Positions 1 to 64,000 of a stretch of DNA of 64,000 nucleotides are shown piece by piece. The stretch's first letter is position 1, and each line of letters starts with the position of its first letter. The DNA comes from an uncultured delta proteobacterium. Lineage in GTDB: Bacteria; Myxococcota_A; Polyangia; Polyangiales; Houyiibacteriaceae. The stretch lies in assembly GCA_963817725.1 (NCBI GenBank), contig CAWFPD010000006.1:132406-196405 (forward strand). The letters are read 5' to 3'. Position numbers and translations under genes: made by a program. The notes under the pieces are model-generated. The model saw nothing but the letters and a program-made list of their open reading frames with translations. It was not told where the DNA came from and did not search any database.

Positions 1-1
1 C

Positions 2-1042
2 TGGAAACAGTATGCACCCGGGCTCAAGACCATCGATGAGGCCATCGATGTCCGCGCACGTTTTCTGCTTGCTTTCGAGCAAGCAGAGTTTGAAAGAGAC
101 CCGGCCGCGCAGCGGGCGGCCTTGACGTTCGCCATCGTGGGGGCCGGCCCTACGGGGGTCGAGATGGCGGGCGCGCTAGCGGAGATCGCGAGATCCGTTC
201 GCAAGGATTTTCGGACCATCGATACGAAGAGTGCGCGGATCATCCTGCTCGATTTTGCTCCCAGAGTACTGATGGCCTTCCCCGAGGACCTGGCCGAGCG
301 GGCCGAGCAAGACCTCGAAAAGCTCGGGGTGGAGGTGATGCTCGAGACACGTGTCACCAACGTCGATAAAACAGGGTTGAGCGCGGAGACCTCCGATGGC
401 TCGGTTCGAATCGATGCAAACAACGTGATTTGGGCCGCCGGCGTCAAAGGGACGCCGTTGGGCGCGAAGCTCGGTGTCGAGCTCGACAAAATGGGACGAG
501 TGATCGTCCGCCAGGACCTCACGGTGCCGGGGCACCCGAACGTATTCGTTGCCGGTGATTTGGCTCATTGCGTCGATCCTGAAACCGGTGAGCCGGTGCC
601 CGGCGTCGCCCAGGGCGCCATCCAGGGTGGCCGGTTCGCCGGCGAAGCCATCGCCGCAGAGATCGAAGCCGTGCAACACGGGCGGCCGGAGCCCGCTCGC
701 AAGGCCTTCCACTACCAAGACAAAGGGTCGATGGCCATCATCGGCAGAAACCACGCAGTGGCTCAGATCGGCAAGCTTCACATCGGAGGCTACCTGGCAT
801 TTTTGATGTGGGCCTTCATCCACATCCTGTTTTTGATCGGGTTCCGTAGAAAGCTGGTCGTGTTCATCGAATGGGTATGGCTCTACCTCACCGGGGGCCG
901 GGGGGCGCGTCTCATCACCGGCGACGACCGCATGCCCAAGGTGATCGAACCGCCGCCTGATGCCCGCCTGCTCGCTCGCCAATCGCAACCAGACGCGACG
1001 CCTGGCGGCGCCTCGCAAGCGGCGGAGACCAGCGCACACTAA
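2..1042 (+). CDS. ndh: Type II NADH dehydrogenase (NDH-2), 5' end cut by window edge
   Basis: The frame is open from the window edge. It has the second dinucleotide-binding motif IVGAGPTGVEMAG, the VFVAGD motif, and a hydrophobic C-terminal region. Confidence 0.8.
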   Translation, partial: WKQYAPGLKTIDEAIDVRARFLLAFEQAEFERDPAAQRAALTFAIVGAGPTGVEMAGALAEIARSVRKDFRTIDTKSARIILLDFAPRVLMAFPEDLAERAEQDLEKLGVEVMLETRVTNVDKTGLSAETSDGSVRIDANNVIWAAGVKGTPLGAKLGVELDKMGRVIVRQDLTVPGHPNVFVAGDLAHCVDPETGEPVPGVAQGAIQGGRFAGEAIAAEIEAVQHGRPEPARKAFHYQDKGSMAIIGRNHAVAQIGKLHIGGYLAFLMWAFIHILFLIGFRRKLVVFIEWVWLYLTGGRGARLITGDDRMPKVIEPPPDARLLARQSQPDATPGGASQAAETSAH

Positions 1043-1104
1043 TTCTGCGTTGGCTCCGTGACTCGGTTCGTCGAAGATCGGACGGACTGTGCTAGGAGAC
1101 CTTC

Positions 1105-2763
1105 GTGACCGACTGGAAGCTAGCGAAGCATCCGACGTTTCCGGGCGTGCCTGGACCCGTGCTCATCGTCGTGATGGATGGCGTCGGCTGCGGCGCATCG
1201 AACGAAGGCGACGCCGTTTGGCTCGCCCGGACACCGACGCTGGACCGGCTGGCCGCCATGTCACTGACCACCCGGCTCAAGGCGCACGGCACAGCGGTGG
1301 GGCTGCCGAGCGACGATGACATGGGCAACAGCGAGGTTGGACACAACGCGTTTGGCGCAGGCCGCATCTTCGATCAGGGTGCCAAACGCGTGAACGAGGC
1401 AATCGAGAGCGGCGAGATCTTCGAAGGCAAAGAGTGGAAGAGGCTCGTGCGCCAGGTGAAGGAGAGCGGCGAGCCGATGCATTTCGTCGGATTGCTTTCC
1501 GATGGCAACGTGCACAGCAACATTCATCACCTGTTCGCCATGCTGCGGCGATGCAGCGAGGAGGACGTCAAAAAGGCGCGGGTGCACATCTTGCTCGATG
1601 GACGCGACGTGCCCGAGACGAGCGCGCTCGAATATGTGGATTCGCTCGAACGGACACTGCACGAAATCAACGACCATGGCGGCCGGGACTATCGCATCGC
1701 GTCGGGCGGGGGGCGCATGTACATGACCATGGACCGGTACAATGCCGACTGGTCGATGGTCGAGCGCGGGTGGAAGCATCACGTGCTCGGACAAGGCAGG
1801 GGTTTTTCGAGCGCTACCGAGGCCATCAAGACCATCCGGAGCGAAAACCCCGGCATGATCGATCAGGATCTGCTCGGCTTCGTCATCGTCGATGCCGAGG
1901 GCAAGCCAGTCGGTCCAATTCGCGATGGCGCATCCGTGATCCTCTTCAACTTCCGCGGCGATCGAGCACTGGAGCTCACCCGCGCATTCACCGAGCCTGA
2001 CTTGCACGAATTCGACCGCGGTCCGATTCCCGATGTCGAGTTTGCCGGCATGATGGAGTACGACGGCGACCTCAAGCTGCCGCGTCACTACCTCGTCCAG
2101 CCCCCCGAGATCGACCGGACCATGGGCGAATACTTGGCGCGAAACCAGATCCGGCAATTCGCATGCAGCGAGACGCAGAAGTTCGGGCACGTCACCTATT
2201 TTTGGAACGGCAACCGCAGCGGCATGTTCGATCCGGCCTACGAGGAGTACTTCGAGGTGCCGAGTGACCGGGTCCCCTTCGAGCAGCGGCCGTGGATGAA
2301 AGCGGCCGAGATCACCGACGCGACGATTGCAGCGTTGAAGCGTGAGCGCTTTCGGCTTGCTCGCATCAACTACGCCAACGGCGACATGGTGGGGCACACG
2401 GGCAACCTGGAGGCGTCGGTCATCGCAGTCGAAGCGGTCGACCTGTCGCTAGGGCGGCTCATTCCGATCATCCAAAAGCTCGACGGGGCGTTGATCGTGA
2501 CCGCTGACCACGGCAACTGCGACGAGATGTTCGAGGTCGACAAGAAGACTGGGGAATTGCTCCGCGACGAGCAGGGCCATCTTCGTAACAAGACCAGCCA
2601 TACCCTCAACGCGGTGCCTTGCTACATCTACGTTCCGGGCAATACGACGCTCCTTCTCGATGAAGGCCTTCACGATCCGGGCATCGCAAACGTCGCTGCA
2701 ACCGCCTTTCAGCTCCTTGGCTACGCGCGTCCCGAAGGCTACGAGCCTTCCATCCTTCGTTGA
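1105..2763 (+). CDS. gpmI: 2,3-bisphosphoglycerate-independent phosphoglycerate mutase (long ~550 aa form)
   Basis: GTG start preceded by AGGAG. Alkaline-phosphatase-superfamily metal-site motifs are present (VVMDGVG, NSEVGH, TADHGN). Confidence 0.88.
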   Translation: MTDWKLAKHPTFPGVPGPVLIVVMDGVGCGASNEGDAVWLARTPTLDRLAAMSLTTRLKAHGTAVGLPSDDDMGNSEVGHNAFGAGRIFDQGAKRVNEAIESGEIFEGKEWKRLVRQVKESGEPMHFVGLLSDGNVHSNIHHLFAMLRRCSEEDVKKARVHILLDGRDVPETSALEYVDSLERTLHEINDHGGRDYRIASGGGRMYMTMDRYNADWSMVERGWKHHVLGQGRGFSSATEAIKTIRSENPGMIDQDLLGFVIVDAEGKPVGPIRDGASVILFNFRGDRALELTRAFTEPDLHEFDRGPIPDVEFAGMMEYDGDLKLPRHYLVQPPEIDRTMGEYLARNQIRQFACSETQKFGHVTYFWNGNRSGMFDPAYEEYFEVPSDRVPFEQRPWMKAAEITDATIAALKRERFRLARINYANGDMVGHTGNLEASVIAVEAVDLSLGRLIPIIQKLDGALIVTADHGNCDEMFEVDKKTGELLRDEQGHLRNKTSHTLNAVPCYIYVPGNTTLLLDEGLHDPGIANVAATAFQLLGYARPEGYEPSILR

Positions 2764-2765
2764 GC

Positions 2766-3437
2766 TCAGCGGTACCGCAGACGCAGCTTGATGCCGAGGA
2801 AGTCGGCAATCTGCTGGGCGTACGAGCGCGGAATCAGATTGAGACGGCCCTCCACGACGGCGCGGGCGCGCGCATGCGGCTCGCCTTTGAGCGCCGGAAG
2901 CACGATCTGACTCCAGGCGAGCAAGGTCTTTCCATCCGCCTTGCTCAGCGCGAGGGTCAACACGGGCTCGAGCCGCTTCTGGTACGCCACCGAAGCCGTG
3001 CACAGGGCAGCAAAGGTTTTGACCAAGCCATCTTTTCCGACGTCGTTGGCCTCTTGGAACGAGCTCTTCAGGACGTCTAGTTGGCGGGCGACGCGAGCCG
3101 GGGCGATCCGGGCAATGGCCGGTAGGGCTTCGGCCGAAGCTTGAACCACGCGCTTGTTCGAGGACGAAATCCCCTTTGCAAACTTCGACACCAGCGGCAC
3201 GACGAGCTCGGGCTTTTCGGTAACGAGCTCACTCAGCACGCGGGCCGATTGAGTAGCCGCGGTCCGAGGCCCTTCCATCATCGTCTCGCCGTGCTCGGCG
3301 ATCTTCGATTGAGGGTTTTCCTCGGCGAGAATCTTTCGAGCGATTGCGGCCGCGCCGCCGCCCTTCTTGGCCGGCTTTCCCTCGGCGGCGCCCTTGTTTG
3401 CCGGGCTCGATTTCGTGCTCTTCTTCTTTGTGGTCAT
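2766..3437 (-). CDS. Hypothetical protein with Lys/Ala-rich N-terminus and helical-repeat (HEAT/ARM-like) body
   Basis: 223-aa ORF with good GC3 bias. Its ATG overlaps the upstream esterase stop (ATGA at 3434-3437). I recognise no catalytic motif. Confidence 0.55.
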   Translation of the reverse strand: MTTKKKSTKSSPANKGAAEGKPAKKGGGAAAIARKILAEENPQSKIAEHGETMMEGPRTAATQSARVLSELVTEKPELVVPLVSKFAKGISSSNKRVVQASAEALPAIARIAPARVARQLDVLKSSFQEANDVGKDGLVKTFAALCTASVAYQKRLEPVLTLALSKADGKTLLAWSQIVLPALKGEPHARARAVVEGRLNLIPRSYAQQIADFLGIKLRLRYR

Positions 3438-4447
3438 TCGGATCCTCGAAGTGCTTCAACGATCTTCGGAAGCGAAACCTCGTAGCGCCATGAGGTGCCT
3501 CGGTGTCCGCCGTCGTACTCCTCGTATTGAACGGGCAGCCCGCGCCGAAGGAGCGCGCTGTTGAGCACCCGCGCAGCGAAGTGTAGCCCGTGCTCATCGC
3601 GGTTGCCTGCGTCCATGTAAATAAGCGACATCTTTTGCAAAGCGGCCATCGAGCCCTCGATCCGTTCGACCGGGTCTTGCTGCAGCCACCGGCGCCAGAC
3701 GTCGGGCCGCACCTGCGCCGTAGCGGGATCGAAGGGCAGATCGGCGAACGGAAAACGCCCTTCGGCCGGCGAGTACGCCCCAGCGGCGGCCAGCACGAAA
3801 ATCGCGTCGAACTGGGAAGCGTTTTGCGGACCCGTAGCGGGAACCTCCTGCGCAAAGGGAGCTAAGCCGCCCGCCGCATCGATCTCGATCGCCGCCCCGG
3901 TGAGCATGGGTCGCATGCTGATCTCGAACCCCGCATCTCCAGCGTGGCTTCCGATCACCGAGACTACGTCTGGCCGGTCCATGCCCAGCCGGAGCGCGCC
4001 AAACCCGCCAGACGAACGCCCTATCACCGCGCGTGCCTCCCGGGTGGGAACGGTGCGAAGCTCCGCATCGACAAAGGGAAAGATCTCGTCCGCCAGGTAG
4101 GTCTGGTAGCGCCCGGTGCCCTCCGAATCGAGGAACTGCGAGCCGCCCCAGCGGTTGAAGCAATCGGGCAGCGCCAAGATGGCCGGTTTGCTCTCGCCTC
4201 GCGCCACCAGCTGGTCGAAGAGCTCGATCGTATTGGGCTTCCATGGGCTCCATGCCACGATCGAATGATTGGTGGCACCGAACCCTGCCAGCATCATGAC
4301 CACGGGGAAACGTCGCGAACCATCGTATTGCGGCGGCAGGTACGCGTAGAGGGCGCGGTCGTGCGGGTCACCGAGCGGGTTGTCCCGCAGGCAGGTGCTC
4401 TGGTGTGCAAAGCGAACGATTCGGCCCTTCATTGGCGGCCTTCGCAT
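3434..4447 (-). CDS. Putative esterase family alpha/beta hydrolase (esterase D / enterochelin-esterase-like)
   Basis: GRSSGGFGA nucleophile elbow (GxSxG) and typical putative-esterase family layout. An alternative ATG exists at 4432. Confidence 0.7.
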   Translation of the reverse strand: MRRPPMKGRIVRFAHQSTCLRDNPLGDPHDRALYAYLPPQYDGSRRFPVVMMLAGFGATNHSIVAWSPWKPNTIELFDQLVARGESKPAILALPDCFNRWGGSQFLDSEGTGRYQTYLADEIFPFVDAELRTVPTREARAVIGRSSGGFGALRLGMDRPDVVSVIGSHAGDAGFEISMRPMLTGAAIEIDAAGGLAPFAQEVPATGPQNASQFDAIFVLAAAGAYSPAEGRFPFADLPFDPATAQVRPDVWRRWLQQDPVERIEGSMAALQKMSLIYMDAGNRDEHGLHFAARVLNSALLRRGLPVQYEEYDGGHRGTSWRYEVSLPKIVEALRGSE

Positions 4448-4488
4448 AGCACATTCGCACTATCGCTGCGGGAAATACCTCGACGTGG

Positions 4489-6288
4489 CTACATGCGATC
4501 GACCACTCCGATGCCCACGAGCCCAAGCCCGCGGCGGATTTGTCGCGCGGTCAAGGCCGTGAGACCCAAGCGGCTCTCGCGGCGGCCGCCCTCGGCGTCC
4601 AGCACGGGACACTCCGCGTAGAAGCTGTTGAATGCACGCCCGAGCTCATAGACGTGCTCACAGATGATGTGCGGCTGGCTCGTCTCGCCCGCCTGGTATA
4701 CGGCGTCTGCGAATCGGAGCAGGTGCTTGCCGAGCGCGAGCTCAGGCGCGGCTTCGAGGGAGATCGCGGCCCCGCTCGCGACGGTGTCCATGTCGATGCC
4801 ACCCTTGGCGAAGATGGAAGCGCAGCGCGCGTATACGTATTGCAGATAGGGTCCGGCGTTGCCCTGAAACGAGATCATCTTGTCCCAATCGAACTGATAG
4901 TCGCTCATTCGATTTTGGCGGAGGTCGGCGTACTTCACCGCGCCGATCCCCACGACACGGCAGACCTCGTCCATCTCTTCGGGTCGCACCCGAAGCTTGC
5001 CTTCGGCGATTCCCTCGTCGATTCGTTGCCGGGCGCGTTGTTTGGCCTCCTGCAGAAGCGAGCCCAGCGTGATGACGTGGCCGCTGGCGTCTCGGGTCCG
5101 GAGCGGTTTCCCATCCGGACCGAGCACCGTTCCAAAGCCCACGTGCTCGAGGCCCATTTCGACCCCGAGGAGCTTCATCACCGCAAACAGCTGTTGGAAA
5201 TGCAACCCTTGCCGGTTGTCGACGACGTACAGGGCACGATCGGCGTGGAAGTGATCCCTGCGGTAGAGCACCGTCGCGATGTCCGTCGTGGAATAGAGGA
5301 ACGCGCCGTCTTTCTTCTGCACGATGAAAGGGGTCTGCTGCTTCCGCAGCGCTTGGGGCGCATCGGCAATTTCGTCCCAGAAGATACACACGGCGCCCTC
5401 GTCTTTGCGCGCAATTCCGCGTGAGAGCAGCTCTTCGACCACCGCTGGAAGCGCGTCGTGATAGGCGCTTTCACCGAGCCAAACGTCGAATGAAACGCCC
5501 AGCTCTTCGTAGACCTCGTCGAGCGCCTTGCGGCTGACCTCGACGAAATGCTCCCAGAGCTCGTGGTTCTCTCGATCGCCGCTTTGCAGCTTGGCGAGCT
5601 CTGCGCGGGCCCGGTCCGCCAAAGCCTCGTCGTTGGAGGCGCGCTCGGAGGCCAGCTTGTACACGCGCTCGAGCTCGGCGATGGGGTCGCTTTGCAGGGC
5701 GTCTTCGCTTCCCCATTCACGCATGCCCACGATCAAAAGCCCGAACTGCGTACCCCAATCCCCGAGGTGGTTGTCGCGGATGACCTCGTGACCCATGAAC
5801 GAAAGAATTCGCGCGATCGCATCGCCGATGATCGTCGATCGCAAATGTCCCACGTGCATCTGTTTGGCGATGTTCGGGCTCGAAAAATCGACGATGATCT
5901 TAGAGGCCTCGTCGACCACGGGCACTCCGTCGCGTTCGGGATCGCGCAGTGTCTCAGTGACCTGAGAGGCGATCCAGGAAGGCGACAGGTGTAGATTGAT
6001 GAAACCGGGCCCGGCCACCTCGGCCTTGTCGATCGCATCGAGACTGGCCAGCACCTGGGCGATCGGCGCAGCCAGCTCACGGGGCGACTTCTTCAGCTCT
6101 TTGCCGAGCGGCAGCGCGCCGTTGATCTGGAAATCGCCAAACTTGGGGTCCTGCGTCGGCCGCACCATCGCAGGCCGGGGACCCTCGAGGTGGAGTGCGT
6201 CGGTGATGGCTTGCGTCCCCACGGACTCCAGGTATCGCTCCAACCGCATCGCCCGAGGGATACCAGAAAAAGGCAGAGCGTCCCCCAC
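4489..6288 (-). CDS. argS: Arginine--tRNA ligase
   Basis: Class I HIGH motif HVGHLRSTIIGD and full-length ArgS architecture (599 aa). The start is ambiguous: GTG at 6288 or ATG at 6249. Confidence 0.93.
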   Translation of the reverse strand: MGDALPFSGIPRAMRLERYLESVGTQAITDALHLEGPRPAMVRPTQDPKFGDFQINGALPLGKELKKSPRELAAPIAQVLASLDAIDKAEVAGPGFINLHLSPSWIASQVTETLRDPERDGVPVVDEASKIIVDFSSPNIAKQMHVGHLRSTIIGDAIARILSFMGHEVIRDNHLGDWGTQFGLLIVGMREWGSEDALQSDPIAELERVYKLASERASNDEALADRARAELAKLQSGDRENHELWEHFVEVSRKALDEVYEELGVSFDVWLGESAYHDALPAVVEELLSRGIARKDEGAVCIFWDEIADAPQALRKQQTPFIVQKKDGAFLYSTTDIATVLYRRDHFHADRALYVVDNRQGLHFQQLFAVMKLLGVEMGLEHVGFGTVLGPDGKPLRTRDASGHVITLGSLLQEAKQRARQRIDEGIAEGKLRVRPEEMDEVCRVVGIGAVKYADLRQNRMSDYQFDWDKMISFQGNAGPYLQYVYARCASIFAKGGIDMDTVASGAAISLEAAPELALGKHLLRFADAVYQAGETSQPHIICEHVYELGRAFNSFYAECPVLDAEGGRRESRLGLTALTARQIRRGLGLVGIGVVDRM

Positions 6289-6360
6289 TCCGTCCGATTA
6301 AGTGGCGCAGTCCTCATTTTTCGCGTGGTAGGCTGCGCTCCAGTGAACGTGATTCGGACC

Positions 6361-7320
6361 ATGATCGACAGGCTGAGGCCCGTGATTCGTGTGCGCCGGG
6401 CCATCCTCGGTCCGAGGCGACCGACCTGGACGCTCGAGCTCGAAACCGTGGCCGAGGTGATGCGCCGCTCGGCCGTGCTGTCCACCGTGATGCCGCTCCA
6501 CATTCAACGTCGGGTCATCGATCCCCCGCGGCCGATCACGAAGCCCATGCGGGAAGTCGACATGCACCCCGTCGAAGCCGACGGCGTTTCGGCGGAATGG
6601 TTTTCACAGTCCGCGAGTGACTCCCAACGCGTCGTCTTGTATCTGCACGGCGGGGGCTACTCGACCGGGTCGATCAATTCCCATCGAGACTTTCTGGCGC
6701 GGCTGTGCATTGCCAGTGGCGTCCGCGTGTTGGCCGCCGATTACCGCCTTGCCCCCGAGCATCCGTTTCCTGCGCAGCTCGAGGACGCCAAACGGGTCTA
6801 CCGCTGGTTGATCGAGGAAGAGGGGTTGCACCCCGATCGCATCGTCATGGGCGGCGAGTCGGCCGGCGCCGGGCTCACCCTCTCGACGCTGGTGGCCCTT
6901 CGCGATGAGGAGCTGCCCCTGCCTGCCGGTGCGGTCCTGCTTTCGGGATGGTTCGACCTGGATCCTCGCAGCACCTCCATGCAATTCAACAGGCACTACG
7001 ACTTCGTCACGCGGCTGGGTGTGCGCGCCATGGCCAAGCGGTTTGCCCCACGTCAGGAGCACGCCAACCCTTTGGTATCACCCGTGCACGCCGAGATGAA
7101 GGACCTCCCACCCCTGCTCATTCAAGTCGGGGCCGCAGAAACGCTGCTCGATGACAGCCTTCGCGTTGCGGAGCGTGCTCGATCGGCCGGTGTGGATGTC
7201 AGGCTCGAGGTCTGGCCCGACATGATCCACGCCTGGCACGTGTTCGCGCCCATGCTCGAAGAGGGGCGTCGCGCGATCGATCGGATCGGCTCGTTTGTGA
7301 GCCAGATCACGGCTGAATAG
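6361..7320 (+). CDS. Alpha/beta hydrolase, hormone-sensitive-lipase-type esterase/lipase
   Basis: HGGGY oxyanion-hole motif and GESAGAG nucleophile elbow. The ORF-track start at 6190 would overlap divergent argS, so I chose ATG 6361. Confidence 0.8.
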   Translation: MIDRLRPVIRVRRAILGPRRPTWTLELETVAEVMRRSAVLSTVMPLHIQRRVIDPPRPITKPMREVDMHPVEADGVSAEWFSQSASDSQRVVLYLHGGGYSTGSINSHRDFLARLCIASGVRVLAADYRLAPEHPFPAQLEDAKRVYRWLIEEEGLHPDRIVMGGESAGAGLTLSTLVALRDEELPLPAGAVLLSGWFDLDPRSTSMQFNRHYDFVTRLGVRAMAKRFAPRQEHANPLVSPVHAEMKDLPPLLIQVGAAETLLDDSLRVAERARSAGVDVRLEVWPDMIHAWHVFAPMLEEGRRAIDRIGSFVSQITAE

Positions 7321-7443
7321 GCCCCTGTCCAGCTTGACGCGGGGGTCTGCTGCCCCCACTTTCTTACGGCCGGCATCTATTGGGGCCGTCGCGCGTAATC
7401 ATGGCGAGCCCGAAGGTGACCGACTCGAAGATCGGAGGCTGAC

Positions 7444-9285
7444 GTGGCGCAAGCAATCAATCGCTATCGTGCGGATCTACGGGACTTTCGTTTCCTGTTT
7501 TTCGAGCAGTTCGACCTGCCCGCACTCCTCGGCAAAGACCCTTTTGCCGAGTGGGGTCCCGACGAGTGCAGCATGGTCCTCGACGAGGTCTATCGATTCG
7601 TCTGTGACGTCACCGGGCCTCTCAACGGCATCGGGGACGAGCAGGGTTGTCGGCTGGAGGACGGTCGCGTGCTGACGCCCGAGGGCTTCAAAGAGGCCTG
7701 GGACAAGCTCTGGGAGGCCGGCTGGCGTACCGTCGCCGCGCCCTCGCGCTGGGGCGGCCAAGATGCGCCCATCATGATCGGCTCCTTCGTCGAGGAGATG
7801 CTTTGCGGCGCGAACACCGCGTTCACGATGTACACAGGCCTCACGCTGTCCGCAGCGGAGCTCCTGCTCGAGTTTGGCACCGAAGAACAGAAGAAGAAGT
7901 ACGTGCCCAAGATGCTGAGCGGACAGTGGACCGGCACCATGTGTCTCACCGAGCCGCACGCCGGCTCCGACGTCGGCTCGGCGACGACGATGGCCACGCG
8001 CAATGGCGATGGCACCTACAGCGTTCGCGGAACGAAGATCTTCATCAGCGGTGGCGACAACGACCTCGGAGAGAACGTGATCCATCTGGTCCTTGCGCGA
8101 ATCGAGGGCGCCGAGCCCGGGACCAAGGGTCTTTCACTCTTCATCGTGCCCCGTGTGCGCATCGAAGAAGATGGCTCGCTCGGAGAGACCAACGACGTCA
8201 CCGTTCCTTCGATCGAGCACAAGATGGGGATCAACGGCTCGGCCACGTGTGTGATGAACTTCGGGGACGAAGATGGGTGCGTGGGCGAGGTCGTCGGAGG
8301 CATCGAGCATCAGGGCATTCGGCAGATGTTCCACATGATGAACGCGGCCCGTATCGGCGTCGGCATTCAAGGTCTGGCCGTCGCTTCCGCCGCTTATCTC
8401 AGCGCGCTCGAGTACGCGCGGGAACGCAAGCAGGGCTCTAGCATCAAGCAGTTCAAGGATGCCAACGCGCCTCGGGTGCCCATTATCGAGCATCCCAACA
8501 TCCGTCGCGATCTGCTGGACATGAAGGCGCAGGTGGAAGGGATCCGGGCGCTGGTCATGAAGCTGTCGAATCACGCGGACCGCCTTCGGGCCACGCGGGG
8601 CAAAGACGACGAGTCCGAGGCGTACCACAAGGGTCAAATCGACCTGCTGACTCCGCTCGTGAAAGCCTACGGCACCGACGCCGCATTCGAGGTGTCGGGT
8701 CGCGCCATTCAAGTCTATGGCGGGCATGGGTATCTCAAGGACTACCCGGTCGAGCAGTACTGCAGGGATTCGAAGATCTTCCAGATCTACGAAGGCACCA
8801 ACTTCATCCAATCGATGGATCTGGTGAGCCGCAAGCTCGGTCAAGCCGGCGGCGCCAATACCCAAGCGTTCCTGATGGACATCCAGAGATTCATCGACGC
8901 CAACAAGGGGACGCCAGAGCTCGGCGAGGGTATTGGCCACCTCCAGGCTGCCCACGAAGCGGTTGCCGCGTCGGTGATGCAGCTCATCGGATGGTTCAAG
9001 GGAGGCAAGCTGGAGCACATCCCGCTCGGCGCCGAGGGCTTCCTCCGGGTCATGAGCGAGCTCGCCGTGGGCTGGTTATTGTTGGAGCAAGCGGCGATCG
9101 CGTTGAGGAAGCTTCCCGAGACGTCGACGACGCATCCCGACCACGCCTTTTACACCGGCAAGAAGTTCGCGGCGCAGCACTTCGCCAACAATGTCTTGTC
9201 GACGCTTCCGAGCAGGGTGCAACGACTCGCGGAGATCGACACGCTCGCCGTCGAAATCCCCGACGACGCCTTCGCCTCGGTATAG
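7444..9285 (+). CDS. Acyl-CoA dehydrogenase, long (~610 aa) form with extra C-terminal domain
   Basis: GTG start after GGAGG. ACAD motifs are present (LTEPHAGSD, IYEGTNFIQ). Confidence 0.85.
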   Translation: MAQAINRYRADLRDFRFLFFEQFDLPALLGKDPFAEWGPDECSMVLDEVYRFVCDVTGPLNGIGDEQGCRLEDGRVLTPEGFKEAWDKLWEAGWRTVAAPSRWGGQDAPIMIGSFVEEMLCGANTAFTMYTGLTLSAAELLLEFGTEEQKKKYVPKMLSGQWTGTMCLTEPHAGSDVGSATTMATRNGDGTYSVRGTKIFISGGDNDLGENVIHLVLARIEGAEPGTKGLSLFIVPRVRIEEDGSLGETNDVTVPSIEHKMGINGSATCVMNFGDEDGCVGEVVGGIEHQGIRQMFHMMNAARIGVGIQGLAVASAAYLSALEYARERKQGSSIKQFKDANAPRVPIIEHPNIRRDLLDMKAQVEGIRALVMKLSNHADRLRATRGKDDESEAYHKGQIDLLTPLVKAYGTDAAFEVSGRAIQVYGGHGYLKDYPVEQYCRDSKIFQIYEGTNFIQSMDLVSRKLGQAGGANTQAFLMDIQRFIDANKGTPELGEGIGHLQAAHEAVAASVMQLIGWFKGGKLEHIPLGAEGFLRVMSELAVGWLLLEQAAIALRKLPETSTTHPDHAFYTGKKFAAQHFANNVLSTLPSRVQRLAEIDTLAVEIPDDAFASV

Positions 9286-9313
9286 CTCTGCTCGAGTTCG
9301 CCGACGTGTCAGG

Positions 9314-9772
9314 TCAACGCTTGGCCTGGCAGTCGGGGCAAATTCCGTAGAGCTCGAGCTTGTGCCGCACGAGGCGGAAGCCGTGCCTCGACGCGACCTC
9401 ACGCTGGAGCTTCTCGATTGCGTCGTCTTCGAACTCGATGATCCTTTCGCAATCGACGCAGATCAGGTGGTCATGGTGCTCGTCTTCCCATGCCACCTCG
9501 TAGCGTGAAACCCCGTCGCCGAAATGGCGCTCGAACGCGAGCCCGCACTCCTTGAGCAACTTGAGCGTCCGGTAGACGGTGGCGTACCCGATCTTGGGCT
9601 CATCGACGCGCACCCGGTCGAGCAGATCCTCGATGGAGAGGTGGCCGTCACTCGCGAAGAAATGCTCGGTGACGATACGCCGCTGTTCGGTCGACCGCAG
9701 ACCATGCCGAGTCATGTATTCGTTCAAACGAGCACGCAGTTGCTCGGCGTCACGTTCGGCGTGGGCTCCCAT
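9314..9772 (-). CDS. fur: Fur family transcriptional regulator (Fur/PerR/Zur not distinguishable)
   Basis: 152 aa with a winged-helix N-terminus, an HHDH metal site and two CxxC pairs (CVDC, CPDC). Confidence 0.85.
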   Translation of the reverse strand: MGAHAERDAEQLRARLNEYMTRHGLRSTEQRRIVTEHFFASDGHLSIEDLLDRVRVDEPKIGYATVYRTLKLLKECGLAFERHFGDGVSRYEVAWEDEHHDHLICVDCERIIEFEDDAIEKLQREVASRHGFRLVRHKLELYGICPDCQAKR

Positions 9773-9827
9773 TCGTGCTCTCTACCCAAGACGTTCCTAA
9801 GGTAACATCCCGGCTTTGTCCATCCCC

Positions 9828-11315
9828 ATGGCTGAGCCCCATCGACAATTCGAGCGTTTTCGACGGGCTCTTGCGATGTCACCGGCCGTCGTCGCATTGA
9901 TCCTGGCTGCGCTTTGGCTGGCTGGCGTTCCAAGGTCGCGTCCCGATCTCCGTTTCAGCGCCCCCATCGTGGCGCGACCTGGGAAGACGATCGGGCTTCG
10001 TGCTTGGCAGGTGGTCGAAGGACCAAGAGGACAGACGGAGATCGAGACGCCCGAGGTCGAGGTGGTGCTTCGAAACGATGCTGGTTCGACGCTCGCGCAG
10101 ACGATGCTGAGCAAGTCGCTGGTGCAGGGTAGCGAAGGAAGGCTCGCCATTCCCGATGGCCTCGACGACGTGCTTACCCTGGTGGCGCGCGCCACCATCG
10201 GCGGGCAAGAGGTCGCCGTCGAGCGAGTCCTGTACGTCCAGAGGTCGATCGAATCGCGTGCGGAGAGAGGTCGGGCGGTCAACGCGTTTCAGATTGCCGA
10301 GCTCGGGCCGATCCGCGTCTCCAGCACGCGCGGACGAGACGCGGTTCTCGATCCCCGTGTCGAGGAGGGCGCGTGCGTACCCGATCTTTCGTGTTGGCTC
10401 TCGGTCTGGGTGGGAAGCCACGAAGGCCGAGTGCGGATGGTTCCCCTTGCCGGCCTCCCGCGGCGCTCGTCCGTGGAGACGGTGCATCACGGATTTGCGC
10501 GTTTCCCTTTGACGGTGGCAGGCAGCGAAGCGCGAGTCGAAGTCGAGCTGATGAACGCTGATGGCACTCTCGTTGCGGCCCGCGAAGCACGGCTGCCGGT
10601 GGTCCCCGGCGGTATCGTCGCGCGGTCCGCGGTCGAAGACGGCAGCATCCGCTTGGAATGGCACCAGCTCGGCGCTCCGGCTCCCGTGCTGATCGACGTA
10701 TTCGAAGGCGACCGATGGGTCAACGCGCTTTCCCTCGGACCCGCCCACCCGGTTTTTGCGCTGCCCGGCCCAGGCGTTTGGCGAATCCAAGTCCGCGCAG
10801 ACCTGTTCTCGGACAACACCGCGGCGGTGTCGTACGCGGTCGTCCCCGACCCCGAAGGTCCCGGTGCGCTCCGGCAAGCCGCAGATGCCGTGCTCCACGA
10901 GGCGGACCGCGAAGGGCTGGATCCGCTGGCCATGGCCATTTTGGACGGAGAGATCCCCGATGCGGCCGCGGGGGATGCCCTTCGCGCCTTGTTCGCGATT
11001 CCGAGCTTCGACGTCGTCTCTACCGGACCGGGAGTCAGCGCCCGCGTCGGCGACGACGACTCCTTCGAACGTGGGCAGGACCGCAGGCGCTGGCTGGCTG
11101 CTGCCGCCATCTTGCTGATCGGTTTGGTCGTGAGCACGGTCTTACTTCGCATCGAGATCCTGGCCCGGGCCGATGCTCAGCGGCTCTTCGACGCGCTTGG
11201 CGACGAGGCGCAGACCCCGCCTCGGCGTGGTCCGTCTGGTCGCGGCTTGTGGGCGTTCGTGCTGTTCGTCTTCGTCTTGATGGCGGCACTCGCGCTCTCT
11301 AAGCGTTGGTTTTGA
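9828..11315 (+). CDS. Hypothetical membrane protein (N-terminal anchor, large beta-rich exported domain, two C-terminal TM helices)
   Basis: Long ORF with strong GC3 bias and hydrophobic segments at both ends. I recognise no motif. TTG 9816 is an alternative start. Confidence 0.55.
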   Translation: MAEPHRQFERFRRALAMSPAVVALILAALWLAGVPRSRPDLRFSAPIVARPGKTIGLRAWQVVEGPRGQTEIETPEVEVVLRNDAGSTLAQTMLSKSLVQGSEGRLAIPDGLDDVLTLVARATIGGQEVAVERVLYVQRSIESRAERGRAVNAFQIAELGPIRVSSTRGRDAVLDPRVEEGACVPDLSCWLSVWVGSHEGRVRMVPLAGLPRRSSVETVHHGFARFPLTVAGSEARVEVELMNADGTLVAAREARLPVVPGGIVARSAVEDGSIRLEWHQLGAPAPVLIDVFEGDRWVNALSLGPAHPVFALPGPGVWRIQVRADLFSDNTAAVSYAVVPDPEGPGALRQAADAVLHEADREGLDPLAMAILDGEIPDAAAGDALRALFAIPSFDVVSTGPGVSARVGDDDSFERGQDRRRWLAAAAILLIGLVVSTVLLRIEILARADAQRLFDALGDEAQTPPRRGPSGRGLWAFVLFVFVLMAALALSKRWF

Positions 11316-11357
11316 CAGTCGTTTGCGCAGCTCGCCGGGGCGACCTAGATTGCAGCC

Positions 11358-14300
11358 GTGTTCAGCTCGCTCCTCAAAAAGGTGCTCGGCACCAAGCACC
11401 AGCGCGAAGTGAAGCGCATGCAGCCGACCGTGGCTGCCATATCGGCCCTCGAAGACGAGATGCGAAAGCTCTCCGACGCCGAGCTGCGCGGCAAAACCGC
11501 CGAATTCCGCCAGCAGCTCGACAACGGCGCCCCGCTCGACGACCTGCTGGTCCCGGCCTACGCCGTGGTCCGTGAGGCGGGCCGCCGGGTCCTCGGAATG
11601 CGCCACTACGACGTGCAGCTAGTCGGGGGCATCGTGCTGCACCGGGGCAAGATTGCCGAGATGAAGACCGGTGAAGGCAAGACGCTGGTCGCGACGCTTC
11701 CCTGCTACCTGAACGGGCTCGAGGGCAAGGGCGTGCACGTCGTGACGGTCAACGACTACCTCGCGACCCGTGATGCAGAGTGGATGGGCAAGCTCTACGG
11801 CTTCCTCGGGCTCAGCACCGGCGTCGTGGTTCCGGGTCAAAGCAACCAGGTCAAAAAGCGCGCGTACAACTGCGACATCACCTACGGCCAGAACAACGAG
11901 TTCGGGTTCGACTACATGCGCGACAACATGAAGTTCAGCATCTACGACTACGTGCAGCGTGATCTGAACTACGCCATCGTCGACGAGGTCGACTCCATTT
12001 TGATCGACGAGGCACGAACGCCACTGATCATCAGCGGACCGGGCGAGACGGCTAGTGACAAGTACGAGCTCATCAACGAGATCATCCCGAGAGTGCGCAA
12101 AGACGAGCACTACGATCTAGACGAGAAGAATCGTAGCGTGACGCTCACGGAAGAGGGCATGGAGCGTGCCCAGGAGCTCTTGGCCGGACGGGGGCTGCTC
12201 GGAGGTGATTCGGCCAATCTCTACGATCCCATCAACCTCGAGACACTGCACATCTTGCAGCAGTGTCTGCGCGCCCACGCCCTCTATCACCGGGACCAGC
12301 ACTACATGGTCAGCGAGGACGGAAAGGTGATGATCATCGACGAGTTCACCGGCCGCGTGCTTCCCGGGCGGCGATGGTCCGACGGGCTTCACCAAGCGGT
12401 CGAGGCCAAAGAGCGGGTTTCGATCCAGAGCGAGAACCTCACCCTGGCCACGATCTCGTTTCAGAATCTCTTCCGGCTCTACAAGAAGCTAGCGGGAATG
12501 ACGGGTACTGCCGATACCGAGGCCGCCGAGTTCCACAACATCTACGAGCTCGACGTCGTGGTGATACCGACGAACGAGCCGATCGCTCGAATCGACGAAG
12601 AGGACCTGATCTACAAGTCGGAGCGAGAGAAGTTCCGCGCCATCTGCGAGGAGATCGAGGCGTCGCACAGGCGTGGGCAGCCGGTGCTCGTCGGCACCAC
12701 GAGCGTCGAAAAGTCAGACGCGGTCTCTCACTTTCTCGACCGGCGCGAAGTTCCACACAACGTGCTGAACGCCAAGCAACACGAGCGCGAAGCCTACGTA
12801 GTCGCGCAGGCCGGCACGCCCGGCGCCGTGACGGTGGCCACCAACATGGCTGGACGAGGCACCGACATCGTGCTTGGCGGCAACCCGGAAATGCTAGCCC
12901 GCATGGAGGTTCTGGAGAAGGCGCCCGCGGAGGTCCTGTCCGACCCCGAGCGCCGCGATGCGGCGACCAAGAGTGCGACCGAGCATTTCATCACCAAGTG
13001 CAAGGAAGACGCCAAGCGAGTCAAAGAGGCAGGAGGGCTTCGAATCATCGGAACCGAGCGCCACGAATCACGCCGTATCGACAATCAGCTTCGCGGTCGT
13101 TCGGGCCGTCAGGGCGATCCGGGCTCTTCGCGCTTTTTCCTGTCGCTCGAGGACGACCTCATGCGGATCTTCGCAGGCGAGCGTGTGCAGGCCATGATGG
13201 ACCGCTTGGGCATGGAGGAGGACGTCCCGATCGAGCACCGTTGGGTGACGCGCGCCGTCGAAAATGCCCAGAAGAAGGTCGAAGAGCGCAACTTCGACAT
13301 TCGAAAGCATTTGCTCGAGTACGACGACGTGATGAATCAGCAGCGCAAGAGCATGTATGCGCTGCGCAAGCAGGTGCTTCGCGGCGAGTACCGGACGGTC
13401 CCATCGGACGACGAACAAAAGGCCGGGATCGAGTCCGAGCCGCTGGTCGACGAGATCGACACCGAGCTCCTCTCGCGAGTCCGAAACGTGCTCGAGAACA
13501 TGGTGAAGTTCCATGCGTATCCCTTGCCGGACGCCGGCCTCAGCCAGGAAGAGCTGCCGGTACATCGCAAGCGAGCCATGGAGTCCGACCTGGCCTCGTT
13601 GACCGACCTGAGGGTCGAGGCCCTCGAGCGCGACATCTATCTCTGGTTCGGCTGCGTCGTTCCCTTGGGGGATTTCCGCCACGATCCGGCCGGGGCGTAC
13701 GAGCATCTCGAGCAGGCGGTGGGCATGTCGCTCACCGAGCAAAAAGAGCGTTTGCTCGATCTCGTCGACGAGATCGTCGTCACCATGACCGACCACGCGT
13801 GTCCGCCCGGCAAGCACTACGAAGATTGGGATCTTCCGGGGCTCGAGCGCGCTTACAAGGAACAGTTCGGGCTCAGCGCCACGGGAATCCGCGAGATCGC
13901 CGACCGCGACGAGTTGCTCCGCAAGCTGTACACCGATGCCGCTTCCATTCTCGATCGCAAGGAAGGGGAGTTTGGAACCGAAAATTTCCTCCGTCTGTTC
14001 CGGGATCTTTACCTGCAAGAGATCGACAAACAGTGGATCGATCATCTGCAGGGCATGGACCATCTGCGTGACGGCATCGGCCTGCGCGGATACGGACAGC
14101 GCGATCCGAAAAAGGAGTACAAGCGCGAGGGCTTCGACATGTACCTAGAGATGGTGCAGAGCGTGAAATCGTCGGTCGCGTTGGCCATGTTCACGGTGGA
14201 ACGCGCTCGCGAGGAAGACCTGCAGCGGCTGGAGGAGCAGCGGCGTCAAGCGACCGAAAAGCGCCAGCAGCAGATTCGCGCCAGTCACTCCGGGGAGGAA

Positions 14301-14549
14301 GGCAAAGGTGATGGACCCCAGCAACCTGGCCTTAGCCGGCGGGCGCGGCGGGCCGCAGCAAGGCGAGGGCGACGCGCTGGTGGCGTAGGACCCGTGCCAG
14401 CTGCTCCCGAGGCACTTGCGGCGGCACAAGGCACGGTCAAACGCGAGCGTCCAAAGCTCGGACGCAATGATCCCTGCTACTGCGGCAGCGGCAAGAAGTA
14501 CAAGAACTGCCACTACCGCGAAGATCAAGCAGCGGCCTCGCCGCACTAG
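11358..14549 (+). CDS. secA: Preprotein translocase ATPase SecA (1063 aa)
   Basis: Motor motifs MKTGEGKT and DEVDSILIDEARTPLIIS, plus the C-terminal zinc finger CYCGSGKKYKNCH. Confidence 0.96.
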   Translation: MFSSLLKKVLGTKHQREVKRMQPTVAAISALEDEMRKLSDAELRGKTAEFRQQLDNGAPLDDLLVPAYAVVREAGRRVLGMRHYDVQLVGGIVLHRGKIAEMKTGEGKTLVATLPCYLNGLEGKGVHVVTVNDYLATRDAEWMGKLYGFLGLSTGVVVPGQSNQVKKRAYNCDITYGQNNEFGFDYMRDNMKFSIYDYVQRDLNYAIVDEVDSILIDEARTPLIISGPGETASDKYELINEIIPRVRKDEHYDLDEKNRSVTLTEEGMERAQELLAGRGLLGGDSANLYDPINLETLHILQQCLRAHALYHRDQHYMVSEDGKVMIIDEFTGRVLPGRRWSDGLHQAVEAKERVSIQSENLTLATISFQNLFRLYKKLAGMTGTADTEAAEFHNIYELDVVVIPTNEPIARIDEEDLIYKSEREKFRAICEEIEASHRRGQPVLVGTTSVEKSDAVSHFLDRREVPHNVLNAKQHEREAYVVAQAGTPGAVTVATNMAGRGTDIVLGGNPEMLARMEVLEKAPAEVLSDPERRDAATKSATEHFITKCKEDAKRVKEAGGLRIIGTERHESRRIDNQLRGRSGRQGDPGSSRFFLSLEDDLMRIFAGERVQAMMDRLGMEEDVPIEHRWVTRAVENAQKKVEERNFDIRKHLLEYDDVMNQQRKSMYALRKQVLRGEYRTVPSDDEQKAGIESEPLVDEIDTELLSRVRNVLENMVKFHAYPLPDAGLSQEELPVHRKRAMESDLASLTDLRVEALERDIYLWFGCVVPLGDFRHDPAGAYEHLEQAVGMSLTEQKERLLDLVDEIVVTMTDHACPPGKHYEDWDLPGLERAYKEQFGLSATGIREIADRDELLRKLYTDAASILDRKEGEFGTENFLRLFRDLYLQEIDKQWIDHLQGMDHLRDGIGLRGYGQRDPKKEYKREGFDMYLEMVQSVKSSVALAMFTVERAREEDLQRLEEQRRQATEKRQQQIRASHSGEEGKGDGPQQPGLSRRARRAAARRGRRAGGVGPVPAAPEALAAAQGTVKRERPKLGRNDPCYCGSGKKYKNCHYREDQAAASPH

Positions 14550-14573
14550 CTCGCTTCTGATAAGAGGCACGCC

Positions 14574-15764
14574 ATGAGCGAACGAGTCACCGGCTTTCGC
14601 TTCGCAGGAGTGCACGGTGGAATCAAAGCCGGCGGAGCGCTCGACTTGGGCTTGGTGTATGCCGACCGGCCGGTGATTGCCGCCGCCGTATTCACGAAGA
14701 ATCGCGTCAGGGCCGCACCCGTCACGATCAGCGAGCGGCGGCTCAAGGATGGGCTTTGTCGCGCCATCCTGGTCAACAGCGGCAACGCGAATGCGTGCAC
14801 CGGCCGGCAGGGGAGGCGGGCCGCTCTCGCGCTCACCCGCGCCGCCGCATCGGCTCTCGGCGTATCGGCGAGACTGGTAGTTCCCGCGTCGACCGGCGTC
14901 ATTGGGGTGCAGCTTCCCTGCGAGAAGATGGAAGCCGCAATTCCCAGCCTCGTGTCCGATTTATCGGAAGCAGGAGCGGCCCGGTTTGCCCGCGCGATCA
15001 TGACCACCGACCGCGGCCCGAAGATGGCAGTCGCTCAGCTGAAAGTGGGACGCCAGGTCTGCCGTGTGCTCGGAATCGCCAAAGGTGCGGGCATGATTCA
15101 TCCAAACCTGGCGACGACCCTCGCGTTCGTCACCACCGACGCAACCATTTCGAGGAGCGTGCTGTCGAACACGCTTCGGCAGGCCGTCGATTCTACCTTC
15201 AATCGCGCCACCGTCGACGGTGATACGAGCACGAACGACTCCGTCTACGTTCTTGCCTCGGGTGCCGTGGGGAGCCGGGCCATCACGAAGGGCAGCCCAG
15301 CGGGACGACGCTTTGCCAGCGCCCTAGGCGAGGTGCTCGAGTCATTGGCCAAGCAGATCGTCGCCGATGGCGAGGGTGCAGAGCATCTGGTGCGGGTCGA
15401 GGTCCGTGGGGCGCGGACCGATGCCGACGCGGTCCAGATCGCCCGAACCATCGCCAGCTCCCAACTGGTCAAGACCGCGATTTTCGGCTGCGACCCCAAC
15501 TGGGGACGCATCCTTGCCGCTGCGGGGCGATCAGGAGCACGTTTCAATCCTGATCACGTCTCCGTGACGATCGGGGATGTGCGCATTTTCCAGCACGGAA
15601 CGCCGGTTGCGCACGCGAAAACGGAGGCCAAAGCGGCCGCCGTCATGAAGCGAGCGCAGTACACCATCACGACGACCGTGGGGGCAGGACGCGGTATCGG
15701 CCATTATTGGACCTGCGACCTCGGACACGAGTACGTTCGCATCAACGCCGACTACCGGAGTTGA
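14574..15764 (+). CDS. argJ: Bifunctional ornithine acetyltransferase / N-acetylglutamate synthase
   Basis: Autoproteolysis-site motif HPNLATTLAFVTTDA and a C-terminal INADYRS. Confidence 0.9.
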   Translation: MSERVTGFRFAGVHGGIKAGGALDLGLVYADRPVIAAAVFTKNRVRAAPVTISERRLKDGLCRAILVNSGNANACTGRQGRRAALALTRAAASALGVSARLVVPASTGVIGVQLPCEKMEAAIPSLVSDLSEAGAARFARAIMTTDRGPKMAVAQLKVGRQVCRVLGIAKGAGMIHPNLATTLAFVTTDATISRSVLSNTLRQAVDSTFNRATVDGDTSTNDSVYVLASGAVGSRAITKGSPAGRRFASALGEVLESLAKQIVADGEGAEHLVRVEVRGARTDADAVQIARTIASSQLVKTAIFGCDPNWGRILAAAGRSGARFNPDHVSVTIGDVRIFQHGTPVAHAKTEAKAAAVMKRAQYTITTTVGAGRGIGHYWTCDLGHEYVRINADYRS

Positions 15765-15773
15765 TCCGAAACG

Positions 15774-16814
15774 ATGCTACACAAGCTCCTTTTGCCGTGC
15801 GCCACGCTGCTCGCGCTTCATGCTGCAACAGCCGGCGCTGAACAAGAATCCGCGGACGGGCCCACCGGGTCGGTAGATGCGCGGCCTGTGCCGTTGTGCA
15901 TCAAGAGCACCACGCTCGAGCAGGTCGCCCAAGAGCTAGCGGATCTCCAAAGCATACCCCCGTCTTCGGAGCTGATCCGAACTGCCCGGGAGGCAGGCGT
16001 GGACGCCAATCCCGTCTATGCGAAATTCGGGGTGGAAGGTGAGTTCGAGAGCTTCAAAGCCTGGGTTGAGGACCTCAAGAGCAGCGCCGACGCTCCGTTG
16101 ATCTGCGGACGTGCACGCTCTGGCGAGCGAATCGTTTTGGTGGCGGCCGTTCAGGCGGGCGCGTTGACGGTCGAGGGTGGGCAACGCCTGCGGGTGGAAA
16201 CCATCGCCGAGTTCCGCGACCCCTTCCTGGTCGTGCGTGATTCTCGCGGCGAGTCGCGTCGAATCGCGGTGGACGGACAAGGGGTCGGCGCCACGGTGAC
16301 GCTGCCTCCCGAATGGGCGAGACCCTTGTTCGTCCAGTTGGTTGCGACAGGGCCAAATGGCCCGCGTCCCATCGCCGAGCGATGGGTAGGCAAGATCCCC
16401 GAGCACGCGCCGACGCCGCGCGCATCGCAATCTTCTCCGGAGGCGTGGCTGATGCAGCTACGTCGCTCGGCCGGCGCCCGCTCCTTGCGTTCGAACCGCT
16501 TGTTGACGCAGGAGGCGACCCACCACGCTCAGGCGGTCTGCGAATCCGGCAAGGTCGGTCACGAGCTCGACCCCAACGGCGATCCGGAAGCACGCCTACT
16601 CAAGCGGGGCATCCAGGCGCGGGTCGTGGGTGAGGCAGTGGCAAGAGCTGGTACGCTGGCAGATGCCCTTCATGCGATCGAGGACAGCCCGAGCCATCGC
16701 ATGACCGTCACCGATCCACGCTTCACCGATGCCGGTTATGGTCAGGCCAAAGACGAAAAAGGACGAACCTGTGCGGTCATTTTGCTGGCGTCCTGGCCGC
16801 GTACGGTTCCGTGA
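15774..16814 (+). CDS. Secreted CAP/SCP (YkwD-like) domain protein
   Basis: N-terminal signal peptide. The C-terminal roughly 120 aa resemble a CAP domain (SPSHRMTVTDPRFTDAGYG). Confidence 0.6.
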   Translation: MLHKLLLPCATLLALHAATAGAEQESADGPTGSVDARPVPLCIKSTTLEQVAQELADLQSIPPSSELIRTAREAGVDANPVYAKFGVEGEFESFKAWVEDLKSSADAPLICGRARSGERIVLVAAVQAGALTVEGGQRLRVETIAEFRDPFLVVRDSRGESRRIAVDGQGVGATVTLPPEWARPLFVQLVATGPNGPRPIAERWVGKIPEHAPTPRASQSSPEAWLMQLRRSAGARSLRSNRLLTQEATHHAQAVCESGKVGHELDPNGDPEARLLKRGIQARVVGEAVARAGTLADALHAIEDSPSHRMTVTDPRFTDAGYGQAKDEKGRTCAVILLASWPRTVP

Positions 16815-16840
16815 GGGGATCGGGTCGTCGCGGCCCGGGC

Positions 16841-18067
16841 TCAGAAGCGTTCTTTGATTCGGCTCGAAGCGGCTTGGTATGCGACCACCAGCACCTGGGC
16901 CAACGCAAGGCCAGCCACGATCGTACCGACCATCCCCGTCAGGATGGTCGCTGCGGCCGGCCCGCCGAGACTTGGCTGCACCCCTCCTGGCGGCCAGAGC
17001 TCGGTGGCGATCAGAAGACCGACATGTAGCGCATAGAGCACCAAGAGCGTCGCGGCCCAGACGTGCGAGCCTCCCCGCGTGCTGCTTTCCATGAAGGCCA
17101 GGAGCGAAAGCACGGCAACGAGCCCGAAGGTCATGTGCGTAACGGCCGGCGCCCAGGACTGCCAATGGCCGTCGAGCGTGATTAGGCTCTCGTGCCCGCC
17201 TGAGACCACGAACCAAAGCCCGAGCGCGGCCACACCACAGGTGACGGCAAGCCGGGCAAGCCGGGCGCCTCGGTAGTACGCGCGAAAGAGCAGGCTGCCG
17301 CTCAACAAGATGGTCGCCCCCGTCAGAATGATCCCCTCGGGCGCGATGACATGAAGTGTCTGCTGCCAAAGGGCGACGCCTGTCGCGATCGAGCCAGTCA
17401 AAAAGAGGGAGATCGCCCGGCTCCGGTACGACATGGGCGTAGTCGCCAACATCGCGATGGTGATCAGCAGAGCGAGCGACACGAACGTCAGGGGATGGGC
17501 GCCACCGGTGAGCAGCGCTGTCACCGCCCCGAGGCCGCTGAGCACCACCGCCACCACTCGAAGCGTGCCGCCGCCGGGTGTGGACGGCCGCATCTGCTCC
17601 CGCAGCAGGTCGGAAGCCAGGATCGGTGGTCCGGGCGGGGCCGCCACGTTGGGGAGGCTCGCATCGCGTTCGGGCGCGGCCGCCGGGGGCGTTTGATCGC
17701 GGCGCTCCGCGTCCGAGGTATCGGGTTTGCTCTCGCTGGCCGTACCGTTCTTTTTCCGACGCAAAGGCAAGACCGGCGCGGGCTCGCTAGGCTCGCGCTC
17801 GCGGATCGTCGTGCGGCTGAGGTGGGTTTGGGTCGGTTCGGCGACTTCAGGTTCGCTCAGCGCCACGGCCGCGATGGCTCGCGCGGATGCGCCCGCTACC
17901 GGCTGGGGAAACGTGTCCCGCCGATCGGGCACGCTTTGCAGGCCGCTTGGCTTGCGCTCGCGCGACAGCGGCACGACCGGCTTTGCACCCGGGACCGGCT
18001 CTCCGCACTTACCGCAGAAAGCGTCAGTCCTCAGCAGGCTCGCGTTGCAGCTCTTGCATTTCGGCAT
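16841..18067 (-). CDS. Zinc-ribbon domain protein fused to a Pro-rich linker and a polytopic membrane domain
   Basis: N-terminal CKSC...CGKC zinc ribbon followed by about 7 hydrophobic helices. Function unknown. Confidence 0.6.
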   Translation of the reverse strand: MPKCKSCNASLLRTDAFCGKCGEPVPGAKPVVPLSRERKPSGLQSVPDRRDTFPQPVAGASARAIAAVALSEPEVAEPTQTHLSRTTIREREPSEPAPVLPLRRKKNGTASESKPDTSDAERRDQTPPAAAPERDASLPNVAAPPGPPILASDLLREQMRPSTPGGGTLRVVAVVLSGLGAVTALLTGGAHPLTFVSLALLITIAMLATTPMSYRSRAISLFLTGSIATGVALWQQTLHVIAPEGIILTGATILLSGSLLFRAYYRGARLARLAVTCGVAALGLWFVVSGGHESLITLDGHWQSWAPAVTHMTFGLVAVLSLLAFMESSTRGGSHVWAATLLVLYALHVGLLIATELWPPGGVQPSLGGPAAATILTGMVGTIVAGLALAQVLVVAYQAASSRIKERF

Positions 18068-18266
18068 CTGGTCCGCCCCATCCTGTCATCCGATCATACG
18101 CGGGACCGAGCGCCCACTTCAACCGGAGCGGTGAGGCAATGTGTGCCTCCCTCCGCCGCTTTCCATCGTTCCAGACTGCGACAATCGGGTGCGCCGCTAT
18201 GACATGAATGTCCTACCGAACCCGGTATTCGAGCCAAAAGGCAGGCCTTTTTGGCCTCTTCGGCGT

Positions 18267-18282
18267 TGGCATCCCGATTGCA
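18267..18282 (+). promoter_or_regulatory. Sigma54 (-24/-12) type promoter with no downstream plus-strand CDS
   Basis: TGGCAT-CCCGA-TTGCA. GG at 18268-18269 and GC at 18280-18281 sit at the canonical 12-nt offset, matching the TGGCAC-N5-TTGCW consensus. Confidence 0.5.
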
Positions 18283-18380
18283 ACTAACGAGTGCGCTTAC
18301 TTAAGACCCTCGCCGTGCACTTTCCAGCTTGCCCGGCATCCGCGCGGCGATGGGTCGTCCTAAATAGAAACGCTTGGCTT

Positions 18381-18410
18381 GCTTGCTCTAACTTGCTCTA
18401 CCTTGCTCTA
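18381..18410. repeat. Three tandem 10-bp repeats (NCTTGCTCTA) with degenerate copies on both flanks
   Basis: Perfect CTTGCTCTA at 18382-18390, 18392-18400 and 18402-18410. Degenerate units lie at 18371-18380 and 18411-18424. Confidence 0.95.
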
Positions 18411-18443
18411 ACTTTCCCACTCTAGCATCGATTCTTCCATCTG

Positions 18444-18473
18444 AAATGGGTCACCGTGTGGTGGCCCATTTTG
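18444..18473 (+). terminator. Intrinsic terminator-like hairpin (plus strand)
   Basis: AAATGGGTCACC-GTGT-GGTGGCCCATTT forms a 12-bp stem with one G.U pair and runs into TTTTGCT. Confidence 0.5.
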
Positions 18474-18497
18474 CTATGAGGCCGAATTTCGCGGGTC

Positions 18498-18532
18498 CCG
18501 AAAAGAAAAGGCCCGCCGGGTTGGGGCGGGCC
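18498..18532 (-). terminator. Intrinsic terminator of the DUF465 gene (minus strand)
   Basis: GGCCCGCC/GGCGGGCC 8-bp GC stem, followed on the minus strand by CUUUUCUUUUCGG. Confidence 0.6.
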
Positions 18533-18602
18533 AACGCGTGCATCCGGTGGTGAGGTGCGCTGAATGACAAGGGTGTGTGGCGGGCCCGCGGAGTGAAGCG
18601 AG

Positions 18603-18797
18603 TTACCCGACCTCCTCGAGGGCGTCCTTGGTCCAAAGCTTCTGCTTCTTCAGCTGCTGGAGCTCCAGCTCTTCGCTCGGCGTGAGGCTCAGACGGTTGT
18701 CGAGCGCTTCTACGCGGGCCGCGAGCTCCGCATGCTTCTTTTCCAGGCGCGACTTCTGCCGCTCAGGCGGGATGGTTCGAGCTTCGTGCTTGGACAT
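18603..18797 (-). CDS. DUF465 (YdcH-like) small coiled-coil protein
   Basis: ATG 18797 preceded by GGAGGT. The C-terminal LKKQKLWTKDALE matches the DUF465 signature. Confidence 0.7.
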   Translation of the reverse strand: MSKHEARTIPPERQKSRLEKKHAELAARVEALDNRLSLTPSEELELQQLKKQKLWTKDALEEVG

Positions 18798-18977
18798 ATC
18801 ACCTCCAGGTTGCTGACGGGTTGCATAAGCCAAGCTGCCACGGGACGCGAAGACCCGCACGTATATGCTAAGGATCTGATCAGTAATGATCAATCCCACT
18901 TTGGGGGAATTGGTGGTTGCCTTGTGTACCGGCCTTCAGGATGAATACTACGCGCCCGGGGAGCGTTGCAGACCTTG

Positions 18978-19679
18978 ATGAGCTTGCGAGCGACGGTGAT
19001 TGGTCTTGTTTTTTGCGCACTTGCGCTTACCGGCGCCGCAACGGCCGAGGAGCGCCCGCCTCTCGACGCGGCGGCCGTGGTGAGTCTGGTTCAGGCGTTC
19101 TACGACCAAACCAAGACTCTACAGGCTGACTTTGAGCAGACTCGCTATACCCGGCTCTACGATCGCTACGATCGCGCCCGGGGGACCGTGGTGTTCAAGA
19201 AGCCGGGCATGATGCGCTGGGACTACGACAAACCCAACGGTCAGGTATTCGTGAGCGACGGGAAGAAGCTGCTCATTTACCAGCCGCCAGAGGAGGGTGA
19301 AAAGAATGGGCAGCTCATCGAGCGCGCGCTCGACGAAGATCAGCTTCCGTCGGCGTTTTCATTTCTGACGGGCACGGGCCATCTGGAAAAGGACTTCGAA
19401 GTTCGTTTGCTCGAGCACGATGACCAACGGTTCCAAGACGGCTACGTGCTTCAGCTGATTCCGCGCAAGCCCACGCCCAACTACGAACAGTTGGTGTTCT
19501 ACGTGCGGACGATCTCCGAAGGAGACAAGCGCGCGGGGATCGTTCAACGCGTCTTGATCATCGATGCGGCCGGCAACCGCAATCGCTTCGATTTCTCACG
19601 CATCCACTTCAATCGGGAAGTCTCCGACAAACGCTTTCGCTACCGCGCGCCCAAAGGCACCCAGCGCGTCACACCCTGA
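18978..19679 (+). CDS. lolA: LolA-like outer-membrane lipoprotein carrier protein
   Basis: Signal peptide followed by the LolA-family pattern (GTVVFKKPGMMRWDY...VSDGKKLLIYQP). Confidence 0.75.
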   Translation: MSLRATVIGLVFCALALTGAATAEERPPLDAAAVVSLVQAFYDQTKTLQADFEQTRYTRLYDRYDRARGTVVFKKPGMMRWDYDKPNGQVFVSDGKKLLIYQPPEEGEKNGQLIERALDEDQLPSAFSFLTGTGHLEKDFEVRLLEHDDQRFQDGYVLQLIPRKPTPNYEQLVFYVRTISEGDKRAGIVQRVLIIDAAGNRNRFDFSRIHFNREVSDKRFRYRAPKGTQRVTP

Positions 19680-20760
19680 GCGCCTCGACGGCCTTTTCGC
19701 GGTCACGGAGCGCCTCGATGGCCCGGCGCAGCGCCGCGCGGTCACCCGGTGAAACCAGAACGGCGTCGGCGACGCCTTGCAACGCGTCGGCGATCGCGCC
19801 CGCTCGGGTGGCCACGACCGGTAGGCCCCGAGCCCGCGCCTCGAACAACACGGTTGGCAGACCGTCGGTTTGGCACGACGGCACGACCAAGGCGTCGCAT
19901 GCCCGAAGCAAGGTCTCCTTTCGCTCGCCAGCGACCCAGCCCTCGAAGACGGCGTTCACGCCGAGTTGGTTCGCCAGCGCCTGGAGCGCAGCGCGTTCCG
20001 GTCCATCGCCCGCAACTCGAACGCTGACGTCGGGCATGGAGGCCACTGCAAACAGGAGGTCCCGCACGCCTTTGACTGGGACGAGACGCCCCAGGAACAG
20101 CAGCGTATAGCGGTCGATTTGGAGTCGGCGGCGAAGCTCGCACCGCTCGACTTGCATGTTTGGCGGCACTTCGACCGGCATTGGACCGACATGAACCGGC
20201 ACCGCGGTCGAGCACAGCCGGCCTGCCTCGAAGAATCGTTCCCGGTCTGCCGTGCTCAAAAACCACATCGTCGTCGCTCCTTTGGCGATCTGGCGTGCGA
20301 GCGTCCTGCTGCCCGGCATGCGAAGGAGCCAGCGGACGTCGGTCGCATGACAGATGCAAAGGTGGATTCGTCCTTCTGCCACGCGAGAAGCCGCCCATCC
20401 GCTCGGAATGCACCAGGAGCTCACCAGCGCGTCGCAGTCTGCAAGCCTTCGTCGCGCAGCGATCCGAAGCGCGGCCGTGAAGCTCAACGCCCCGGCCCAG
20501 CCCGATGGCCGCAATCGCAGGTTGTCCGGTACGCCGCTGCCATAGAAGGTTTGCTGCCACCTTCGGGGCCGAAGATAGGGGATCCAGCTCACCTCGATGC
20601 CCGGCCAACGCGGCTCTGCACGGGCTTCCCGAGGCTGCGGCGCCAGCACACGTACCGCGTGCCCGTTGGCGACCAGCGCCTGGGCCAAGGTTAGAAGGAA
20701 CGACCCGCTATGGTCGCCCTCGAAACGCGGAAAACCCGTGGTGACAAGTCCGACCTTCAC
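19669..20760 (-). CDS. GT-B fold glycosyltransferase (family 4/1)
   Basis: N-terminal MKVGLVTTGFP..GG pattern and a C-terminal E-x7-E-like region (VVPSCQTDGLPTVLFEARARGLPVV). Confidence 0.8.
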   Translation of the reverse strand: MKVGLVTTGFPRFEGDHSGSFLLTLAQALVANGHAVRVLAPQPREARAEPRWPGIEVSWIPYLRPRRWQQTFYGSGVPDNLRLRPSGWAGALSFTAALRIAARRRLADCDALVSSWCIPSGWAASRVAEGRIHLCICHATDVRWLLRMPGSRTLARQIAKGATTMWFLSTADRERFFEAGRLCSTAVPVHVGPMPVEVPPNMQVERCELRRRLQIDRYTLLFLGRLVPVKGVRDLLFAVASMPDVSVRVAGDGPERAALQALANQLGVNAVFEGWVAGERKETLLRACDALVVPSCQTDGLPTVLFEARARGLPVVATRAGAIADALQGVADAVLVSPGDRAALRRAIEALRDREKAVEALRV

Positions 20761-20772
20761 CTCGATCCGCGA

Positions 20773-22605
20773 TCACTCCACCGTCACGGTTTTGGCGAGG
20801 TTGCGAGGTTGGTCGACGTCCGTGCCTTTGTGGTCCGCCACGCAATAGGCATAGAGCTGGAGCGGGATAACCGTGACGAAGGGGCTCAATACCTCGGGTG
20901 TGGCGGCCACTTCGATGACCGCGTCGCAAAGCGCCTGCGCCTCGGTATCGCCAGCCGTGGTGATGCCGATGATCTTCGCTTCGCGCGCTTTGGCCTCCTG
21001 CAGGTTGCTGGCGACGCGCTCGTAGTGTCGATCTCGCGGCATCAGGACGATGACTGGAACGTGCGCATCGAGCAGGGCGATCGGCCCATGCTTCATCTCG
21101 CCCGCCGCGTAGCCCTCGGCGTGCACGTAGGAAATTTCCTTGAGCTTGAGCGCTCCTTCGAGCGCCATCGGGTAGCTCAGGCCTCGACCCAAAAAGAGCA
21201 CGTCGCGAGCATCGGAGAGCTCGCGAACCATCTCGCTGATCGCGTCGTAGGTCGGCTTCAGGCGCTCTTCGATCCAATGCGGTACCCGCGCCAAATCTTC
21301 GATCAGCGCCGCCGCATCTGCTTGACTGAGTACTCCGCGGCGCTTTCCGAGCCAAATGCTGAACATCAGCAGGTTGGCGAGCTGTGCCGTGAAACATTTC
21401 GTCGAGGCGACGCCGATTTCCGGGCCTGCATGCGTGTAGAAGCTCGCGTCCGCCATGCGAGGGATGGCGCTTCCGTTGACATTGACGATAGCCAGGACCT
21501 TCGCGCCCTGTTCCTTGGCGGCCTTGGCCGCCATCAGCGTGTCGATCGTTTCGCCCGACTGGCTGACCGCGATGACCAGGTCACCCTCTCCGACGACCGC
21601 GTCCCGGCCCCGGAACTCGCTTGCCAGCTCGGTGATCGCGGGAACCTTGGCGAGATCCTCCAGCCAGTAGCGGCCGGCGATCGTCGCGTGGTGGCTCGTT
21701 CCGCAGGCGAGGAGCACGACGCGTCGAATCGCGAGTGCATCCTCGTCGGTCAGGCCGATCTCCGGCGTCAGCACATCGCCGTGCTCGCGGTCGAGGCGCC
21801 CGCGCAGCGTGTCTTCGAGCGCCCGCGGTTGCTCGAAGATCTCTTTGAGCATGAAGTGCTTGAAGCCCGCCTTTTCGGCCATGACGGGCGACCATGAAAT
21901 TCGCCGCGGCCTACGGCTCAGGGCCGCCCCGGCTAACGTGGCGAGCGAGAACCCATCGGCTTCGAGCACGGCGATTTCCTCGTCTTCGACGAACACCATC
22001 TCGTTGGTGTAGGGCAAGAGCGCTGGAATGTCGCTCGCGCAATAGGTTGCCTGACGGGTGACCCCGATCACCAGGGGAGAAGCCTTCTTCGCGACCACCA
22101 CGCGGTTCGGCTCCTCGGCTGAAAGAACGGCGATCGCGTAGGCGCCCTTCACTTGTGCGAGTGACCTGCGAACGGCTTCGACCAGCGGATGGCCGCCCAC
22201 GGTTTCACGATGGATGAGGTGGGCGATGATCTCGGTGTCGGTGTCGCTGCTCATCGTCACGCCGCCGGCTTCGAGCTCGCTGCGAAGCTGCACGTGGTTT
22301 TCGATGATGCCGTTGTGCACGACTGCGATCGGCCCTGCGACGTGAGGGTGTGCGTTGACCTCCGAGGGGCGGCCGTGGGTCGCCCAACGGGTGTGGCCGA
22401 TGCCGACGGTCCCCGGGAGCCCTTTTTGGGCGAGCGCTTGCTCGAGATTTCGAAGCTTCCCTACGGCGCGAACGACCTGAATCCGGCCGTCGCTGTGCAC
22501 GGCAAGGCCCGCCGAGTCGTAGCCGCGGTACTCCAGTCGCCGAAGGCCGTCGAGTAGGATGGGCGCCGCGGCCTCCTGACCGACGTAACCGACGATTCCA
22601 CACAT
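20773..22605 (-). CDS. glmS: Glutamine--fructose-6-phosphate aminotransferase
   Basis: MCGIVGY Ntn start, two SIS domains, C-terminal KTVTVE. Confidence 0.96.
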   Translation of the reverse strand: MCGIVGYVGQEAAAPILLDGLRRLEYRGYDSAGLAVHSDGRIQVVRAVGKLRNLEQALAQKGLPGTVGIGHTRWATHGRPSEVNAHPHVAGPIAVVHNGIIENHVQLRSELEAGGVTMSSDTDTEIIAHLIHRETVGGHPLVEAVRRSLAQVKGAYAIAVLSAEEPNRVVVAKKASPLVIGVTRQATYCASDIPALLPYTNEMVFVEDEEIAVLEADGFSLATLAGAALSRRPRRISWSPVMAEKAGFKHFMLKEIFEQPRALEDTLRGRLDREHGDVLTPEIGLTDEDALAIRRVVLLACGTSHHATIAGRYWLEDLAKVPAITELASEFRGRDAVVGEGDLVIAVSQSGETIDTLMAAKAAKEQGAKVLAIVNVNGSAIPRMADASFYTHAGPEIGVASTKCFTAQLANLLMFSIWLGKRRGVLSQADAAALIEDLARVPHWIEERLKPTYDAISEMVRELSDARDVLFLGRGLSYPMALEGALKLKEISYVHAEGYAAGEMKHGPIALLDAHVPVIVLMPRDRHYERVASNLQEAKAREAKIIGITTAGDTEAQALCDAVIEVAATPEVLSPFVTVIPLQLYAYCVADHKGTDVDQPRNLAKTVTVE

Positions 22606-22614
22606 GATTCGACT

Positions 22615-24147
22615 TTAGTCGATGGCATCCGGCTTTGCACCCGAGCCCGTCGTGTCCGGACGCGCATCTTCGAACCGGGCTTTCACCTCGCCTTCCGGGG
22701 AGATCACCGTGACCGGTCCGAAACGCGCCAGCGACGGGGCGAAGTCTGCCGCCTGACCGACGACCACCACCAGCGCCTCAGCGGGCCGGATGTAGGTCCT
22801 GGCGGCATCGTAGGCCTCCGAGCTACTGGTATTGCGTATCCAGTTTCGATAGTTGCCCCAGTAGTCGTCGGGAAGCCCATACGTTCGGAGCTCCATGACG
22901 AGCTCCGCGAGCTTTCCGGGGGTGTCCACCTGCAAAGGGAAGGAGTCGCTCAAGTAGCGCTTGGCGTTGATCAGCTCTTCGCTGGTCGCAGGCTCTCGGT
23001 GCATTTGCTCGAGGTGGTCGAAAAATGCGCTGACGGCTTCGGTCGTCACCTCGGTGCGTACGGAGGCGTATGCGATGAAGGGTCCGACATCGACACGCTC
23101 CACGATCGCGCTGTACGCGCCGTACGTGAGGCTCCGCTTTTCACGAAGGTCCATGAAGAGCCGGGAGGCCGCGGAGCCGCCCAGGACCTGATTGGACACG
23201 GTCAGCGGAATCCACTCCCGATTGGAGCGGCGGATGGCGAGATTCCCGATGTAGATGATCGATTGCACCGACCCCGGGCGGTCCACCACGAGGATCTTGC
23301 GATCGGTTGCTTTGGGCGGCTCACCGTACGTGGGCACCGTGCGCTGGCCGGGCCGCCACGACCCCAACGTCTTTTCGGCCACCTCGCGGACTTGGTCGGG
23401 GTCCACATCGCCGGCGATGATCAGGAAGGCATTCTGGCCGACGAAATGCGCGCGATGCCATCGAATCATGTCTTGGCGCCGGACGCGCTTCACGGCCTGG
23501 GGGGTCGTGTCGACCGTCCCGTAGGGATGCTGGCCGTACAGCGCCCGGTAGAATGCGCGCCTGGCAATGTAGCCCGGCTCGCGCTCGGACAACGCAAGAC
23601 GGTCGAGCTCGCGCCGCTTCAGCTTGCCGAGCTCGTCGGGGTCGAAAGCGGGTTGGCCTGCCACCTCGGCCAAGATCTTTAGCGCCGGTTCGAGCTGCTC
23701 CGAAAGGGCACGGACCCCCACGTAGGTGTTCTCCTCGTCGGAGTTGGTCCAGAGGTCGGCGCCGAGGAACTCGATCTCTTCGGCGATCTCCGCGCCCGAC
23801 CGCTGGGTCGTGCCTTCCTTCAACATTTGGGCAACCAGGCCGGAGAGGCCCGGGATCCGCTCCGGATCGGTTTCGCCGCCGCTCCGCACGACGAGTGTGG
23901 CGTAGACGACCGGAAGCTGGTCGGTGACGATGGTGTTGACCTGCAGGCCGTTGTCGAGCTCAGTGACCTCGACCGGCGGCAGCGTGAGGTCCTTGGGCTC
24001 CGAAGGGGGAGGCGGTCGCTGAAGGCTGGTCTCGGGTTGGACCGTGGCATCCGCAGCGGTTTGCGCAGGGGCGTTGGCTTTGGAGCAGGCGGACAGGCAT
24101 GCGACGATCAAAAGCCCAACGAAGGAAGTGTGGAAGCGAGGCGACAT
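22615..24147 (-). CDS. M16 family peptidase-like lipoprotein, probably the non-catalytic partner
   Basis: Lipobox LSAC and the M16 fold pattern. The position of HxxEH reads GLVAQMLKEG, so the zinc motif is absent. Confidence 0.8.
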   Translation of the reverse strand: MSPRFHTSFVGLLIVACLSACSKANAPAQTAADATVQPETSLQRPPPPSEPKDLTLPPVEVTELDNGLQVNTIVTDQLPVVYATLVVRSGGETDPERIPGLSGLVAQMLKEGTTQRSGAEIAEEIEFLGADLWTNSDEENTYVGVRALSEQLEPALKILAEVAGQPAFDPDELGKLKRRELDRLALSEREPGYIARRAFYRALYGQHPYGTVDTTPQAVKRVRRQDMIRWHRAHFVGQNAFLIIAGDVDPDQVREVAEKTLGSWRPGQRTVPTYGEPPKATDRKILVVDRPGSVQSIIYIGNLAIRRSNREWIPLTVSNQVLGGSAASRLFMDLREKRSLTYGAYSAIVERVDVGPFIAYASVRTEVTTEAVSAFFDHLEQMHREPATSEELINAKRYLSDSFPLQVDTPGKLAELVMELRTYGLPDDYWGNYRNWIRNTSSSEAYDAARTYIRPAEALVVVVGQAADFAPSLARFGPVTVISPEGEVKARFEDARPDTTGSGAKPDAID

Positions 24148-24149
24148 GT

Positions 24150-25529
24150 CTAGTTCTCCTTCGGAGCCGCCGGCGCAGTGCCCGGTAGCACGTCGAGCAC
24201 GGTGCGGTTAGCAGGGTTGAAGTAGGTGCCAGCGACACGCTTGATGTCTTCCGCCGTGACGCGCAGGTAGTGGTCGAGCTCGAGCTTCAACAGGTTGGCG
24301 TCACCCCAGAAAAGCTCGAACTCTGCCAGGCGCTGCGAGCGCAACATGTTCGACTGGAGCCCGAATACGAACGTGGACCGAACCCGATTCTTTGCCTTTT
24401 CGAGCTCGCGAGCCGTGACGCCGTCGGCGGCGATCGAATCGAATTCGGAATAGATGAGCTTTTGCGCTTCTTCGTTCGCGTGCCCGCTGGCCATGACGGC
24501 CCACACGCTCAGAAGGTCGGGTCCTCGCCGATCATCGGTTCCGACGGCGATGTCCTGACAGATTTCCTCTTGCTTGATGAGTTTCTGGTAGAGGCGGCTC
24601 GACTCGCCATCGCCGAGGATGATCGCCAGCAGCTCGAGCGCGTAGTGATCGGGCGTTCGATCCGGCGGAATGTGGTAGGCGAGGTGGAAGGCGGGCAGGG
24701 TAGCGTTCGAATCGAACATCACTTCGGTCCGCTCTTCGTTCTGCTCGGGGGCAGGGGGCGGGACGTACGGAGGCGTCTGCCGTGCGGGGATGCTGCCGAA
24801 GTACTTCTCGACCTCCTGCAGCGCTTGGTCCGGGTTGAAGTCGCCGCTGATGCTCAACACGGCATTGTTCGGTGCGTAATAGGTATCGAAGAACTCTTGT
24901 ACCGCTTGAAGCGGCGCGTCGACCAGGTCCTGCATGTCACCGATCGTCGAATGCGCGTAGGGCCAGTAGTCGCCGTACGCGAGCTCGTTGATGCGAAGCA
25001 TGCTCGGGATGTACGGTTGGTTGTCGATCCGCTGACGGCGTTCTTCCATGACCGTCAAACGTTGATTTTCGAAGTTCTCTTGCGTGACCGCGAGAGAGCG
25101 CATCCGATCCGCTTCGAGCCACAGGCCGAGCGCAAGCTCGTTTGCTGGGAGCGTCTCGAAGTAGTTCGTTCGGTCGGTGCTGGTGGTGCCGTTCGCGCTG
25201 CCGCCCCGGTTGATGATCAAGCTGAAGTGCTCCCCCTTTCCCACGTTCGCCGAGCCCTGGAACATCATGTGCTCGAACAGATGCGCGAATCCGGATCGGC
25301 CTTGGGTCTCGTTGCGCGATCCGACGTCGTAGTAGACCGAGATCGCCACGGTCGGCACGGTGTGGTCTTCGTTGAGCACCACGCGAAGGCCGTTGTCCAA
25401 GGTGGCCCGGCTGACCTGCAGGTTCGAGAGGACGGCTGGGCTTTCCTCGGCATTCGCGTAACCGTGCTCGAGCACGATCGCCAGAGCGACGAGCATCACC
25501 AGCGTGGCAGTCATGAAAATTCGTTTCAT
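24150..25529 (-). CDS. M16 family zinc peptidase (pitrilysin/insulinase-like), catalytic subunit
   Basis: HLFEHMMFQG inverted zinc motif and a signal peptide. ATG 25529 with an upstream GGAG is preferred over TTG 25559. Confidence 0.85.
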   Translation of the reverse strand: MKRIFMTATLVMLVALAIVLEHGYANAEESPAVLSNLQVSRATLDNGLRVVLNEDHTVPTVAISVYYDVGSRNETQGRSGFAHLFEHMMFQGSANVGKGEHFSLIINRGGSANGTTSTDRTNYFETLPANELALGLWLEADRMRSLAVTQENFENQRLTVMEERRQRIDNQPYIPSMLRINELAYGDYWPYAHSTIGDMQDLVDAPLQAVQEFFDTYYAPNNAVLSISGDFNPDQALQEVEKYFGSIPARQTPPYVPPPAPEQNEERTEVMFDSNATLPAFHLAYHIPPDRTPDHYALELLAIILGDGESSRLYQKLIKQEEICQDIAVGTDDRRGPDLLSVWAVMASGHANEEAQKLIYSEFDSIAADGVTARELEKAKNRVRSTFVFGLQSNMLRSQRLAEFELFWGDANLLKLELDHYLRVTAEDIKRVAGTYFNPANRTVLDVLPGTAPAAPKEN

Positions 25530-25644
25530 CCGACTCCGATCAACAAGGGAAAAGCCCAAAACGTTCCCCCGGCGCTACCACATCCACCCGTAGTGGCAAA
25601 GCGGTTGACGCCTCCGTCGGTTTTGCGAACACTACTCGGCCCCC

Positions 25645-26904
25645 ATGACCGCGGCATTGCTATCGATCGGCACTGAGCTCACCCGCGGCGAGTTGGTGAA
25701 CACCAACGCCGCTTGGCTCGCCGAGCAGCTGACCAAGTTGGGATTCGAGGTCGTCGAGCATGCGACGGTGGACGACGATGTCGATCGAATCGTGACTCTG
25801 GTTCGGCGATTTTCCGAATCGCACCGGGTGGTGATCGCCACGGGCGGCCTCGGCCCGACCTCCGACGATCTCACGACGGCCGCCGCCGCCAAAGCAGCAG
25901 GGGTCGGGCTACGCCGCGAGCAGCGCATCGTCGAAGACATCCGCCGAAAGTTCGAAGCATTTGGGCGCGTGATGCCGGAATCGAATGCGAAACAAGCCGA
26001 CTTCCCCGAGGGTGCCACGGTGGTACCAAACCCAGTGGGAACCGCGCCCGGCTTTTCGATGATCGTCGGACGAGCGCAGTTCTTCTTCATGCCCGGGGTG
26101 CCGCGCGAAATGAAGCACATCTTTGGCGAATCGATCGTGCCGGTCATCGCGGGCCTTGCCGAAAGGCGAACGCATCAGGTGCACGTCAAGACCTTCGGCA
26201 TGACCGAATCGGGTGTGGCGCAGGCGCTTCAGGGCCTCGAGGAAGAATTCCCTGGGCTCAAGCTCGGCTATCGCGCTCATTTTCCCGAGATCGAAATCAA
26301 GGTCCACGCGCGGGCCGATTCGGCGCCCCAAGCGGAGCGATTGTCGCACGCCGCAACCGACAAGGTGCGCGCGATTCTCGGCGACGCCGTATTCGGCGGC
26401 GAAGCGGATTCCTTTGCGGAGGTGGTTGGCAACACCCTACGGGACCGCGGTAAGACCCTTGCGGTAGCCGAATCGTGTACCGGAGGACAGGTGGGTGAAA
26501 TGCTCACCCGGGTGCCGGGTGCCTCCGACTACCTGCTGCTCGACGCCGTCGTGTATGCCAACAGTGCCAAAGAAGCCGTCCTCGGTGTGAGCCCCGAGCT
26601 TCTTCGCGCCCACGGCGCGGTGAGCTCTGAAACCGCCGCCGCGATGGCCGAAGGGGCGCTTCGCGTGGCCGGGGCCGACATCGCCGTTTCGATCACGGGC
26701 GTGGCTGGTCCGGGCGGCGGAACCGATGACAAGCCGGTAGGGACGGTTTGGTTCGGCCTGGCAAAAAAGGGCGAGCCCACGATCACCCGGCACCGTAGGC
26801 TTCCATGGGGCCGCGATCGTGTTCAGACGCTGTCGGCCTACATTGCGCTCGAGCTGGTCCGTCGGGCGGCCCTCGGGCGTGACTTCGACCTTGCCGAGCG
26901 CTGA
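25645..26904 (+). CDS. cinA: CinA family competence/damage-inducible protein (MoCF-binding domain plus PncC-type NMN amidohydrolase domain)
   Basis: N-terminal LSIGTELTRGELVNTN, a C-terminal CinA domain (AVAESCTGG), and the classic position upstream of recA. Confidence 0.85.
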   Translation: MTAALLSIGTELTRGELVNTNAAWLAEQLTKLGFEVVEHATVDDDVDRIVTLVRRFSESHRVVIATGGLGPTSDDLTTAAAAKAAGVGLRREQRIVEDIRRKFEAFGRVMPESNAKQADFPEGATVVPNPVGTAPGFSMIVGRAQFFFMPGVPREMKHIFGESIVPVIAGLAERRTHQVHVKTFGMTESGVAQALQGLEEEFPGLKLGYRAHFPEIEIKVHARADSAPQAERLSHAATDKVRAILGDAVFGGEADSFAEVVGNTLRDRGKTLAVAESCTGGQVGEMLTRVPGASDYLLLDAVVYANSAKEAVLGVSPELLRAHGAVSSETAAAMAEGALRVAGADIAVSITGVAGPGGGTDDKPVGTVWFGLAKKGEPTITRHRRLPWGRDRVQTLSAYIALELVRRAALGRDFDLAER

Positions 26905-26964
26905 GCCCCGATGCAGTCTGGCTTCGCCGCCTGACCACTAGCTTGACTAGTGTGAGGAAGCCGA

Positions 26965-26981
26965 CTAGACGGGTGTTCAGG
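26965..26981. promoter_or_regulatory. LexA (SOS) box of the Myxococcus type upstream of recA
   Basis: CTAGACGGGTGTTCAGG matches 15 of 17 positions of the CTRHAMRYBYGTTCAGS consensus (recalled from the M. xanthus literature). It lies 29 bp upstream of the recA ATG. Confidence 0.5.
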
Positions 26982-27009
26982 TAATTCAAGCAAGAAGGAA
27001 TCCGCAACC

Positions 27010-28098
27010 ATGGCCGACTCGAATCGCGAAAAAGCCCTCCACCTAGCCCTCGGAACTATCGAGAAAGCCTACGGAAAAGGCTCGATCATGCGTCTCGGGG
27101 ATGCCGACGCCAAGGTCAAGGTGCCGGTGATTTCGAGCGGTTCCATTTCACTCGATCTGGCCCTCGGCACCGGGGGATACCCGCGCGGGCGGATCGTCGA
27201 GATCTACGGCCCGGAATCGAGCGGAAAGACGACGCTCACCCTCCACGCGATCGCCGAGTGTCAGCGCAATGGCGGAATTGCCGCATTCATCGATGCAGAG
27301 CATGCGCTCGATCCGACCTACGCCCGCAAGCTCGGCGTCAAGGTCGATGAGCTTCTGGTGAGCCAGCCCGACCACGGTGAGCAGGCTCTCGAGATCGCGG
27401 ATACGCTCGTTCGTTCCGGCGCCGTGGACGTCATCGTCGTCGATTCGGTGGCTGCGCTGGTCCCGCGTGCGGAGATCGAGGGCGAGATGGGCGACAGCCA
27501 CGTAGGGCTTCAGGCGCGCCTGATGAGCCAAGCACTGCGAAAGCTCACGGGCACCGTGACGAAGAGCAATACCACCCTCTTCTTCATCAACCAGATCCGC
27601 ATGAAGATCGGGGTGATGTTTGGCAGTCCCGAGACGACGAGCGGCGGCAACGCCCTCAAATTCTATGCATCGCAACGCCTGGACATTCGGCGCATCGGCA
27701 CGATCAAGGTCGGCGATGCGGCGGTTGGCAACCGGTGCCGCGTCAAGGTGGTCAAAAACAAGCTCGCTCCTCCATTTCGCACCTGCGAGTTCGACATCTT
27801 GTTCGGCACGGGCATCAGTCGCAGCGGCGACGTGCTCGACCTCGGTGTGGAGGGGGGCATCGTCCAGAAGTCGGGCGCTTGGTACAGTTACGGTGAGGAC
27901 CGCGTGGGCCAGGGCCGTGACAACGCGCGCACGTTCCTCGAAGAGCATCCAGACATGCTGAAGGAGATCGAGCGCAAGCTTTTGCAGCAGCACGGGCTCA
28001 TCGAGGACGAGGCCAAGGAGGAGAAGGCTTCAGCGGAAGGAGCCGCCTCTGCTGCAGCGTCTAAGACGGCTGCCAGCAAACGGCCGCGGCCCAACTGA
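27010..28098 (+). CDS. recA: Recombinase RecA
   Basis: Walker [10 protein letters not shown], full-length RecA, acidic/Ala-rich tail. Confidence 0.98.
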
Positions 28099-28204
28099 TA
28101 CGGGGTTTCGGGCATTTCAAAGCCGGGCTCTTGTCAACCCTAAAAACGACCGACAAAAGCAGCCCAAGCCACCGAAATCACACTGTTTTGCTCTCCGGTA
28201 AGCA

Positions 28205-28233
28205 TTGACTTCGGCGCCGTATTTTGCTATACA
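28205..28233 (+). promoter_or_regulatory. Sigma70-like promoter (TTGACT-N17-TATACA)
   Basis: -35 element at 28205-28210 and -10 element at 28228-28233 with a 17-bp spacer, in an AT-rich gap upstream of cdnL. Confidence 0.4.
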
Positions 28234-28264
28234 TAGTAAGTGCATGTAGTTGGTTGCACGTCTT

Positions 28265-28315
28265 TTGACGAAACCTTTTCGGCCCGCGCTCCCGGCGCGG
28301 GCTTTCGTCAATTTT
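28265..28315 (+). terminator. Composite terminator/attenuator hairpin between recA and cdnL
   Basis: Outer arms TTGACGAAA (28265-28273) and TTTCGTCAA (28303-28311). Inner arms GCCCGCGC and GCGCGGGC. A TTTT tract follows at 28312-28315. Confidence 0.5.
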
Positions 28316-28336
28316 AGACCGAAGGAGAGTGGTCTC

Positions 28337-28825
28337 ATGAGCTTTAGCGTAGGCGACAAAGCAGTCCATCCGGCCCATGGGGTTGCCGAGATCACTCAGA
28401 TCGAGGAACGCTTGATCGGCTCCGACAAGATCGATTTCTATATTTTGAAGCTCGTGAACGGAAAGGCCGGGACCATTCGTGTGGCGACCAATGCGGTCGA
28501 TCGGGTGGGCCTTCGGCAGGTCATGTCACGCCGGGCGGCCAAGACCGTCCTCGACGAGCTCAAGAAGGACGAGATGGCGGTCACCTCGCAGCCTTGGAAC
28601 CGGCGGTATCGCGAATACACGGAGATGCTCAAGAGCGGCTCCCCCATCAAGGTCGCCAAGGTGTTGCGCGACCTGTCCAAGGTCCGCGCCGAAAAAGGGG
28701 AGCTTAGCTACGGAGAGAAGAAGCTCATGGAGCAGGCTCGCCAGCTTCTCATCACCGAGCTGGCGCTGGCCCGGCGCGTTCGTGAAGAAACCATCGAGCG
28801 CGACATCGACAAGATCCTGAACTGA
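28337..28825 (+). CDS. cdnL: CarD/CdnL family RNA-polymerase-binding transcription factor
   Basis: ATG 28337 preceded by GAAGGAGAG. N-terminal CarD_CdnL_TRCF domain (FSVGDKAVHPAHGVAEI), 162 aa. Confidence 0.9.
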   Translation: MSFSVGDKAVHPAHGVAEITQIEERLIGSDKIDFYILKLVNGKAGTIRVATNAVDRVGLRQVMSRRAAKTVLDELKKDEMAVTSQPWNRRYREYTEMLKSGSPIKVAKVLRDLSKVRAEKGELSYGEKKLMEQARQLLITELALARRVREETIERDIDKILN

Positions 28826-28837
28826 GCGGCACCTCTT

Positions 28838-29500
28838 CTACCTCGCAGCCTTTTCTTGGTGGCCCGAGGTGCCGAAGCGTCTGGACAGCTCCCTCAGCAG
28901 GGTGCGAAGCGGGACCTCTCGCAGAACGAGGCCCACGACGAGGTGATAGAGGAGGTCGCCGGCTTCGGCAGCGACCCGCTCGTCCGATTCGTCGATGAGC
29001 GCCTGCCCGAGCTCGGCCGCCTCCTCGCGAATCTTCTCGTCTATCCGGCGAGCTCCACCGTCGAGCAGCGACTTGGTGTAGCTCTGGGCGGCATCTGACG
29101 ACTTGCGCTCCTGCAGGACGCGCTCGAGCCGCAGGAGGGTCGGAGCGGCAACATCGGCCTCGGTCTGGGCTAGCTCCCCTGAAGCATCGACCCTGCGAAA
29201 AAAGCAGGTTTCAGCGCCCGTGTGGCAGGAAGGGCCTCGCGGATCGACCAAATAGATCAACGTGTCTCCATCACAGTCGACCCACACGCTGCGTACCAGC
29301 AGGGTATTGCCGCTGCTCTCCCCCTTCTTCCAGAGGCGTTGGCGTGTCCGGCTGTAGAAGTGGGCAAGGCCGGTCCGCAGCGTATACTCCACCGCCGTCT
29401 GATCGGCATACGCCATCATACGGACCTCTCCGGTTTCCGCGTCCTGCGCGATGACGGCCACCAGGCCCCTGTCGTCGTAGTTGAGCGCGTCGATGCTCAT
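28838..29500 (-). CDS. hisIE: Bifunctional phosphoribosyl-AMP cyclohydrolase / phosphoribosyl-ATP pyrophosphatase
   Basis: HisI motifs (YSRTRQRLWKKGESSGN, CDGD) followed by a HisE helical domain. Confidence 0.9.
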   Translation of the reverse strand: MSIDALNYDDRGLVAVIAQDAETGEVRMMAYADQTAVEYTLRTGLAHFYSRTRQRLWKKGESSGNTLLVRSVWVDCDGDTLIYLVDPRGPSCHTGAETCFFRRVDASGELAQTEADVAAPTLLRLERVLQERKSSDAAQSYTKSLLDGGARRIDEKIREEAAELGQALIDESDERVAAEAGDLLYHLVVGLVLREVPLRTLLRELSRRFGTSGHQEKAAR

Positions 29501-29561
29501 GAGCCAGGTCCTACGTGAGGTCGGGTCGCTCCGCAACCGCGAGATGGCGAAGCGGTTTCAG

Positions 29562-30173
29562 TCATCGGCCGAGGCCCATCAGCGCGCTCAGGGTGTCGCG
29601 TAGCCCGCTGAGGTCGGATGCGCTGACGTGAGCCGACGCGCCGGCCTCCAAGGCTGCCTGCCGGTCTGTTTCGTTACCCGCGAGCAGAACGGCGCGCACA
29701 TGCTGGGTCGCCTGGCCGTGCTTGAGGGCGGCGATGATTTCCGCTCCGGTAAGCGGACCCAGCCTTGCTGCCAGAACCACGGCATCGGGCGGCTGCTCCC
29801 CCATGTGCAAGAGAGCTGTCACCGGATCGGAGTATTCGACGACCTCGAACGCCGAGCGGAGCGCGGACACCATGCGGCCGTTGCCCCCGTGCCCATCGAC
29901 CAGCAACGCCACCCGGGGCCGTTCCGACTCGAGCTCCTCCGGAATCGGGTACCCATACTTGCGTAGGAAATCGAGGACGTGCGGCCGGCGAAACCGCAGG
30001 TGCCGGCCCGGTGTCCGGAAGTGCGGAATCTGGCCTCGATCCGCCCAGTTGTGGATCGTCTTGAGGTCCACCTGGCAAAACCGCGCAATCTGAGATGCCG
30101 TGAAGAGATCCCCGGGCTTGCGTACGCTCGCAGTCACTCCCTTTGGGTAACGTTTGACCGACCCTGGATCCAA
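29562..30173 (-). CDS. Excisionase/MerR-type HTH DNA-binding domain fused to a receiver-like domain lacking the phospho-acceptor Asp
   Basis: HTH_17-like segment (FTASQIARFCQVDLKTIHNWADRGQIPHFRTPGRHLRF). The REC-like fold shows LVDGHGG and DAVVLAARL where the DD and D residues are expected. Confidence 0.6.
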   Translation of the reverse strand: MDPGSVKRYPKGVTASVRKPGDLFTASQIARFCQVDLKTIHNWADRGQIPHFRTPGRHLRFRRPHVLDFLRKYGYPIPEELESERPRVALLVDGHGGNGRMVSALRSAFEVVEYSDPVTALLHMGEQPPDAVVLAARLGPLTGAEIIAALKHGQATQHVRAVLLAGNETDRQAALEAGASAHVSASDLSGLRDTLSALMGLGR

Positions 30174-30206
30174 ACCAGGAGGGCGAGAATCTCGAAAAAC
30201 TGTGGC

Positions 30207-31052
30207 CTAGCGAACAGGTTGGGGTGCGTCGCGCCAAGCCGTACCGTCGAAGAGCATGCGGGTGGCTCCTGGCAACACCGGTTCGTCCTCCGGGTGATCG
30301 GGATCCCCCGGCAGCGCCAAGAACCAGCCACCGTCCCCCGTGACGATGCGGGGCCGCACCAGAGGCGGCTTTCGGGAAAGCGCATCGGTGATGACCGCGG
30401 CTGCATCGTCGAACGACGCCAGCCACTGGAGTGTGCGGACCGTCGGCGGAGCCAGCTTGATCTTGCCTCGACGCATCTGCTCGAGGGCATCGTCCGGTCG
30501 TAGCCACGCGGCCGAGGTCGTTTCACTGCCGTCGTGAGATGCTCTCTGACCCTGTGGCAAGATTGCGACGAAGAAACGCGTGTCGAACCGGCTGCTTTCC
30601 ATCTTCGGCGTGATCCAGCGCGCATACGGGGTCAGAGCAGATGCATCGATCGAGATGTCGAGGGCGTCGGCTAGCTCCAAGAAGGAAGCACCGTGGTGAA
30701 GCGCCGCGCGGGCGGATTCGAGGTCTGCATCCCTTGCCGCCCTTGCTACCAGCACACCGGCTTCCTCGAACGTCTCCCGGACGGCTGCGACGACGAGCCC
30801 GAGCCCGAGCTGTGGGTCTGCCTCGGCCAAGCGCACAGTGAGCTCTTCGGGCGTCGGATCGACCCGGGACAACCAGTGTGCATCGGTGTCGTTTGGATCG
30901 ACCTTGCCGCCTGGGAACACGTGCGCGCCTCCCATGAAGCCGCTCCGCTGATGCCTGCAGAGCATGAAGGTCTCGAGGCCGGACCCCGCTTCGCGCAGGA
31001 GGATCACGGTTGCGGCGTCTTTGATCGGCTTGGGCGCCGCCTCCCCGCTCAT
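30207..31052 (-). CDS. NUDIX hydrolase domain protein
   Basis: Nudix box elements GGKVD...AAVRETFEEAGVLV. ATG 31052 overlaps the upstream stop (ATGA). The ORF-track N-terminal extension is rejected. Confidence 0.75.
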   Translation of the reverse strand: MSGEAAPKPIKDAATVILLREAGSGLETFMLCRHQRSGFMGGAHVFPGGKVDPNDTDAHWLSRVDPTPEELTVRLAEADPQLGLGLVVAAVRETFEEAGVLVARAARDADLESARAALHHGASFLELADALDISIDASALTPYARWITPKMESSRFDTRFFVAILPQGQRASHDGSETTSAAWLRPDDALEQMRRGKIKLAPPTVRTLQWLASFDDAAAVITDALSRKPPLVRPRIVTGDGGWFLALPGDPDHPEDEPVLPGATRMLFDGTAWRDAPQPVR

Positions 31053-31876
31053 GACTCGCGCGAGACCAATACGTAGGTCGTGGACACCCCAATCGCGTTC
31101 GCGATCCGCGCCAGCGTTTCGAGGGAAGGCGTGTGCCGTCCTGCTTCGACCCGGGCAATGTTGGGCCGGTGAATGCCCGTCCTGCGCGCGAGCTCTGCCT
31201 GCGTCAATCCTGCTGCAAGGCGCAGCTCCCGAAGTCGGGCGCCGAGCCTCTCTCCATCGATGGCGATGTCGCCATGTCCATCGCTCGCGTCCGATGAAAC
31301 GTGCACGGCCTCGACCGTGAGTTGACAAACCGCGCCGCTCTTCAACCGGAGGGTGGCTTTGAAAGCGCTGGGATCGATCATGATGCTCACGATTTCAGAA
31401 CCGTCATCGGAGCCGTCGATGGGACGGCGATGCAGGGACGCCTCCCCGTTTCCAAGCACGGCCAGTACATCGTCGCTGCATGGAGAGACGGTGACGAATT
31501 CGAGACGCTGGCTGCGTCGATGATCGACCCGGCGTGAGAGCGCTGCAGCAACTTGGGCAACCTCGCGGTCCGAGCTGGTCACGAGTCCGTGACAGATCTC
31601 GGTGACGATGTCTTCGAGCGCATCTCGGTCGCGGTCCAAGTGCGCGATCGGTAGGGCGCCCGATGCGCGTACGAACCCGATCGTCGCAAGCAGGTCGTCG
31701 GCATCGAGGCCGGCGCCGTCGATGTCGACGACCACAGCCGCTTGACCCTCAACGGCTTCCGACAGCGCGCTGGGTGCGACGACCTTGCAGTCGACGCGAT
31801 GTGGGGCCAGGGCTTGCCGCCACAGTTGTGCAACCTGCTCGCGTTCCGTCAACAAGGTCACGCTGAGTGTCATCAT
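31049..31876 (-). CDS. XRE-family HTH transcriptional regulator with an N-terminal receiver-like domain and a central beta-rich domain
   Basis: C-terminal [36 protein letters not shown] is an XRE HTH. The N-terminal ~115 aa have a CheY-like alternation pattern. Confidence 0.7.
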
Positions 31877-32072
31877 TCCTCCGTGTGCGGGAGCGATGAG
31901 GTTTACACTCCCACGTGAGGAACCTCAACCGTCTAATCTCAGGAAAGCAACGCGTGACACCATTGCGTCCATTCCGAAGCGAGGCGTGGTTGACACCGGT
32001 CTGCCCCTTTGCTACCTCCGACGCCCTTCCTGTCGGGTGGCAACTCTACTCTCGCGCTGGAGGGAACCACCG

Positions 32073-33014
32073 ATGTTCAAGTCGACCTGCGTTTTTTCGG
32101 GAAACTCGAATCCGGCCCTCGCCGAGAAGATCGCGAAGTATCTCGAGTTGCCTTTGGGCCGCGTCCGGGTGTCGCGCTTTTCCGACGGCGAGGTGTTTGC
32201 CGAGATCCGGGAAAACGTTCGCGGCGTGGATGTTTACGTCATTCAGTCGACCTGCGCGCCGGTGAACGACAATCTGATGGAGCTGCTGGTGATGACGGAC
32301 GCGCTCAAACGCGCCTCGGCCGGATCGATCACCGCGGTCATCCCTTATTACGGATATGCGCGGCAAGATCGGAAGGCAGCGCCTCGCACGCCGATCACGG
32401 CCAAGTTGGTCGCGGACCTGCTCAGCGCTTCCGGCGTCGATCGCGTGGTGGCAATGGATTTGCATGCTGCGCAGATCCAGGGCTTCTTCAACACGCCGTT
32501 CGACCATCTTTATGCACTCCCGGTGTTCTTGCAGCACCTGAAGCCGCGATTTCGGACACCTCCGGTCTTCGTTTCGCCCGATGCAGGCGGGGTGGAGCGA
32601 ACGCGGGCCTATGCCAAGCGCCTGGGGGCGGATCTGGCCATCATCGACAAGCGCCGCGAAGCCAAGAACGTCAGTGAGGTCATGAACATCATCGGTGACG
32701 TCAAAGACCGCGAATGCGTGATTCTGGACGACATGATCGATACGGCTGGCACCATCACCAACGCCGCGCGAGCTCTCCGCGACAAGGGCGCCGAACGAGT
32801 CCTAGCCGCCGCCACGCACCCGGTTTTGTCGGGTCCGGCGCTCGAGCGCATTACGGACTCCCCTCTCGAGGAGGTCATCATCACCGACACCATACCCCTG
32901 CGGAAAGAGGCCGAGGAGACGGGGCGCTTCCGCGTGCTTTCGGTTGCAAGTTTGCTAGGAGAGGCCATCAAACGGATTCACCACAGCGACTCGGTGAGCT
33001 CGCTGTTCGTATAA
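32073..33014 (+). CDS. prs: Ribose-phosphate pyrophosphokinase
   Basis: [14 protein letters not shown] start, the [10 protein letters not shown] motif and the PRPP-binding loop [12 protein letters not shown] 32073 chosen. Confidence 0.95.
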
Positions 33015-33029
33015 TTGGAGTATTCGACC

Positions 33030-33677
33030 ATGGAAACGACGACGTTGCAGGCTGAGGTCCGCGCAAGCCGCGGAAAGGGGCCAGCGCGTCGGCTGCGTGC
33101 GCAAGGAAGGCTTCCGGGGGTTTTTTACGGCCCCGGCGTCGAGCCCACGCCGCTGACCCTATCCCCCAAGGAACTGGAAAAGGCGCTTCGAGGCGAGCGA
33201 GGGCGGAACGCGGTGTTCAAGCTCTCGCTGGGAGGGGAGGACCAGTTGGCGATGGTCAAGGACGTCACCACCGACCCGGTCACCCAAACGCTCCTTCATG
33301 TCGACTTGTATCGGGTTTTCGAGGATCGGCAGCTCGAGGTCCAGGTGCCGTTCCACGCGCACGGAAGGGCAGCTGGCGTGGTCCAGGGCGGTGTGCTCAA
33401 CATCACGCGGCGGACGGTTCCAGTGCGGACGACCCCGGCGAAGATCCCGGTATCCATCGATGTGGACGTCACCCCATTGGCGCTCAAGGACAGCATCGCG
33501 GTCGAGGACATCGAGTTGCCGGAGGGGGTCGTATGCACCCTCTCACCGAAGCTCACGCTGGCCATCGTGCTAGAGCCACGCAAGGCCGCTCCCTTGCCCG
33601 GCGAAGAGGGTTCGGAGGGTGCTGCTGAGGCCGGTGGCGCGGCCGAAGGCGAGGCGGCCAAGAAGGCCGGCGACTAG
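33030..33677 (+). CDS. rplY: 50S ribosomal protein L25 / general stress protein Ctc
   Basis: RGKGPARRLRAQGRLPGVFYG motif, Ctc-type C-terminal extension, GGAG 9 nt upstream. Confidence 0.9.
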   Translation: METTTLQAEVRASRGKGPARRLRAQGRLPGVFYGPGVEPTPLTLSPKELEKALRGERGRNAVFKLSLGGEDQLAMVKDVTTDPVTQTLLHVDLYRVFEDRQLEVQVPFHAHGRAAGVVQGGVLNITRRTVPVRTTPAKIPVSIDVDVTPLALKDSIAVEDIELPEGVVCTLSPKLTLAIVLEPRKAAPLPGEEGSEGAAEAGGAAEGEAAKKAGD

Positions 33678-33691
33678 TCTCCGGTCGAACC

Positions 33692-34261
33692 GTGAGCGTG
33701 CACCTCGTCGCGGGCCTCGGAAACCCCGGTCCCAAGTATGCCGGCAATCGCCACAACGTCGGGTTCATGGTCGTGGACGAGCTGGCGAGGCGCTGGGGTG
33801 CACCAAGCTCCCGCAGCAAGTGTAAGGGTGAGCTCACCAAGGTCGCCGTGGGCGGGCAGGATGTCGTCTTGCTCAAGCCGATGACGTACATGAATCGGAG
33901 CGGGGAGTCGGTTCAGGCGGCCATGCAATTTTTCAAGGTACCGGTTGGCCAGGTTGCGTGCATCCACGACGAGCTCGATCTCGAGCTGGGGGTGGTGCGC
34001 CTCAAGGTCGGCGGCGGGACCGCCGGCCACAACGGCCTGCGGTCGGTGATCCAGCATTGCGGATCACCGGACTTCCTGCGTTGCCGCGTGGGTATCGGGC
34101 GACCCGAACGGGGTCGGCCCGAGCACTATGTTTTGAGTGATTTCGGCAGCTTGGAACGAGCCGAGCTCGGCACTGTGCTCGAGCTGGCGGCTGACGCCAT
34201 CGAGACGGCCATCCTCGAAGGGCCGCGTGAAGCAATGAATCGCCACCACGGCCGATCCTGA
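33692..34261 (+). CDS. pth: Peptidyl-tRNA hydrolase
   Basis: GLGNPGPKYAGNRHNVGF signature. Confidence 0.93.
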   Translation: MSVHLVAGLGNPGPKYAGNRHNVGFMVVDELARRWGAPSSRSKCKGELTKVAVGGQDVVLLKPMTYMNRSGESVQAAMQFFKVPVGQVACIHDELDLELGVVRLKVGGGTAGHNGLRSVIQHCGSPDFLRCRVGIGRPERGRPEHYVLSDFGSLERAELGTVLELAADAIETAILEGPREAMNRHHGRS

Positions 34262-34346
34262 CGGCTGGCGTCAAGCTGCAGATCGGCTATGCCTCGCCCT
34301 TCCTCGTTCCAGCTTCGAGCTGGGGCCAATAGACCAGGAGGAGCCC

Positions 34347-34994
34347 ATGGCGACTACAGCCGCAGCGTCACCGATTCGGTGGGCGCGCGAATATGAAACG
34401 ATTTACATCCTTCGGCCGGACGTCGAGAAAGCCAAAGCCGAACAGATCATCGAGCGACTCAAAGAAGTCATCTCCCGTCTCGATGGCACGCTGACCAAGC
34501 TCGACAACTGGGGCAAGCGCAAGTTGGCGTACCCCATCGAGAAGAAGACGCGCGGCATCTTTGTCTACTTGAAGTATGTCGGTTACAACGATCTGGTCGC
34601 AGAGCTCGAGCGGAACCTGCGCCTGCTCGACGATGTGGTGCGCTTCCAGACCGTCCTCTTGGCTGAGGACATCGATCCGGCTTCGGTGACGGTCGATCCC
34701 GACGAGCTGCAGTATTTGCACGTCGAGGAAGCCGAGGAGGTCGAGGACGCAGAGGCCGAGCGTGCCCGGAGCCTTGGCATGGGGCCGCGAGGCGCCGACG
34801 CGCAAGAGAGTGAAGCCCGAGACCAATCCGACGAGGAGACCCAGTCGGAAGAGACCAAGTCGGGCGAAACCAAGTCGGGCGAAACCAAGTCGGGCGAAAC
34901 CAAGTCGGGCGAAACCAAGTCGGGAGGCGACGACGACACCGACCTCGATTCCAAAGAAGACTCGTCCAACGAAGACGAGCGCGAGGAGGGCTGA
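34347..34994 (+). CDS. rpsF: 30S ribosomal protein S6 with a long acidic repeat-containing C-terminal tail
   Basis: S6 core (YETIYILRPD...WGKRKLAYPI) followed by about 110 aa of acidic tail that includes ETKSG repeats. Confidence 0.9.
   Translation: MATTAAASPIRWAREYETIYILRPDVEKAKAEQIIERLKEVISRLDGTLTKLDNWGKRKLAYPIEKKTRGIFVYLKYVGYNDLVAELERNLRLLDDVVRFQTVLLAEDIDPASVTVDPDELQYLHVEEAEEVEDAEAERARSLGMGPRGADAQESEARDQSDEETQSEETKSGETKSGETKSGETKSGETKSGGDDDTDLDSKEDSSNEDEREEG
34836..34925 (+). repeat. In-frame 15-bp tandem repeat (GAAACCAAGTCGGGC, 4 near-perfect plus 2 degenerate copies) inside rpsF
   Basis: Units at 34851, 34866, 34881, 34896 and 34911, with a degenerate unit at 34836. They encode (E)ETKSG repeats. 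Confidence 0.95.
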
Positions 34995-34997
34995 CCC

Positions 34998-35258
34998 ATG
35001 GCAGACGACATGCAGCAAGATTTCGACGTGGAGGGCAGGGGACGACGCGGCCGCAAAAGAGCCCCAGGCGTCAGCCTCCCTCCCGATTTCAAGTTTGATT
35101 ACAAGGATCCTCAGCAGCTGCGCCACTTCATCACCGATCGCGGCAAGATCGTTCCGCGGCGCGTGAGCGGATTGAGCGCAAAGCAGCAGCGCGACCTGAC
35201 CCGTGCGATCAAGCGGGCCCGCAACATCGCGTTGCTCCCCTATACGGCCACGAAGTGA
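34998..35258 (+). CDS. rpsR: 30S ribosomal protein S18
   Basis: [40 protein letters not shown] signature. Confidence 0.94.
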
Positions 35259-35265
35259 GGTAGCC

Positions 35266-35733
35266 ATGGCATCCAGTGTCGAAGTCGTACTGAAGGAAAA
35301 TCTCGAGCATCTCGGATCGATTGGCGACGTAGTGCGGGTGCGCCGCGGATATGCCCGCAACTACCTCCTGCCCCGGGGTCTGGCCGTCCTAGCCAGCCGC
35401 GGGAACATGCGGCAGATCGAGCACGTGAAAGAAGTGCAGGCGCGCCGAGTGGCGAAGCTCCGCGGCGAGCAGGAGTATTTGGTCGCAGAGCTCGCCAAGG
35501 TGACCGTCATGGTGGCCAAAGAGGCGGGTGAGGACGGCAAGCTCTTCGGCTCGGTGACCTCCGTCGACGTGATCGAGGGCCTCAAGGCAAAGGGTATCGA
35601 GGCCGACATCGACAAAAAGAAGTTGATCATGCCCGATCACCCAATCAAGGAGGTTGGCAGCTACGAAGTAGGCGTGAAGCTACCGTATGGCTTGACGGCG
35701 ACCGTGAAGGTCGAGGTCAAGACCCGCGCGTAG
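35266..35733 (+). CDS. rplI: 50S ribosomal protein L9
   Basis: VVLKENLEHLGSIGDVVRVRRGYARNYLLPRGLA signature. ATG 35266. Confidence 0.94.
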   Translation: MASSVEVVLKENLEHLGSIGDVVRVRRGYARNYLLPRGLAVLASRGNMRQIEHVKEVQARRVAKLRGEQEYLVAELAKVTVMVAKEAGEDGKLFGSVTSVDVIEGLKAKGIEADIDKKKLIMPDHPIKEVGSYEVGVKLPYGLTATVKVEVKTRA

Positions 35734-35813
35734 CCGACCGGCGACGTCTGGCAGGCGCGCCGGCCGGCCGAATGGGCACTTCCACTGAGCTGCCCTAGAC
35801 GCTACAACCAAGC

Positions 35814-37220
35814 GTGGAAAGGCAGGGGGCGATTTCTCCGACGGCACGACCCGGACAGGTTCCACCGAGCTCGCTCGAAGCCGAACGGGCAGTTCTCGGC
35901 GGAATCCTCCTCGAGAACGACGCGATGAACGTCGTGCTCGAACAGATCTCGCCTGACGACTTCTACAGCGAGGCCAACGCCAAGATCTTCGAGGCGATGA
36001 CCGAGCTCTTCCGTCGTAGCCAGCCCGTCGATCACGTGACTCTCCGCGAGTTGCTGGTGCACAGCGGGAAGCTTCCATCGATCGGGGGGGACGAATATCT
36101 CCTGTCGCTCAGCAACACCATCCCCAGCGTTTCGAACATCCAAGCGCACGCACGGATCATCCGGGAGAAGTCGGTCGTCCGATCGCTGATCCGGGTTTGT
36201 CACGAAGTGGTGTCGCGTGGGTATGGGGACTACGGGCCCGTCGAAGAATTCCTCGATCAGTCCGAATCGTCGATATTCTCGGTGGCCCGGGAACGCGCAC
36301 GGAATCCTTACGAGCACGTGAAGGACGTCGTGATGCGGACGTTTCAGGAGATCCATGAAACGGCCAATCGGGGCGAGGCCATCACGGGGCTTCCCACCGG
36401 ATACAAGCAGCTCGACAAGATGACGGCCGGCATGCATGCGGGCGATCTCGTCATCGTCGCGGGGCGCCCCGGAATGGGCAAGACGTCGTTTGCTCTCAAC
36501 GTTGCTTTCAATGCATGCGCGAAAGCCAAGTCCCCCGTAGCCGTGTTTTCGCTGGAGATGCCAAAAGGGCAGCTGGTGCGCCGGCTTCTCGGTGCCGAGG
36601 CGCGAGTCGACGGAAATCGGATTCGAACCGGCCAGCTACACAAAGACGATTGGCCGAAGCTTGCAGATGCGGCCGGCACGCTCAGCGAAATGCCCATCTG
36701 GATCGACGACACGCCCGCCATCACGATGTTGGAGCTCCGGGCCAAGGCGCGGCGCCTCAAGGCCGAGATCGGGCTCAGCCTGGTCGTGGTCGACTATCTG
36801 CAGCTGATGCGGTCGGGTTCACGCAACGATTCGCGCGAGCAGGAGATCAGCGAAATCAGTCGAAGCTTGAAGGCGCTGGCCAAGGAGCTCGAGCTTCCGG
36901 TGATCGCGCTTTCCCAGCTCAACCGCGGTGTCGAGTCCCGTGGCGTCAAGGACAAGCGGCCTCAGCTCTCCGATCTACGCGAGTCCGGCGCAATCGAGCA
37001 GGACGCGGATACGATCTGGTTCATCTACCGCGACGAGGTCTACAACCGCGACAGTGACGACAGGGGCATCGCCGAGATCATCATCGGGAAGCAACGCGCC
37101 GGTCCTACGGGGACGTGCCGCGTGCGATTTTTCAACGAGTACACGCGCTTCGACGACCTGGCGGAGTCCGACTACTATGGTGCGGCCGCGCCGGGGGTCG
37201 CCGACTTTCTCGACACCTGA
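35814..37220 (+). CDS. dnaB: Replicative DNA helicase DnaB
   Basis: PPSSLEAERAVLGGILL N-terminus and Walker A GRPGMGKT. The normal length (468 aa) leaves no room for an intein. Confidence 0.96.
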   Translation: MERQGAISPTARPGQVPPSSLEAERAVLGGILLENDAMNVVLEQISPDDFYSEANAKIFEAMTELFRRSQPVDHVTLRELLVHSGKLPSIGGDEYLLSLSNTIPSVSNIQAHARIIREKSVVRSLIRVCHEVVSRGYGDYGPVEEFLDQSESSIFSVARERARNPYEHVKDVVMRTFQEIHETANRGEAITGLPTGYKQLDKMTAGMHAGDLVIVAGRPGMGKTSFALNVAFNACAKAKSPVAVFSLEMPKGQLVRRLLGAEARVDGNRIRTGQLHKDDWPKLADAAGTLSEMPIWIDDTPAITMLELRAKARRLKAEIGLSLVVVDYLQLMRSGSRNDSREQEISEISRSLKALAKELELPVIALSQLNRGVESRGVKDKRPQLSDLRESGAIEQDADTIWFIYRDEVYNRDSDDRGIAEIIIGKQRAGPTGTCRVRFFNEYTRFDDLAESDYYGAAAPGVADFLDT

Positions 37221-37248
37221 GCGCGGGCCGCCGCGCGAGAGCGTATGG

Positions 37249-38679
37249 TTAGAGGTCTTTCACCTCGGCGATCAGGTCTTGAATCACCTTCTTGGCATCG
37301 CCGAAGATCATCATCGTGTTGTCGTATTCGAACAGCTCGTTCTTGATCCCGGCGTAGCCTGGGCTGAGGCTACGCTTGACGACGAAGACCGAGCGGGCCT
37401 CGTAGGCGTTGAGGATCGGCATGCCGGCAATCGGGCTGCTCGGATCCTTGGTGGCGGCCGGGTTCACCACGTCGTTGGCGCCGAGGACGATCACCACGTC
37501 GGTGTTCTTGAACTCGGAGTTGATCACGTCCATCTCGAGCAGATCTTCGTACGGAACGTCGGCCTCGGCGAGCAACACATTCATGTGACCAGGCATGCGT
37601 CCCGCCACGGGATGGATGGCATAGGTCACCTTGGTGCCTCGGGCCTTCAGTAGATCGGCAAGCTCCCGCACCGCGTGCTGCGCCTGCGCAACGGCCAGTC
37701 CGTACCCAGGCACGATGATCACCGATTCGGCGTTTTCAAGGAGCATGGCGGCTTCTTCCGCACCGCACGAGGTCACGGTGGTATATTCGTCGTTGCCGCC
37801 GCCGACGCCTTCGGTGACCCCGAAGCCGCCAACCAACACGTTGAGGAGCGAGCGGTTCATCGCCACGCACATGATCTGCGTCAGAATCAGCCCTGCCGCC
37901 CCAACCATGGCGCCGGCGATGATCAGTAGCGGATTCCCGATGACGAAACCCGCCATCGATGCCGCTACGCCAGAGTACGAGTTGAGCAAGGAGACCACCA
38001 CCGGCATGTCGGCGCCCCCGATGGGAATGGTCAACAGGATGCCCAGTAGCAAAGAAGCGCCCGCCAGCACGACCACCCAGATCACCGAATCCCCGGCGAG
38101 GGCCGCGACTGCGAAGCCGCTCATCACGAACGAGCCAGCCAGAAGCCCGAGTGTGATGAAGTGCCTTGCCGGAAGCAGGATCGGCTGGCCCTTCTTGAGG
38201 CTCCCTTGAAGCTTGAGCAGGGCGACGATGCTTCCGGTGAAGGTCACGCTTCCGATGAGAATCGAGAGCATGACCGTGACGGCCGAATCGGTGCCGAGAA
38301 TCTCATAGATGTGGCCCGTCGCTCCCTGTTGGACGACTCGGTCCCAATACACCGAGCCGGCGACCAGCGCGGATGCCAAGCCGCCGAATCCATTGAATAG
38401 GGCGACCATCTCGGGCATGGCGGTCATCTGGACCCGGATGGCGAACGCCAAGCCAATGACCGTGCCGACGAGCATGCCGCCGGCGATCCATCGATAGTCG
38501 ACCAGGCCGAGCTCCAACAGAGAACCGATGATCGCGAGCAGCATGCCGACGGCAGCCAGCGTGTTGCCTCGTCGTGCAGTCTTCACCTTGGCGAGCTGCT
38601 TGATCCCGAAGATGAAAAAGACCGTGGATCCGAGATAGATGATCGGGACGACGGTCGAACGAATGACTTCCTGATTCAT
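37249..38679 (-). CDS. pntB: NAD(P) transhydrogenase subunit beta
   Basis: Polytopic N-terminal half plus a C-terminal NADP(H)-binding dIII domain (YGLAVAQAQH, GANDVVNP). Confidence 0.93.
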   Translation of the reverse strand: MNQEVIRSTVVPIIYLGSTVFFIFGIKQLAKVKTARRGNTLAAVGMLLAIIGSLLELGLVDYRWIAGGMLVGTVIGLAFAIRVQMTAMPEMVALFNGFGGLASALVAGSVYWDRVVQQGATGHIYEILGTDSAVTVMLSILIGSVTFTGSIVALLKLQGSLKKGQPILLPARHFITLGLLAGSFVMSGFAVAALAGDSVIWVVVLAGASLLLGILLTIPIGGADMPVVVSLLNSYSGVAASMAGFVIGNPLLIIAGAMVGAAGLILTQIMCVAMNRSLLNVLVGGFGVTEGVGGGNDEYTTVTSCGAEEAAMLLENAESVIIVPGYGLAVAQAQHAVRELADLLKARGTKVTYAIHPVAGRMPGHMNVLLAEADVPYEDLLEMDVINSEFKNTDVVIVLGANDVVNPAATKDPSSPIAGMPILNAYEARSVFVVKRSLSPGYAGIKNELFEYDNTMMIFGDAKKVIQDLIAEVKDL

Positions 38680-38966
38680 TTCTTCTTCTTCTTGAACATG
38701 CGCAGCATGCGGTCAGTCACGAGAAAGCCGCCGACCACGTTGATGGTTGCCGTCACGATGGCGATCGCACCCAGGATGTTGGCTATCGTGGGTGCGCCGG
38801 TCGTCGCCGAAGCAATTGCACCCACGATGGTGATTCCGCTGATGGCGTTTGCGCCACTCATCAAAGGTGTATGCAGCGTTGGCGGCACCTTGGTGATCAT
38901 CTCGAAGCCGACGAAGCTCGCGAGGACGAACACGTAGATGCCTATGAGCAGAGGTCCCAGGGTCAC
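38676..38966 (-). CDS. pntAB: NAD(P) transhydrogenase subunit alpha part 2 (membrane segment)
   Basis: 96-aa protein with three hydrophobic helices. It overlaps the pntB start by 4 bp. Confidence 0.85.
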   Translation of the reverse strand: MTLGPLLIGIYVFVLASFVGFEMITKVPPTLHTPLMSGANAISGITIVGAIASATTGAPTIANILGAIAIVTATINVVGGFLVTDRMLRMFKKKKK

Positions 38967-38981
38967 GGTTGCTCTCCTTTC

Positions 38982-40115
38982 CTAGAGCGCCTCGGCGGTA
39001 GGTCCGTGGCGGACTTGTCCGTCGTGGGTGAGTAGGGCGCTGTCGATGATCTCATCCTCGAGGTCCAAAACCACCTTGCCCTCAGACAAGATGCTGAGCA
39101 GAAGGGCCTGAATGTTGCGAGCGTAGAGCAGGCTTGCATCCGCAGGGGTCGCAGCGGCTAGATTGGGGTGCCCGATGATGGTCACGCCGTGCTCTACGAC
39201 CATTTCGGCGCTCTTGGAGAGCTCGCAGTTGCCGCCTTGCTCGACTGCCAGGTCCACGATCACGGCGCCCTCACGCATTTCCTCCACCATATCCTTGGTG
39301 ATGAGCTTGGGGGCAGGCCGCCCCGGGACTAGGGCGGTGGTGATGACGGCGTCGGCTGCGACGACTTTCTTTCGGACGATCTCTTGTTGCTTCTTGAGCT
39401 GCTCAGGAGTGAGCTCGCGGGCATAGCCGCCCTCGCCCTCACCGCTTTCGTCCAGGGGGAAGTCGATGAAGCGCCCGCCCAGCGATTGCACCTGCTCCTT
39501 GACCGACGGTCGAATGTCGGACACCTCGACCACCGCACCGAGCCGGCGCGCCGTGGCAATCGCCTGCAACCCCGCCACGCCAGCGCCCATGATCACGATC
39601 TTGGCAGGCTGGATCGTGCCGGCGGCGGTCATCAACAGCGGAAAGTACTTGTCGAGGTAGGTCGCGGCGAGGAGCACGGCCTGGTACCCGGAGATCGAGG
39701 CCTGCGAGCTCAGGGCGTCCATCGTCTGCGCACGGCTGATGCGTGGAATCAGCTCCATCGCGATCGTGCTGACCTTGCGGTCCCGCAGGATCCGAACCGC
39801 TTCGAGGTTCTTGTGGGGCGACATGAACCCGATCAGGATTGCGCCTTGTCGGATCTTCGATGCTTGCTCAGGGGCGATCGGATAGACGCGGAAGATGATG
39901 TCGGCCTGAGCCCAGGCGTCCTCCACTTCCGCGCCGGAGACGATCGTCGCACCCGCAGCGCGGTAGTGCTCGTCGGTGAAGTGCGCGTGCTTCCCCGCGC
40001 CGCTTTCGACGACGACCTCGAAGCCTTCTTTGACGTAGTGCTTCGTTGTTTCTGGTGTGCAGGCGACCCGAGTCTCGCCAGGGGCGATTTCCTTGGGCAC
40101 GAAAATCCGAGGCAT
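38982..40115 (-). CDS. pntAA: NAD(P) transhydrogenase subunit alpha part 1 (dI, NAD(H)-binding)
   Basis: MPRIFVPKEIAPGETRVA start after AGGAGGAAGG, and the Rossmann motif VIMGAGVAGLQA. The ORF-track N-terminal extension is rejected. Confidence 0.9.
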   Translation of the reverse strand: MPRIFVPKEIAPGETRVACTPETTKHYVKEGFEVVVESGAGKHAHFTDEHYRAAGATIVSGAEVEDAWAQADIIFRVYPIAPEQASKIRQGAILIGFMSPHKNLEAVRILRDRKVSTIAMELIPRISRAQTMDALSSQASISGYQAVLLAATYLDKYFPLLMTAAGTIQPAKIVIMGAGVAGLQAIATARRLGAVVEVSDIRPSVKEQVQSLGGRFIDFPLDESGEGEGGYARELTPEQLKKQQEIVRKKVVAADAVITTALVPGRPAPKLITKDMVEEMREGAVIVDLAVEQGGNCELSKSAEMVVEHGVTIIGHPNLAAATPADASLLYARNIQALLLSILSEGKVVLDLEDEIIDSALLTHDGQVRHGPTAEAL

Positions 40116-40304
40116 GCCTTCCTCCTGCGCAGGTCTCCCAGAGGTCAACCTGATCGAACTGGTCAACAACCGGATACCCGCGCCCGGGGTTGTTAGTGGT
40201 GATTTGGCGCGATGTCCAGCGGTGAGCGCAAAAGGTCGCCAACGGCCTTTTGCGTTTCCGCCCAGCCTGCTAGATCCCCGGCCACCACGCCAAAGGAGAT
40301 CAGC

Positions 40305-42308
40305 ATGGGGCAGCCCGAAAAGCTCGATGAGCTCGCCATTAAGACCATCAGGGGCTTGAGCATGGATGCCGTTCAGGCGGCCAACTCCGGCCACCCCGGC
40401 ACACCCATGGCGTTAGCCCCTTTGGGGTGGGCGATTTTTTCCCAGCTTCGCCACCACGATCCCGCCCATCCGGACTGGCCCAATCGAGACCGGTTCGTGC
40501 TCTCCTGCGGGCATGCATCCATGCTCCAGTATTCGTTGCTCCACCTGTGCGGCTATCCGGTCAGCCTCGAGGACATTCGCAACTTTCGGCAATGGGGCAG
40601 CATCACCCCGGGTCACCCGGAATTCCACGTCACTCCAGGCGTCGAGACGACCACGGGACCCCTCGGACAGGGATTTGGCAACGCGGTTGGGATGGCCATG
40701 GCCGAACGGCATCTGGCGGCCCGCTTCAACAAGCCCGGGCACACGCTCTTCGATCACCGGACGTGGGTGATCGTATCCGATGGCGACATGATGGAGGGCA
40801 TCTCGTCGGAGGCTGCCTCGATTGCGGGTCACCTTCAGCTCGGCAATCTCATCGTTTTCTACGACGACAACCACATCACCATCGACGGCCACACCGACAT
40901 CGCCTTCAGCGAGGACGTGGTCGGGCGATTCACCGCCTATGGCTGGCACACCCAGAGCGTGGAGGACGGCGAGGACTTCGCGGCCTTGGTCGCAGCGGCT
41001 GAGGCGGCCGAGGCCGACCCGCGGCCGAGCTTCATTCGAGTGCGCACGATCATTGGCTACCCTGCCCCTCACAAACGCGACACCTCGGACGCGCACGGCT
41101 CGCCCCTTGGCGAGGACGAGGTCATCGCCACCAAGCAACTCATGGAGTGGCCCACCGATCCCTTCTTCGTGCCCGACGAGCTTGCGGCGGCCGCCGAGAC
41201 CATTCGGGAGCGCGGTGCGAAGGATTATCGGGCGTGGGAGGAGCGCATGGCGGCCTACCGCTCGGAGTTTCCCGAGGCCGCGAACGATCTGGATCGGGCG
41301 CTTGCCGGTCAGTTGCCAGATGGCTGGAGCTCGGACCTGCCCACCTTCGAGCCCGATCCAAAAGGGATGGCCACGAGGAAGGCCAGCGGCGCTGTCCTCA
41401 ATGCGCTCGCTCCGAAGATCGCGAACCTCGTCGGGGGCTCTGCCGACCTGGCCGTTTCCAACGACACCTGGATGAAGGGCCTGAGCACCTTCCTCAAAGG
41501 CGCCGAGGGAATTCCACGCAACATGGAATGGGGCATTCGCGAGCACGCGATGGGCGCTGCGATCAACGGGATGGCGCTGCATGGAGGGGTCATCCCGTTC
41601 GGCGCCACGTTCTTGGTCTTCAGTGACTACATGCGCCCCGCGCTTCGCCTCGCTGCGTTGATGAAGCTCCGGACCCGATACGTCTACACCCATGACAGCA
41701 TCGGGCTGGGCGAGGACGGCCCAACGCATCAGCCGGTCGAGCATCTCGCCGCCCTGCGCGCGATTCCCAATTTGGCCGTGCTTCGCCCCGCCGATGCCAA
41801 CGAGGTGCGAGAGTGCTGGAAGGCTGCTCTGCAATGGGAGGGCCCGGCCGCCCTCGTCTTGACCCGGCAGAACGTGCCAGTTCTCGATCGGAGCAGTCTT
41901 GCCAGCGCAGAGAAGGCCAAGCGTGGCGCCTATACGCTACGTGAGGCCGGAGGCGGCGGCCCCGACGTGATCCTCGTCGCCACGGGAAGCGAGGTGGCTC
42001 TTGCGCTCGAGGCAGCCGACGAGCTGGAGAAGAAAGGCGCTTCGGTCCGGGTCGTGAGCATGCCTTGCTGGGAGCTCTTCGAGCGCCAGGACGCGGCCTA
42101 TCAGCAAGAAGTATTGCCCCCCAGCGTGACAGCCAAAGTGGTCGTCGAGGCGGGCATTCGCCAAGGCTGGGAACGTTGGGTCGGTCGTGATGGCGGCTTC
42201 GTCACCGTCGAGACGTTTGGCGCTTCGGCTCCCTATAAGGTGCTCTACGAAAAGTACGGCATCACGGTCAAACACATCGTGGCCGAAGCGCAGCGCCTGT
42301 TGTCCTAG
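40305..42308 (+). CDS. tkt: Transketolase
   Basis: ANSGHPGTPMA and SDGDMMEG thiamine-diphosphate motifs. ATG 40305 follows AAAGGAGA. Confidence 0.96.
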   Translation: MGQPEKLDELAIKTIRGLSMDAVQAANSGHPGTPMALAPLGWAIFSQLRHHDPAHPDWPNRDRFVLSCGHASMLQYSLLHLCGYPVSLEDIRNFRQWGSITPGHPEFHVTPGVETTTGPLGQGFGNAVGMAMAERHLAARFNKPGHTLFDHRTWVIVSDGDMMEGISSEAASIAGHLQLGNLIVFYDDNHITIDGHTDIAFSEDVVGRFTAYGWHTQSVEDGEDFAALVAAAEAAEADPRPSFIRVRTIIGYPAPHKRDTSDAHGSPLGEDEVIATKQLMEWPTDPFFVPDELAAAAETIRERGAKDYRAWEERMAAYRSEFPEAANDLDRALAGQLPDGWSSDLPTFEPDPKGMATRKASGAVLNALAPKIANLVGGSADLAVSNDTWMKGLSTFLKGAEGIPRNMEWGIREHAMGAAINGMALHGGVIPFGATFLVFSDYMRPALRLAALMKLRTRYVYTHDSIGLGEDGPTHQPVEHLAALRAIPNLAVLRPADANEVRECWKAALQWEGPAALVLTRQNVPVLDRSSLASAEKAKRGAYTLREAGGGGPDVILVATGSEVALALEAADELEKKGASVRVVSMPCWELFERQDAAYQQEVLPPSVTAKVVVEAGIRQGWERWVGRDGGFVTVETFGASAPYKVLYEKYGITVKHIVAEAQRLLS

Positions 42309-42309
42309 C

Positions 42310-42807
42310 TCAGCTCACCGCTGCGAGCGCCGCATCGTAGTTGGGCTCTTGCGCGATGTCAGGGACGAGCTCGGAATGAAGGACGCGATTGTTCTCGTCC
42401 AGCACGACGATCGAGCGGGCGGCCAGGCCCTTCATCGGACCGTCGACCAGCTCGACGCCATAGTCCTCTAGGAAGTTTCCGCGAAAGGTCGACAGAGGAA
42501 CGACATCGTTCAAGCCTTCGGCGACGCAGAAGCGCTTTTGGGCGAATGGGAGATCCGAGCTGATCACGAGCACCACGACGTCATCGAGGCTCGCAGCCCG
42601 TTCGTTGAACGTGCGCGCCGCCGTCTGGCAGACGGAGGTGTCGTAGCTCGGGTTGATCGTGAGGATCTTCTTCTTGCCCGCGAAGTCTGCAAGCGTCTTG
42701 GGGCTCAAATCGGTGCCCACGAGCTGGAAGTCCGGCGCGGAGCTTCCGATTGCAGGCAGGTCGCCATTGGTGTGAATCGGGGTGCCTTTGAGCGCGGTTG
42801 TTGCCAT
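42310..42807 (-). CDS. tpx: Thiol peroxidase (atypical 2-Cys peroxiredoxin)
   Basis: APDFQLV, peroxidatic Cys in DTSVCQT, and the SSDLPFAQKRFC motif. Confidence 0.9.
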   Translation of the reverse strand: MATTALKGTPIHTNGDLPAIGSSAPDFQLVGTDLSPKTLADFAGKKKILTINPSYDTSVCQTAARTFNERAASLDDVVVLVISSDLPFAQKRFCVAEGLNDVVPLSTFRGNFLEDYGVELVDGPMKGLAARSIVVLDENNRVLHSELVPDIAQEPNYDAALAAVS

Positions 42808-42884
42808 GATTCTCCTTTTTGTGGCCGGGCCTCGTGTTCTATAGGGATCCAGCGCGGAATTCCAAGCGGTTGCGGACGAAAAAG

Positions 42885-42905
42885 AAAGTCATTATCAATA
42901 GTCAA
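42885..42905. promoter_or_regulatory. Fur-box-like AT-rich operator abutting the feoA start codon
   Basis: AAAGTCATTATCAATAGTCAA contains nATwAT hexamer-type repeats (TCATTATCAATAG), in an otherwise GC-rich genome. Confidence 0.45.
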
Positions 42906-43144
42906 TGAGCCCCTCCCTCGCTGATCTGCGCCCAGGGCAAACTGCCGAGATCGTCTCGATCGACTGCGATCGCCGCATTTCACGCAGGCTCATGGAAATG
43001 GGGCTGCTTCCCGGAACCCGCGTGCGACTGATACGCCTCGCACCGCTCGGAGATCCGCTCGAGCTCCGGCTCCGGGGCTATGCCCTGTCGGTCCGCCGCG
43101 CGGAAGCGATTCAGATTGGCACCCGATCGCAGGAGACGGATTGA
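42905..43144 (+). CDS. feoA: Ferrous iron transport protein A
   Basis: 79-aa SH3-like FeoA pattern (GQTAEIVSI...LMEMGLLPGTRVRLIR). Overlaps the feoB start by 4 bp. Confidence 0.85.
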   Translation: MSPSLADLRPGQTAEIVSIDCDRRISRRLMEMGLLPGTRVRLIRLAPLGDPLELRLRGYALSVRRAEAIQIGTRSQETD

Positions 43145-45309
43145 CGGTGGACGTTCGGGCGGCTCAGGTCTTGATTGCCGGCAATCCCAACAGCGGCAAG
43201 AGCACGCTGTTCAACGCGCTCTCCGGCGGAAGCGCACGGGTGGGGAATTATCCGGGGGTGACCGTGGACCGGACGACGGCCGACTTGCATCTCCCGTCGG
43301 GGCGCGTCGAGCTGGTCGACGTTCCCGGTACCTACAGCCTCACCGCGAGCTCACCCGAGGAGCAGTTGGCCGTCAACGCTTTGCTCGAACGAAACACGCG
43401 CGCGGTCGTCTGCGTCGTGGATGCGACCACGTTGGAACGCGGCCTCTATCTAGCGCTTCAGCTCATCGAGTCGGGCTTGCCGGTGATCGTGGCGATGAAC
43501 ATGATGGATGCGGCGGAGCGCCTCGGCCTTCGGATCGACATGGAGCTGCTTTCGAGGTTGCTCGGTGCGCCTGTCGTGCCGGTCGTGGCCACCAGGCGGC
43601 GAGGCCTCGATACGCTACGGAGCGAAATCGATCGAGCGCTGAGTGCCAAGGCCGCTTCCAAACCTCTGAACATCCCATACCCAGATGCGCTTCGCGCCGA
43701 CATCGCCAGGCTCATCCCCGCGGTAGAGACCTGGCGTCCCCACGCCAGCGCCGACGAAATTCGGGCATTCGCTCTGTGGTGTCTGCTTTCTCTGGGCGAT
43801 GACGATCTGGTTGGAGTACCCGACGCGGTGCGAGAGGCCACCACCGATCTCCAGCGAAAGGCACTTGCCGAGGGCCGAAATCCCGATCTCGAGATCGTCG
43901 CTGCTCGGTACGAATGGCTCGACGACATCGTCCGACGAGCCTGCTCGGTGCGTTCTCCCGACGCTTCTTTCAGCGAGAAGATCGACCGCCTGCTTACGCA
44001 TCCCGTTGCCGGCATCCTGATTTTTGCCGTCGTCATGTTCGCGATCTTCGAGGCTCTCTTTGCAGGGGCGGAGCCGTTCATGGACGGAATCGAGCGCCTG
44101 ACCGCCTTCTCCCAAGATTTGGCTGTCGCGATTCTGCCTTCCGGCGTGCTTCGGGACCTCATCGTCGAAGGGATCATCGCGGGCGTCGGCAACGTGGTCG
44201 TCTTTGCGCCGCAGATCCTTTTCCTGTTTTTGTTCATCGGATTTCTAGAGGATTCGGGCTATCTGGCGCGGGTCGCTTTCGTCATCGATCGCGTGATGAA
44301 GGGGGTGGGGCTTCATGGCAAAGCGTTCGTCCCATTGCTTTCCGGCTTCGCGTGTGCCGTTCCGGCCGTGATGGCGACCCGGACCATCGAACGGCGCCGG
44401 GACCGACTCGTGACGATGCTGGCCCTGCCGCTCATGTCTTGTAGCGCGCGTCTCCCGGTCTACATCTTGATCGTGGGAACCGTCTTCGCGGGGATGTCCG
44501 TGGGATGGTTTAGCGCAGGCGCGGTCGCGCTCTTTTCCATGTATACGCTCTCGGTGCTCGTGACACTGGGGGCGGCCGCGGTCATGCGTCGAACCGTGCT
44601 CAAAGGACCCACCCCCACGTTCGTCCTCGAGATGCCGCCTTACCGCTGGCCCTCGGCGCGCATACTGTGGCTCAATGCGTGGCGTAGGCTTCGAATCTTC
44701 CTGGTCGATGCCGGGACGATCATCTTGGCCATGACCGTCGTGCTGTGGGCGGTTCTGTCGTTTCCGAAGTCGGACGAGGTAGCCGAACGGTTCGACACGG
44801 AACGCGCGAGGATTCAGCAGATGGAGCTTCCGGAAACCCAAAAGGCAGAAGTCCTTCAGTCTCTCGATTCAAGACAGGCTAGCGCGCAGCTCGAACAGAG
44901 TCTCGGAGGAAGATTGGGCCACGCGATGGTGCCGGTGCTCCGGCCCATCGGATTCGACTGGCAGATCGGTGTGGGCATCATCGGCGCCTTTGCAGCCCGG
45001 GAGGTCTTCGTGTCGACGCTCGGAGTCGTGTTCGGGATCGGCGACGCAGACGAGCAGAACAAGCCGCTTCGTCAGGCCCTGCGAGATGCCCGGCACGCAG
45101 ACGGCACTCCCGTGATGACACCGCTGAGCGGCGTCTCGCTGATGGTCTTCTTCTTGCTGGCCTGCCAGTGCATGAGCACAATCGCAGTCGTCAGAAAGGA
45201 ATCCGGTTCCTGGAAGTGGCCCCTTTTTCTCTTTTCCTACATGACGGTACTCGCCTACCTGGCCTCGCTCTTGGTGTATCAGGGTGGACGGCTACTCGGG
45301 TTGGGGTAG
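43141..45309 (+). CDS. feoB: Ferrous iron transporter FeoB
   Basis: G-domain GNPNSGKSTLFNAL, DVPGTYSL, and a polytopic C-terminal permease. Confidence 0.96.
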   Translation: MTVDVRAAQVLIAGNPNSGKSTLFNALSGGSARVGNYPGVTVDRTTADLHLPSGRVELVDVPGTYSLTASSPEEQLAVNALLERNTRAVVCVVDATTLERGLYLALQLIESGLPVIVAMNMMDAAERLGLRIDMELLSRLLGAPVVPVVATRRRGLDTLRSEIDRALSAKAASKPLNIPYPDALRADIARLIPAVETWRPHASADEIRAFALWCLLSLGDDDLVGVPDAVREATTDLQRKALAEGRNPDLEIVAARYEWLDDIVRRACSVRSPDASFSEKIDRLLTHPVAGILIFAVVMFAIFEALFAGAEPFMDGIERLTAFSQDLAVAILPSGVLRDLIVEGIIAGVGNVVVFAPQILFLFLFIGFLEDSGYLARVAFVIDRVMKGVGLHGKAFVPLLSGFACAVPAVMATRTIERRRDRLVTMLALPLMSCSARLPVYILIVGTVFAGMSVGWFSAGAVALFSMYTLSVLVTLGAAAVMRRTVLKGPTPTFVLEMPPYRWPSARILWLNAWRRLRIFLVDAGTIILAMTVVLWAVLSFPKSDEVAERFDTERARIQQMELPETQKAEVLQSLDSRQASAQLEQSLGGRLGHAMVPVLRPIGFDWQIGVGIIGAFAAREVFVSTLGVVFGIGDADEQNKPLRQALRDARHADGTPVMTPLSGVSLMVFFLLACQCMSTIAVVRKESGSWKWPLFLFSYMTVLAYLASLLVYQGGRLLGLG

Positions 45310-45318
45310 GGTTTCGGT

Positions 45319-45483
45319 ATGACTTGGCAGGGAATTGCGACGGGGCTGTGCGTGCTTGCTGCGGTCCTGTACATCGTTCGGCGGTTTCGACGACGCGGAA
45401 CACGGCCCAACCCAAAGGCTCCGGACGTGCCTGTGTCGAGGCTGACGCACAAACACACATCGCGCACCTCGTGCGGTCACTGA
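45319..45483 (+). CDS. Small membrane protein, possibly a FeoB-associated (FeoC-position) protein. Too short for the ORF track.
   Basis: ATG 10 nt after the feoB stop. It encodes 54 aa: MTWQGIATGLCVLAAVLYIVRRFRRRGT...SCGH, with one TM helix followed by an Arg cluster. Confidence 0.35.
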   Translation: MTWQGIATGLCVLAAVLYIVRRFRRRGTRPNPKAPDVPVSRLTHKHTSRTSCGH

Positions 45484-45508
45484 ATGGAATGATTAGATTA
45501 GAGTAGTC

Positions 45509-46501
45509 ATGGGCCGCCATGCCACCATCGAAGGGCTTCGCAAGTTTCGAAAGAAACTACTGCGCGACCGTGACCCTTGGCATGATGCCTCGAGGCGCTT
45601 TCGGATTCGACGCTTTGCCGGGCCCGAGTGCTTCATGGAGCATCTGGAGGGTCTACGAGTGGCCCACCTGACCGATCTACACGTCGGGCGGGTGACTCCG
45701 ATGGCCGTTCAATACGACGCTGTTTCCATGACCAACGCAGGGGACCCCGACATCGTGGTCATCAGTGGCGATTTCGTGTGCCACAGCCAGGTCTATCTCG
45801 ACGACCTCACCGAGGTGATCAGCAAGATCGAGGCGCCGGTGTTCGCCGTGCTCGGCAATCATGATCACTGGGCCGGAGCGGATTCGGTTCGGAAGGCTCT
45901 GAAGCAAGGGGGCGCGGAAGTGCTCGACAATGCCAATACGACGGTGACCGTCGGGCATCAGCGTCTCCAGATCGTCGGCCTGGATGATGCCTACACCGGC
46001 CACGCCGATCTGCAGCAAGCCGTGAAAGGCCTGAGGTCGGACCTTCCGGTCATCGGGCTTTCGCACATCGGTGAAGAAGCCGATTCCCTTTGGGAGGCTG
46101 GAGTGCCCTTGGTGTTTTCAGGCCATACCCATGCGGGACAGATTACCGTGGCCCGCCTTCACGAGCTTTCCGTGGGGAAGCTCGGTGGCCACAAGTACAT
46201 TCACGGGCTCTACGGCTCCAGGGGCGTCGACGATCCGCATGGCGCCGTCTACGTCGGTGCCGGGGTGGGCGCGGCCGTCGTTCCCCTCCGTGTCGGCGAG
46301 CGTGCCAAGCGGGAGGTGGTCTTCTTCGAGCTCGGGGAGCAGCCAGGAGCGTTCGACGAGCATCACCGCGAGCAACCGGCACATGCGGGAAGGGCGCCGT
46401 CGCACAGAACGAAGAAGCGGCGGGCCTTGGCGGTTCTCCGCAAGCAGGAGCGGCGGGAGCGCAAGAACGGCAATGGCAACGGCGCCAAGGCCGCTTCCTG
46501 A
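45509..46501 (+). CDS. Calcineurin-like metallophosphoesterase with a basic C-terminal tail
   Basis: Motifs DLHVG, GDFV, GNHD and GHTH in the canonical order. Confidence 0.8.
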   Translation: MGRHATIEGLRKFRKKLLRDRDPWHDASRRFRIRRFAGPECFMEHLEGLRVAHLTDLHVGRVTPMAVQYDAVSMTNAGDPDIVVISGDFVCHSQVYLDDLTEVISKIEAPVFAVLGNHDHWAGADSVRKALKQGGAEVLDNANTTVTVGHQRLQIVGLDDAYTGHADLQQAVKGLRSDLPVIGLSHIGEEADSLWEAGVPLVFSGHTHAGQITVARLHELSVGKLGGHKYIHGLYGSRGVDDPHGAVYVGAGVGAAVVPLRVGERAKREVVFFELGEQPGAFDEHHREQPAHAGRAPSHRTKKRRALAVLRKQERRERKNGNGNGAKAAS

Positions 46502-46517
46502 TCCCTCGGTCCGTCCG

Positions 46518-47465
46518 TCACTCGTCAGAAACGAGGAAATGCTCTGCCTCGAGCGCCGCCATGCAGCCCGTTCCCGCGGCGGTGACCGCCTGACGCCATT
46601 TCTTGTCTTGCACGTCGCCTGCAGCGAAGACGCCAGGAATGGTGGTCTGCGTCGAGTCTGGTTTCGTGATCAGGTAGCCCTGCTCGTCGGTTTCGAGTTG
46701 TCCGTTCAGGAATGCAGTGTTCGGAACGTGACCGATCGCGAAAAACAAGCCGGCCACTTCGACATCGCGCTCCTGGTTGGTCTTGAGGTCCTTGACCACA
46801 ATCGCTTCGAGAAAGTCTTTCCCCTTGGCTTCGGTGACGACGTGTGACCAAAGAAATTCGATCTTGGGGTTCTTGAAGGCTCGGTGCTGCATGATTTTGG
46901 AAGCGCGCAGCTCGTCGCGTCGATGCACGATATAGACCTTGGACCCGTACTTGGTGAGAAAGGATGCTTCCTCCACCGCGGAGTCGCCCCCTCCGATTAC
47001 GGCAAGGGGCTTGTTCCGAAACGCAGGGAGAGCGCCATCGCAAACGGCGCACGCCGAGATTCCACGCTGCCAAAGCTCGCCATCGTTGGCGCCGGGGATA
47101 CGCATGCGCTTTGCCGTCGCACCGGTCGCGATGATCACCGCGTCGGCTGAGCCTTCCTCGGAATCGGCCTTGAATCGAAAGGGCCTGCTGGAGAGGTCGA
47201 TTTCGTTGACCGTTTCGGTGATGATTTTCGTACCAAACCGCTCCGACTGCGCGCGGAAGCGCTCCATGAGCTCCGGGCCCATGATCCCTTCGGGAAACCC
47301 AGGGAAGTTCTCCACGTCGGTCGTGGTCGTGAGCTGGCCGCCTGCCGCGACGCCGCCCGCCATGAAGCCTTCGAAAAGAACGGGCTTCAATTCGGCACGT
47401 GCGGCATAGATGGCCGCGGTGTGTGCCGCGGGTCCACTGCCGATGATCAAGAGTCGATAGCTCAT
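46518..47465 (-). CDS. trxB: Thioredoxin-disulfide reductase
   Basis: [13 protein letters not shown] motif and the CAVCDG redox-active site. Confidence 0.94.
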
Positions 47466-47517
47466 GTCACTCCTTTTGCCGCCGGGTTATGCCTACCGAG
47501 CGGTCCGTGTGCAACCC

Positions 47518-48624
47518 TTACCCAAGCAATCTGGATACATGGGCCCCGATGGCAAGGGATGCCGTTAGCCCGGGGGATTCTATGCCAATCAGATGCACGA
47601 CACCCGGTTGGGACGGTGGGTTGGCGATGACGAAGTCTTCGAAACCCCCGCGGGGGCCGACGAGCTTCGGCCGAATGCCACTATAGTCCGGCGTCAAGTG
47701 TTCGGGACGGATTGCAGGCAGATACCTCGCCACGGCTCGAGCAAAGCGCTCGGCACGAGACTCGTCTACCGTGTACTCGATCTCATCCACGAACTCAGCA
47801 TCGGGACCGGCACGGCGTGCGCCCGAGATGTCGGCCGTGATGTGAACACCGAGGCCACCTCCTTCTGGGAGCGGATAGATCAAGCTATTGCGTGTGGGCG
47901 GCGCGCCGGAACCGAGCGCAAAGTACGAGCCCTTGCAGGGATAGAGTCGCCATGGACGCTGCTCTGCGGGCAGCCCTGACTTCTCGGCGACGGCGAGCGC
48001 CGAGAGGCCGGCTGCATTGACGACCCGAGGGGTATGCAACTCCGTTCGTCGGCCCATGCTGTCCTCGGTGTGGACGACCCATCCTCTCTTGGACTTGCGG
48101 ATCCTGTTCACGGCGGTCTGATACACGACGGCGCCATCGGCTTCTTTGACTGCCCGGGCAAGGCTGGCGATGAGCTCGTGGACGTCGACCACCCCAGAAG
48201 TGGGAGAATGAAGAGCCAGCGCGCATCGGAGCTCGGGCTCCTGCTCCGTGGCTTCGGCGCCACTCATCAATCGGAGCTCCCCGGCACCTACGTCGGCGGC
48301 GTGACGGGCGATGGATCGAAGGCGCTGCTCGTCTTCCGCGTTGGTCGCTACGATGAGCTTCCCGGTGCGTCGGTAGGGCACCTCGTGGGCTTCACACCAA
48401 TCGTAGAGTCGCTTCTTGCCTTCGATGCAGAGCTTCGTCTTGAGGGAGTCGCGGGGGTAGTAGATCCCAGCATGGATGACGCCGCTGTTTCGGCTCGAAA
48501 TTTCCCGCCCGGGACCGATCTCTCGTTCCACGACGGCCACGGTATCGAGGCGCCGAGCAAGCTCGTAAGCGCATGCGAGCCCCACGACACCGGCTCCGAT
48601 CACAATTGCGTCTACTTCGTCCAA
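47518..48624 (-). CDS. FAD-dependent oxidoreductase (DAO family, L-2-hydroxyglutarate-oxidase-like)
   Basis: N-terminal DAIVIGAGVVGLA dinucleotide motif and the DAO family layout. Confidence 0.75.
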   Translation of the reverse strand: MDEVDAIVIGAGVVGLACAYELARRLDTVAVVEREIGPGREISSRNSGVIHAGIYYPRDSLKTKLCIEGKKRLYDWCEAHEVPYRRTGKLIVATNAEDEQRLRSIARHAADVGAGELRLMSGAEATEQEPELRCALALHSPTSGVVDVHELIASLARAVKEADGAVVYQTAVNRIRKSKRGWVVHTEDSMGRRTELHTPRVVNAAGLSALAVAEKSGLPAEQRPWRLYPCKGSYFALGSGAPPTRNSLIYPLPEGGGLGVHITADISGARRAGPDAEFVDEIEYTVDESRAERFARAVARYLPAIRPEHLTPDYSGIRPKLVGPRGGFEDFVIANPPSQPGVVHLIGIESPGLTASLAIGAHVSRLLG

Positions 48625-48642
48625 AGGCTGTCTAACCGGCGT

Positions 48643-51075
48643 TCAGAACGCCAGCGGGTCGATCCGTTGCTCTGGGAGCACCACCGAAAGTTGGGGCATC
48701 TGGAGGTCTCGTTGTTGCCGGTATGCTTGATAGTGCAGCAGTACCTTGCGAACGTAGCGATGCGTTTGGCTGAAAGGAATCTGCTCGAGCAAGACGTCGA
48801 GCGGTGTGGCGTCCGCACTTTCCTGAATCCACCTACGTACGTTGTGGGGTCCCCCGTTGTAAGCAGCGATTGCCAAGGGAAGATGCCCATCGAATCGCCG
48901 GATCAACGACGCCAAATACCACGCTGCGAACTCCAGATTGAGCCGCGGATCGAGCAGATCGGCCGGTGTGAAATCATCGCGTCCGAGAGCATGCGCAATC
49001 AGTTGACCCGTTCGCGGCATGATTTGCATGAGCCCGACTGCACCCGCGTACGATACGATGTTCTTCTGGTAGGCGCTCTCCACTCGCATTACTGCGAGCA
49101 GCAAATTGGGATCGAGACCGTATCGATTGGCAGCCGGCACGACCAGCCATTCGTAGGCGCGCGGAAGGGTCTCGATGAGCTCGGGTCCGGTGAACCCACC
49201 CGCGGTTCCCATGTCTCCCAGTGCTGCAGCGACGGCGGAGAGCGTGCTCCGGTCATCGTCGGATAGCTCGAGACGCGCAGCTCGAACGTCGCTCGCCATC
49301 GGCTGTTGCGTACGGTTCTCAGCCCTTGCTACGCAGTCGAGTCCGGCTCTGGCGATGGGTTTGCCTTGGGCGTCCCGCCACGCGAGATAGGTTTCGAATA
49401 GCTCTTCGGTGGCTGCCTCCCGCTCGCCAACGCGAAGGAGGTCGACGGCACGAGCGATCCACGGGTAGCTGTCCCCGTACAGCTCCCCCATGGGCTCGAG
49501 CTGAGTGGCGAGCGCGTCCTCCCTGGTGCGGGGCGGCTGTGGAGCGGTCAACCCACCGAGGTCGATCAAGCCTTCGGAGCCATTGCTGCGCTCGCCTTGC
49601 TGCACACGCCGCAAACCGAGTCGTGCCCACAAAGCGTAGTAGCCGTCATCCGCTTCCTCGGCGGCTCTTTCGGCTTGTTGGAAGAAGAGATCGGCTTCGG
49701 CCGGCTGCCCCGCGCGCTCATGCGCTCGCGCGATGTGATAGAGGGCGGCAATTCGGTAGGTCGACTCCGGGCGCTTTGCGATCGACTCGAGCAGCGGAAT
49801 GATGAGGCGCTCGCTGCCGGTACCGAAAGCGGCCATTGCCGCATCGAAGAGCAACGCCGAAGGCGCGCCCTGACGGCGTCCGAGCGCTTCGAGCATTTCG
49901 TCGACTTCTTGCTGCAGTCCAGCCGCCGAGGCCACCCGGATCATGTCGGCCAGTCGCATCGAGGGCACCGACGGAATTCGCTGGCGGCCCGCGCGCAGCG
50001 AGGTCAGACGCTCCCGCGCCTGATCTGGGTCGCGCGCATTCGCAGTCTGTGCGATGTCGTCTGCGCGGCTTTGAATTCTTCTTGCCGTGGCGACATCTCC
50101 GAGCGGAAACGACTCGGCGCTTCGCATGTAGCTTTCCGCGTCCTTCCAGCGGCCTTCGAATCGTGCGATACGGCCGGCGAGATAAGTGATCTCGGCTTGA
50201 TGCTCCCCGGTGAGCGGGGTTTCGAGAAGCTCGCTGATGGCGAGCTTGGCTTCATCGAGGGGGCCGGTGTAAACGAGATGCTGCGCTCTGATCACGAGGT
50301 CTTCGTCGCTCATCGCAGGCGTCGGGTAGCCCCAGGCTTGCAAGCGACGAAGCTGACTTTCCGCTGCCGGTGCGAGTGCGTGTCCTGGATGCTGCACTCG
50401 AATCGCATGCAGTAAGGAAGCTGCCTCTTCGTAGCGTTGGCGGCGGATGAGGCTCTGAGCCTGTTCGTAGAGAAGCTCGGCGTGGTTCGGAATCGAGGGA
50501 TAGCGCTCTAGCAGCTCCTCGACCGCCTTGTCTGCGGTGGGATCGTCGGCCCGGAGAAGCGAAAACGCGCGACCGAACCCAGCCTCGACTCGCACGGAGC
50601 CAAGGGGGCTTTCCGAGGCTTCCGCGAAAAATTCAGCAGCGCGCTCGGGCCGTTGCCGTAAGAGCTCCAGCCGGCCGCTCAGCAAGGCGATTCGGTCTGC
50701 AATTCGAGGAAGCCCGCGAGAAGCCAAGTCTAGCTGGAGCCGCGCTTCTTCGTAGCTCGCTGAGAGAATTTGCTCCGTGGCTTTTCGGTAGGCTTCGATC
50801 GCACGCTCTTCGAGGGACGCTCGATCGGCAATCGCAGTGACATCGAGGTAGGGTCCACACATGGGTGCACGCCATCTCACTTTCATGATCGGCGGAGCCT
50901 CCTCGAACGACTCGTCCGCCATGCACATCGGTATGTCGGGCGATGCATGCACCGGTGTGGCAGGCACGACGAAGGGTACCGTCAGAAAGAAGAAAGCGAT
51001 GAGTCCTCGACGAGCCACGCTCCCTACAACATTGCAAACTTGTGAGATGGGACGCAAAGATCGAGTTGCAGGCAC
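48643..51075 (-). CDS. Soluble lytic murein transglycosylase-like protein (TPR/superhelical N-domain plus SLT catalytic domain)
   Basis: Catalytic ESAYQKNIVSYAGAVGLMQIMP and AYNGGP motifs near the C-terminus. Confidence 0.8.
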   Translation of the reverse strand: MPATRSLRPISQVCNVVGSVARRGLIAFFFLTVPFVVPATPVHASPDIPMCMADESFEEAPPIMKVRWRAPMCGPYLDVTAIADRASLEERAIEAYRKATEQILSASYEEARLQLDLASRGLPRIADRIALLSGRLELLRQRPERAAEFFAEASESPLGSVRVEAGFGRAFSLLRADDPTADKAVEELLERYPSIPNHAELLYEQAQSLIRRQRYEEAASLLHAIRVQHPGHALAPAAESQLRRLQAWGYPTPAMSDEDLVIRAQHLVYTGPLDEAKLAISELLETPLTGEHQAEITYLAGRIARFEGRWKDAESYMRSAESFPLGDVATARRIQSRADDIAQTANARDPDQARERLTSLRAGRQRIPSVPSMRLADMIRVASAAGLQQEVDEMLEALGRRQGAPSALLFDAAMAAFGTGSERLIIPLLESIAKRPESTYRIAALYHIARAHERAGQPAEADLFFQQAERAAEEADDGYYALWARLGLRRVQQGERSNGSEGLIDLGGLTAPQPPRTREDALATQLEPMGELYGDSYPWIARAVDLLRVGEREAATEELFETYLAWRDAQGKPIARAGLDCVARAENRTQQPMASDVRAARLELSDDDRSTLSAVAAALGDMGTAGGFTGPELIETLPRAYEWLVVPAANRYGLDPNLLLAVMRVESAYQKNIVSYAGAVGLMQIMPRTGQLIAHALGRDDFTPADLLDPRLNLEFAAWYLASLIRRFDGHLPLAIAAYNGGPHNVRRWIQESADATPLDVLLEQIPFSQTHRYVRKVLLHYQAYRQQRDLQMPQLSVVLPEQRIDPLAF

Positions 51076-51107
51076 ACCTATTTATACGTAATCGGACCCG
51101 CTGTGCG

Positions 51108-51305
51108 TCATTCTTGCAGGGGGACGTTGCCATTTGGGCTGCTGCCCGTTTCCGTCCCGCCAGAAGACTCCTCCATACGCTGGTCTCGGAGCTCCGGAAG
51201 CAACACGGTAACGATGCCAATTCCAACCAGCACTGCAAAGCCGAGCAGCAGCCAGAAGGTGCGTTGCTGGGTAGGGGTGCTGCGCTTCGGGCCGGAGGAC
51301 GCCAT
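51108..51305 (-). CDS. Small hypothetical single-pass membrane protein
   Basis: ATG 51305 lies 2 nt after the proS stop. One hydrophobic helix (FWLLLGFAVLVGIGIVTVLL). I recognise no homology. Confidence 0.35.
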   Translation of the reverse strand: MASSGPKRSTPTQQRTFWLLLGFAVLVGIGIVTVLLPELRDQRMEESSGGTETGSSPNGNVPLQE

Positions 51306-51307
51306 GC

Positions 51308-53014
51308 TCAACCTCGAAGCTCGCGAAGCACCGCTGCAACCACCTCATCGTTTGGTATGTTGCGTGATTCGCTGTCGGTGCGCTTTTTTAGCTCCACGGT
51401 CCCCTGCTGCAGGCCGCGGGTGCCGATCGTGATCCGGACTGGAATCCCGAGAAGATCCGCATCTTTGAATTTCACCCCGGGCCGCTCGTTTCGGTCGTCC
51501 AGGAGCACTTCGACGCCTCGCGCTTGGAGCGTCTCGTAGATTTCGGTGGCCTTTGCCAGCGGCGCATCCTCTTTGCCGATGGGCGTGATGATCACCTCGT
51601 AGGGGGCCACCGGAACAGGCCACCGGATGCCTTGGTCGTCGTGGTGCTGCTCGATGATGGCAGCGACCAATCGGCTCACGCCGATTCCGTAACATCCCAT
51701 GACGATGGGGTGACTCTTGCCCCCTTCGTCGAGAAAGGTCGCGTTCATCTTGTCGCTGTAGTGCGTGCCGAGAACGAAGATGTGGCCACCTTCGATGCCC
51801 CGGTAGAGCTCGAGGGTGCCTCCGCAGACCGGGCATGGGTCTCCAGAGGCGGCTTGCCGGATCGAGACCACTTCTGCGTCGAAGTCACGCCCATGGTTGA
51901 CGTTCCGGTAGTGGTAGGGCGTCTGCCCGGCACCGGCGATGGCGTTGGTCACCGAAATCGCATCGGGATCGGCAATGACGCGCCCCTCGAAGCCCACAGG
52001 GCCGATGAAGCCGATCTCGGTGCCGGTGGCCTCCCTTACGGCTCCGTCGCTTGCGAGAAGCACTTCGTCTACGCCGAGGTGGCGCGCAAGCTTGGTTTCG
52101 TTGATCTCGTGGTCGCCTCTTACGACTGCCAGAACGACTTCCTCACCGGCAACGTACAGCAGGGATTTCAGGGTGTCGGCGGACGTGGTTTGTCCGCCAA
52201 AGAATGCCACTACCTCCTCGATGGAGCGCGCGTCCGGCGTCTCGACCTTTTCGAGGGCGGCGGGCTCGGCGGCGGCATTGGCCTGCGTTTGGCTACGCCC
52301 CGCCTGGGCGACTTCTACGTTGGCGGCGTAGTCGCAGCGGTCACAGGCGACGATCCGATCCTCGCCGGTCTGCGCCAAGACCTGAAACTCGGCGCTCTGT
52401 TTCCCGCCGATCGCGCCGCTATCGGCCTCGACCACGCGGTACTCTAGGCCAAGCCGCTGAAAGATGCGATGATATGTGTCTCGCATGTGGGCATAGCTTC
52501 GCTGCGCAGCTTCTTCGGAGACGTCGAAGGAATACGCGTCCTTCATGATGAACTCACGGCAGCGCAGCAGCCCGGCGCGAGGCCGGGGCTCGTCCCGGTA
52601 CTTGAGCTGAATTTGGTAGAGGTTGAGGGGGAGCTGCCGATAGCTCTTGACCTCGCGCCGAACCAGGTCGGTTACGATTTCTTCGTGCGTCGGAGCCAGG
52701 TGGTACTCGCCTCCCTTGCGGTCCTCGATGCGGAGCAAGGTCGGTCCATAGACGTCCCAACGGCCCGACTCCTTGAAGTATTCGGCAGGAAGAAAAGTCG
52801 GCATGAGCAGCTCCTGCGCTCCTGCCGCGTCCATCTCCTCCCGTATGATCCGCTCGACCTTGTGTAAGACCCGCGTGCCGAGCGGGAGCAGCTCGTAAAT
52901 CCCCGAGCCCACCATTCGCGCGTATCCCGCCCGAAGCATGAGCACGTGCGACGGCATCGTCGCGTCCTTCGGAGCTTCCTTGACCGTCGGAATGAACGCC
53001 TGCGAATACCGCAC
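51308..53014 (-). CDS. proS: Proline--tRNA ligase (bacterial type with INS editing domain)
   Basis: GTG start after AGGAGGG, class II motifs, 568 aa. Confidence 0.95.
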   Translation of the reverse strand: MRYSQAFIPTVKEAPKDATMPSHVLMLRAGYARMVGSGIYELLPLGTRVLHKVERIIREEMDAAGAQELLMPTFLPAEYFKESGRWDVYGPTLLRIEDRKGGEYHLAPTHEEIVTDLVRREVKSYRQLPLNLYQIQLKYRDEPRPRAGLLRCREFIMKDAYSFDVSEEAAQRSYAHMRDTYHRIFQRLGLEYRVVEADSGAIGGKQSAEFQVLAQTGEDRIVACDRCDYAANVEVAQAGRSQTQANAAAEPAALEKVETPDARSIEEVVAFFGGQTTSADTLKSLLYVAGEEVVLAVVRGDHEINETKLARHLGVDEVLLASDGAVREATGTEIGFIGPVGFEGRVIADPDAISVTNAIAGAGQTPYHYRNVNHGRDFDAEVVSIRQAASGDPCPVCGGTLELYRGIEGGHIFVLGTHYSDKMNATFLDEGGKSHPIVMGCYGIGVSRLVAAIIEQHHDDQGIRWPVPVAPYEVIITPIGKEDAPLAKATEIYETLQARGVEVLLDDRNERPGVKFKDADLLGIPVRITIGTRGLQQGTVELKKRTDSESRNIPNDEVVAAVLRELRG

Positions 53015-53223
53015 CGCGCCCTCCTAGCAGCAGACGGGGACACGTTCCACCCCCTCAACCGTACGAGATCCTTCAGACTTCCGCCGAAAGATCGCAGCGA
53101 CAAATCATTGCGTAATTCCCGATACCGCCTGCCGGCGGCTGGAAAGCGCCAAAACAAGTCGCTGCGATCTTCGGGTGAGGACCGGTGTGATTTCGGGGGG
53201 TTGGGTACCCGGAGAGTGTCCCC

Positions 53224-54459
53224 CTAGGTGCCGATGACGAAGCTGACGCTGGTGGTGCCGGAGCCGCCGATGTTGAGCGTTTGCACGTTCTTGGCGCCCT
53301 CCACTTGGTAGTCGCCGGCGGTTCCGGTCACCTGCTTGTAGCAGTCCAGGACTTGGCGGACGCCCGTGGCGCCGACGGGGTGACCGGCACCGATGAGGCC
53401 GCCGCTCGGGTTGATGGGGGTCTTGCCCCCGAGCTCGATATCGCCCTCCTCGATTGCCTTCCAGCTTTCACCGGGGGCGGTCAACCCAAAGTGATCGATG
53501 GCCATGTACTCGGAGGTGGTGAAGCAGTCGTGCGTTTCGATCGCGTCGATACTGCCCACGTCCGCGATCTTGGCCCGCTCTTGGGCCGACGTGATCGTGC
53601 TTCGAACATGCGGAAGGATGTACTGCGCGTCCCGGCTCTCCGCGATCTTGTCCTCGAAGCGGATGCGTGCGGTGTTGTGGCCCCAGCCTTTGATGCGCGG
53701 GATCGACTCGAGCGGCACTCCCATCCGGTCGGCCCACTTCTTGGCGTAGGCCGGTGATGCAAGCAAGACTGCAACCGCGCCGTCGGTGACTTGCGAGCAG
53801 TCCGAAATGTGAATGCGGCCGCCGATGTTCCCGTTGAACTGATCGCGGCTCATCGCATGCTCGAAGTTCATGTACCAAGTGCGAGTCTGTGCGTTGGGGT
53901 TGAGCTTTGCATTGGCGTAATTGATCGTGCTGATCCCAGCTAGGTGCTCGTCCTTGAGCCCGTAGCGCTTGTCGTACTCGTCCCCGAGCTTCCCGAAGAG
54001 CTTCGGGAAGGGGAACTCGATGTCTTTCGCCTCGAGCTCGTACCACGCAGCAGTGCCGAGGTAGTCGCCCCCTTCGGCGGCGCCGACCGTCTTCATCTGC
54101 TCCACCCCGACCACGCATGCGAGGTCATATCGCTGCGCTTCAATCTCGGCGGATGCCGCAAGTATGCTGATGCTACCTGAAGCGCACGCAGCCTCGTGAC
54201 GCGACGTAGGCAGGCCGCTGAAAGCTGGGTCGATTTCAAGGAAGAACGCCCCGAAGTGCCCTTGTTTGCTGTAGAGCTCCCCCGCGAAGTTGCCGGTGTG
54301 TGCGACTTCGATCTCCGAAGGCTCGATCTTGGTCTCGTCGAGCGCCCCGAGCACCGCCTCGCGCATCATCGCGACGAAGTGTTTGTTCTCTTTGCTCCAG
54401 TTTCGGGCGAAATCCGTCTGATAGCCGCCGAGAACGTAAACCTCTGGAACCTGTGCCAT
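53224..54459 (-). CDS. Thiolase-fold protein (SCP-x-like / acetyl-CoA acetyltransferase family)
   Basis: Active-site Cys context (RHEAACASGS) and the C-terminal GHPVGATG and GGSG motifs. ATG 54459 preferred. Confidence 0.8.
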   Translation of the reverse strand: MAQVPEVYVLGGYQTDFARNWSKENKHFVAMMREAVLGALDETKIEPSEIEVAHTGNFAGELYSKQGHFGAFFLEIDPAFSGLPTSRHEAACASGSISILAASAEIEAQRYDLACVVGVEQMKTVGAAEGGDYLGTAAWYELEAKDIEFPFPKLFGKLGDEYDKRYGLKDEHLAGISTINYANAKLNPNAQTRTWYMNFEHAMSRDQFNGNIGGRIHISDCSQVTDGAVAVLLASPAYAKKWADRMGVPLESIPRIKGWGHNTARIRFEDKIAESRDAQYILPHVRSTITSAQERAKIADVGSIDAIETHDCFTTSEYMAIDHFGLTAPGESWKAIEEGDIELGGKTPINPSGGLIGAGHPVGATGVRQVLDCYKQVTGTAGDYQVEGAKNVQTLNIGGSGTTSVSFVIGT

Positions 54460-54480
54460 TTCTCTCACCAAACCTTTCGC

Positions 54481-55821
54481 TTATGCAGCGACGAAGAACT
54501 TGCCCACATTGACCTGTGGGTCATCAAAAAACGTTGTGCCCTCCTGGGCATTCGCAAGTGCAGGCGGCACGGGAAGGTCCGCCTTCTCGATCATCTTGAT
54601 GGTTGGTTTCAGCCCGATGGTGTCGACCAAGACGCTCGGGGGGGCCCAATTGAAGCCATAGCCCATGATGCGATCGATTCCCGAAATATCATCGGTGACT
54701 TCGCCAACCCGGTGGAACGAATAGCTGATGTATCCAGCGATGACCTTCTGCGCGATTGCCGCGTAACGGCCTTTCGCGTCCGCGAATGCGCGCATCCCAT
54801 CGACGTACCGTCCCACGCGGTGAAGATTCGAGATGGTGTCGATGAATGCGAGGTCCGGCCTGGAGATCGAGGATTTAGGCACGTATTTTCGGCTTTTGGG
54901 TTCGAGGACGACGCGCTGCCCCGAGTCGTCCTTGCCAAAGAACCCAGCACCTGTCTTTTGGCCGAGCACACCCTTCGCCATCAAGTCGGCCATGTACTCG
55001 GGTAACTTGAGCGTTTCGTGCGCCTCATCGGGCGCATTGTCGTAAATGTTGTCGACGATGGCCCGGTGAATGTCCCAGCCCACGAGATCGATCGTGGCCA
55101 GCGGCGTCATGGCGCGGCCGGTGTAGGGGCCCACCAACTCATCGATCAAAAGCGGGCCGTGCTCCTGTGCGAGGATCGCGCATTCGTTGAGAACCTTGAA
55201 CCCGATGCGATTGCCCGCGAAGCCGGGTGTGTCGGCCGTTCGAACCATGGCCCGCCCGAGCCGCTCCGTGCAGAACGCGTCGACGAAGTCCACCAGCTTC
55301 GGGTCCGTTTCCTTCCCCGCGATGAGCTCGGTGCCGACGATCACGTTTGGCGGGTTGAAGAAGTGCAGGCCCAGGAAGTGCTTACGAAACGAATCGCTTC
55401 GTCCCTCTGCCAGCTGATTGATCGAAAGCCCCGAGGTCACCGTGGCAACGATCGAATCCGGGCGCCGCACTTTGTCGATTCGCTCGAAGAACTGGTGCTT
55501 GAGGTCGAGTTGCTCTGTCACCGCCTCGAAAATGAGGTCCGCTTCCGCGACCACCCGGTCGAAGTCGTCATCGTAGCTCCCGGTATCCACCCGGTTCGTC
55601 ACGGTGCTCGACCGCACCATTTTCACGGCTGCCGCAAGCCCGCCGTCTGCCTTGTCCTTGGTACGCGCCAGGAACGTGACCCGCGGGACCGCGGTGGTAA
55701 ACAGCGCTCCGCTCCCCAGGCCCATCGCGCCGTTGGCGCCTAGGACCACCACATGGTTGATTGCGCGGGAGCTCAGTAAATCCGAAGACTTGGTGCTCGC
55801 CGCTGCTGTGGTCGACAACAT
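54481..55821 (-). CDS. 3-hydroxyacyl-CoA dehydrogenase family protein
   Basis: N-terminal Rossmann VVVLGANGAMG and 3HCDH N and C domains (HFFNPP). Sits upstream of the thiolase. Confidence 0.8.
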   Translation of the reverse strand: MLSTTAAASTKSSDLLSSRAINHVVVLGANGAMGLGSGALFTTAVPRVTFLARTKDKADGGLAAAVKMVRSSTVTNRVDTGSYDDDFDRVVAEADLIFEAVTEQLDLKHQFFERIDKVRRPDSIVATVTSGLSINQLAEGRSDSFRKHFLGLHFFNPPNVIVGTELIAGKETDPKLVDFVDAFCTERLGRAMVRTADTPGFAGNRIGFKVLNECAILAQEHGPLLIDELVGPYTGRAMTPLATIDLVGWDIHRAIVDNIYDNAPDEAHETLKLPEYMADLMAKGVLGQKTGAGFFGKDDSGQRVVLEPKSRKYVPKSSISRPDLAFIDTISNLHRVGRYVDGMRAFADAKGRYAAIAQKVIAGYISYSFHRVGEVTDDISGIDRIMGYGFNWAPPSVLVDTIGLKPTIKMIEKADLPVPPALANAQEGTTFFDDPQVNVGKFFVAA

Positions 55822-56039
55822 CCTCTATCCTTTCTGCTCACCTCGGCTGTTTACAAGTTAACTAGCCGGGAAATCGCAATGTGATTGCTGCACAGCATCA
55901 AGTCAACCTAAGCTATGCAAAAACAAGCGTTTACAGACCATTTACAAAGCGCTGCACCCAGCCTTTTCAACGAAGTCGAAGGGATTGTGGCGCTCCGCGA
56001 GCGCCACAGCCCAGGTCGCACGTGGTAGGGAGCGCTCCG

Positions 56040-57077
56040 ATGGATATCGCGACGACCGCTCGCCAGCTCGGCGTCACACCGGAGGCAGTCCAGCTATTCC
56101 GCGACTCGGATGCGATCGACCTCCACGTCGATTCCTTCATCTGGCACCGCGTATTCGGCTACGACCTCGGCCGGGCGCACCGGGGCGGGCCCTTCGGACG
56201 GAGCTTTTTCGGTCAGGCCGATTTTCCAACCGCGCGCGAGTCCGGCCTCGGAGGGGCCACGTGGGTCATCACCACCAACCCGGCTCGAGCTTCGGCCGGC
56301 CGGAAACGTGCATTCGAGAAGAACTTGCGGGCACTGCTCTCTCTCGTTGAAGAAGCGGCCGGCGTCACCCACGTTCGGTCGGCCCGCGAGTTCAGAGCAG
56401 CTCGAGAAGCGGGCGAGCATGCTGCCTTCATCGGCATTCAAGGAGGAAACGCGCTTGATGAGAGCATCGAGGCGCTCGACCTGCTCGCCGATCGCGCCGT
56501 CCTTCGTGTGACGCTGGTGCATTTGACTTCGTCGCGGCTCGGGGCCTCGAGCGCGCCGGGCCCTTCGCGTATCGATGGTTTGACCGACTTTGGGCGATCC
56601 TACGTCGAGCGATTGAATGAGCTGCGGGTCGGAGTCGACCTGGCGCACATCAGCCGTCGCGGATTCTTCGATGCCGTCGGGGTCCACGACGAGACGCAGC
56701 CTCTTTTCGTCACGCATACCGGACTTGCTGGTGTGTACGAGCACTGGCGCAACATCACGGACGAGCAGCTGCGCGCGGTTGCCGATACCGACGGCACGGT
56801 GGGGGTCATGTTGCATGCCCCCTTTCTCGGCCGAGGCGCCGTCAGCGTCCGCACGGTGGTCGACCACATCGCGCACATCGTGCACAGGGTCGGAGAGGAC
56901 CATGCGTCGATCGGTACGGACTTCGACGGCGCGATCACGCCGCCTCCGGACCTCCCTGGGATTTGGGCGCTTCCGCGCCTGGTTCAACAAATGCTCGATC
57001 GCGGATGGTCCGATCAACGCATTCGCAAGATTCTCGGAGGCAACGCGCTGCGCGCGATCGAGACGTTGCGCGGGTAG
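56040..57077 (+). CDS. Membrane dipeptidase (peptidase family M19)
   Basis: Ordered metal-ligand contexts DLHVDS, VHLT, DLAHIS, VTHTG, GTDFDG. ATG 56040 chosen. Confidence 0.8.
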   Translation: MDIATTARQLGVTPEAVQLFRDSDAIDLHVDSFIWHRVFGYDLGRAHRGGPFGRSFFGQADFPTARESGLGGATWVITTNPARASAGRKRAFEKNLRALLSLVEEAAGVTHVRSAREFRAAREAGEHAAFIGIQGGNALDESIEALDLLADRAVLRVTLVHLTSSRLGASSAPGPSRIDGLTDFGRSYVERLNELRVGVDLAHISRRGFFDAVGVHDETQPLFVTHTGLAGVYEHWRNITDEQLRAVADTDGTVGVMLHAPFLGRGAVSVRTVVDHIAHIVHRVGEDHASIGTDFDGAITPPPDLPGIWALPRLVQQMLDRGWSDQRIRKILGGNALRAIETLRG

Positions 57078-57100
57078 CCGAGCGCTACCAGGCTTGCGGC

Positions 57101-57520
57101 ATGGCACTGTTGGACAAGATCGACGCCGACCTCAAAAAGGCCATGCTGGAGCGCAATGAAGTCGCACGCGAAACGCTTCGCATGATCAAATCGGAGCTTT
57201 TGACGCTCGACGATCCGGATGAGCTGGCCGTTCTTTCACGAGCGGTCAAGTCGCGGCGTGACAGCATCCAGAGCTACATCGAAGGGGGACGCCAAGATCT
57301 CGCGGACAAAGAGCTCGCCGAGATTGCAGTGATCGAACGCTACCTTCCGAAGCAGCTCAGCGAACAAGAAGCGCGTGATGCGATCGCGGCCATCATCGGC
57401 GAGCTCGGTCTTTCTAGTAAGAAGGAGCTCGGCAAGGTGATGAAAGAGGTCAAGGCGCGCTATCCGGGTCAGATCGACGGCAAGGTCGCGTCCTCGATCG
57501 CGAGCGGGCTCCTCGGTTGA
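57101..57520 (+). CDS. GatB/YqeY domain-containing protein
   Basis: LLDKIDADLKKAMLERNEVARETLRMIKSEL is a typical YqeY start. 139 aa. Confidence 0.85.
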   Translation: MALLDKIDADLKKAMLERNEVARETLRMIKSELLTLDDPDELAVLSRAVKSRRDSIQSYIEGGRQDLADKELAEIAVIERYLPKQLSEQEARDAIAAIIGELGLSSKKELGKVMKEVKARYPGQIDGKVASSIASGLLG

Positions 57521-57524
57521 CCTC

Positions 57525-58754
57525 TCACTCGGCGTCCGGAGATCGCTCCAGCCACCAGCGTCGGTAGCGGTCCTGGATGACCCGGCGCGCGTCGCTCGAC
57601 ATCTCCGCCCGGTAACCGTAGTCCTGTCCGGACGCCTGACGAAGGTCGCGGGACGCGATGGCCCGTATCTCGGCGTCCTCGTGATCCAAGCTGTCGATGA
57701 GCCATTCCGTCCGGCTGCGCTGCCCGTGCTCTTGAAACCAGGTTTGCCACTGGTCTTTTTCGGTTCCGAAGTCTTGGGCGGTCAGCATTCGCAGCACACG
57801 CCAAGCAGCCTCGCCCAACACACTTCGTTCGGCTACAGCCGGAATCAAAACCTCGATGCAACCGCAATCCCGCAAGACTGCAAGAGCCCTCATGGCCAAT
57901 AGACGAGAGCGCTGGTCCGGATCGGAGGCTACCGCGAGAGCCCGCAGAGAGGCCTTCAGCGATTCGATTCCCTGCTGCGCGAGAAAGGCCTCGAGCGCGT
58001 GAAGCGCGCTTCGCGAGACTCCTTGATCGTCGTCGAACATGGCGGCTGCAAGGGGCTCGACGAGCAGTGGATGAGGGAGATCCGCGGCGACCAACGTCGC
58101 GTAGTAGCGAGTTTCAGGATCTTGGTCTTTGAGAAGCTCCACGACGTAGGGAACCGCAACCTCGCCGAACGCGACCAATGTCCGGCAAAGGCCTGACACG
58201 CTACGGCCTCTCGGAGGTTGCACGTGCGGCTCCCACCGATTGAACCAGAGTCGGCCCGGAAACAGGTCTCGCAGGACCGGTAGCACGTCATCTCCAAGCG
58301 CCAAGAGCGCACTGTGATCTGGCGCTTCTTCATTCGGGCCATGCATCCCCAGCCTCGTCACCATGGTCTCGACGCGCTCCGCAAAGTCCGGCGGATCGAT
58401 TGGCGGCAACGACGCACGCGGGGTTGTCCCGACCGCGGTGAGGTCTCCCACGTTCAAGTGCTCGACGAGGAACTTCATGGCTGCATCCCGGCCCGCGTCA
58501 CCACGCGCAGGCGGAATTCCAGTCCACCGCCGAAATGCGCGCCCCAGCTCGCGATCGGGCCACCAATGTGCCTCGAGGCTGTCACCAGGAGGCGGATTCG
58601 AGGTGCGCCATCGCTCGTCGGGCGGTCCCGATTTGGGGCTGTCGCTAGGACTCGGCGCTTCGATCCGATCGGAGGGCGCGTTCTTGATCAGATACGTCGA
58701 CTCCCGCTCGTCCCCTGGGCCCATCGTTTCGAAGAGTACACCAAGTGCTCTCAA
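57525..58754 (-). CDS. HEAT-repeat protein, function unknown
   Basis: Repeated helical units (LLKDQDPETRYYA, SDPDQRSRLLAMRALA, HEDAEIRAIA). The TTG start overlaps the Rieske gene stop; the start is uncertain (ATG 58724 is an alternative). Confidence 0.55.
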   Translation of the reverse strand: MRALGVLFETMGPGDERESTYLIKNAPSDRIEAPSPSDSPKSGPPDERWRTSNPPPGDSLEAHWWPDRELGRAFRRWTGIPPARGDAGRDAAMKFLVEHLNVGDLTAVGTTPRASLPPIDPPDFAERVETMVTRLGMHGPNEEAPDHSALLALGDDVLPVLRDLFPGRLWFNRWEPHVQPPRGRSVSGLCRTLVAFGEVAVPYVVELLKDQDPETRYYATLVAADLPHPLLVEPLAAAMFDDDQGVSRSALHALEAFLAQQGIESLKASLRALAVASDPDQRSRLLAMRALAVLRDCGCIEVLIPAVAERSVLGEAAWRVLRMLTAQDFGTEKDQWQTWFQEHGQRSRTEWLIDSLDHEDAEIRAIASRDLRQASGQDYGYRAEMSSDARRVIQDRYRRWWLERSPDAE

Positions 58755-59809
58755 ACCAGCATTTTGATTCGGCGCTCTTCCTTCATGGTGCTGGGCCGTC
58801 CTGCTGCAGCCTCTCGAAGAAGCTTCTTGATTCGAAGCCCGAGCACATCGATTTCCGTCGAAGCAAAATCCTCTTGCCCGAACCGCTCTACCTGCTCCGT
58901 TTGGCGCCGAAGGATTTCGATGTCCTGCCGAAGGATCCGCATCGCGACCGGCTTGAATACCGTCCGCAAGATGGGACGCGGGACTGGGACTTTGACCGCT
59001 ACCGTCGCGAAAAGGTCGGTCACCGTTGGGGTGCGCGGTGTGAGGGCGGCGGTGGTGACGAGATGGCTCTGCTCACCGAGCCGGTATTCCACCTGCGCGA
59101 TACACGGAAGAAGAAAGCGGTCCCAGTGAAACACCTCGCCGCCCTGCGGCGCGAGCAAACGTCCGACCAAGCCTTCGGGCCGGTTCTCACCAATGAATTG
59201 GGCTTCGACGCCATCATCCAACGCGCGGATCACGACCTCGATCCGCTTTCTGTCTCGGTTCTTGCGGAACAGACCAGCATGGACGAATGCGGTGTGTGGC
59301 ACATCCAGCGCGTTTTCGGCCACGGCATCGAGCGGACCGGGCATCTCGAGATGCTCTCGGACGGTCAGGTAGCCTTTCTCATCGGCGCAAGGAATGTGAT
59401 ACGGGCTGCGATCCGGCTCGACATCGGGCTCGGAGTAGACCCATACCCAGCCCTGCGAATCACGGCACGCAAACGATGGCACGTGCCGCGCCGGATGATC
59501 CGACTCGCCACAAAGGCCAGGCACGGCTTTGCATGCGCCGCGACGGTCGAACTCCCAGCCGTGGTAGTGACACTGGATGTGATCGCCGACGATCCGGCCG
59601 GCCGATAGTGGAGCATTTCGATGTGGGCACCGATCGAGCAATGCGATGCTTTGCCCGCGCGCGTCGCGAAACGTGACGAGCGGCAGGCCATTGAGTAGCA
59701 CCCGCCGGGGTTTGGCCCTCAGTTGGCTGCTCGAGGCCACTACGTACCAGCCCGGTGCGAAATCAGTGCCTGGACTGGGCTTGTCGGGAGGCTGCGGCTG
59801 CTGCGACAT
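58751..59809 (-). CDS. Rieske [2Fe-2S] non-heme-iron oxygenase (PaO/ring-hydroxylating alpha-subunit-like)
   Basis: Rieske motif CPHRNAPLS...CHYHGWEF and the mononuclear iron motif DVPHTAFVH. Start is ATG 59809 or TTG 59824. Confidence 0.8.
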   Translation of the reverse strand: MSQQPQPPDKPSPGTDFAPGWYVVASSSQLRAKPRRVLLNGLPLVTFRDARGQSIALLDRCPHRNAPLSAGRIVGDHIQCHYHGWEFDRRGACKAVPGLCGESDHPARHVPSFACRDSQGWVWVYSEPDVEPDRSPYHIPCADEKGYLTVREHLEMPGPLDAVAENALDVPHTAFVHAGLFRKNRDRKRIEVVIRALDDGVEAQFIGENRPEGLVGRLLAPQGGEVFHWDRFLLPCIAQVEYRLGEQSHLVTTAALTPRTPTVTDLFATVAVKVPVPRPILRTVFKPVAMRILRQDIEILRRQTEQVERFGQEDFASTEIDVLGLRIKKLLREAAAGRPSTMKEERRIKMLV

Positions 59810-59928
59810 GACGGCTTCGCGCAATTTCTGCGCGTCCTTCGGGCGACGTTTCTTTCAGTTGCGTAAATAGCACGACTGCGGCCCAACTTTCGATGGAACG
59901 CGGTCAAGGTGACTGCTACACGAGCTGT

Positions 59929-60534
59929 ATGTCACGGCAAAACAACAAGGAACGGACGCGACGTCGCCTCTTACAGGCGATTCTCAAGACGATCCACCGG
60001 TCCGGCTACGGAGCGTTGACGACAGGGCGAGTCGCAGAGCTCGCCGGGGTAGCACAGCCGACTTTCTACGTGCATTTCCGGAGCATGGACCAAGCGCTCG
60101 AGCAGGTAGCCGAATGGGTAGCGGAAGAGCTCAGTCCTGGCTTTGACGCGACGGGATCCATGGAGCTCGAGCGAGCTGCCGACGTGCTCGAGGAGGCTGT
60201 GCTCAAGTGCACGCGCTCCGTGGTCCGAGACAAGAAAGTCGCGGAAGTATTCTTGCGCAATCGCCGCGATGAAACGTCGGCGCTCGGCAGGCGCTGGACG
60301 ATGCTCACTCGGGCTCTGCGCGAACGGATGCGCCAGATCGTCCTGCAGGTGGGGTCCGACATCGCTGCTGCGGATGCGGCCTTGCATGCCGAGCTGCTCG
60401 TCAGCGTGGTATTCGGCCTGGCCGAAGCGCACTTGGACGGCCGCGTCGAGAATCTGGAGCGAGCGACCGCCGTGGCGTCCCGAGCCATCGTGACCAGCAT
60501 CCTGACGACCTCCTCCGTCGCCGACGCGGCCTGA
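59929..60534 (+). CDS. TetR/AcrR family transcriptional regulator
   Basis: N-terminal HTH (TTGRVAELAGVAQPTFYVHF). Divergent from the Rieske gene and upstream of the acyl-CoA dehydrogenase. Confidence 0.8.
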   Translation: MSRQNNKERTRRRLLQAILKTIHRSGYGALTTGRVAELAGVAQPTFYVHFRSMDQALEQVAEWVAEELSPGFDATGSMELERAADVLEEAVLKCTRSVVRDKKVAEVFLRNRRDETSALGRRWTMLTRALRERMRQIVLQVGSDIAAADAALHAELLVSVVFGLAEAHLDGRVENLERATAVASRAIVTSILTTSSVADAA

Positions 60535-60559
60535 GAGGATCGGCTTCCGATCGGAGGGG

Positions 60560-61759
60560 TTGCATGATAAGCCCCGCCCTGTGGCTGACCTTTTCAATCC
60601 TTCATCCGAGCACCGTGCGTTGCGCGAGCTCGTTCGTTCTTTTGCCGAGAGAGAGGTCGATCAGCAGGCCGAGTCGTCTGATCGGGAGGAACGTTTCAAC
60701 CTTCCGTTGTTCCGTAGGCTCGGCGATCTAGGCCTGCTCGGCATTACGGTCGAAGAGCGATTCGGCGGGGCAGGCTTGGACCCCGTCGCCGCGGTCATCG
60801 CGCACGAGGAGCTTTCCGCTGCAGATCCCGGTTTCACGCTGGCTTACCTCGCGCACTCGATGCTGTTCGCCAACAATCTTCAGGTCAACGGCAGCGACCG
60901 GCAGCGAGAAAAATATCTGCCGGATGCGTGCTCCGGGACAAAGGTATGCGGCATGTGCATGAGCGAGCCCGGTGCAGGCACCGATGTTCTGGGCATGCAA
61001 ACCAGTGCCGCGAAAAAGGGCGATCGATACGTGCTCAACGGGGCCAAGATGTGGATCACCAACGGCGCCGTGACCGATACCGAGCTCGGGGACACGTTCT
61101 TGGTCTATGCGCGCATGGAGGGTCAACCGCGACACCAGCTCTCCCTCTTCATCGTCGAGAAGGGGTTTGCCGGCTTTCAACTAGGTCAGAAGCTCAAAGG
61201 TAAGCTCGGAATGCGCGCATCGACGACTGCCGAGCTGGTCTTCGAGGACTGCGAGGTGCCGGCAGAAAATCTGGTCGGAGCCGAGGGCAATGCGACGCTG
61301 CACATGATGCGTAACCTCGAAATTGAGCGTGTGACCCTTGCCGCCATGAGCCTCGGTATCGCACGCCGCTCGATCGAAGTGATGAACCGATACGCAACCG
61401 AGCGAACCTCGTTTGGCCAACCGCTACGGGAATTCGGCCAAATCCAACGGTACATCTCCCAATCCTATGCCGAGTACATGGCCGGACGCGCATACACCTA
61501 TTACGCGGCATCCACCATGCGTCTCGATGCGCCCGGCCACCGCCTCGATTCGGACGGGGTCAAGCTATTCACCTCGACGATGGGCAAGGACGTCGCCGAC
61601 CGGGCGATCCAGGTCCTCGGCGGTTATGGCTACGTCGCGGAATACGCGGTCGAGCGTTTGTGGCGCGACGCCAAGCTGCTCGAAATCGGAGGCGGGACCC
61701 TCGAAGCGCATCAAAAGAACATGTGCCGAGAGCTTCGCGCCACCGACCGCATTTTGTGA
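60560..61759 (+). CDS. Isovaleryl-CoA dehydrogenase-like acyl-CoA dehydrogenase
   Basis: ACAD motifs (MSEPGAGTD, GGYGY, LEIGGGT). Start uncertain: TTG 60560 or GTG 60581. Confidence 0.85.
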   Translation: MHDKPRPVADLFNPSSEHRALRELVRSFAEREVDQQAESSDREERFNLPLFRRLGDLGLLGITVEERFGGAGLDPVAAVIAHEELSAADPGFTLAYLAHSMLFANNLQVNGSDRQREKYLPDACSGTKVCGMCMSEPGAGTDVLGMQTSAAKKGDRYVLNGAKMWITNGAVTDTELGDTFLVYARMEGQPRHQLSLFIVEKGFAGFQLGQKLKGKLGMRASTTAELVFEDCEVPAENLVGAEGNATLHMMRNLEIERVTLAAMSLGIARRSIEVMNRYATERTSFGQPLREFGQIQRYISQSYAEYMAGRAYTYYAASTMRLDAPGHRLDSDGVKLFTSTMGKDVADRAIQVLGGYGYVAEYAVERLWRDAKLLEIGGGTLEAHQKNMCRELRATDRIL

Positions 61760-61905
61760 GGAACCGCACGCCTCCAAACACCTAGCCGCCTTTTCCCGTT
61801 CATGAAGTAGGCGCTGGCCCGTCGAACGGCTATCCTGATTCGTGTGACACGCCCCCTCGGGGGGATCGCCACCTAGGGGCGCGAGTCGCGTCCTAGGCGG
61901 GTTCG

Positions 61906-63834
61906 ATGGGCGTGTCCAGGGGACCAGTGACGCAAGAAGCCTTCAGTGAGATACCCAAGCCGACCGTCGACCTGCCTGTTCTAGGAAGGTTTGCCGGCTA
62001 CGACATTCTCGGGCGCCTCGCGCTCGGTGGAATGGCCGAGATTCTACTGGCCCGTCACGCCAACACCGAAGGAGACCACCGCTTGCTGGTGGTGAAGCGG
62101 ATTCTCCCCCACTTCGAGCAGGACAAGGACTTCGTCCAGATGTTTCTCGACGAAGCGCGTATCGGGATGCAGCTCAAGCACCCCAACATCTGCCAGTTCC
62201 ATCAGTTTGGTGCGGATGACGGGTCGCACTTCATCGTGATGGAGTGGGTCAACGGAATGCCTCTCGGGCGAGTGATCCGAAAAGCCAGGAAGACCGGTGG
62301 GGTGTCGATCCCAATCGGGGTTCGCGTTGGCGTCGACGTCGCCAGAGCGCTTCACTACGCGCACATCGCGAACGACGAGCACGGGGAGCCGCTCAACATC
62401 ATTCATCGCGACGTGTCGCCACACAACATCATGGTCGCCTACAGCGGCGCCGTGAAGCTCCTCGATTTCGGCATTGCCAAGGCCGATCATCGAGCCCACA
62501 AGACGCAAGCTGGGGTGGTGAAGGGCAAGTTCGCCTACATGGCGCCCGAGCAATGCACAGCAGGACAGGCCGACCACCGGCTCGACATCTTCGCGCTCGG
62601 AGTCTGCATCTTCGAGACGTTTACGGGGAAATCGCTCTATCGCCGCCAAACCGAAGCGGCCACCATGCGTGCGGTGATCATGGATCCGGTCCCTTCTCTC
62701 AGGGAACGTCTTCCGGATGCTCCCGAGGAGCTCGATCGGATTTTGCAGAAGGCTCTGGCCAAGGAAGCCAAGGATCGCTTTGCCACGGCGGAGGAGCTCG
62801 CCAACGAGCTCGAGAGCTTTGGTCGCGCCCACCAGATGTTCGCCAAGCAGCGCGAGGTGGCCGATTTCGTGACGAAGGTATTCCCCGAGGAGTCCACGAA
62901 GGGACCGCGGGTCGACACGGTGCCATTCGGCGCCTCCATCACGCTCGACATGGTGCACGCCAATGATTCGGCGTCCTCGAAATCGTATGTGTCGCATGTT
63001 CCGGGTGCCATTCGGGAGCTCGAGGTCGATGGAGGCGGTGACCAGATAGACCTCGGCCACCTGATCGATGCGCCGCCGGTGGTGCCGCTTCCCTCGCCCG
63101 CGATTCAACCCGGGACGTCGAGCCTGCGGCCGAGCCCTGCCGAGAATCAACCGAAGTCCGGCGCGAAACGAGCATCGAAGAAAAAGCGCCCCACCGGTTA
63201 CAAATCGCCGGGCTCCGGCGGAAAGCGAGTGGCAATGCTGGGGCTTCTGCTTCTTGGCGGGGGTGCCGTCGCTTACGATCAAACCGACATCGTGAAGGAT
63301 GCCGTGGGGCGCATCGAAGGCATGTTCGAACCGGAGGGGCCGCCCGAGGTTGCCGTCGACGAAAACCCACTCCTTCAGCAACATGGGGCGCGGATCTTGG
63401 TGGCGTCCTCGCCGCCCGGCGCCAAAGTCTTTCTCGACGGCAAGGAGCAAGGCTTGGCTCCGGTGGCGTTCACCGGATTGATGCAGGGCGACTATCGGGT
63501 TCGCGTGGAAGCGCCTGGTTTCGCCTCTTGGTCGACGACCGTGAAGGTCGCAAACGGCGAGACCGCGGGCGTGACGGCCAGTCTCGTCGGCAAGCAAGGC
63601 GGTGCGGCCCCTGGCGCTTTCGGGCGCATCAGCATTCAGACTACGCCTCCTTCCAACGTGTACATGGCTGGCGACCTGGTGGGCCGGACGCCGATGGAGA
63701 CGGTCTACGCCCCGCTCGGCCGACTCACCTTGGATTTCGAGCTTCCGAACGGCCGAAGGGTCACCCGCAAGGTGCTCGTCAAGTCCGACGGTGTGGCCCG
63801 GGCACGCTTCGATTTGTCCCGCTCCGATCCTTAG
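61906..63834 (+). CDS. Ser/Thr protein kinase with C-terminal PEGA domains
   Basis: Hanks kinase motifs (LVVKRI Lys, HRDVSPHNIM, DFGIAK, APE), a TM segment, and two PEGA-like modules (SSPPGAKVFLDG, TTPPSNVYMAG). Confidence 0.85.
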   Translation: MGVSRGPVTQEAFSEIPKPTVDLPVLGRFAGYDILGRLALGGMAEILLARHANTEGDHRLLVVKRILPHFEQDKDFVQMFLDEARIGMQLKHPNICQFHQFGADDGSHFIVMEWVNGMPLGRVIRKARKTGGVSIPIGVRVGVDVARALHYAHIANDEHGEPLNIIHRDVSPHNIMVAYSGAVKLLDFGIAKADHRAHKTQAGVVKGKFAYMAPEQCTAGQADHRLDIFALGVCIFETFTGKSLYRRQTEAATMRAVIMDPVPSLRERLPDAPEELDRILQKALAKEAKDRFATAEELANELESFGRAHQMFAKQREVADFVTKVFPEESTKGPRVDTVPFGASITLDMVHANDSASSKSYVSHVPGAIRELEVDGGGDQIDLGHLIDAPPVVPLPSPAIQPGTSSLRPSPAENQPKSGAKRASKKKRPTGYKSPGSGGKRVAMLGLLLLGGGAVAYDQTDIVKDAVGRIEGMFEPEGPPEVAVDENPLLQQHGARILVASSPPGAKVFLDGKEQGLAPVAFTGLMQGDYRVRVEAPGFASWSTTVKVANGETAGVTASLVGKQGGAAPGAFGRISIQTTPPSNVYMAGDLVGRTPMETVYAPLGRLTLDFELPNGRRVTRKVLVKSDGVARARFDLSRSDP

Positions 63835-64000
63835 GCAACCGCCTCCTCTCGCAAGCGCAGGTAGCTCTCGTATCGCTCACGGTCGATCATCGCCGAATGG
63901 ACGGCTTCGATGACGGCGCACTCGGGTTCGTGGGTATGGGTGCAGCTGCGAAAGGCACAATGCCCTCGATAGGGGACGAGCTCGGGAAAGCAGTGATCCA
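63831..64000 (-). CDS. rsgA: Ribosome small-subunit-dependent GTPase A, C-terminal zinc-finger end only (runs off the window)
   Basis: Translation ...CAFRSCTHTHEPECAVIEAV...RYESYL matches the RsgA C-terminal Cys/His cluster. Its stop overlaps the kinase stop. Confidence 0.7.
   Translation of the reverse strand, partial: DHCFPELVPYRGHCAFRSCTHTHEPECAVIEAVHSAMIDRERYESYLRLREEAVA

Follow-up and report, generated by a model that had tools for sequence, protein, structure and literature searches.

Gene neighbourhood and predicted promoter elements

The window (the whole stretch of DNA analysed here, 64 kb) comes from a metagenome-assembled genome (MAG) of Polyangiales (Myxococcota). It carries minus-strand genes for a zinc-ribbon membrane protein (ZnMem408) and a DUF465 protein, followed by a plus-strand LolA gene. 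The interval between the two minus-strand genes holds the predicted promoter, small RNA and terminator listed in Table 1. An earlier note on this DNA had proposed a ~180-nt non-coding RNA between an orphan sigma54 promoter and an intrinsic terminator: all of the sequence features that it listed were found where it had placed them, and comparison with relatives upheld the proposal itself. GC content was 0.545-0.55 across the RNA interval versus 0.62-0.72 in the flanks, in agreement with the lower GC that the note had remarked on. The 44-codon GTG ORF it described was also present (18291-18425). A tRNA/tmRNA scan returned no match.

Table 1. Features at the RNA locus of the window. Majority fractions are means per block in the 35-sequence alignment.
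Feature	Position	Strand	Majority fraction	Remarks
Zinc-ribbon membrane protein gene (408 aa; ZnMem408)	16841-18067	minus		
Upstream conserved block CGACAATCG	18179-18187	plus		conserved among 33 aligned upstream sequences
Candidate enhancer (upstream activator sequence) CTATGACATGAATGTCCTAC	18197-18216	plus		nearly invariant in the core clade
A-tract/T-tract element AAAAGGCAGGCCTTTTT	18236-18252	plus		between enhancer and promoter
Predicted sigma54 -24/-12 promoter TTGGCATCCCGATTGCA	18266-18282	plus	0.93	12 of 17 positions invariant in 35 sequences
10-nt spacer ahead of +1			0.64	
Predicted small RNA, ~186 nt	18293-18478	plus		predicted start to end of U-tract
Single-stranded 5' tail GCGCUUACUUAA	18293-18304	plus	0.94	consensus UCGCUUGCUUAA
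Stem-loop SL1	18305-18356	plus	0.96	helices 18305-18309/18352-18356 and 18311-18318/18342-18349; 34 of 53 positions invariant
SL1 23-nt loop ACUUUCCAGCUUGCCCGGCAUCC	18319-18341	plus		invariant
Variable linker	18357-18381	plus	0.34	length varies among relatives
Three tandem copies of CUUGCUCUA(A/C)CUU	18382-18414	plus	0.64	from repeat search
Conserved 3' block	18415-18443	plus	0.86	consensus ACUGUAGCAUCGAUUCUUUCGUUUG
Predicted intrinsic terminator	18444-18478	plus	0.91	12-bp hairpin (arms 18444-18455/18460-18471), GUGU loop, then UUUUGCU
Sequence past the terminator			0.44	
Terminator of the DUF465 gene	18532-18510 and T-run	minus		
DUF465 gene	18603-18797	minus		
LolA gene	18978-19679	plus		

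Related loci were collected by a genome scan with a LolA alignment; the 80 loci obtained belong to MAGs of Polyangiales, Sandaracinaceae and other Myxococcota. The intergenic region aligned in about 37 of these, at ~70% identity over ~400 nt. The window LolA was identical to that of a Polyangiales MAG (GCA_049288685.1, contig JBAQIE010000209.1), in which the RNA interval has no annotated gene. glmS lies 2.3 kb from the RNA in the window, and this linkage was seen in 50 of the 80 loci; general gene-order conservation may be its simple cause.

The interval appears to be a unit separate from both flanking genes. The minus-strand gene that begins at 18067 has its own conserved sigma70-like promoter (TTGAAG, 18 nt, TATGAT at 18122-18093), and its resulting start near 18086 excludes the explanation that the interval is a long 5' UTR of that gene. 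On the other side, the DUF465 gene ends in its own hairpin, separate from the RNA terminator as the earlier note had it. Nothing was conserved past the RNA terminator, which leaves the note's suggestion of read-through antisense to DUF465 unsupported.

The putative promoter, TGGCATCCCGATTGCA at 18267-18282, has its GG at 18268-18269 and its GC at 18280-18281. Taking C18281 as -12, the predicted +1 is 18293. The pattern TGGCAY-N5-TTGCW had a single exact match in the 64 kb (TGGCAT-CCCGA-TTGCA, 18267-18282); shuffled sequence gave an expectation of 0.14, with at least one match in 14 of 100 shuffles, and uniqueness of the motif on its own is only suggestive. Among related genomes the evidence was stronger: TTGGCAY-N5-(A/T)TTGCA was invariant in the 35-sequence alignment, and 46 of the 80 loci had the strict motif, each of them once, ahead of LolA and on the same strand. 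A relaxed pattern added a few loci. The motif was essentially missing from loci without the RNA, and more distant Myxococcota loci did not contain it. Downstream of it, the 10-nt spacer was variable and conservation returned at 18293/18294, as would be expected if transcription started near 18293. Two doublets at this fixed spacing are the mark of a sigma54 (RpoN) promoter, and the element would be assigned to that class.

Upstream of the promoter, the conserved block at 18197-18216, also written CTATGACAnnAATGTCCTAC, is centred on a palindrome, TGACA-N3-ATGTC (18200-18212), which lies ~87-90 bp upstream of the predicted start and has no second exact match in the window. The palindrome was kept even in distant relatives with diverged RNA sequence: of 17 distant loci, 14 had GACA-N4-TGTC ahead of the sigma54 motif at a distance of 75-135 bp, against a chance expectation that we estimate at ~0.005 per locus. 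The palindrome is likely to be the binding site of the activator, an enhancer-binding protein (bEBP). An upstream activator ~70-150 bp from the promoter is a hallmark of bEBP-activated promoters, and the predicted site lies at such a distance; together, palindrome and -24/-12 element are arranged as is standard for sigma54 promoters under bEBP activation.

Two further conserved elements may contribute. CGACAATCG has a GACA half-site 21 bp (two helical turns) further upstream than the main palindrome. It is a candidate for a second activator site, to which a protein may bind. In AAAAGGCAGGCCTTTTT, the AAA and TTTT columns were conserved and the centre was variable, which makes this element a candidate DNA bend or IHF-type site. 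A gene for the presumed activator was not apparent nearby: no bEBP signature (GAFTGA or Walker-A) was present anywhere in the 64-kb window, and bEBP genes adjoined lolA only in distant lineages without the RNA.

Structure and conservation of the predicted RNA

Across the aligned loci, conservation began at the predicted start and ended at the terminator, as is expected for a discrete RNA gene. The 186-nt RNA folded better than 200 of 200 shuffles (z = -3.2). The reverse strand folded equally well, and fold energy is therefore no guide to strand. The minimum-energy fold contained the 5' stem (18311-18318/18342-18349) proposed in the earlier note and an extension of it, GACCC/GGGUC at 18305-18309/18352-18356, and RNAalifold recovered both SL1 and the terminator.

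Pairing was well maintained among the relatives. In SL1, 99.8% of cells were paired and double changes occurred at 3 pairs; overall, 99.4% of cells were paired, with double changes at 4 pairs (for example columns 25:53: CG n=20, UG n=10, UA n=5). None of 500 shuffles reached the observed values, and slid controls paired in 34-49% of cells. Covariation in the core clade was nevertheless modest, because the sequence is so conserved that little varies. Wobble pairs were informative as to strand: a terminator U-G pair (columns 187:202) was present in 31 of 35 sequences, and such frequent G-U pairs, which would turn into A-C mismatches if the minus strand were read, point to the plus strand as the RNA strand.

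More distant relatives provided a further view of the structure. In 8 distant loci (L035, L037, L040, L041, L044, L048, L049, L061) the minimum-energy fold placed (U)GCU(U)GCCCGGCAU at the apex of a hairpin, the stem of which differed in sequence from lineage to lineage. The loop core GCUUGCCCGGCAU thus still caps hairpins with entirely different stems in these relatives. An apical motif held on unrelated stems is, as judged from these sequences, stronger structural evidence than the covariation within the core clade.

The terminator hairpin kept its stem across relatives and varied in its loop. The U-tract of the window is short (UUUUGCUAUG); most relatives have UUUUGCUUUU. The plus-strand hairpin at 18444-18471 was missing from the output of a simple terminator scan. 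A GC-rich hairpin followed by a U-tract is the signature of an intrinsic terminator, however, and we predict that the element acts as one. The hairpin running into UUUUGCU and the 5' stem, both of which the earlier note had seen, were conserved in relatives, with some compensatory changes. The three repeats of the note were likewise recovered, in the DNA as CTTGCTCTA(A/C)CTT with 10-nt spacing between the 3 copies (18382-18414).

Covariance model R1 matched 36 loci, each once and at full length (115-207 bits), and scored a lone copy at 178 bits in the 64-kb window. A metagenome scan with 20 nt of the loop identified 73 contigs, 68 of which shared the gene neighbourhood: ArgJ, CAP-domain protein, zinc-ribbon protein (minus), RNA (plus), DUF465 (minus), LolA (plus) and glycosyltransferase (minus). 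The 5 non-syntenic matches were considered as paralogues or targets and rejected; they fell on the opposite strand of protein-coding genes, in a number close to chance. Promoter, hairpin and terminator were conserved in the 35 related genome loci and in the 68 metagenome contigs. Among the carriers of the RNA are complete MAG chromosomes (CP070713.1, CP070650.1 and OZ245758.1).

Divergent members of the family were also found, including some in Sandaracinus MAGs (loci L038 and L041). Distant members were 95-325 nt long, with ends read by eye, and rich in C and U. Common to them were a CGCUUG at the 5' end, the apical motif, repeated GCUUGG/CUUAC units and, close to the 3' end, a (C)UCUAGC element related to the conserved 3' block. 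Relative to shuffles, the motif CUU(A/G)(C/G) was ~3.5- to 4-fold enriched, both in the core RNAs and in the distant ones: it was present in 2-9 copies at variable spacing, with the motif itself kept. The three CUUGCUCUA repeats of the window are, on this comparison, a lineage-specific expansion of this family-wide motif.

Proposed mode of action and competing explanations

From these comparisons, Polyangiales myxobacteria very likely possess here a genuine, hitherto undescribed gene for a small regulatory RNA. With its own predicted promoter and terminator, no apparent coding function and conserved single-stranded regions, it has the characteristics of a trans-encoded sRNA. The fuller reading, in which 18293-18478 on the plus strand would be transcribed as a stand-alone non-coding RNA, driven by sigma54 and a bEBP and acting in trans, is one that we regard as probable.

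Sigma54 promoters require a bEBP, an ATPase activator, and the best supported of the functional inferences is that sigma54 and a dedicated bEBP control transcription. The bEBP, which would be encoded outside the window, would bind the palindrome and possibly also the second GACA site; the A/T-tract would probably aid DNA looping, so that the bEBP contacts the polymerase. It would then activate sigma54-RNA polymerase at TTGGCAT-N5-TTGCA (18266-18282), with transcription beginning at ~18293 and stopping at the hairpin and U-tract. The RNA may act in trans through the SL1 apical loop, the 5' tail CGCUUGCUU and the CUU(A/G)(C/G) tract.

Most trans-acting sRNAs with conserved single-stranded seed regions base-pair with mRNAs. 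Because the 5' tail, the loop and the 3' block are conserved and predicted to be single-stranded, we lean towards base-pairing with mRNAs here as well. If this is true, target start regions might resemble GGAUGCCGGGCAAGCUGGAAAG. Target searches, all of them at background, covered the window and the start regions of four nearby genes. When the loop was compared with every 50-nt segment of the 64 kb, its own antisense aside, the best energy was ~-31 kcal/mol, and shuffled loops reached -31 to -37. The complement of the loop reads AUGCCG..GCAAG, an observation that led us to test the loop on the region where the divergent 408-aa gene starts. Over 32 loci, mostly 0.1-0.3 of background windows scored as well as this region. 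For the 3' half of the RNA, tested in 18 loci on the start regions of DUF465 and LolA, the median background fractions were 0.89 and 0.41; three RNA segments tested on the glmS start region in 18 loci, following a GlmZ-like idea, gave medians of 0.43-0.58. Since these searches cover a small fraction of each genome, the negative result is weak evidence.

CsrB/RsmZ, CrcZ and GlmY sequester an RNA-binding protein, and the same gene could produce a decoy of this kind, which would bind its protein at the CUU(A/G)(C/G) motifs and at the invariant loop. This is the chief rival to base-pairing; we consider it unlikely, though it accounts for several features. A motif that is retained and ~4-fold enriched while its copy number and spacing vary would suit a decoy; so would the 23-nt invariant loop on its near-invariant stem, a stricter constraint than the typical 7-12-nt seed. 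Neither the loop scan nor the neighbour-gene tests found mRNA complementarity, but the small searched fraction limits how far this argues for a decoy. A different protein partner is plausible, as M. xanthus is reportedly without Hfq (PMC5684412). The decoy reading is weakened by the absence of a candidate protein, and CUU(A/G)(C/G) is no known protein-binding motif. A CsrA decoy of the CsrB/RsmZ type was rejected: GGA occurred 0 times in the window RNA and 0-1 times in nearly all core homologues. We give somewhat less credence still to the more specific proposal of a decoy RNA within a previously unknown RNA-protein module of Hfq-less Polyangiales, driven by sigma54 and a bEBP and titrating a new RNA-binding protein. 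On that proposal the signal passed on by sigma54 and the bEBP would perhaps concern the envelope or lipoprotein traffic, given that the RNA is in fixed linkage with glmS, lolA and a lipoprotein gene.

Explanations other than a trans-acting RNA fared less well. The element could act in cis on a downstream gene, as a leader or attenuator, or descend from such an element, with the window carrying an orphaned remnant. This idea draws on 16 distant loci in which the sigma54 promoter and the RNA are followed, ahead of DUF465, by a same-strand gene of ~136 codons for a TPR-like lipoprotein; the RNA may thus have had a leader role ancestrally. Yet a terminator-like hairpin separates the RNA from the lipoprotein gene in distant loci. 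Moreover, the RNA has no plus-strand gene after it in the window or anywhere in the core clade, and the DUF465 gene converges on it across a gap of 125 nt. The 5' tail and SL1 were 94-96% conserved while the LolA proteins of the same loci were 70-87% identical, and a functionless remnant would have decayed. We judge the leader explanation improbable. A small protein, translated from a TTG- or GTG-initiated frame (LLKTLA.HFPACPASARRWVV), is more doubtful again, to the point of being very improbable. Most homologues have an open frame of 26-51 codons that starts at RNA position 5, and the window shares the frame from its GTG at 18291. Against coding, the most conserved part of the frame was interrupted by 1-nt insertions in 8 sequences and by 1-2-nt deletions in 7, ORF length and stop position varied among homologues, and the TTG start was lost in the window and three other aligned sequences. 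Substitutions were paired across the stem, as expected for RNA structure, and the start would lie just 5 nt from the 5' end of the transcript.

Relation to known small RNAs

The predicted trans-acting RNA did not correspond to any catalogued family. At the gathering threshold, an Rfam scan (4227 models, including Qrr, GlmY, GlmZ and CrcZ) gave 0 matches in the window and 13 related loci, consistent with the earlier note, which could place it in no known family. Permissive mode over 18050-18650 gave noise only (20 bits or less versus thresholds of 35-50). A literature search returned no described Polyangiales sRNA, and Pxr was the sole Myxococcota sRNA family found.

Pxr, an sRNA of Myxococcus xanthus and other Cystobacterineae, is the closest analogue and establishes that a sigma54-driven sRNA already exists in the phylum (PMC5568312), which is itself rich in bEBPs (PMC12316311). 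It is a trans-acting sRNA of several stem-loops with a predicted sigma54 promoter and an upstream enhancer-binding region, and its first stem-loop is conserved, with a functionally critical loop (PMC5568312, PMC5684412). The RNA described here shares the phylum, the predicted sigma54 promoter with enhancer region and the conserved SL1 loop, and the host of Pxr is without Hfq. Pxr is 108 nt long, lies downstream of the activator gene pxrR/nla19 and beside pxrA (NADH dehydrogenase), and is reported only in Cystobacterineae (PMC8538405). In contrast, the predicted RNA is ~185 nt long, has no bEBP gene within 64 kb and is flanked by the genes for the zinc-ribbon membrane protein and DUF465/LolA. 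The 26-nt SL1 of Pxr, deduced from the published probe (PMC5568312), gave no match at up to 3 mismatches in a comparison confined to SL1.

Outside the phylum, similarities were partial. GlmY and GlmZ of Enterobacteriaceae are also sigma54-dependent sRNAs with a cell-envelope theme, and glmS lies near the RNA here. Their activator sites are reportedly built from TGTC/GACA half-sites, the GlrR site being TGTC-N10-GACA, whereas the palindrome here has the opposite arrangement, GACA-N4-TGTC; the RNA also lacked an Rfam match to these families and above-background complementarity to the glmS start region. The Qrr RNAs of Vibrio resemble it in the use of sigma54 and a bEBP (LuxO), in being short and terminator-bounded, and in having conserved single-stranded pairing regions. 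However, they are ~100 nt long, Hfq-dependent and often present in several copies, and here one copy was found in the 64-kb window and one in each related locus. CrcZ of Pseudomonas is likewise driven by sigma54 and a bEBP, CbrB. Like CrcZ/CrcY and CsrB/RsmZ, the predicted RNA repeats a short motif in unstructured regions at a copy number that varies by lineage, but CUU(A/G)(C/G) is neither the A-rich CrcZ motif nor GGA. As with Qrr, Rfam gave no match to CrcZ/CrcY.

Taken together, the evidence supports the locus well as a new family within an established kind of sRNA, those that act in trans and depend on sigma54 and a bEBP. It would be the second Myxococcota sRNA family beside Pxr among the literature searched, conserved in more than 100 genomes and contigs. 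The established picture is not overturned, as sigma54-driven sRNAs are already a recognised class. The regulatory layout can be read from the sequence, from enhancer palindrome, possible bend and -24/-12 element to start, effector loop and terminator. The palindrome offers a handle for the activator protein, and the invariant 23-nt loop offers one for the targets, or the partner protein, of this RNA in Hfq-less organisms.

Promoter-like elements in the window

A sigma70-like promoter in the window is predicted from its sequence to serve the divergent gene for a 408-aa zinc-ribbon membrane protein, and a second block was seen upstream of it. Two further near-consensus -24/-12 motifs were located in the window, where the overall count of matches with two or fewer mismatches was at the level of chance.

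Locations of features in the window and in a distant related locus (L037)
Feature	Position	Strand	Description
-24/-12 motif	window 10562-10577	+	TGGCACTCTCGTTGCG, near-consensus, one mismatch
-24/-12 motif	window 32449-32464	+	TGGCAATGGATTTGCA, near-consensus, one mismatch
Sigma70-like promoter	window 18093-18122	-	TTGAAG - 18 nt - TATGAT, conserved
Block upstream of sigma70-like promoter	window ~18128-18145		GTAGGGnGATGTGTGC, moderate conservation
glmS	window 20773-22605	-	610 aa, GATase and SIS domains
TPR-like lipoprotein gene	L037:3153-3560	same as RNA	~136 codons

Upstream repeats and neighboring genes in related loci

In one related locus, L035, a 34-nt unit (TCCCCACACAGGGGTTTCCTGCGACAGCTCCCGAG) was present in three tandem copies at ~3070-3175, adjoining the upstream side of the enhancer block, the candidate site for a sigma54 activator protein (bEBP). 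The upstream alignment restricted this triple repeat to that single locus.

The TPR-like lipoprotein gene occupied the equivalent position in 15 further distant loci besides L037, with the order sigma54 RNA, lipoprotein gene, DUF465. It was not found in the core clade or anywhere in the 64-kb window. Four loci from distant lineages with neither the RNA nor the sigma54 motif (L068, L069, L075 and L078) carried a minus-strand bEBP gene immediately upstream of lolA, ~700-1000 nt from LolA; bEBP signatures in these genes were GAFSGA/GSFSGA, GETGTGK and ESELFGH.

Complement of the invariant loop

In reverse complement, the 18319-18341 loop of the window reads GG-AUG-CCG-GGC-AAG-CUG-GAA-AG and resembles a start-codon region that would encode the peptide MPGKLE. 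The five non-syntenic metagenome matches to the loop (L108, L120, L123, L140 and L151), a tally close to chance expectation, were protein genes on the opposite strand. The ATG was apparently the start codon in three of the four distinct genes represented, including a thymidine-kinase-like gene (L123 and L151).

Linkage to glmS

Linkage to glmS, which lies 2.3 kb from the RNA in the window, was retained in 50 of the 80 LolA loci. Complementarity between the RNA and the glmS start region was no higher than background across 18 loci. The location of the RNA near glmS recalls the sigma54-dependent GlmY/GlmZ-glmS circuit of enterobacteria.
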